Positions 1-46,881 of a DNA stretch of 46,881 nucleotides are shown one piece after another. The stretch's first letter is position 1. Each line of letters begins with the position of its first letter. Under the pieces are notes generated by a model. It had not been told where the DNA came from, searched no databases, and saw only the letters and a program-made list of their open reading frames with translations. The stretch lies in NCBI GenBank assembly GCA_903900935.1, contig CAIUOX010000011.1, positions 1 through 46,881 of the forward strand. The letters run 5' to 3'. This stretch comes from an uncultured bacterium (GTDB taxonomy: Bacteria > Patescibacteriota > Minisyncoccia > Phycocordibacterales > PALSA-1337). Position numbers and translations under genes: made by a program.

Positions 1-82
1 CCTGCCGAGTCCTTTTTAGTAGTTTTAATCATTTGGATTTTGCTCGAAATAGTTTCGAACTTTGTCCAGTAAGCACCGCCAA

Positions 83-110
83 TGATATGTACCCCATAAA
101 GTGGACACAG
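83..110 (+). mobile_element. IS3-family-like terminal inverted repeat (orphan end, no transposase)
   Basis: TGATATGTACCCCATAAAGTGGACACAG: starts with TG, then a C-run, then GGACA, as in IS3/IS150-group ends. No partner end or transposase seen nearby. Confidence 0.55.
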
Positions 111-123
111 ATTTTATGATAAT

Positions 124-684
124 ATGGTGTTCATGAAACTAGATAAAGAAAAAGTTAGAAACCTTGCATTCATAGACGGACAAAATCTACACATGGGCAC
201 AGCAAAGCGGAAAAAAGATCCGTGGCATATTGATCTTGCGCGTTTTCTAGTGTATCTCAAGGAGAAATACAATGTAGATGAAGCTTACTATTTTCTTGGA
301 TATGTTCAAGAAGAAAATCAAGAATTGTATGATGAAATACAGAAGGCTGGTTTCATTCTTAAATTTCGAGAACATAATCCAGCTATGATCGGAAAGAAAA
401 AAGGTAATGTTGATTCGGATATCATTTTCCATATAATGAAAAAGATGTATAAGAAAGAAGATTTTGAAAAGATTGTCCTTGTATCAGGAGATGGTGATTA
501 CAAGCTGGTGGTGGATTTCATGATAGAAGAAAAAAGATTTGTGAAAATATTGTTTCCAGATCTTGATAGAGCATCTTCTCTCTATAAAAAACTCTCAAAC
601 AAATACTTTGCTAATTTGGATAATAAAGATATTAGAACAAAAATCACTATCAGTAACCTGGGTAAAAAGAAAAGGGTGCCTTAG
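124..684 (+). CDS. NYN domain (LabA/DUF88, PIN-like) putative ribonuclease
   Basis: Motifs FIDGQN, KKGNVD and LVSGDGDY; acidic active-site residues intact. Confidence 0.9.
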   Translation: MVFMKLDKEKVRNLAFIDGQNLHMGTAKRKKDPWHIDLARFLVYLKEKYNVDEAYYFLGYVQEENQELYDEIQKAGFILKFREHNPAMIGKKKGNVDSDIIFHIMKKMYKKEDFEKIVLVSGDGDYKLVVDFMIEEKRFVKILFPDLDRASSLYKKLSNKYFANLDNKDIRTKITISNLGKKKRVP

Positions 685-718
685 GTAATTAACCGTTTGG
701 ACCCCTTTTCGTCGTAAT
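664..718 (-). ncRNA. Putative small structured RNA convergent to the NYN gene
   Basis: Minus-strand promoter upstream; stem GAAAAGGG/CCCUUUUC (703-710 with 669-676) followed by UUUUU on the minus strand only. Confidence 0.5.
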
Positions 719-724
719 ACCTAT

Positions 725-753
725 ATCCTAGCTAACGGTTCGCTAAAAGTCAA
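725..753 (-). promoter_or_regulatory. sigma70-type promoter pointing into the NYN 3' end
   Basis: TTGACT (753-748), 17-nt spacer, TAGGAT (730-725). Confidence 0.65.
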
Positions 754-803
754 GCAAAATTGTGGATTAGATTTTGACAATATATTTGTTGTATAATACA
801 TTC

Positions 804-2459
804 ATGAAATATTTTATACGCACCATAATTGCTATCTTTACTATTACATTGATATCTTGTAGCTTTTCTATTCATGCAAATGCCTCATCACAACCATCAC
901 TGCTTGTAACTTCGCTTGGTTCTGATTCTATGCAGGTGTCGGTTATGGCCGGTGATCCAAATTCCACGGTTAGTTTGCACTATCAATCTGCTTCATCAAT
1001 GGCCTCTATTCCTATTGGAACTAGCAATATCAATGGCAATTTGTCTACAATCATCAATTCTACGACATATCAGATAAAGGGAAATACTCAAGTATATGTG
1101 ACCGCAAATGGAGCATCTTCGCCGAGCACTTTGTGGCCTGATTATTCAAATTCTGGAACATTGTCGCTTAGTCCAGCTGGTCTAGCTATGAAAAAGGGAC
1201 AAGTTACTACGGTAGTTGCTTCTGTCGGATCCAATCTATCAGTTTCTGACAATCCAAATCCTTCTGTTGCTATTGTTTCTATAAGTGGTAGTCAGATTAC
1301 GGTAAATGCTTTAAATTCAGGTTCGACCAATATGATCATCTGTGCTTCTAATATAGGATGTAGAACACTTTACGTATCAGTTGATGCACAAAATAATTCT
1401 ATGAATAGTTCAATTTCTTTTAGTCAGAACAATTCATCTATTACTGTAGGCCAAGTACAGAGTATTTCTATATATGGACAAAGTTCATATGTGCTTTCAA
1501 ACAATTCAAATTCTAGCTCAGTTGGTGCAACATTGAATGGTAGCACCATAACTTTGACTGGTCTCATTCCTGGTCCATCAACGATAACTGTATGTGCAGG
1601 AGGTGGAACAGTGTGCAATTATTTATATGTGACTGTTCAATCATCAACTTCATATTTACAGCCAATGATATCTTTTAGTCAAGGTATTCTCAATTTGATC
1701 ATCGGACAAAATCAGTCAGTATCTATAAGTGGAACAGGAACATATGGTATATCCAATAATTCCAATATTGGAGTAGCCGTAGCAAATATTTCAGGATCTA
1801 CTCTCAATATAAATGCTCTTTCGCAGGGAAGTACAACTGTAACTGTATGTGCTATCGGTACAAATAATAGGACATGTAGTGGTGTATCAGTATCAGTACA
1901 GCAGACACAAAGTCAGATTGCATCAACTACAAATCCGAGGATCACTCTTAGTCAGACAAATTTGAATATGACTATTGGACAGAGTCAGTATGTCACAATA
2001 ACAGGTAATGGTGGGTATTATATTTCACAAAATTCTGGACAAAATGCTATTTCTGCAAATATATCTGGTAATACTTTGGAGATAAGTGCCATTGCATCTG
2101 GTGGCTCAAATATAACTGTGTGTCAGAATTCAAATCAGTGTGCCACGGTATATGCCTATTCAGCACCATCTTTCATGAATACTTCAAGTAACAGTCCATC
2201 AGTTATCACGCCCACTTTGGTATTTTTAACATTCAGCAAACCTCTCTATGTCGGAGTAACTGCTCTTGGAATTTCTGATCCAGAAGTAGTAGCTCTACAA
2301 AAGCACTTGAAAGCAGATGGGGTATATTCTGGTCCTATTACTGGATATTTTGGTACCCAAACAAAAGCCGCTGTCCAAAAGTATCAGCGCAAAAATAAGC
2401 TAAGTCCTATTGGATCTGTTGGTCCAGCTACACGCGCATTACTAAACAAAAGTATATAA
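804..2459 (+). CDS. Secreted Ser/Thr/Asn-rich protein with four Ig-like repeats and a C-terminal peptidoglycan-binding domain
   Basis: Signal peptide from ATG 804 (TATAAT 6 nt upstream); four ~85-aa repeats, each ending in a Cys pair; C-terminal EVVALQKHL...TGYFGTQTKAAVQKYQ...GSVGPATRALLN (PG_binding_1 pattern). Confidence 0.8.
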   Translation: MKYFIRTIIAIFTITLISCSFSIHANASSQPSLLVTSLGSDSMQVSVMAGDPNSTVSLHYQSASSMASIPIGTSNINGNLSTIINSTTYQIKGNTQVYVTANGASSPSTLWPDYSNSGTLSLSPAGLAMKKGQVTTVVASVGSNLSVSDNPNPSVAIVSISGSQITVNALNSGSTNMIICASNIGCRTLYVSVDAQNNSMNSSISFSQNNSSITVGQVQSISIYGQSSYVLSNNSNSSSVGATLNGSTITLTGLIPGPSTITVCAGGGTVCNYLYVTVQSSTSYLQPMISFSQGILNLIIGQNQSVSISGTGTYGISNNSNIGVAVANISGSTLNINALSQGSTTVTVCAIGTNNRTCSGVSVSVQQTQSQIASTTNPRITLSQTNLNMTIGQSQYVTITGNGGYYISQNSGQNAISANISGNTLEISAIASGGSNITVCQNSNQCATVYAYSAPSFMNTSSNSPSVITPTLVFLTFSKPLYVGVTALGISDPEVVALQKHLKADGVYSGPITGYFGTQTKAAVQKYQRKNKLSPIGSVGPATRALLNKSI

Positions 2460-2501
2460 GCTTGATGGGTATAGGGTTGATTTTATGCTACCCTAAACTC
2501 T

Positions 2502-4286
2502 ATGTCCCATAGACAAGAATATCCAAAAGTCACCATTATCGACGTACTCAAAGAGTATGGCCGTGTTGCCAAAAAGTATTGGTTTGCTCTTATAGTTGCA
2601 ATTATTTCTACTATTGTGCCGATTATATCAGCTAGTATAATCGCGCCACTATTCTATAAGAAATTTTTTGATATCTTGACTCAAGGAGCTAATCCTCTTG
2701 TCGCAACTCCTGAACTAATAAATATTATTCTCTTCATATTGTTGATGAATGTTATTGCGTGGATAAGTTTCCGCATATATTCATTTGTTATTGTTCACAT
2801 ACAAACAGGTATTATGAATAATTTACGCCAGGATGCTTATGATTACATCATTGGTCATTCGTATGCATTTTTTAGTAATACATTCAGTAGTTCATTGGTG
2901 CAAAAGATCAATCGATTCATGCGTTCGTTTGAGCGTGTTACTGATAGATTTTTCCAAGAAATTATACCAATCATGGTCAGAGTTATTGGTGTGTGTATTG
3001 TTCTTTGGTATATACAGCCGATCCTCACTCTTGCCATTGTTATTTGGATGGTTGTATTTCTATTACTTTCATTTGTATTATCACGTTGGAAAATACCATA
3101 TGATATCAATTCTGCAAAAGTGGAGTCTTTGGCTACTGCCACAATGGCTGACAGCCTTTCCAATCATGCCACAATACAGATGTTCAATCGTTTTTCTTAC
3201 GAATCCAGTCTTTTTGGTATTGCAAATACTACTTATACCAAAGCACTCAGTGCAAAATGGAATGTTTCCAATGTGATCGATGCGATACAAGCAGTCCTCA
3301 ATGTTGCTACAGAATTCTTGATCTTTTATGTGGCTATCAAGTTTTGGGGAATGGGCATGATATCAGTAGGAACATTCGTATTGATCCAGATATATATCAT
3401 CGGTCTTATGAACAATTTCTGGGCATGGAGTCGTATATTGCGTGATTTGTATGAAGCCTTTGCTGATGCTAAAGAAGCTGTTGAAATCATGAAACTTTCT
3501 CACGGAATAAAGGATGCTCCTCATGCAAAACCACTCACAGTTACTTCTGGTGCTATTGATTTCAAGGATATTGGTTTTCATTTCAATGAAGGCTCAGGAG
3601 TCTTGAATGGTATTGCCTTGAATATAAAACCTGGCGAACGAGTTGCTCTTATCGGTCCTTCTGGAGCAGGCAAGTCAACAATGGTTAGATTGTTATTACG
3701 TTTGTATGATATCCAAAAAGGCTCTATTTCTATTGATGGCCAGGATATTACACATGTTACTCAGGGAAGTTTACGTGAGTCGATTAGTTTTGTGCCACAA
3801 GATCCGATACTGTTCCATCGTTCACTCAAAGATAATATTAAATATGGCAAAACTGATGCAACTGACGAGGAGGTTATATGTGCTGCAAAACTCGCACATT
3901 GTCATGAGTTTATTGAGACTCTTCCGAATGGTTATGATACCTATGTAGGTGAGCGTGGTATCAAACTTTCTGGTGGTGAACGTCAGCGTGTTGCGATTGC
4001 GCGAGCAATACTCAAGAATGCACCGATTCTTGTGCTTGATGAGGCAACATCAAGCCTAGATTCACATTCAGAAATGCTCATTCAAGATGCACTTGATGTT
4101 CTCATGAAAGATAAAACGGTAGTTGTTATTGCGCACAGACTTTCAACTATCAGTAAGATGAATCGTATCGTTGTGCTTGATCAAGGATCTATTATTGAGC
4201 AGGGTAGTCATGATGAGCTTCTACGCAAAAATGGTCTATATGCAAAATTGTGGTCATTGCAATCGCAAGGATTCATCAAAAGCTAA
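2502..4286 (+). CDS. ABC exporter, fused permease/ATPase (MsbA/MdlB-like)
   Basis: N-terminal TM domain; GPSGAGKST, LSGGERQR, LVLDEATS, IAHRLST. Confidence 0.93.
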   Translation: MSHRQEYPKVTIIDVLKEYGRVAKKYWFALIVAIISTIVPIISASIIAPLFYKKFFDILTQGANPLVATPELINIILFILLMNVIAWISFRIYSFVIVHIQTGIMNNLRQDAYDYIIGHSYAFFSNTFSSSLVQKINRFMRSFERVTDRFFQEIIPIMVRVIGVCIVLWYIQPILTLAIVIWMVVFLLLSFVLSRWKIPYDINSAKVESLATATMADSLSNHATIQMFNRFSYESSLFGIANTTYTKALSAKWNVSNVIDAIQAVLNVATEFLIFYVAIKFWGMGMISVGTFVLIQIYIIGLMNNFWAWSRILRDLYEAFADAKEAVEIMKLSHGIKDAPHAKPLTVTSGAIDFKDIGFHFNEGSGVLNGIALNIKPGERVALIGPSGAGKSTMVRLLLRLYDIQKGSISIDGQDITHVTQGSLRESISFVPQDPILFHRSLKDNIKYGKTDATDEEVICAAKLAHCHEFIETLPNGYDTYVGERGIKLSGGERQRVAIARAILKNAPILVLDEATSSLDSHSEMLIQDALDVLMKDKTVVVIAHRLSTISKMNRIVVLDQGSIIEQGSHDELLRKNGLYAKLWSLQSQGFIKS

Positions 4287-4304
4287 TAATGTTATGATAC
4301 AGGC

Positions 4305-4796
4305 ATGACACATACAATTATTCTCATAATCGCAGGAATCCTTCTTATTCCAGGTATTATAATGTCGATTATTCCTGTAGTTCCAGGAATGTTGTATATG
4401 CTAGTTGTTGTTGTATTATATGGTTTCTATGACAACTTTTATCACATTACTTTGCTTGATGTTGGTATACTTGCTTTGATCTCTGCAATAGCGATGATTA
4501 TTGATACTATTTCTGGATTGATTGGGGCAAAGTGGGGAGGAGCTGATTGGACAGCAATTGTGTCTGGTTTCGTTGGTCTTATATTTGGTTCGGCATTTAT
4601 TCCAGTACCTATCATCGGGAGTATTATTGGAATGTTTTTTGGAGTATTAGCTTCTGAGTGGTATAGAACACGCAATATTGTTCATTCACATCGTGTAGCT
4701 ACTGGAAGCATCATCGGTTCTCTTGCTGGTGCTGGTGTGAAACTTGTAGCATCATTTGCATTCTTAATTTTATTTATTGCATTCGCCCTATATTAG
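4305..4796 (+). CDS. DUF456 family membrane protein
   Basis: Hydrophobic 163 aa with IIPVVPG, GAKWGGA and PIIGSIIGMFFGVLASE patterns. Confidence 0.75.
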   Translation: MTHTIILIIAGILLIPGIIMSIIPVVPGMLYMLVVVVLYGFYDNFYHITLLDVGILALISAIAMIIDTISGLIGAKWGGADWTAIVSGFVGLIFGSAFIPVPIIGSIIGMFFGVLASEWYRTRNIVHSHRVATGSIIGSLAGAGVKLVASFAFLILFIAFALY

Positions 4797-4828
4797 TTTG
4801 TACGCTATAATTTTCAATATTCAAACGT

Positions 4829-5620
4829 ATGATACTCCTTATTTCTCTTGCAACATTCACAGCTACGCTAATCGGTGGTCTTGTTGCTGTGCGTCTCAAA
4901 GATAAGCTCCATATAATTCTTGGTTTTAGTGCTGGTGCAATAGTTGCTGTTGCATTTTTTGATCTTATACCAGAATCACTCAATATTGGTTCTCGTTTTT
5001 TTGGTGCTGATACTATTATGAGTATTGTTGCTCTTGGTTTTTTGATATATCTGGTTCTTGATCGCGCCATATTTCTTCATGCACACGCTCATGAAGAATG
5101 TGAAACCACTGGACATACTTTTGATATTTCAAAACATGAGCATGATCATGAATATGAACCATCAGTCATAGAATCAAAAAAGCTTAGACGAGGTGTATTT
5201 GGAGCAGGAAGTCTTTCAATCCATAGTTTTCTAGATGGTGTTGCAATTGGCCTTTCATTTCAGGTATCTACTACTGTTGGTATTATTGTTGCGGTAGCTG
5301 TTCTCGTGCATGATTTTTCTGATGGTATGAATACAGTCAGTATGATCCTCAAGAATAAGGGTACTACAAAACACGCACTTCGATGGCTTGTAGTAGATGC
5401 AATAGCTCCTGTATTGGGTGTCACATCAACTCTCTTTTTTACATTACCAGAACAATATTTGAGCGTTGTTCTTGCATTATTCTCTGGTTTCTTTTTGTAT
5501 ATTGGTGCTAGTGATCTTATTCCTGAGAGTCAGCACAAGCATCCAAAATTATTAACTACAGGTATGACACTGTTTGGAGCTACTGTACTATATGTTGTGA
5601 TACGTATTGCTGGATTATAA
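4829..5620 (+). CDS. ZIP family divalent metal transporter
   Basis: HSFLDG and HDFSDG transmembrane metal motifs; His-rich loop; GASDLIPE. Confidence 0.88.
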   Translation: MILLISLATFTATLIGGLVAVRLKDKLHIILGFSAGAIVAVAFFDLIPESLNIGSRFFGADTIMSIVALGFLIYLVLDRAIFLHAHAHEECETTGHTFDISKHEHDHEYEPSVIESKKLRRGVFGAGSLSIHSFLDGVAIGLSFQVSTTVGIIVAVAVLVHDFSDGMNTVSMILKNKGTTKHALRWLVVDAIAPVLGVTSTLFFTLPEQYLSVVLALFSGFFLYIGASDLIPESQHKHPKLLTTGMTLFGATVLYVVIRIAGL

Positions 5621-5690
5621 TCTTGGAAACATAATTGTAGTGAGTAGCTATCAATCTATATAGTATATTTTTTCTGCTATACTATCATTC

Positions 5691-7607
5691 ATGAATAGTA
5701 TCTCTCATATTGCTTCTACGCATACAAAACGTACATTTACTGAGATAGAAGGAACATTTTTTCTGGTGATGGATATAACGCTTATTGTTGCTACAACTAT
5801 CATGTTGATTGCTTCTTTTTTCTTGCATAAAGATATTGCTGATATTATTCTTGCAACTCTGACAGTAATAGGACTTATTCCTGTAGCAGTGTCCGCTATT
5901 CATTCACTGATTCGAAGACGGCTTTCAATTGATTTGCTCGCTGCTATTGCTCTGATTTTCTCGCTTATTTCTCGAGAATGGTTCTCAGCAGGATTTATTA
6001 CGTTGATGTTGGCTTTCGCCCGTCTTTTTGGTCGTATTACCGAAGCTCGCGCCAATAAGACCATTCAAAGTTTGATGAAATATCATGTTGAGAATGTACG
6101 CGTACAAGTCGGAGAAACTATACGAGAAATGCACATTAGTGAAGTTAAAAAAGGCGATCATGTCATTGTTGAATCAGGAGATCGTATGCCAGTTGATGGT
6201 ACAGTTATATCTGGTGTAGCTGAGATTGATGAATCTTCATTGACTGGCGAGAGCGAATTGGTTCCCAAAAAGGTAGGTGATCAGGTATATACAGCCACTG
6301 TCAATGAATCTGGTTCACTCGTAGTCCGTGCAGAAAAGCTTGGTGCAGATACTACATTGTCTCGTATGATTAGTTTGGTTGATGAGGCAAGTCGCCAGAA
6401 GAATGATGCTGAGCGTGCTGCGGATAGATTTACTCAATGGTATATTGCTCTATCATTGGTTACAGCTGTAACAATGTATATGCTTGGTATAAGTCCAAGA
6501 AATATACTTTCAGTTTTATTGGTAGTTTGTGCAGATGATATCGCTGTTGCAGTACCACTTGCATTCACTGCAGCTATTAGTCGTGCGGCAAAGCGTGGAG
6601 TTATCGTGAAAGGTTCACAAGCATTTGAGCAGATATCTCGCTTAAAATATATTTTGACTGATAAGACCGGCACGATTACTAGAGGTAAGCCAAAAGTTAT
6701 TGATATCAAAGCATATGGTCCATGGTCTATTGAACAGGTCGTTGAGTATTTTGGTATGGGGGCCTCAGAGTCGCGACACATAGTCTCTCGAGCTATTCTT
6801 GAATATTTATCTGAGCATCATCTATCTGTGCATGCACCACATGAATCATCAGAAGTTTCTGGTCAAGGCATCAACTTTTCTCACGATAATCAGCAGATGT
6901 TCCTTGGTCGCCTTTCATTCTTGGAAACAAAAGGTATTCATGTTGATGAAGCAATCATACGAGACATCACTAGTGAAAAAGATGCAGGCAGAGGAATCGT
7001 TGTGCTAGCAATCAATAATGAGATTGCTGGTCTACTCTCATACCGCGATGAAATTCGTCCAAGAGTAAAAGAAATTATTGCAGAAACAAAAGAGCTTGGT
7101 GTATTGGAGTGGCATTTGTTGACTGGTGACAATGAGCGCTCTGCGGCTCCAGTGGTCCGCGAGCTTGGTATCAATGATTTTCATGCCAATATGACTCCTG
7201 AAACAAAAGTTGCTTTTATCAAAGCTTTTCAGGAAAAACACCGTGCGCACTCAAAACACGCCAATTGGGAGGTGGTTGGATATATTGGTGATGGGGTGAA
7301 TGATGCTGGTGCCTTGGCGCTTGTGGACGTATCTATTGCAATGGGTGGAATCGGAGCTGATGCCGCGATAGAAGCATCTGATATAACAATCATGAAAGAT
7401 CATCTGTCTAGATTGCCAGAAGTAATGCTTTTGTCACAGCGTGTTACTAGAATCATGCATCAGAATTTTGCTATATGGGCTATTACCAATATCATTGGAT
7501 TGGGATTGGTTGCATTTGGAGTAATTGGACCAGCAGGTGCCGCTACATACAATTTTCTTTCTGATTTTTTGCCGATCGGTAATGCTCTTCGTGCAGGAAG
7601 AAAATAA
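5691..7607 (+). CDS. P1B-type cation-translocating P-type ATPase (atypical CADD motif)
   Basis: SLTGES, DKTGT phosphorylation site, LTGD, GDGVND; VVCADDIAVAVP where CPC is expected. Confidence 0.88.
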   Translation: MNSISHIASTHTKRTFTEIEGTFFLVMDITLIVATTIMLIASFFLHKDIADIILATLTVIGLIPVAVSAIHSLIRRRLSIDLLAAIALIFSLISREWFSAGFITLMLAFARLFGRITEARANKTIQSLMKYHVENVRVQVGETIREMHISEVKKGDHVIVESGDRMPVDGTVISGVAEIDESSLTGESELVPKKVGDQVYTATVNESGSLVVRAEKLGADTTLSRMISLVDEASRQKNDAERAADRFTQWYIALSLVTAVTMYMLGISPRNILSVLLVVCADDIAVAVPLAFTAAISRAAKRGVIVKGSQAFEQISRLKYILTDKTGTITRGKPKVIDIKAYGPWSIEQVVEYFGMGASESRHIVSRAILEYLSEHHLSVHAPHESSEVSGQGINFSHDNQQMFLGRLSFLETKGIHVDEAIIRDITSEKDAGRGIVVLAINNEIAGLLSYRDEIRPRVKEIIAETKELGVLEWHLLTGDNERSAAPVVRELGINDFHANMTPETKVAFIKAFQEKHRAHSKHANWEVVGYIGDGVNDAGALALVDVSIAMGGIGADAAIEASDITIMKDHLSRLPEVMLLSQRVTRIMHQNFAIWAITNIIGLGLVAFGVIGPAGAATYNFLSDFLPIGNALRAGRK

Positions 7608-7657
7608 TTTACTATATTCAAATATGGCGATGGTGATGTACATGTTATACTTATTTC

Positions 7658-8299
7658 ATGAATATATTCATAACATCTCCACTTATAGGATTGGTCGCGC
7701 TGGTACTTGTATGGATTATTGCCAGCTGGAAGGTCAATCGCGTCAGCTCACCACCATATCATGTGATTTCCAAAAAGAAGGAGTATGAGATACGTGCATA
7801 CAATCCTTATATTGTCGCTGAGACTATTGTAGAAGGTGATCGAGATATTGCGATGAAAACTGGTTTCAAAATTCTTGCTTCATATATTTTTGGTGGCAAT
7901 GTTGATCGTACAAAGATAGACATGACGGCCCCTGTAGTTGAGAGTGATTTGGCTTCGGTCAAAATTCCAATGACTACTCCAGTAATTGTCAGAGACAATT
8001 CAAAGACTTCTCACGTCATTTCTTTTGTGATGTCTAGAGAATATACGCTTGCCACTCTTCCCAAGCCTACTGATTCTCGTATCGTTTTCAATACAATACC
8101 TGCACATAATGTGGCAGTTAGAAATTTTTCTTGGTATGCCAGCAATAGTCGGACTCAGAAACAAAAAGATATACTGAATGCAGTTTTGACTCGTGATGGA
8201 ATCATACAAGAAGGTGGCATATCATATGCTGGCTATACTGCACCATTCACGATTCCTTTTATGGAAAAGCATGAGGTTATGGTTAGAGTTCAAATATAG
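7658..8299 (+). CDS. SOUL family heme-binding protein
   Basis: YEIRAY, GFKILASYIFGGN, KIxMTAPV, ISFVM, LPKP motifs; N-terminal TM segment. Confidence 0.85.
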   Translation: MNIFITSPLIGLVALVLVWIIASWKVNRVSSPPYHVISKKKEYEIRAYNPYIVAETIVEGDRDIAMKTGFKILASYIFGGNVDRTKIDMTAPVVESDLASVKIPMTTPVIVRDNSKTSHVISFVMSREYTLATLPKPTDSRIVFNTIPAHNVAVRNFSWYASNSRTQKQKDILNAVLTRDGIIQEGGISYAGYTAPFTIPFMEKHEVMVRVQI

Positions 8300-8329
8300 T
8301 ATAGTTAAATATGCTACTCTATATTTTCA

Positions 8330-9937
8330 ATGTCAAATAACTCCAAAACAGCGTTTTCTTGGGATACTATTATTCGTTTTGATGATGTATCTTTTGAATG
8401 GGGACACAATAAGCCAATTCTTGATGATGTTTCATTTACTGTTCGTCGTGGTACAAAAGTTACCATTATGGGCCAGAATGGTGCTGGTAAGACCACTATT
8501 TTTGGATTGATTCTAGGTGCTACTACGACTGAGCAGAGTCAGCTCTTGGAACATAAAGAAATATGGAAACCTGAATCTGGAGAGATCTTTATTACAAATG
8601 GTGTAACGGTTGCAACGAGTCGCCAAGTTATTCCACGTGATCAGCTCAATCTCACGGTGCGTGAATTTTTCGCTACTTCATTTAAGAAAAAAATATATGA
8701 TCTCGATCCTCGTATTGATGAGGTGCTCAATGTTGTTAATCTGCATATAGGTAAGAAGAGCACAGGTAGTAAAGAAGTTTCTCTTGATATCAAAGATCGT
8801 TTGATAAAAACATTTTCTGGAGGTCAGCAGGCACGATTACTTTTGGCGTCGGCATTAATTCAAGACCCTGATATTTTATTGCTTGATGAACCAACGAATA
8901 ACCTAGATAAAGCAGGTATTGAACATCTTACGGACTTTCTGGTGAATTATAAGAAGACTTGTTTGGTTATTTCTCACGATGCTGAATTTTTGAATGCATT
9001 CACGCATGGAGTTTTGTATCTAGATGTATATACCAAGAAAGTAGAACAATACGTGGGTGATTACAAAGACGTGGTTGAACAAATCAGTGTGCGCATAGAA
9101 AAGGAAAATATGAAAAATGCCCAATTGGCAAAGCAGATTCAGGCCAATAAAGATCAAGCCAATGTCTTCGCGAATAAAGGAGGCCAGATGCGTCTAGTGG
9201 CAAAGCGCATGCGTGAGAAAGCTGAAGAGCTTGAAGAAGAGATTGTTGATGTGCGCAAAGAAGATCGCACTATAAAGCCTTTTACGATACCTTCTCAGCC
9301 AGATCTTATTGGTGAAATAATCAGTATTTCATCATATTCAATAATGAATCCGAAGACACATAAGGCAGTAAAGCGCACCACCAAGATTTCATTACGCAAA
9401 AAACAGCATTTGCTTCTCTCTGGTCCAAATGGTATTGGCAAGAGTACATTGCTAGAATCAATTGCTCGCCATGTAGGTGTGGTTACTGATATACATCATC
9501 ATTCATTGGTCAATGCTGAAGTATCAATCGCTCCTGGTATTCGCGTCGGCTATTATAGACAAGATTTCTCAATGATGGATTTCAATGATACGGTCTATCA
9601 AAGTCTAGAAAAAGTGATTCGCTCAGTTGAAGGTCGCCTCATAGAAACTGAACTTCGTGCTGTAGCTGCAAGTTTCCTTATCACTGCTGAAACAATCCAT
9701 ACCAAAATTGCATCGCTCTCTGAAGGGCAAAAGGGTCTCGTTGCTTTTGCGCGTCTAGTATTACAACGTCCAGGACTACTTATTCTCGATGAGCCAACGA
9801 ACCATATCAACTTCAGACATTTGCCTGTAATTGCAAAGGCACTTGATCAGTATGAGGGTGCAATGATTTTGGTTTCCCACGTTCCAGAATTTGTGAAGCA
9901 GATACGGATTGATGAGGTATTGGATTTGGGGAAATAA
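8330..9937 (+). CDS. ABC-F family ATP-binding protein
   Basis: Two NBDs (GQNGAGKT/SGGQ/LLDEPTN and GPNGIGKS/SEGQ/ILDEPTNH), coiled linker, no TM segments. Confidence 0.9.
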   Translation: MSNNSKTAFSWDTIIRFDDVSFEWGHNKPILDDVSFTVRRGTKVTIMGQNGAGKTTIFGLILGATTTEQSQLLEHKEIWKPESGEIFITNGVTVATSRQVIPRDQLNLTVREFFATSFKKKIYDLDPRIDEVLNVVNLHIGKKSTGSKEVSLDIKDRLIKTFSGGQQARLLLASALIQDPDILLLDEPTNNLDKAGIEHLTDFLVNYKKTCLVISHDAEFLNAFTHGVLYLDVYTKKVEQYVGDYKDVVEQISVRIEKENMKNAQLAKQIQANKDQANVFANKGGQMRLVAKRMREKAEELEEEIVDVRKEDRTIKPFTIPSQPDLIGEIISISSYSIMNPKTHKAVKRTTKISLRKKQHLLLSGPNGIGKSTLLESIARHVGVVTDIHHHSLVNAEVSIAPGIRVGYYRQDFSMMDFNDTVYQSLEKVIRSVEGRLIETELRAVAASFLITAETIHTKIASLSEGQKGLVAFARLVLQRPGLLILDEPTNHINFRHLPVIAKALDQYEGAMILVSHVPEFVKQIRIDEVLDLGK

Positions 9938-10038
9938 TTTCAAAAATAGCTTGGTAGAAAAGCAATGTGCATTTTTTGCACATTATAAATAGGGGCAATA
10001 GAGACATTTGGTGAGTGCGCAACTCAAGAATAATATAC

Positions 10039-10084
10039 AAAAACCCGCCTTCCCACAGAAAGCAAGTTTTTGTGTGAAGGCGGG
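10039..10084 (-). terminator. Intrinsic terminator downstream of the minus-strand orphan gene
   Basis: CCCGCCTTC...GAAGGCGGG stem with a minus-strand U-run (A5 at 10039-10043). Confidence 0.65.
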
Positions 10085-10087
10085 CTG

Positions 10088-10588
10088 TCAGGCGAAGGCT
10101 AGCTGAAATTGTTCAGCGTATTTTCGCGCGAACATCTTACGGAACAAATAGGGAACAGCACCAAGAACGAGTGGTATTGGTGCATTTGGGTCTTTGATGT
10201 GGTCGAGCCACAGATCAGCTTGATCACCCCGTTCCAGCTTTGCACATACTGTGCGGAACAATGAAGAGTCATAACAAAGCCCGGGTACAGATTCCAGAAG
10301 TAGGATATCTCCTTCTTCAAGCCCATCTGGCCACGTTGTAGAACGTGTCGGCCGAGGACTTGGGGGTGACGAGAAGCAGTGCTTTTTCGCCAATTTGGTG
10401 ATTGGGCGACTGAATTTTTTTGGGTTTTGGTTGATGTATGCTGTAACACGCGCCGCATCACTTTGAGAAATTTCCAGAAGCTGATGGTATATGCCAAGCA
10501 AGAGACTGGTTGGATGACCTTCTTGCGTGAAGAGTTTTACTGCGTCGCACGAATCCATTATTCCATTTGTAGTTTTTATATTTGGCAT
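10088..10588 (-). CDS. Hypothetical protein (stand-alone orphan)
   Basis: ORF with likely start ATG 10588 (AAGGA upstream), its own promoter and terminator; no family recognised. Confidence 0.55.
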   Translation of the reverse strand: MPNIKTTNGIMDSCDAVKLFTQEGHPTSLLLGIYHQLLEISQSDAARVTAYINQNPKKFSRPITKLAKKHCFSSPPSPRPTRSTTWPDGLEEGDILLLESVPGLCYDSSLFRTVCAKLERGDQADLWLDHIKDPNAPIPLVLGAVPYLFRKMFARKYAEQFQLAFA

Positions 10589-10647
10589 GATGTTCCTTAT
10601 GTTTGTGTGTTGAATGTTGCTAACAAAATAACTATAGGCCGGCTGAT

Positions 10648-10676
10648 AATGTATCATTTGTGGATATGTACGTCAA
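10648..10676 (-). promoter_or_regulatory. sigma70-type promoter of the orphan gene
   Basis: TTGACG, 17 nt, TACATT (preceded by TGA, extended -10). Confidence 0.6.
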
Positions 10677-10722
10677 TCTCTAATCGAGGTCAGACCTCGA
10701 TAATATCTGATATAATCGCCCT

Positions 10723-11139
10723 ATGCCGTATCATATTTTCTTTCGAAGGATTCGCAGACGTATCAGACAAAAATCTTTGAATCATAAGGAATATCTTTTA
10801 CAACGTGAATCAGCTAGAACACTTGTGATGGAACGTCTTATTTATTTTGTTGGTGAATATGCAAAGCTCGACCCAATTCTTGCGCAGTTCATGAAATACA
10901 ATCATGTCAGTATTCGCAATCAGCGTAGACGATGGGGAAGTTGCTCATCAAAAAAGAATCTAAATTTTAATTATCGTATTCTGACACTTTCACCAGAATT
11001 ACGTGATTACATCATAGTGCATGAATTGTGCCATCTCAAAGAGCTACATCATGGTAAAACATTTTGGGATCTTGTTGAGCGTATTATTCCAGACGGACAG
11101 GCCTTGAATATGAAAGTTCGCCACATAAAGTTCCAATAA
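10723..11139 (+). CDS. YgjP/DUF45 (M48-like) zinc metallohydrolase
   Basis: IRNQRRRWGSCS, LNFN, DYIIVHELCHL..HHGKTFW. Confidence 0.85.
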   Translation: MPYHIFFRRIRRRIRQKSLNHKEYLLQRESARTLVMERLIYFVGEYAKLDPILAQFMKYNHVSIRNQRRRWGSCSSKKNLNFNYRILTLSPELRDYIIVHELCHLKELHHGKTFWDLVERIIPDGQALNMKVRHIKFQ

Positions 11140-11140
11140 T

Positions 11141-11419
11141 ATGAATAAAATAACTTATTATGTGTATATTTTAAAGTGCGCTGATACAACATTATATATC
11201 GGTTCTACTACTGATCTTGAAAGACGACTTTATGCACATAATCATCTAAAATCAGGTGCACATTATACCAAGATACGCAGACCAGTAACTTTGATATATT
11301 CAAAAAAATACAAAACATATGCACAAGTTCGTGCGAAGGAAGCCAAATTAAAGAGAATGAGTAGAGATAGAAAATTACAACTTATTTTTCAAAATAAGAA
11401 AATAACTAGACGAAAATAG
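11141..11419 (+). CDS. GIY-YIG nuclease (YhbQ/UPF0213-like)
   Basis: YYVYILKCAD..LYIGSTTDLERRL..HN..GAHYT..RRP..EAKLK. Confidence 0.9.
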   Translation: MNKITYYVYILKCADTTLYIGSTTDLERRLYAHNHLKSGAHYTKIRRPVTLIYSKKYKTYAQVRAKEAKLKRMSRDRKLQLIFQNKKITRRK

Positions 11420-11424
11420 TTGGG

Positions 11425-12255
11425 TTACAAACCAAGTGCTCTGAGGAATTCTTGTAATTCAGTATCTTCTATTTTGCGGAATGCATTTGATTGCAATCGA
11501 TCAAGTTTGATATTTATGATGCGTGTACGAGTGAGTTGTTCAATCTCAGCAAAAAGAAGTGCACACATTTGGCGGAGATGATTTCCTGCATCAGTGGTAA
11601 TGATAGAGCATAGATGTGAATCTTCTATTTTTACTGATGCACGAGATATGATGTGTTTACCAATATTGATTCCTTCGGCCATCTTTTCCTTGAAATTACT
11701 TCGGAGTGGCGTGATTGTACGGATGACGTATTCAGCGTCATGCTCATGTCCATTATTGAATAGACGGCTCGAGACGCGACGGTCATTGGTGAGGATCATC
11801 AAGCCATTTGCATTTGTATCAAGGTGTCCAACAGAGAAAACACCACGAAGAGAGATTGATTGTGCGATACTCGGTGTTCCTTTACGTGTTTCATCAGTTG
11901 AGATGCCACGAGGTTTATTGTATGCATAGTATACATATGATTCAATCTTCTTATGGTTATTCACTTCAACAACGTCTGATTCCTCTACTTTATCACCGAG
12001 TACAGCATATCTACCATTGATGGTGACACGTTTCTTTGTGATGATTTCATCTGCACCACGACGTGTGGCATATCCTTTGAAGGCGAGATATTTGTTGATG
12101 CGCATCGGGAATGTGTATGGGTTTGTGGCAGGAATTGGTGATGGTCCAGGAACTTTTGTCTTTGTGCGAATAGGCCTAGCAGAACGTTTCTTGTGCAAAT
12201 TGTGCACAAACTTTGGAACGAATTTTGAATTAGATCGAGGGGCGAATTTTTCCAT
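11425..12255 (-). CDS. RsuA/RluB/RluF-family pseudouridine synthase with S4 domain (divergent)
   Basis: S4 domain RINKYLA..RRGAD; YNKPRG; GHLD in place of GRLD. Confidence 0.8.
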   Translation of the reverse strand: MEKFAPRSNSKFVPKFVHNLHKKRSARPIRTKTKVPGPSPIPATNPYTFPMRINKYLAFKGYATRRGADEIITKKRVTINGRYAVLGDKVEESDVVEVNNHKKIESYVYYAYNKPRGISTDETRKGTPSIAQSISLRGVFSVGHLDTNANGLMILTNDRRVSSRLFNNGHEHDAEYVIRTITPLRSNFKEKMAEGINIGKHIISRASVKIEDSHLCSIITTDAGNHLRQMCALLFAEIEQLTRTRIINIKLDRLQSNAFRKIEDTELQEFLRALGL

Positions 12256-12467
12256 GAATAAAACTGTATCATTTTGGTGCTAAAATAGCAAATCAAAAAT
12301 GATTTATTGTCAAACATATTGTAATTGTTAGACTTATATAAATATGTTTGATATTTTTTAGTGTAGTCATTGGTGTACTTTTTTGTGTCTGAATATGTTT
12401 GTGGTAATCAACAGCTTATTCACGTATATACAAAAGTTTTTATTGAGAAGTAGTGTAAAATCTCTTC

Positions 12468-14306
12468 ATGACTCAGAAAGATGCATTGAATATACTGAAA
12501 GCTGGACAAAATGTCTTCATTACAGGACCAGCTGGTTCAGGAAAAACATTTGTAGTAAATCAATACATCAGATATCTCAAGGATCATGGTGTTCCGATTG
12601 GTATTACAGCATCAACAGGTATTGCTGCTACTCATATGGGTGGTGTGACTATTCATTCATGGTCTGGTATTGGTATCAAAAATTATATATCAGAAGAAGA
12701 TCTTGAAGCTATAAGCCAGAAAGCGAGTGTGCGCAAAAAAATTCAAGAATCTCAAGTTTTGATTATTGATGAAGTTTCAATGTTGCACCATTTTCGTCTG
12801 GATCTTATTGATCAAGTGCTCAAACATATCCGCAAATCAACAGAACCATTTGGTGGCATACAGATGATATTGTGTGGAGATTTTTTCCAGTTACCACCAG
12901 TATCACGCATGGGCGAACAAAGTCCCCAATTCATCTATCATTCTGATTCGTGGAAACAAGGCAAGTTTGCTGTATGTTATCTTTCAGAAAATTATCGTCA
13001 AGGTGATGATGTGTCATTGACTATTTTGAATGAAATTCGTTCAGGCGAAGTATCAGAAAAGTCACAAGAACTTTTACGAGGTAGATTCAAGAAAAATACG
13101 ACAAAATTAGCGTCACCACACATTGACATCTCCTCTGACGTTGAAGAAGAAATCATTAACCTAGATTTTCAAGAGACTCTCATTGAACCAACACGTCTCT
13201 ATACTCATAATATTGATGTAGATATTATAAATGATCGTGAACTAAATAAGGTCAATGCTCATGAATGTATGTATGAGATGACTTGCCAAGGAAGGAAGTC
13301 ATTGGTTGAAACCCTTAAGAAATCCTGTTTGGCGCCAGAGAATCTACGATTGAAAAAAGGCGCACGAGTGATGTGCATTAAGAATAACTTTGAGAAAGGC
13401 TACGTGAATGGAACACTCGGTGTAATTGTCTCATGTGGCCATGGAGTTGACCCGATTATTCGTACTGCAGGGACTCCTGATTTTCCTGATGGCAGATTGC
13501 TTACACTTGAGTCAGCTACGTGGCAGATTGAATATGATGGAAAAATATTGGCTGAGATACATCAATATCCATTACGCCTCGCATGGGCTATCACAGTGCA
13601 CAAAAGCCAAGGAATGAGTTTGGATGCCATAGAAGTTGATCTATCTCGTTCATTTGAGGCGGGTATGGGATACGTGGCATTGTCTCGTGTGCGTACTTTG
13701 GCGGGTTTACGTATTCTTGGACTCAATCAACATGCGCTTAAGGTCAATCATGAAGTGCTCAAATATGATCATCATTTGCGTGAATTATCAGCAAAAGCAG
13801 AGAGTGTTATCACCCATACTGATGAAAAAGATATCATTCGTGCTCAAGAAGCATTTTTGGGTAAGGTTGCGCCAATGTATTCATATATTGATCCAAAAAC
13901 AGGGAAGACAACACGAAAAAGCATCAAAAAAGATAAAACAATCAAGATTTCAACATTTGCTCGAACTGCAAATCTTATTCGCTCACAAAAAAATCTCAAA
14001 GAGATAGCTGAGGCGCGTGATATGGTTATTGATACCATCATATATCACCTTGAATATCTCATAAATACTGATGGTTCAGACGTGGCAGAGCATCTCAATC
14101 AATCAGATATAGCGTATCTCAAGTATGAGATTTCACCACAGCATTTTGGCAAGATAGAAAAAGCGCTGGAGGTTGTGTCGCTAGCCCAAAATGATGACAA
14201 ACCACCTTTGCTCTCTCCTGTAAAAAATAAAGTTGGTGCCAATGTCTCATTTAGGGATATTCGCTTGGCACGTGTTTTGCTAGGATATATCAAAAAGACT
14301 ATATAA
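12468..14306 (+). CDS. PIF1/RecD-like SF1B helicase with C-terminal HTH
   Basis: TGPAGSGKT, ASTGIAA, IIDEVSM, GDFFQLPPV, LAWAITVHKSQGMSL, YVALSR. Confidence 0.9.
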   Translation: MTQKDALNILKAGQNVFITGPAGSGKTFVVNQYIRYLKDHGVPIGITASTGIAATHMGGVTIHSWSGIGIKNYISEEDLEAISQKASVRKKIQESQVLIIDEVSMLHHFRLDLIDQVLKHIRKSTEPFGGIQMILCGDFFQLPPVSRMGEQSPQFIYHSDSWKQGKFAVCYLSENYRQGDDVSLTILNEIRSGEVSEKSQELLRGRFKKNTTKLASPHIDISSDVEEEIINLDFQETLIEPTRLYTHNIDVDIINDRELNKVNAHECMYEMTCQGRKSLVETLKKSCLAPENLRLKKGARVMCIKNNFEKGYVNGTLGVIVSCGHGVDPIIRTAGTPDFPDGRLLTLESATWQIEYDGKILAEIHQYPLRLAWAITVHKSQGMSLDAIEVDLSRSFEAGMGYVALSRVRTLAGLRILGLNQHALKVNHEVLKYDHHLRELSAKAESVITHTDEKDIIRAQEAFLGKVAPMYSYIDPKTGKTTRKSIKKDKTIKISTFARTANLIRSQKNLKEIAEARDMVIDTIIYHLEYLINTDGSDVAEHLNQSDIAYLKYEISPQHFGKIEKALEVVSLAQNDDKPPLLSPVKNKVGANVSFRDIRLARVLLGYIKKTI

Positions 14307-14356
14307 TACAGAAAAAGCTAAAGATTCTTTTTGAAAGCGTATAGAATATAACTTAT

Positions 14357-14394
14357 AAAAAATAAGACCCCCGACGCACAGGTGTGCTGGGGGC
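14357..14394 (-). terminator. Probable intrinsic terminator
   Basis: CCCCC...GGGGG GC-rich imperfect stem with a minus-strand U-rich tail, between convergent genes. Confidence 0.5.
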
Positions 14395-14410
14395 TGATAT
14401 CCTGATAAAC

Positions 14411-14767
14411 TCATGCTGGGACCATTGCCGGATTGTCGATTCGGTATGAAAGTCGTTTTTGGTGAATGGTAACAGTGGTGATTCCGTTCCTACCGCGTAT
14501 TTTTTTCACGACACGAATAAAAATGATGAAGATTTCAAGGATGGCATCCTTGATAATTACTGGAAGATCGCGTGTGATTTTCGCGGTGATACTGGTTTTT
14601 TTGCCACAACAGATTTTAAACCGATGTGCTCCCATTTCGGTGAAGATCTGCATGTCCCGGATTTCATCCAGAACTCTTCGGCAGACGAGGGCCACTGTTT
14701 CTTTCGTAAGTCCCAATCCGAACTTTGAAGCGTTCGGCGTGTTGGGTCTCGCTTTCCTCTTTTTCAT
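14411..14767 (-). CDS. Small basic hypothetical protein (stand-alone orphan)
   Basis: ORF from ATG 14767 with A-rich leader, upstream promoter and downstream terminator. Confidence 0.5.
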   Translation of the reverse strand: MKKRKARPNTPNASKFGLGLTKETVALVCRRVLDEIRDMQIFTEMGAHRFKICCGKKTSITAKITRDLPVIIKDAILEIFIIFIRVVKKIRGRNGITTVTIHQKRLSYRIDNPAMVPA

Positions 14768-14831
14768 AGTTTGTTTCGTTTTGTGGTTTTTGTACTTTTC
14801 ATTCACACATATGAATGACGTTCGGTTACAA

Positions 14832-14860
14832 ATAGTACTACTCTAGTATAGTTATGTCAA
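14832..14860 (-). promoter_or_regulatory. sigma70-type promoter
   Basis: TTGACA, 17 nt, TACTAT. Confidence 0.65.
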
Positions 14861-14880
14861 TCATATTTCTTTGTTATTCT

Positions 14881-16152
14881 TTATGAAGATTTTGATGTAG
14901 GAATAGCATTACCAGCGACCCAACCAGTGCTCCAGCAGAGCTGTAAACTATATCCACCAGAAGGACGATCTATATTCAATACATCACCGATAAGATATAG
15001 GTTGGGGATGATTGAACTTTTCATTGTTTTAAAATCTACTTCAGTCAAAGTGACTCCACCAGAAGTAATGATAGCTTTGTCAAATCCAAGTAATTTTGTT
15101 GGATGAATATGTATGTCTTTGAGTAATTTCACCAAGTCCAGACGCTCTTGTCTTGTTACACTATGATTTGGTTTTTCGGGATTGATGAGAGAGCGTTGTA
15201 TCACCATATCAATAAATGCTGCAGGAATGAGTGAACCGATACTATTTTTGAATTTCTTATTGCTATCTTTTGCAAATAGGTTTTGCAACGCTTTATTCAA
15301 GGTAGCATAATCATGTTCAGGAAGAAGGTCTATTGAGATGATCACTTCGCCATATTTCATTAGGTCTTCTACTTCTGATGACATATTGAGTATAGCTGGT
15401 CCTGATAGGCCGAAGTGTGTAAAAAGAACCTTACCTTTTTTTGTTGCTTGTTTTATTCCATTTTGTAATAGAGTAATCTTTGCATTGGGCATTGAGACGC
15501 CAGAAATATCTTTGACCCATTGGTCGCGAACCTCGATTGGTACTAGTGCTGCTTTTGGCTCCGAAATCGTATGGCCGAGTTTCTTCAGCCATCCAAATCC
15601 TTCACCAGTTGAGCCAGTTTCTGGGTGAGATTTTCCGCCAGTAGCAAGAATGAAATTCTTGGCATGAATAACTTCACCATTTTTGAGCTTCACGCTCTCT
15701 ATGTGTCCATTTTTACTCTGTACAAATCCAGTGACAGGAACATTTGAGCGCACAGTCACTTTCCCAGCTTTCATATATGATATGAGCACATCGAATACTG
15801 ATTGTGCCGAATCACTAATAGGGAAGACACGCTTTCCTTCTTCAACTTTTGTCTCCATAAATCTATTATTAAAAAACTCTAGTGTATCTCTGACACTGTG
15901 TTGTGAGAATGTGGAAAAAAGGAATTTGCTATCATCTTTGAATTTTGAAAGAAATGCACGTACATTAGTTTCTGCATTGGTTAGATTGCATCTACCACCA
16001 CCGCTGATGAGGAGCTTTTTGCCGAGAGAGGTATTTTTCTCAAGTAGTATGACATTTAAGCCACGTTCGGCTGCACGTCCAGCCGACATCATACCAGCGG
16101 GTCCACCGCCGATCACAGCTACGTCGTATGGGGTTTCAACTGTTTCTTTCAT
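14881..16152 (-). CDS. HI0933/YhiN (BaiN-like) flavoprotein
   Basis: GGGPAG, GKKLLISGGGRCNLTN, ATGG..P.TGSTGEG, FTHFGLSGP, TSGGV, GGYSLQ. Confidence 0.92.
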   Translation of the reverse strand: MKETVETPYDVAVIGGGPAGMMSAGRAAERGLNVILLEKNTSLGKKLLISGGGRCNLTNAETNVRAFLSKFKDDSKFLFSTFSQHSVRDTLEFFNNRFMETKVEEGKRVFPISDSAQSVFDVLISYMKAGKVTVRSNVPVTGFVQSKNGHIESVKLKNGEVIHAKNFILATGGKSHPETGSTGEGFGWLKKLGHTISEPKAALVPIEVRDQWVKDISGVSMPNAKITLLQNGIKQATKKGKVLFTHFGLSGPAILNMSSEVEDLMKYGEVIISIDLLPEHDYATLNKALQNLFAKDSNKKFKNSIGSLIPAAFIDMVIQRSLINPEKPNHSVTRQERLDLVKLLKDIHIHPTKLLGFDKAIITSGGVTLTEVDFKTMKSSIIPNLYLIGDVLNIDRPSGGYSLQLCWSTGWVAGNAIPTSKSS

Positions 16153-16228
16153 AGCGACATGTTAGCACAGATAAGTCAAAAAGGCTCATGTATGCAAATA
16201 AAAAAGGAATTTTTGTTTGTACTATGTA

Positions 16229-17470
<1,242 letters not shown>

Positions 17471-17477
17471 TTAGTTC

Positions 17478-17503
17478 AGAAGATGGAGGATGTGTACCCA
17501 TTT
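17478..17503. repeat. Partial copy of the 19249-19387 palindrome arm
   Basis: AGAAGATGGAGGATGTGTACCCATTT matches AGAAGCGGGAGGATGTGTACTCATTT (19248-19273) at 23/26 positions. Confidence 0.7.
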
Positions 17504-17536
17504 TCAAATATTCTCATCCTCAGTTATAATCAGTCA

Positions 17537-18232
17537 ATGAATAATCAAAAAAATCCACACTTTTTTTCACGAAAGAATATCCATAGCGATGAAATAAAAG
17601 TACATCTAGAAAATATCAATAGAGAATTCAAAGAAGGTTTTGCATTTGTGCGCAAATATCCAAAGTCTGTAACGATATTTGGTTCATCATTGATCAAACC
17701 TGAAAGTCAAACATACAAGGATGCATTCAATCTCGGTGAACGTATCGTAAAAGAATTGAAATACGCAGTGATTACTGGTGGTGGTCCAGGAGTTATGGAA
17801 GCTGCCAATATGGGTGCATCGCAAGCTCATGGTCAGTCAGTTGGCCTCAATATCAGTCTTCCTCACGAGCATCATACCAATATTGCAGTGACCGATTCTA
17901 TGAAGTTTAGTTATTTCTTTTCTCGGAAGACAATGCTTACATTCGCGGCAGAGACTTATGTTTTTTTTCCTGGTGGATTTGGGACATTTGATGAATTATT
18001 CAGTATCCTTACATTGGTTCAGACTGGAAAAATTCCTCGTGTGCCGATTGTATTGTTTGGTTCAGAATTTTGGAATAGTTTCTTGGGTGTATTCAAAGAA
18101 AAAATGTCTGATGAATATCACACAATTGATCCTCATGACCTTGAATTGGTCAAAATAACTGACTCTATTGATTTTGTTTTGGAAGTTATCCAAAAAGCCC
18201 CAATATCAGAGTGGTGGAGGAATATAAATTAG
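17537..18232 (+). CDS. LOG family (TIGR00730) nucleotide phosphoribohydrolase
   Basis: VTIFGS, ITGGGPGVMEAAN, FFSRK, PGGFGTFDE; start ATG 17537 follows TATAAT. Confidence 0.9.
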   Translation: MNNQKNPHFFSRKNIHSDEIKVHLENINREFKEGFAFVRKYPKSVTIFGSSLIKPESQTYKDAFNLGERIVKELKYAVITGGGPGVMEAANMGASQAHGQSVGLNISLPHEHHTNIAVTDSMKFSYFFSRKTMLTFAAETYVFFPGGFGTFDELFSILTLVQTGKIPRVPIVLFGSEFWNSFLGVFKEKMSDEYHTIDPHDLELVKITDSIDFVLEVIQKAPISEWWRNIN

Positions 18233-19224
18233 ATCTCTCTTGGCTTATAATCAGATGGAGCTCGTTCAAGCCACCATTCTATCTGTTTTCTAGTTAGGAG
18301 ACCTTCTTGCGAACCGATGAATTGGGCGACTGACATCGGATTGACTGGAGCCCAAGTGAGTGCTTCAAGAGGAGATTTTCCAATACAAAGTGCAGACATG
18401 AATGTTGAGGCGAAAGCATCACCGCAGCCGGTGCGTTCAAATGGTGGCTTTGAGTCATGGTATATTGGCATAAAATAATAGTGTTCGCCATCAAACATAT
18501 ATGCTCCTTTTGATGCATCAGTAATCAATGTTATCTTTGGTCCTTGATCAGCAAGTCCTTTGAGAAGAATTTTTATATCACGAGAAGTGCTTCCAAGAAT
18601 ACGTTGCGCTTCTTCAAGATTTACAATAAAAACATGAGTATGTTGGTATATACGTTTCAATTCTTCAATTCCAAGTTTGATTTGGAATGTTCCTGGTTGG
18701 AATGTTAGACGAACGTTCGGGTGTGCATCAAGATAGTCAGCTATTGCCATGTGGTATGGGAATGTTGCACTACTCATTGATGTAAGATATATCCATTTTG
18801 GTTCGGCAAATTTTGGTAATTCATAGTCATAATCAGTGTGGTGTACAAGAATAGTGCGATCAATGTCATACCATAGTACGAAGTGATAGTTCGTTGGCTT
18901 GTTTTTGTTGATCTTTACATATGATGTGCTGACATTGTTCTTATGAAGTTCTACCAAAGAGTCTTTGCCATTTTGATCATCGCCAATATTTGTTACTAGT
19001 GCCGTATTGAGTCCAAGACGTGCTGCTGAAACTGCGGCATTTGCGGCATTTCCTACAGCTTTTATTACTTTCACATACTCAAAAGGTATTTTATCTCCAA
19101 ATGGCATGCATATCTCACAATCATTTGTATTCACTTTGCAGTGCACATCTGCTTTTTCTAGGCGAATAAAAGCATCTGTGGCTATATCGCCGATAGCGAG
19201 TACGTCGAGTGACTTTTTGAACAT
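18229..19224 (-). CDS. PfkB/ribokinase family carbohydrate kinase
   Basis: GNAANAAVSAARLG, VNLEEA, TGCGDAF. Confidence 0.9.
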   Translation of the reverse strand: MFKKSLDVLAIGDIATDAFIRLEKADVHCKVNTNDCEICMPFGDKIPFEYVKVIKAVGNAANAAVSAARLGLNTALVTNIGDDQNGKDSLVELHKNNVSTSYVKINKNKPTNYHFVLWYDIDRTILVHHTDYDYELPKFAEPKWIYLTSMSSATFPYHMAIADYLDAHPNVRLTFQPGTFQIKLGIEELKRIYQHTHVFIVNLEEAQRILGSTSRDIKILLKGLADQGPKITLITDASKGAYMFDGEHYYFMPIYHDSKPPFERTGCGDAFASTFMSALCIGKSPLEALTWAPVNPMSVAQFIGSQEGLLTRKQIEWWLERAPSDYKPREI

Positions 19225-19248
19225 GCACAAATTATATCATAGACCAGA

Positions 19249-19387
19249 GAAGCGGGAGGATGTGTACTCATTTCATTCCATGAAGCTCGGTGACGATTTG
19301 ATATGTGTGCCTAAAGAATAATATAATGAGACGAAATCCCGCTGGGAATGCTTCATGGAATGAAATGAGTACACATACTCCCGCTTC
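19249..19387. repeat. Long palindromic element (38-bp arms, 63-bp spacer)
   Basis: 19249-19286 is the reverse complement of 19350-19387 with one mismatch. Confidence 0.9.
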
Positions 19388-19419
19388 GCTAAACTCTTAT
19401 GAGGGGGTATAATAATGTC

Positions 19420-20280
19420 ATGACATTACGTGAACATATTCAAGAAGCTATTAGTAAAAAGGTAGCGATAGGGCATTTTAATATTTCTACACTTGATGGG
19501 GTCTGGGCAGTTGCAGATGCTGCAAAAGAGCTCAATGTCCCAGTGATTATTGGTGTTTCAGAAGGTGAGCGTGATTATGTTGGCGTGAATGAGATATACG
19601 CAATAGTAAAAAGTATTCGTGAGCATAGAAATCAGCCAGTTTTCTTGAATGCTGATCATACCTATTCATTTGAACGAGTCAAAGAAGCGATTGATGCTGG
19701 TTTTGACTCCGTAATATTTGATGGCGCACAGCTTTCTTTTGAGGATAATATAGCAATTACAAAAAAATGCGTTGAATATGCACGAGCTTCTGGTCGCGAT
19801 GTTCTTGTTGAAGGTGAATTGGGCTTCATCGGTGCCTCTTCAAAACTTCTTGATGCAATTCCTGTTGGTGCTGTTGTTGGAGATGCAAATATGACCAAGC
19901 CAGAAGATGCACTTTCATTCATTCAAGCAACTGGTGCTGATATACTCGCTCCAGCAGTTGGTAATATTCATGGTTTGATTCGTGGTGGTGAACCAGCTCT
20001 GAATATTGATCGTGTACAAAAAATCTCCACAACAACCAAGATTCCATTGGTGCTTCATGGTGCTTCAGGAAATACAGCAGATGATATTCGTGGCTGTGTT
20101 GCATCTGGTGTAGCTATAGTTCATGTCAATACAGAGCTTCGTGTGGCATATCGTGGAGGTCTCGTGAAGGCACTTTCAGAATATCCAGATGAAGTTGCTC
20201 CATACAAATATTTGAGACCAGCAAAGTCTGCAATGCAAAAAGTAATTGAAGAAAAGCTGAAGATTATCAATCGTCTATAG
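19420..20280 (+). CDS. fba: Class II fructose-bisphosphate aldolase
   Basis: NADH, GFDSVIFDG, VEGELG, GNIHG, LVLHGASG, VNTE. Confidence 0.9.
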   Translation: MTLREHIQEAISKKVAIGHFNISTLDGVWAVADAAKELNVPVIIGVSEGERDYVGVNEIYAIVKSIREHRNQPVFLNADHTYSFERVKEAIDAGFDSVIFDGAQLSFEDNIAITKKCVEYARASGRDVLVEGELGFIGASSKLLDAIPVGAVVGDANMTKPEDALSFIQATGADILAPAVGNIHGLIRGGEPALNIDRVQKISTTTKIPLVLHGASGNTADDIRGCVASGVAIVHVNTELRVAYRGGLVKALSEYPDEVAPYKYLRPAKSAMQKVIEEKLKIINRL

Positions 20281-20285
20281 TTTTT

Positions 20286-21257
20286 ATGAAATCTGTATTT
20301 ATTACTAGAAATATACCTGAGATTGGCATATCTATGCTCAAGAATCGTGGATATGTAGTTGATGTGAGTCAACTTGATAGGCCGTTGACCAAACAAGAAT
20401 TGATAATAGCTTTGAAAGCAAAACCCTATGATGCAGTACTCACACTTCTAACTGACGTTGTTGATGCTGAAGTATTTGCCGTAGCAACTTCAGTCAAGAT
20501 ATTTGCCAACTATGCTATAGGGTTCAACAATTTTGACGTTGAAGAAGGCAAGAAACGTGGCATATTTCTAACCAACACTCCTGGTGGTGGAGCAGATCGT
20601 GTTGCCGAGCATACATGGGCGCTTATTCTCGCATTGTCATGCAGGATAGTAGAAGCAGATTTATTTGTTCGTGAAGGAAAATACACTGGTTGGGATCCAA
20701 TGATTTTTCAAGGAAGCAAAATCGCAGGAAAAACTCTTGGACTTATTGGTGCAGGTAGGATTGGTGCTGAAGTTGCGCGTATTGCATCTAGAGGATTTGG
20801 CATGCGCATTGCCTATCACGATATTGTTCGCAATGAAAAAATAGAGAGCCTTCACGGTGCTTCATTCTGGCCTACGGTAGAAGATGTATTGAAGCAGGCT
20901 GACATTGTCTCGGTCCATGTCCCATTGAATGAATCTACACACCATCTTATCAATGGGGATCATATGAAGCTTATGAAGCCTACCGCATATCTCATCAATA
21001 CTGCCCGTGGTCCAGTTATTGATGAAAAGGCTCTTGTTGAGGCTCTAAAAAATAAAGTTATTGCTGGTGCAGGTCTTGATGTATTTGAGAATGAGCCATT
21101 ACTCGCTACTGGTCTTAAGGATCTTTCCAATGTCGTCCTTACACCTCATATTGCATCAGCAACTGAGCAAGCTAGGCATGATATGGCTATTTTGTCAGCT
21201 CAGAATATTATTTCTACTCTTGAGGGTGGCATACCAGCGAATATGGTATACTCGTAA
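20286..21257 (+). CDS. D-isomer 2-hydroxyacid dehydrogenase (glyoxylate/hydroxypyruvate reductase-like)
   Basis: GAGRIG, INTARG, GAGLDVFENEP, LTPHIASAT. Confidence 0.9.
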   Translation: MKSVFITRNIPEIGISMLKNRGYVVDVSQLDRPLTKQELIIALKAKPYDAVLTLLTDVVDAEVFAVATSVKIFANYAIGFNNFDVEEGKKRGIFLTNTPGGGADRVAEHTWALILALSCRIVEADLFVREGKYTGWDPMIFQGSKIAGKTLGLIGAGRIGAEVARIASRGFGMRIAYHDIVRNEKIESLHGASFWPTVEDVLKQADIVSVHVPLNESTHHLINGDHMKLMKPTAYLINTARGPVIDEKALVEALKNKVIAGAGLDVFENEPLLATGLKDLSNVVLTPHIASATEQARHDMAILSAQNIISTLEGGIPANMVYS

Positions 21258-21280
21258 TATACAATGCAATTATTACTTTT

Positions 21281-21490
21281 ATGTCTATAGAATTTGATAC
21301 AGACGAACAGGCGCGACAATTTACTTCATCAGGACAATTTCCTGGTCAATCTCGTTCATCAGGTATGGCTGGATGGTTGGCTCGGCATGGAATTATCAAA
21401 GATGAATCAAGTGCTGGTCCTATACTTATAGGTATAGTTATATTTAATTTTCTTATTGCTGGAGCAATTATCTATTTCTTCGTATTTTAA
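21281..21490 (+). CDS. Small hypothetical membrane protein
   Basis: 69-aa ORF with a C-terminal TM helix, co-oriented in the operon. Confidence 0.6.
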   Translation: MSIEFDTDEQARQFTSSGQFPGQSRSSGMAGWLARHGIIKDESSAGPILIGIVIFNFLIAGAIIYFFVF

Positions 21491-21591
21491 TAATAGACTA
21501 GGACGCGTATATTTCCGTTATATACCTAAAATAGTTATTTATAGGCTGAGAACTTGCCTTTTTGTCTGACTTATATTAACCTTAGAGACCT

Positions 21592-22266
21592 ATGGCAACA
21601 TTCAATCTAAATGCAGAAAAGCGTGACGTAAAGGTAAATCTCGATGTACTTCGTAAGGCAGGTCGTATGCCAGCTGTGTTTTATGGCCCAAAAGAGTCTT
21701 CAACTCCTATTTCAGTATCGCTCATTGAATTCAAGAAAGTATGGAAAAAGGCTGGTGAATCATCAGTTGTTATCGTCAAAGAAGGTACAAATGAACACGA
21801 GACTCTTATTCATGAAGTAGATATTCATCCTCTTAGTGGTGAACCTCGTCATGCTGATTTTTATGTTCTAGAAAAGGGCAAGAAGGTTCAGGTTGCAGTT
21901 CAGCTCGTATTCGTTGGTATTGCTCCAGCCATCAAGGACAAGGGTGGTATTCTCGTTAAGGTTCAGCGTGAAATAGAGATTGAAGCAGCTCCAAAAGATC
22001 TTCCTCATGAGATCGAAGTTGATATCTCCAAGCTTGTTGAAATTTCAGATGTTATTCATGCAAAAGATTTGAAGCTTCCTGTAGGTGTTGATCTCAAGAT
22101 CAATCCAGAAGAAGTTGTCGCTTCGGTTTCTGAGCCTAAGGAAGAGAAGGAAGAGGCACCAGTAGCTATAGACATGTCAGCTATTGAAGTTTCTGATGCA
22201 AAGGGCAAGGAAATAAAGGAAGGTGATGTTGTTGCTGAAGCTCCAGCAAAGGAAGAGAAAAAATAG
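21592..22266 (+). CDS. rplY: 50S ribosomal protein L25/Ctc
   Basis: LRKAGRMPAVFYG, HADFY, KGG.L, LPHEIEVDIS, acidic tail. Confidence 0.95.
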   Translation: MATFNLNAEKRDVKVNLDVLRKAGRMPAVFYGPKESSTPISVSLIEFKKVWKKAGESSVVIVKEGTNEHETLIHEVDIHPLSGEPRHADFYVLEKGKKVQVAVQLVFVGIAPAIKDKGGILVKVQREIEIEAAPKDLPHEIEVDISKLVEISDVIHAKDLKLPVGVDLKINPEEVVASVSEPKEEKEEAPVAIDMSAIEVSDAKGKEIKEGDVVAEAPAKEEKK

Positions 22267-22300
22267 CGACAAGGGTAGTCCTTGTTGCTATAATATACAT

Positions 22301-23680
22301 ATGAAAATGTATGTTCGTATCGCCGTTCTCGCGGTTTTCTTATTGTTTACCCTGCCTTTTTTTGTGCATGCCCAAAGCGTTGTTTGTATTGAAGCCCCTG
22401 ATACATTACCAGGCGAAAGTACTCAACAGAGAAAAGACCGTCTAACTGCAATTTATAATGTATGTAATGCTGAGTATCAGGCGGCGCAATCTCAGTTGGT
22501 TACAGCACAAGCCCAGAGCTCATCATTGGCAAATGATATTGCTATTCTAGGTGCCAAAATAAAGACGGCACAGCTTCAGATAAAAACTAAAAATCTATTG
22601 ATACAGACGCTTGGAAACAATATAACCCAAAAACAAACACGCATTGATGATTTGGAAAGTAGAATTGATTCTGGCAAAGCGACACTTGCCGCTATTATGC
22701 GCAAAACAAATGAGATAGATTCATATTCATTTCCAGAGGTAGCATTGTCTCAAACCTCTGTGGCTGGTTTTTTTCAGGATCTTGATACATTTCAATCTGT
22801 TCAAAATAGTCTGAAGACAGTATTTGAGCAACTCCGGTCTGATCAGGCAAGTACGACCGCAGAGAAAGATGCTCTTGCAATACGCCAAAACACTGAGATG
22901 GATGCGCGATATGTGATCCAACAGCAACAAAAAAATATTGAATCTGATCAGAAGGCTCAAAAGCAACTTCTGGCTATAAGTAAGGACAATGAAAAGGCAT
23001 ATTCAACTTTGGCAGCACAAAAGGCCTCGCAAGCAGCAAAGATTCGTGCAGCATTGTTCCCATTGGCTGGTGGGCAAAAGATTCCATTCGGACAGGCATT
23101 GCAATATGCTCAGGTAGCATCAGCCAAGACTGGAGTCAGACCAGCATTCCTTTTGGCGATTCTTACCAACGAATCAGCGCTCGGTGCCAATGTTGGTCAA
23201 TGTTATATTTCTAATACAAGTACAGGAGATGGTATTAATGTAAAAACGGGAAACTTTAGTCCGAGTGTTATGAAACCAACGCGCGACATTCAGCCATTTT
23301 TGGATATTACAAAAGCACTCGGTTTTGATCCTTACAAGACAGTTGTGTCATGTCAACAACCTTCTGTTGGTGGTTGGGGTGGTGCTATGGGTCCAGCACA
23401 ATTTATTTCTTCAACATGGGTATTATTTACTGATCGTTTACGTGGAGCTTTGGGTATATCAGATGAGCCAAATCCATGGAATCCAGCGCATGCATTTATG
23501 GCATCAGCTCTTTATTTGGATGATCTTGGTGCAGGGAATGGTGGATATTCTGCAGAACGAAATGCGGCATGTAGATATTATTCTGGTAGCTCATGTAGTA
23601 AGTCTAGGACGATTGCGAGTTATGGTGATAATGCTATAAGCCAGGCAAATAAGATTCAGTTGGATATAAATCAGTTGTAA
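22301..23680 (+). CDS. Secreted coiled-coil protein with C-terminal lytic transglycosylase-like domain (PcsB/CwlO-like architecture)
   Basis: Signal peptide, long coiled coil, LLAILTNES, GAMGPAQFISSTW, PWNP..AF.A.ALYL. Confidence 0.82.
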   Translation: MKMYVRIAVLAVFLLFTLPFFVHAQSVVCIEAPDTLPGESTQQRKDRLTAIYNVCNAEYQAAQSQLVTAQAQSSSLANDIAILGAKIKTAQLQIKTKNLLIQTLGNNITQKQTRIDDLESRIDSGKATLAAIMRKTNEIDSYSFPEVALSQTSVAGFFQDLDTFQSVQNSLKTVFEQLRSDQASTTAEKDALAIRQNTEMDARYVIQQQQKNIESDQKAQKQLLAISKDNEKAYSTLAAQKASQAAKIRAALFPLAGGQKIPFGQALQYAQVASAKTGVRPAFLLAILTNESALGANVGQCYISNTSTGDGINVKTGNFSPSVMKPTRDIQPFLDITKALGFDPYKTVVSCQQPSVGGWGGAMGPAQFISSTWVLFTDRLRGALGISDEPNPWNPAHAFMASALYLDDLGAGNGGYSAERNAACRYYSGSSCSKSRTIASYGDNAISQANKIQLDINQL

Positions 23681-23702
23681 AAATTGCACGTTCTTGTTCT
23701 GG

Positions 23703-23816
23703 GCAAGACACCGAACACTCAGAAAATAGACACGGATATTTTCTTGCTAGAAAATTCCTCGTGCTCGGACCAGTCGTCCTCGCAGGGTCTATTTTTCTGA
23801 GTGTTCGGTGTCTTGC
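23703..23816. repeat. Long palindromic element (29/30-bp arms, 55-bp spacer)
   Basis: GCAAGACACCGAACACTCAGAAAATAGAC (23703-23731) pairs with 23787-23816 with one indel. Confidence 0.9.
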
Positions 23817-23827
23817 TTTTTGCTTCT

Positions 23828-23868
23828 ACAAATAAAAAACTGAGCACGTAACTCAGTTTTTTATTTGT
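23828..23868. terminator. Bidirectional intrinsic terminator
   Basis: ACAAATAAAAAACTGAG / CTCAGTTTTTTATTTGT perfect 17-bp inverted repeat between convergent genes. Confidence 0.8.
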
Positions 23869-23883
23869 TATGTGTAATCGAAA

Positions 23884-25932
23884 CTATATCGTCAGTATCA
23901 CTGGTATCACCATCGGTCTCTTTGCAGTCTTCTGCATCAAGAATTTGGCAACAGCGTCGGTAACATTGTCTTTGATGAAATCAATATTGATAGGGTTTTG
24001 TCCACGAGCTGATTTCTCAACTGTATCTTTGATGATAAGGCGAACTTCGTGGAGCAAGTCTTGTGATTCGCGGAGATAGACGAAACCACGAGAGATGATG
24101 TCAGGAGATTTTTTGAGTTTGCCAGTCTGGCCATTCATGATACCAAAGATTATGAATATTCCATCCTTTGCGAGTGCCTGGCGATCACGGATCACGACAT
24201 CTTGTACATCTCCAACAGAGAATCCATCAACAAGAACAAGTCCAGATGGAGCTTTCTCTTTGAGTCGAGCGAGTTTGGTTCCACCATTTTGGATTTCTAT
24301 AACACTTCCATTGTCTGGAATGACAACGTCAGTTTCGGTAAGTCCATTGGTTTCTTTTGCGATGTCTGTGTGGACGCGAAGCATATAATGATATCCATGG
24401 ATAGGCATGAAGAATTTCGGATGTATCTTGCGATGAATCCATGCTGTCTCGTCACGATTGGCATGTCCAGATGAGTGTATTTCAGCCATACGGTAGTGGA
24501 TGATCTTTGCTCCTTGGCGAGATAGGTTGTCTTTTAGCTTTTGTACAGCACGCTCATTTCCTGGAACAACTGATGATGAAAGCATGATAGTATCACGTGG
24601 ATTGATTGATATCTTTGTGTGTGTCTTGTTGGACATACGCATGATTGCTCCAAATTCATCACCTTGAGCTCCTGTGGCAAGGATAATAATACGGTCTGGT
24701 GGATAACTATCTATATCGTCACTTGAAATCATTGTTTCTTTTTTGGCTTTGAGCAGACCAATGTGCTTACAGATCTCAATATTTTGTTTCAGACTGCGAC
24801 CTTCAACGATGACTCGTTTATTATATTTTTCTGCGAATTCGACTATTTTGAGCAAACGCTCTAGAAGAGAAGAGAATGTGCTGATAATGAGACGACCCTT
24901 CACTGTGCGGATGATTTCTTCTATATTTTTGTGAACAGTCTTTTCAGGAATAGAAAAACCGGGGTTTTCCACATTCGTCGAATCAGCCATGAGCATAAGT
25001 ACTTTTTCATTCTTGAAAACACGATCATACTCAGCTTCTTCATCTTCAGTTGGTATACCTGCGACGTGATCGAGTTTTAAGTCTCCTGTATGCACTATAG
25101 ATCCATATGGAGTCTCTATGATTACTCCCATAGCGTCAGGAATCGTATGAGTTACTGCAAAAAATTTGATACGTAGTTTGCCGACGGTGATTGTTTCATT
25201 TTTTTCAACAATCTTGATATTGAGTTTTGGTACATGAGGAAATTCCTCTTGGCGCTTTGAGATTAGTACGGAAGTTAGCAGGCGAGTGTATATTGGTGGA
25301 TTGCCAATACGTGGCATGACGAAAGGAATACCCCCGATGTGGTCCAAGTGTCCATGGGTAATAATGACGGCGCGAATCTTTTCATGTCTTTCTTCAAGAT
25401 ACTTTGTATTTGGTAATATAAAATCAATACCTGGAGTACTTTCATCACGAAATCCAAATCCGATATCAATAACAATAATCTCACCACCATATTCAATGGC
25501 AGTCATATTTTTTCCGATCTCTTCAACTCCACCGAGGGGAATTATACGGATTGTATCTGCTGTAGGAGCAGGAATAGTATCTCCTTCGCGACGGACAAGA
25601 GGCTTTGGTGTGCTACGGCGCATAGGTCGAGCTGCATCAGGACGGACGATTTGCATACGAGCACCAGCGATATGTTTCAATGCTTCAGGATGTTTGTGTG
25701 CACCTTTACCAAGAACTATTCTAGGTGCAGAAGCACCATGTTGAGATGTTGATATTGCTGATTGTGAATCAGGTGCACGAAGTGTGCGTGTTTGAAGTGG
25801 CTTGCGTTGATGATGCTTATGGAAGAATGTATTACGATTATGCGTCGATCCTTGTGTGCGCATAATTCCTGTTGACTGTGGCCTCTTATTATCTGGTGCA
25901 CTTCGTGGTTGTGGTATTGGTATCGGATTCAT
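23884..25932 (-). CDS. rnj: Ribonuclease J with long basic N-terminal extension
   Basis: PLGGVEEIGKNM, THGHLDHIG, HTIPD, HTGD, DSTN, HSSGH, PIHG. Confidence 0.95.
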   Translation of the reverse strand: MNPIPIPQPRSAPDNKRPQSTGIMRTQGSTHNRNTFFHKHHQRKPLQTRTLRAPDSQSAISTSQHGASAPRIVLGKGAHKHPEALKHIAGARMQIVRPDAARPMRRSTPKPLVRREGDTIPAPTADTIRIIPLGGVEEIGKNMTAIEYGGEIIVIDIGFGFRDESTPGIDFILPNTKYLEERHEKIRAVIITHGHLDHIGGIPFVMPRIGNPPIYTRLLTSVLISKRQEEFPHVPKLNIKIVEKNETITVGKLRIKFFAVTHTIPDAMGVIIETPYGSIVHTGDLKLDHVAGIPTEDEEAEYDRVFKNEKVLMLMADSTNVENPGFSIPEKTVHKNIEEIIRTVKGRLIISTFSSLLERLLKIVEFAEKYNKRVIVEGRSLKQNIEICKHIGLLKAKKETMISSDDIDSYPPDRIIILATGAQGDEFGAIMRMSNKTHTKISINPRDTIMLSSSVVPGNERAVQKLKDNLSRQGAKIIHYRMAEIHSSGHANRDETAWIHRKIHPKFFMPIHGYHYMLRVHTDIAKETNGLTETDVVIPDNGSVIEIQNGGTKLARLKEKAPSGLVLVDGFSVGDVQDVVIRDRQALAKDGIFIIFGIMNGQTGKLKKSPDIISRGFVYLRESQDLLHEVRLIIKDTVEKSARGQNPINIDFIKDNVTDAVAKFLMQKTAKRPMVIPVILTI

Positions 25933-25935
25933 GTG

Positions 25936-27678
25936 TTATTTATTAGCGAATATACTCCATACAGTTTCTGTTTCTAGATACCATGATGATATAGAATTCC
26001 ATCGATCTGCTGGTGTTGATATGTTATTAATACGTATATTATGGATTGATTTTGGTACAGCATATATAAAATCAGGAGTGTATAGAAATATTGCAGGAAT
26101 GTCATCGCGAATAATCTTTTCGAATTGTGTATATTTTTGAGATCGTAGCAAATCATCACTTGTAGCTCGGATGTCTTCAAGCAACTTATCTGTTTTTATA
26201 TTGGCATACATTGAAACATTGAGACCGGGAGCATTTCGTTGTGAGGAATGCCAGAATGCATATAGGTCGCGGTCTTTTCCGATAAGCTCTCCAAATAGAA
26301 GGGCATCGTATTTTCGTGGTCGTATGATATTTTGATATAGATCACTTGATTCAAATATTTTTACATCTACTTTAGCACCAAGAGTTGCCCATGAATTTTT
26401 TACAAGCTCTGCTGCTTGTTTCAAATCTGGAGTATCTGCGGTATATATATCAAATGAAAGAAGCTGTCCAGCATTCTTTTTGTCTTTACTACTCTTTGCA
26501 TATATACCATCAGCATTCTTTTTCCAGCCATTTTTCTCAAGAAGAGCTTGGGCACCAGTAATATTGGCATGATCATTTGTATCGCTACTAGTGCTCATAT
26601 TATGAGGTAATGGTCCTTGAAGTGGTGAGCCGTATCCATTGAGTATCTTTTCAACGATTGCATTACGATCGACTGACATATCTAGCGCTTGTCGTACATT
26701 TTTATCTGCGAGTACTGCATTTTGATTTTGATTGAAAAAGACTCCAAATATTCGTGGTAAAGATGTTGATAAGATGGTATAGCTTGCCGCTTTTTCTGAA
26801 GCGAGACGTTTCGCTTCAATAGGAGAAATTGATGCCAAGCTGTCTATAATACCACTATCAATTGCGCCAAAAGCGCTAGTTTCGTCGGAGAAGAATGTAA
26901 ATGTAATAGTTTGTATGTATGGAATAGTTCCATAATAATTATTCCAAGCAGAAAGGGTATATGTTGTAGGAATACCTCCTGCATCACGTACTATATTTGT
27001 CATTTTATATGGACCAGATCCGACTGGCTCAATATTGTATTGGCTGAAAATAAATTGATCATCACTTACACCTCCCCAAATATGCTTCGGAATAATGCCA
27101 ATAGTTGTATTCGTAAGAAATGGGCTATAGGGTTGTTTGAGGATAAATTGAATTTCAAAAGGAGAAATTACTTTTACATTAACATTGAGCCAATCAGACC
27201 TGCGAGGACTTTTGAGTATAGAATCTTGGATTTTTTGTATAGTAAAAGCGACATCATCAGCAGTTAGTTGAACTCCATCTTGGAAATGCACATCATTACG
27301 AAGAATGAATGAATATATAAGTCCATCATTTGATATTGTGTATGACTTCGCTATGTCTCCAACTAGGGTATCATCTTGGTATTTCATGAGTCCTCCATAT
27401 ACTAGTTCTGATATATCACGATCAGTACCAGAAACTGCAAATACAGGATTGATAGTGCGTGGCAAGCCGATCATGCCTTCTCGTAACTCACCCCCATGTG
27501 CTGGAACATCTACTATGAAGTAATTATTTACAGAGCTGAGCATTGTCACTGAAGTAAATAAGGTGATCAATACAAATAAGCCGAATATAAATTTTTCAGT
27601 AGCTGAGAATGCACGAATGTATTCAAGTATATGAGATCCGCTTTTGATGCGAAATTCTTTGTATGGTTTTGTGGACAC
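25936..27678 (-). CDS. Family-5 (peptide/nickel) ABC substrate-binding protein with N-terminal TM anchor
   Basis: GGELREG, INP, FQDG..LTADDVAFT, PVGSGPYK, VRQAL..VDR. Confidence 0.88.
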   Translation of the reverse strand: MSTKPYKEFRIKSGSHILEYIRAFSATEKFIFGLFVLITLFTSVTMLSSVNNYFIVDVPAHGGELREGMIGLPRTINPVFAVSGTDRDISELVYGGLMKYQDDTLVGDIAKSYTISNDGLIYSFILRNDVHFQDGVQLTADDVAFTIQKIQDSILKSPRRSDWLNVNVKVISPFEIQFILKQPYSPFLTNTTIGIIPKHIWGGVSDDQFIFSQYNIEPVGSGPYKMTNIVRDAGGIPTTYTLSAWNNYYGTIPYIQTITFTFFSDETSAFGAIDSGIIDSLASISPIEAKRLASEKAASYTILSTSLPRIFGVFFNQNQNAVLADKNVRQALDMSVDRNAIVEKILNGYGSPLQGPLPHNMSTSSDTNDHANITGAQALLEKNGWKKNADGIYAKSSKDKKNAGQLLSFDIYTADTPDLKQAAELVKNSWATLGAKVDVKIFESSDLYQNIIRPRKYDALLFGELIGKDRDLYAFWHSSQRNAPGLNVSMYANIKTDKLLEDIRATSDDLLRSQKYTQFEKIIRDDIPAIFLYTPDFIYAVPKSIHNIRINNISTPADRWNSISSWYLETETVWSIFANK

Positions 27679-27726
27679 GATGATTACGTGAATTTGAATC
27701 AGTATTCTTTATTAAAGAATGAGAGT

Positions 27727-27948
27727 TTAGAGTAAGTTGATGAGCGCTGAAATAGCGAAAATAATAGCAAGAATTATCGTTGCAATAAAAAGTCCTTTCT
27801 CGGCACCACGACGAGTATGATATGCAGAACTGAGATTGTCGCTACCGCCAAAAGCGCCTCCAACCTGTGCTCCAGTACGCTGAAGAAGGATGAGTGCAAC
27901 CAAAATGACCGATATCACAATCTGAATATAGGGGAGAATAGACTTCAT
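27727..27948 (-). CDS. secG: Preprotein translocase subunit SecG
   Basis: Two TM helices, LILLQ..GA..GGAFGG....TRRGAEK. Confidence 0.92.
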   Translation of the reverse strand: MKSILPYIQIVISVILVALILLQRTGAQVGGAFGGSDNLSSAYHTRRGAEKGLFIATIILAIIFAISALINLL

Positions 27949-28037
27949 GTGAGAACTATCGTAGCACCATGTGTATTTTTTTGCAAGTATTATACGGGAA
28001 TAGTATATTGTGGAATGAATTGGTACAATCTACAGAT

Positions 28038-28766
28038 ATGTTTAAATTTTTATTTAAATTAATATTAGTTATAGTTGTAATCTTGCTTATTATTGCTACA
28101 GCTTGGTTCGGTTATCGATCTACAGTCAAAAAGAAAGCTACTTTATTTACTCCTATTACTATACCAACTTTAGGCACAGATATTCAGGCTACAACGTCTC
28201 CATTTGTTTTATTTGATATTGATATGACCACGCCGGCTTCATCAACTATAGACATTTCATCTTGGAAATCTTATAAAAATGATATCTTGGGATTCCAAGT
28301 TTCATATCCTGACAATCTCATAACCAATGGAGATGATTCTAGTACAATATTGGCCTTTCCTAAAGATGAGTATTTTTCTTGGCCACTGCAAGATGATTTG
28401 AAGATAACTATTTCAGCAAGCACTGCGTGCCAAACTCTATTGAATAGTTCTCCTATAGCAACAACATCTTCTTTTACATTGAACGAACACACATTTACTA
28501 GGCAACTTGGTCAGGATATTGCTGTAGGCAATCGGTATTTGGAAATTATAGATACTACGATCGTGAATGGAATCTGCTATAGCATATATCTGTTCGATCG
28601 TGGTGCAAATGGTGCTGGTCTATATGTTGATGATCAAGAATTGATTAAGCGCTATGATGCTGATTATTTGGCTCATATGAAAGTAGTCATGGAAATATTC
28701 AATGCCATCACTGCCAATATTAGTATTTTTAAGTTAAATCTCTACAAACCTAGCATTACAATATAG
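28038..28766 (+). CDS. Membrane-anchored hypothetical protein (PsbP-like motif)
   Basis: N-terminal TM, Thr-rich linker, WKSYKNDILGFQVSYP. Confidence 0.65.
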   Translation: MFKFLFKLILVIVVILLIIATAWFGYRSTVKKKATLFTPITIPTLGTDIQATTSPFVLFDIDMTTPASSTIDISSWKSYKNDILGFQVSYPDNLITNGDDSSTILAFPKDEYFSWPLQDDLKITISASTACQTLLNSSPIATTSSFTLNEHTFTRQLGQDIAVGNRYLEIIDTTIVNGICYSIYLFDRGANGAGLYVDDQELIKRYDADYLAHMKVVMEIFNAITANISIFKLNLYKPSITI

Positions 28767-28832
28767 AATTGCATATGTTATAATATGCAAATTCTTATTA
28801 TATTAGCCGTATTAATCATATAATTTTTTATT

Positions 28833-29513
28833 ATGAAAAAAACAACATTAAGTATAGGTGCTCTCATTATCATCGTCATCGTGATCGTCTTCATCTGGTA
28901 CAAATCATCATCTACTACTACGGTAGTTGCTCCAATACCAGTTGATACATCAAGTCCTACAGCCTTTGTGCCTGTGACAGCAACAACCAAGGTCTCTGAT
29001 AAGCTTTCAGTTTATCAAAATGCTGAGCTTGGATTCTCGGTCAAATATCCTACTGCATGGGAAAAGGATGATACTGATACAGGAGTTACATTTATTATGC
29101 CGATTGATAACAATCAAGTATCAACTGTTGCAAAGCTTCAGATAGATCTTGGTGTTGGTGCAGGCAAGTGTGCATTCCCACCAGTTATTACAGTCAAGGA
29201 TCGTGGTACTCTCACTGTTGGTAGCAATACTCTCAATACTATTTCTATCTCAAATACCAATCAAGGCCGTGGCTATTTTGACCGCATGTATTCTCTACAA
29301 AAAGGGAGTGTTTGTTATATCTTTAGATTATCCACGATCACTCTTGCCCCAGAAAGCAAGAATTTGACTGGTTCAAATATCATTCAAGCCCAAAATAATA
29401 ACAAAGCTATTATCAATACAGCAGATGTTGCCTTCACTGATCTGGTCAAGTCTTTCACATTCGTTGCAAGTGCAACTGGTGTTGATGAGTCGACGGTTCC
29501 TCCTGTTAAGTAA
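28833..29513 (+). CDS. Membrane-anchored hypothetical protein (PsbP-like motif)
   Basis: N-terminal TM, Thr/Pro linker, YQNAELGFSVKYPTAW. Confidence 0.7.
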   Translation: MKKTTLSIGALIIIVIVIVFIWYKSSSTTTVVAPIPVDTSSPTAFVPVTATTKVSDKLSVYQNAELGFSVKYPTAWEKDDTDTGVTFIMPIDNNQVSTVAKLQIDLGVGAGKCAFPPVITVKDRGTLTVGSNTLNTISISNTNQGRGYFDRMYSLQKGSVCYIFRLSTITLAPESKNLTGSNIIQAQNNNKAIINTADVAFTDLVKSFTFVASATGVDESTVPPVK

Positions 29514-29528
29514 AAACACATACTATTC

Positions 29529-46881: not shown

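Follow-up and report, generated by a model that had tools for sequence, protein, structure and literature searches.

Near the left end of the window, by which we mean the whole 46,881-nt stretch of DNA that was analyzed, lies a gene for a nuclease of the NYN family (PF01936) on the plus strand, at positions 133 to 684. The open reading frame opens at 124; its likely start is ATG 133, which is the start seen in the closest homologues on alignment, and its stop codon TAG occupies 682-684. When ORF 124..684 (+) was compared with Pfam, NYN was matched over residues 16-144 with an E value of 6.2e-14 and 53.2 bits against a cut-off of 24.2 (residue 1 is the first of the ORF opening at 124), in agreement with a preliminary description of this DNA that had recognized an intact NYN gene. 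Residues D18, N21, D97, D123, and D125 are unchanged across 21 aligned homologues and, by analogy with the NYN family, probably represent the catalytic acidic residues. An AF2 model of the protein (pLDDT 84.1) has the NYN/PIN-like fold: the top PDB fold found by Foldseek is 2QIP (E 1e-7, TM 0.66/0.75), followed by the DNA-acting, FEN-like 5′ nucleases T5 5′-exonuclease and ExoIX, and 2QIP was also the sole match in a profile search of PDB sequences. The product is predicted to be a soluble enzyme of 183-186 amino acids, not a small hydrophobic peptide. A PADLOC scan gave two weak HerA matches only (E 0.002-0.003), and neither this nor an NCBIfam scan returned a meaningful family.

A putative promoter for the NYN gene can be recognized from sequence as an extended -10 element (TG-n-TAATAT, 117..125, plus strand). 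Because this element ends 7 nt before ATG 133, the NYN mRNA is probably leaderless. The -10 hexamer in the window agrees with TATAAT at four of six positions and was not picked by the -10 script run on homologous loci. Among 109 such loci, 59 carry a -10 of at least 5/6 that ends 4-10 nt before an in-frame start, as a raw count, and the TG extension is present in 44 of these 59.

On the minus strand, a small RNA gene of ~55-57 nt is predicted at 664..720. This interval is matched by a covariance model, R1, that was built on 29 relatives (55.5 bits, E 4.9e-11), and it is the sole good match in the 644-kb genome. R1 gave no match at a second, distant NYN gene of the same genome, which lies on contig C41 with rpsO and pnp on either side. 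Based on the geometry of its promoter and on its U-tract, the RNA is predicted to start near A718 and to end in the U-run 668-664. The promoter (725..753, minus strand) consists of a -35 element TTGACT (753-748), a 17-nt spacer, and a -10 element TAGGAT (730-725). It had earlier been described as near-consensus; the site is present, but the term overstates a match of 9/12.

The predicted RNA has a conserved single-stranded 5′ tail (711..720), in which columns 3, 4, 9, 10, and 11 of alignment A5 are invariant or nearly so. The tail is followed by a long hairpin (669..710) recognized from both the MFE fold and comparison. In this hairpin, the 8-bp P1a stem (710-703 with 676-669) is separated by two mismatches (702/677 and 701/678) from P1b (700-699 with 680-679), and the apex (698-681) includes a GG/CC mini-stem (694-693/685-684) closed by loop 692-686. 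The MFE fold likewise comprises the 8-bp outer stem and an inner GGU/ACC stem, after which come the five U residues read from the sequence at 664..668. Next to P1b, the window copy and its two closest relatives have a U-C mismatch instead of a pair. Stem and U5 together form a predicted terminator-like end on the minus strand; the plus strand has only a UUUU inside the stem, followed by CGU. Likenesses of the apex to a kink-turn, a sarcin-ricin loop, or an anticodon loop were considered but were unconvincing and were dropped.

Since the stop codon at 682-684 sits inside the hairpin apex, the RNA overlaps seven NYN codons, stop included. The hairpin, the U5 run, and this overlap of ~7 codons had all been noted in the preliminary description and were recovered exactly where it had placed them. 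It had also suggested a pseudoknot between the 5′ AUUA and a UAAU in the loop. This pairing is not supported by comparison: across 64 copies of the RNA type found in the window (type B, see below), only 54.7% of the alignment cells pair, and two of the four proposed pairs are unpaired in 43-44 of the 64.

Taken alone, the features of the window copy are not above chance, and their support comes from comparison. Within a 3-kb region there are 11 promoter-like sites scoring 9/12, against 13.3 expected. The minus-strand fold has a free energy of -18.6 kcal/mol (z = -1.74), and the plus strand folds slightly better (-21.9 kcal/mol, z = -2.65). A terminator consensus scan with a loop limit of 8 nt called no intrinsic terminator at the hairpin, probably because the apex is longer than this limit. 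Rfam 15 gave no match to the RNA at the gathering score, nor at E values up to 10 over positions 1-1200, and there are no tandem repeats at 1-800 of the window.

Comparison gives a different picture. The preliminary description had proposed a search for a conserved hairpin or reverse promoter behind NYN homologues, and a unit made up of a TTGAC-17-TAnnAT promoter, 5′ tail, long hairpin, and U-tract is indeed kept beside nearly every homologue, with covariation and minus-strand asymmetry. A promoter of at least 9/12 is found at the same position in 79 of 93 copies; at the stricter threshold of at least 10/12 the count is 53 of 93, compared with 3 of 465 shuffled sequences and 2 of 93 control windows. 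The distance from the end of the -10 element to the model start is 4-6 nt in 86 of the 93. RNAalifold reports compensatory changes at 11 of 13 pairs. P1 is 94.5% paired in type B, and 7 of its 11 pairs show compensatory changes, whereas P2 is 92% paired and includes two invariant G-C pairs; type C is 89% paired, and one of its pairs reads CG in five, GC in five, and UA in five copies. These figures should be read with the caveat that model-fitted alignments lean toward the structure of the model. The strand is also marked: on the RNA strand, G-U pairs outnumber A-C pairs 75 to 25, the RNA-sense fold is the lower in energy in 62 of 82 distinct copies, and the apical loops are of UNCG or GNRA type on this strand only. 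By these comparisons, the RNA gene is a real, conserved, strand-specific, and structured unit.

Three forms of the hairpin apex, types A, B, and C, can be distinguished, and they appear to follow NYN clades when relatives are grouped into identity classes. All 12 relatives at 52% identity or above carry type B, and all 17 at 43% or below carry type A or intermediate forms. Type C is not detected by R1 even with filters off (9-13 bits), and its copies were identified by pattern search, reading by eye, and alignment A7. Rfam 15 gave no match at E values up to 1 in five other loci (L005, L020, L110, L116, and L041). A by-eye search for pairing of the RNA tail or U-rich end with the 5′ end of the NYN mRNA found low-complexity, A/U-rich matches only, and such pairing was given up as a candidate.

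Across the genomes compared, the small RNA is tied to this NYN subfamily. Among 61 related genomes, an RNA match lies within ~110 nt of 34 of 36 NYN matches. Of the two exceptions, one is a stop-codon-bearing fragment located on a short contig, and in the other the NYN domain is embedded in an ORF of 1549 aa; apart from these, no NYN of the subfamily was found without the RNA. In a broader scan that took one genome per species, mostly Patescibacteria, all of the best 80 NYN loci have the RNA, of which 61 were detected by R1, 16 by apex pattern, and 3 by eye plus alignment. The same scan confirmed the NYN-RNA cassette at 592 loci at least. Such counts come from related genomes, which are non-independent samples.

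The RNA also occurs on its own. Of the RNA matches away from the 36 NYN matches, nine are strong and eight of these have no intact NYN; in L041, for example, the NYN gene is internally deleted and the RNA is intact. Two near-complete genomes (G004, 97%; G049, 100%) have the RNA but no NYN match, and orphan copies retain both promoter and fold. In L101 and L119, there are two RNA units in tandem, each with its own promoter.

The distribution of the pair is patchy, with cassettes in 25 of the 61 related genomes, and some genomes hold several cassettes with different RNA types (types B and A in G006, for example). Hosts include Patescibacteria lineages, a cultured Bacteroidota isolate (Parasediminibacterium sp. 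JCM 36343, locus L116, 59.9 bits), and predicted viral contigs; collections of plasmid and phage records contained no NYN relative at E ≤ 1e-10. No third gene common to the cassettes was found among 109 loci. Some cassettes are flanked by long direct repeats. In the closest relative of the window locus, L005, NYN plus RNA are bracketed by a 113-nt direct repeat that is 99% identical, and a border sequence belonging to this repeat is present in the window at 73..110 (plus strand), where it is shared with other cassettes and includes a 19-nt motif at 90-108. The true left border of the window cassette is out of view because the contig starts only 123 nt before the NYN reading frame. On its right, L005 is flanked by a common and conserved gene, and the L005 repeat sequence is present at other places in three further genomes. 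A search for orthologous empty sites of the window cassette established none: the gene downstream of it has relatives of at most 50% identity, in 9 of 92 other genomes of the genus. In the type-C clade, the gene order looks circularly permuted (RNA-NYN versus NYN-RNA). By comparison of these loci, the NYN and RNA genes travel together, as a single unit, among unrelated sites and lineages.

The relative orientation of the two genes is less constant than their association. Convergent, overlapping genes, and with them the antisense geometry, are present in the window, in every one of the 34 linked copies from relatives, and in 76 of the 80 broader loci, and selection may therefore favor the antisense overlap. 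In the other four loci the RNA lies on the NYN strand, either upstream (L110, L113) or downstream (L111, L137), and in one relative (L048) it is divergent from the NYN gene; all five lack the antisense overlap and keep the sequence and structure of the RNA. In L110 and L113, the upstream RNA is followed by a promoter belonging to NYN itself, and in L110 the RNA terminator abuts this promoter. Given these same-strand and divergent arrangements, the RNA is neither merely an NYN terminator nor an obligate antisense RNA. The stop codon, moreover, slides from before the hairpin to after it, so the overlap with the coding region is not conserved.

Recurring side by side in many genomes, the two genes resemble a toxin-antidote or defense cassette of a kind not described before. 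The reading that we favor, although we give it only about an even chance of being correct, is that of a mobile, self-contained cassette of two genes, with the RNA acting in trans on the nuclease in the manner of a type III antitoxin. One gene would encode a PIN-like nuclease, probably from a leaderless mRNA, and the other would produce a ~57-nt RNA, driven by a sigma-70-type promoter of its own and ending in a hairpin and a U-tract. Acting in trans, the RNA would hold the nuclease inactive, which would make the pair functionally a type III-like toxin-antitoxin or defense module. The well-conserved two-hexamer promoter may maintain a surplus of a short-lived RNA relative to a stable nuclease, and the clade-specific apex could serve as the recognition surface. 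In the convergent layout, the hairpin would double as a two-way terminator and the RNA would be antisense to the last NYN codons, an overlap that may be incidental. The preliminary description had listed an antitoxin, a substrate decoy, a cofactor, and an antisense regulator as possible roles; the comparison supports its interpretation as a nuclease/RNA module, and the same-strand and divergent loci weaken the last of these roles in its pure form. Against the reading that we favor, many bacterial NYN/LabA proteins are not known to be toxins, and in the window copy the better fold is that of the plus strand and the stem is interrupted by two mismatches.

An RNA that NYN required as a cofactor would accompany it just as consistently. 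Instead of inhibiting NYN, the RNA might be its cofactor, scaffold, or substrate in a ribonucleoprotein that has a positive function, comparable to Ro60 and its Y RNA or to a processing enzyme and the RNA that belongs to it. The strict co-occurrence whatever the orientation is consistent with such a particle, and the conserved tail and the apex, which differs by clade, suggest that the RNA is specifically recognized; the rsr and Y-RNA genes of bacteria are neighbors too. In addition, a CRISPR-associated NYN that processes RNA has been reported. However, the RNA lacks a variable guide-like segment, and a distribution that is patchy, multi-copy, horizontally moved, and context-free fits a selfish or defense module better than a housekeeping particle. 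A pure cofactor would also not explain why orphan RNAs with intact promoters persist in near-complete genomes without NYN, and we regard this explanation as unlikely, though worth keeping in view. The RNA might instead be a cis-encoded antisense regulator resembling those of type I systems, several of which use 3′-overlapping RNAs. By way of the shared two-way hairpin, it would base-pair with the NYN mRNA at the 3′ end of the latter, triggering decay or blocking expression and leaving the protein untouched. The prevalent convergent overlap, over which RNA and mRNA would be fully complementary for ~45 nt, speaks for this mechanism. Against it, the RNA keeps its sequence and structure where it is on the same strand or divergent, the coding-region overlap is not conserved, an automatic antisense RNA requires no conserved apex or tail, and orphan copies retain promoter and fold; nor is NYN, an enzyme, a small membrane peptide. 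We consider pure antisense control quite unlikely.

Other explanations make the RNA itself unimportant. The promoter and hairpin could be a portable DNA module, be it a terminator/promoter or a junction at which cassettes are shuffled by recombination, with the short RNA as a by-product, and promoter-stem-loop cassettes are known from T4-type phages. The long direct repeats, the apparent circular permutation in type C, and the abutting terminator and promoter in L110 would all suit such a module. In most loci, though, the promoter would drive the hairpin alone and has no gene to serve, the G-U asymmetry and RNA-type tetraloops point to selection on an RNA fold, and the unit is tied to one protein subfamily instead of to assorted cassettes, which makes this possibility very improbable. 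Finally, the window alone, with its chance-level promoter match and fold z-score and no terminator called, could be viewed as an ordinary two-way NYN terminator beside a chance promoter-like site. This view is already contradicted by the comparative data and is hardly credible: the promoter is conserved at a fixed distance, the stems covary, and the position of the unit with respect to NYN varies among loci.

Returning to the trans-acting antitoxin, we tentatively extend it to a broader proposal that, taken as a whole, we expect to fail somewhat more readily than to hold. The cassette may represent a new class of RNA-antitoxin (type III-like) or defense cassette, in which a single-hairpin RNA with its own promoter restrains a PIN-like NYN and clade-specific apexes prevent cross-talk of paralogous cassettes. 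The ~750-bp cassette would pass among Patescibacteria, members of other phyla, and the viruses of these hosts by an unusual mode of insertion, in which 50-280 nt of the target become duplicated, possibly via a circular intermediate.

Should the RNA prove to control the nuclease, the few RNA-antitoxin families known so far would gain both a PIN-like toxin and a single-hairpin RNA, and the cassette would be among the most widespread accessory modules of the ultra-small Patescibacteria, whose gene regulation and phage defense are very little known. Some cassettes are surrounded by long duplications of the target, a hint that they move by a mechanism not yet described. Because Rfam 15 has no entry for the RNA, this conserved gene is missed by present-day annotation, and because one cassette resides in a cultured Bacteroidota isolate, direct experiments are possible.

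The preliminary description knew of no described system with this layout, and our searches agree with it: Rfam 15 gave no match, and the literature searched contained no description of an NYN gene with a convergent small RNA as a cassette. LabA/NYN proteins (PF01936; 2QIP, which is VPA0982 of Vibrio parahaemolyticus) share with the window protein the domain, the fold, and the conserved acidic residues, and no description of a partner RNA for them was found in the same literature. In bacterial Ro60 (Rsr) with Y RNA, a protein and a small structured RNA are also encoded side by side, in either orientation. The protein and the RNA are unrelated to those of the cassette, and we know of no Ro60/Y RNA pairs that are mobile multi-copy cassettes. 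Type I systems with 3′-overlapping antisense RNAs (bsrG/SR4, txpA/RatA, and par of pAD1) resemble the cassette in its usual layout, for which convergent transcription, overlap of the 3′ ends, and a shared two-way terminator hairpin are likewise predicted. Their toxins, however, are small hydrophobic peptides, whereas the cassette protein is an enzyme of ~185 amino acids, and the cassette loses the overlap in five loci while keeping the RNA.

Type III systems (ToxIN, CptIN, and TenpIN) carry tandem-repeat RNAs upstream of a ToxN-type toxin, according to Blower et al. (2012; PMC3401426). In the window, by contrast, the RNA is downstream, convergent, and free of tandem repeats; the upstream order is found only in L110 and L113, each with a single RNA unit. 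ToxN and AbiQ toxins have a Kid/MazF-like fold, whereas the cassette protein has an NYN/PIN-like fold, and the type III array is cut into pseudoknots, whereas the cassette RNA is one ~57-nt hairpin. The single hairpin and the different protein fold are the counterpoint to a type III-like reading when set against the type III definition, and the cassette RNA differs further by its own promoter and its usual convergence with the nuclease gene. What the two share is a nuclease-type protein linked to a small structured noncoding RNA, with separate transcription predicted for the RNA here; the order promoter, RNA, terminator, and nuclease gene in L110 and L113; occurrence as mobile, patchy, multi-copy modules; and a presumed logic in which a labile RNA is present in excess over a stable enzyme.

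The NYN gene and its candidate RNA partner lie on a window that is an entire 46.9-kb contig from a 644-kb genome estimated to be 97% complete. The parts named in the preliminary description are all present: an intact ORF with a NYN domain on the plus strand at 124–684 (PF01936, 53.2 bits, E 6.2e-14), whose start is likely the ATG at 133 based on the closest homologues, and, on the minus strand, a promoter-like sequence TTGACT-17-TAGGAT (753–725), a hairpin (710–669) and a run of five U residues (668–664). Above the hairpin's 8-bp stem of A/U and G/C pairs come two mismatches and then a clamp of two pairs; the apex, 18 nt long, contains the NYN stop codon (682–684). Taken by itself, the window sequence is not convincing evidence for an RNA gene. 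The promoter scores 9 of 12, and 11 sites this good were found versus 13.3 expected from shuffled sequence. A terminator scan of this region called no terminator, and the minus-strand fold (−18.6 kcal/mol, z = −1.74) is slightly poorer than that of the plus strand (−21.9 kcal/mol). No Rfam 15 family was matched at gathering score, and none at E up to 10 over window 1–1200. A few bases upstream of the RNA −35 box, window 761–769 (TGTGGATTA) agrees at 8 of 9 positions with the DnaA-box consensus; several relatives carry such boxes there, and most of the broader set lack them.

The case for the RNA comes from its relatives. When 61 related genomes were searched with the protein, 25 of them yielded a total of 36 NYN matches, with a maximum of four per genome. 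The 3′ ends of 30 of these matches share one layout without exception, in which a brief conserved segment separates the hairpin from a −10 and then a −35 box read on the opposite strand. Among relatives, the NYN stop codon falls before, within or after the hairpin, so conservation acts on the nucleotides and not on the protein. RNAalifold predicted 13 pairs from 29 copies, and 11 of these show compensatory changes. R1, a covariance model built on 29 relatives, gives a single good match in the window's genome, at 664–720 on the minus strand (55.5 bits), and 48 matches at E ≤ 0.01 across the 61 genomes. Thirty-four lie within ~110 nt of a NYN match, all of them convergent with it; nine are strong and located elsewhere, and five are weak (E 8e-4 to 9e-3) and resemble generic hairpins, one coinciding with the beginning of a signal-peptide coding sequence. 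Members of the NYN subfamily without the RNA were not found beyond a stop-containing fragment on a short contig and a NYN domain within a 1549-aa ORF.

In a pattern scan that sampled each species by one genome, at least 592 NYN relatives were confirmed. The best 80 of these loci come mostly from Saccharibacteria, Paceibacterota/Parcubacteria, Peregrinibacteria and similar groups, and related records are labeled Saccharibacteria or Patescibacteria. A few of the 80 contigs bear other taxon labels, which in MAGs may reflect mis-binning, and a cultured Bacteroidota isolate, Parasediminibacterium sp. JCM 36343, supplies one locus. R1 finds 66 matches in these best 80 loci, every one opposite the NYN strand, and 61 loci have a match at the NYN 3′ end. 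The five extra matches are second copies, namely tandem doublets in L101 (2024–2079 and 2136–2191) and L119 (2021–2077 and 2132–2187), where each unit has its own promoter, and additional copies upstream in L074, L109 and L083. Two tandem units also follow a single NYN gene in L173 (about 3500–3590). The 19 loci lacking an R1 match carry a diverged form of the RNA, type C, with its own promoter. Sixteen of these were found by an apex pattern and three (L134, L144 and L146) were spotted by eye and align with the other copies; with filters off, R1 scores type-C copies at noise level. Thus, the RNA is present in all of the best 80 loci, in 19 of them by less formal detection.

The RNA begins with a conserved, single-stranded 5′ tail of ~10 nt, followed by a stem (P1a) whose A/U-rich base gives way to G/C-rich pairs, an internal loop or mismatch, a short clamp (P1b) that covaries between types, the apex and finally the U-tract that ends the RNA. 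In type A, the apex is a covarying stem of 5–7 bp with a UNCG-like loop, and the partner NYN proteins are 29–43% identical to that of the window. Types B (which includes the window copy) and C share a nearly invariant apical motif, GAACGG-N7-CCUAAG, and their partners are at least 52% identical to the window protein. One genome, G006, holds both type B and type A cassettes. The pseudoknot previously proposed between the 5′ tail and the loop was not borne out, as only 54.7% of cells pair.

Across 64 copies, 94.5% of the long stem of type B is paired and 7 of its 11 pairs show compensatory changes; the stem exceeds slid controls on all five measures, three of which beat all 500 shuffles. For type C (15 copies), the paired fraction is 89% of cells, and one pair is CG, GC or UA in five copies each. 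Other signals are particular to the RNA strand. The stems hold 75 G-U versus 25 A-C pairs, fold energy is lower on the RNA-sense strand in 62 of 82 distinct copies, and apical loops of the stable UNCG type (most type-A copies) or GNRA type (some variants) occur on this strand only. Of 93 copies, 53 have a sigma-70 promoter match scoring 10/12 or better at a fixed distance, a score reached by 3 of 465 shuffles and by 2 of 93 control windows; T1, T2 and G3 of the −35 box and T1, A2 and T6 of the −10 box are each conserved in 84–91 of the 93. These counts are drawn from related genomes, which are non-independent samples, and alignment A4 is model-fitted and biased towards R1; the MAFFT alignments A1, A5 and A7 agree with it. 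Together, the comparisons show a predicted small RNA gene, conserved, strand-specific and structured, that is an obligate neighbor of this NYN subfamily.

In the partner protein, D18, N21, D97, D123 and D125 (counted from residue 1 of the ORF opening at 124) are invariant. Its AF2 model is confident (pLDDT 84.1), and the only strong PDB match is 2QIP, an uncharacterized LabA-like protein, with T5 5′-exonuclease and ExoIX weakly next; the predicted nuclease may cut RNA or DNA. The NYN −10 box ends 4–10 nt before the start in 59 of 109 loci, 44 with a TG extension, and the −35 boxes of these 59 promoters are mostly poor (extended −10 and ATG region at 117–135 in the window and 1487–1506 in L110). 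The distance from an extended −10 to the ATG is often 6–8 nt. This suggests that NYN mRNAs are leaderless and that their promoter type is unlike that of the RNA gene.

The most informative result on mechanism is the variable position of the RNA. Same-strand RNA genes immediately precede NYN in L110 and L113, where the U-tract is directly followed by NYN's own extended −10, with the ATG 7 nt on. In L111 and L137 the RNA is downstream on the same strand, and in L048 it is divergent from a NYN gene (PF01936, E 1.8e-10). Because RNA sequence and fold are conserved in these layouts, the RNA is more than just the NYN terminator and does not need antisense overlap. The RNA therefore seems to behave as a trans-acting partner that needs only adjacency. 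Within an animal-associated type-C clade, the one-strand order is RNA-NYN in L110 and L113 and NYN-RNA in L111 and L137. These orders are circular permutations of each other, and a circular cassette intermediate would fit them.

Two of the nine strong R1 matches away from the 36 NYN matches lie beside NYN remnants (L041 and L042), and L048 is not a true orphan, given its divergent NYN gene. The other six adjoin unrelated genes, encoding a HAD hydrolase, an AHSA1-like protein, a surface Ig protein, a type IV secretion coupling protein and two proteins without family. The coupling-protein case (L066, contig C46 of G024) has the RNA at 1578–1635 convergent with a T4SS-DNA_transf (TrwB) gene, a conjugation-type context. 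Genomes G004 (97% complete) and G049 (100%) have the RNA and no NYN match at E ≤ 1e-10. The second, distant NYN gene of the window's genome, 25% identical and located between rpsO and pnp, has no R1 match. A long inverted repeat 3′ of it and ahead of pnp (L004 2029–2150, contig C41), with ~23-nt arms roughly 75 nt apart, is possibly a pnp leader structure.

The genomic distribution shows that NYN and RNA form a mobile cassette. When all ORFs within 1.5 kb were clustered for 109 loci, NYN was the only shared gene and the next cluster comprised six loci. The product of the gene 3′ of the window's cassette (804–2459) is a secreted protein of 551 aa that carries a peptidoglycan-binding domain (PF01471) at its C terminus as well as internal repeats (families D1 and D2); among 92 other genomes of the genus, 9 have relatives of it, at most 50% identical. 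The cassette is patchy and multi-copy, and 16 predicted viral contigs carry NYN relatives, two with an R1 match and three with the apex pattern; of the nine with at least 37% identity, a further four show a similar hairpin. Direct repeats bracket NYN in 29 of 135 loci (some being the same site counted twice), many of them short or distant. The long ones span 55–278 nt with up to 99% identity, as in L005/L071 (L005 662–774 and 1517–1629; 113 nt, 99% identical, 742 nt between), L012 (1197–1346 and 2122–2272; 151 nt, 98.7%), L041 (1193–1372 and 1564–1743; 180 nt), L126 (111 nt), L127 (100 nt), L136 (278 nt) and L106 (152 nt); L142, L082 and L086 are also bracketed. The L041 repeats are two copies of the neighboring gene's 5′ end, and enclose an internally deleted NYN gene together with the RNA and its promoter, which are retained. 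Such brackets suggest that insertion duplicates a long target, or that a circular form integrates by a Campbell-type event. The window's left cassette border is not visible because the contig begins 123 nt before NYN. Window 73–110 matches the NYN-proximal part of the L005 repeat, and its 19-nt core (90–108; L005 752–770 and 1607–1625) is found again, in either orientation, at the edges of two further cassettes in other genomes (L011 2061–2079; L030 2140–2158). In the window this motif, which may be a target, an end sequence or a regulatory site, is just upstream of the NYN promoter, and the contig break may be tied to its repetition. About 1 kb from the L005 cassette, 2578–2657 is a sub-threshold match to ohsC_RNA, an Rfam antitoxin sRNA family (36.3 bits versus gathering 50, E 0.021).

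We propose a trans action of the RNA on the NYN protein; the simplest form would be inhibition, in which case the pair would constitute a type III-like toxin-antitoxin or defense module. Linkage independent of orientation, population behavior like that of a selfish element, orphan RNAs without an orphan nuclease, and invariant residues of presumed catalytic role all fit a trans-acting inhibitor. One main rival, that the RNA is a cofactor or substrate within a NYN ribonucleoprotein, is compatible with the linkage taken alone. The other, a cis-antisense regulator of NYN, would account for the 76 convergent loci among the best 80 of at least 592, but would leave five exceptions (L110, L113, L111, L137 and L048) unexplained. 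A purely DNA-level module of promoter and stem-loop is less likely, since the RNA-specific signals speak against it.

Full-text searches of the openly accessible literature found no description of a NYN-RNA pair, and a 2026 preprint about non-coding elements of prokaryotes contains no occurrence of "NYN." The cassette is not a classic type I system. Compared to ToxIN, CptIN and TenpIN, as defined by Blower et al. 2012 (PMC3401426), it has no tandem repeats, a different protein fold, and an RNA that is usually downstream and convergent. These differences place it outside those three families, whose mode of action may nevertheless be similar to that of the NYN cassette.
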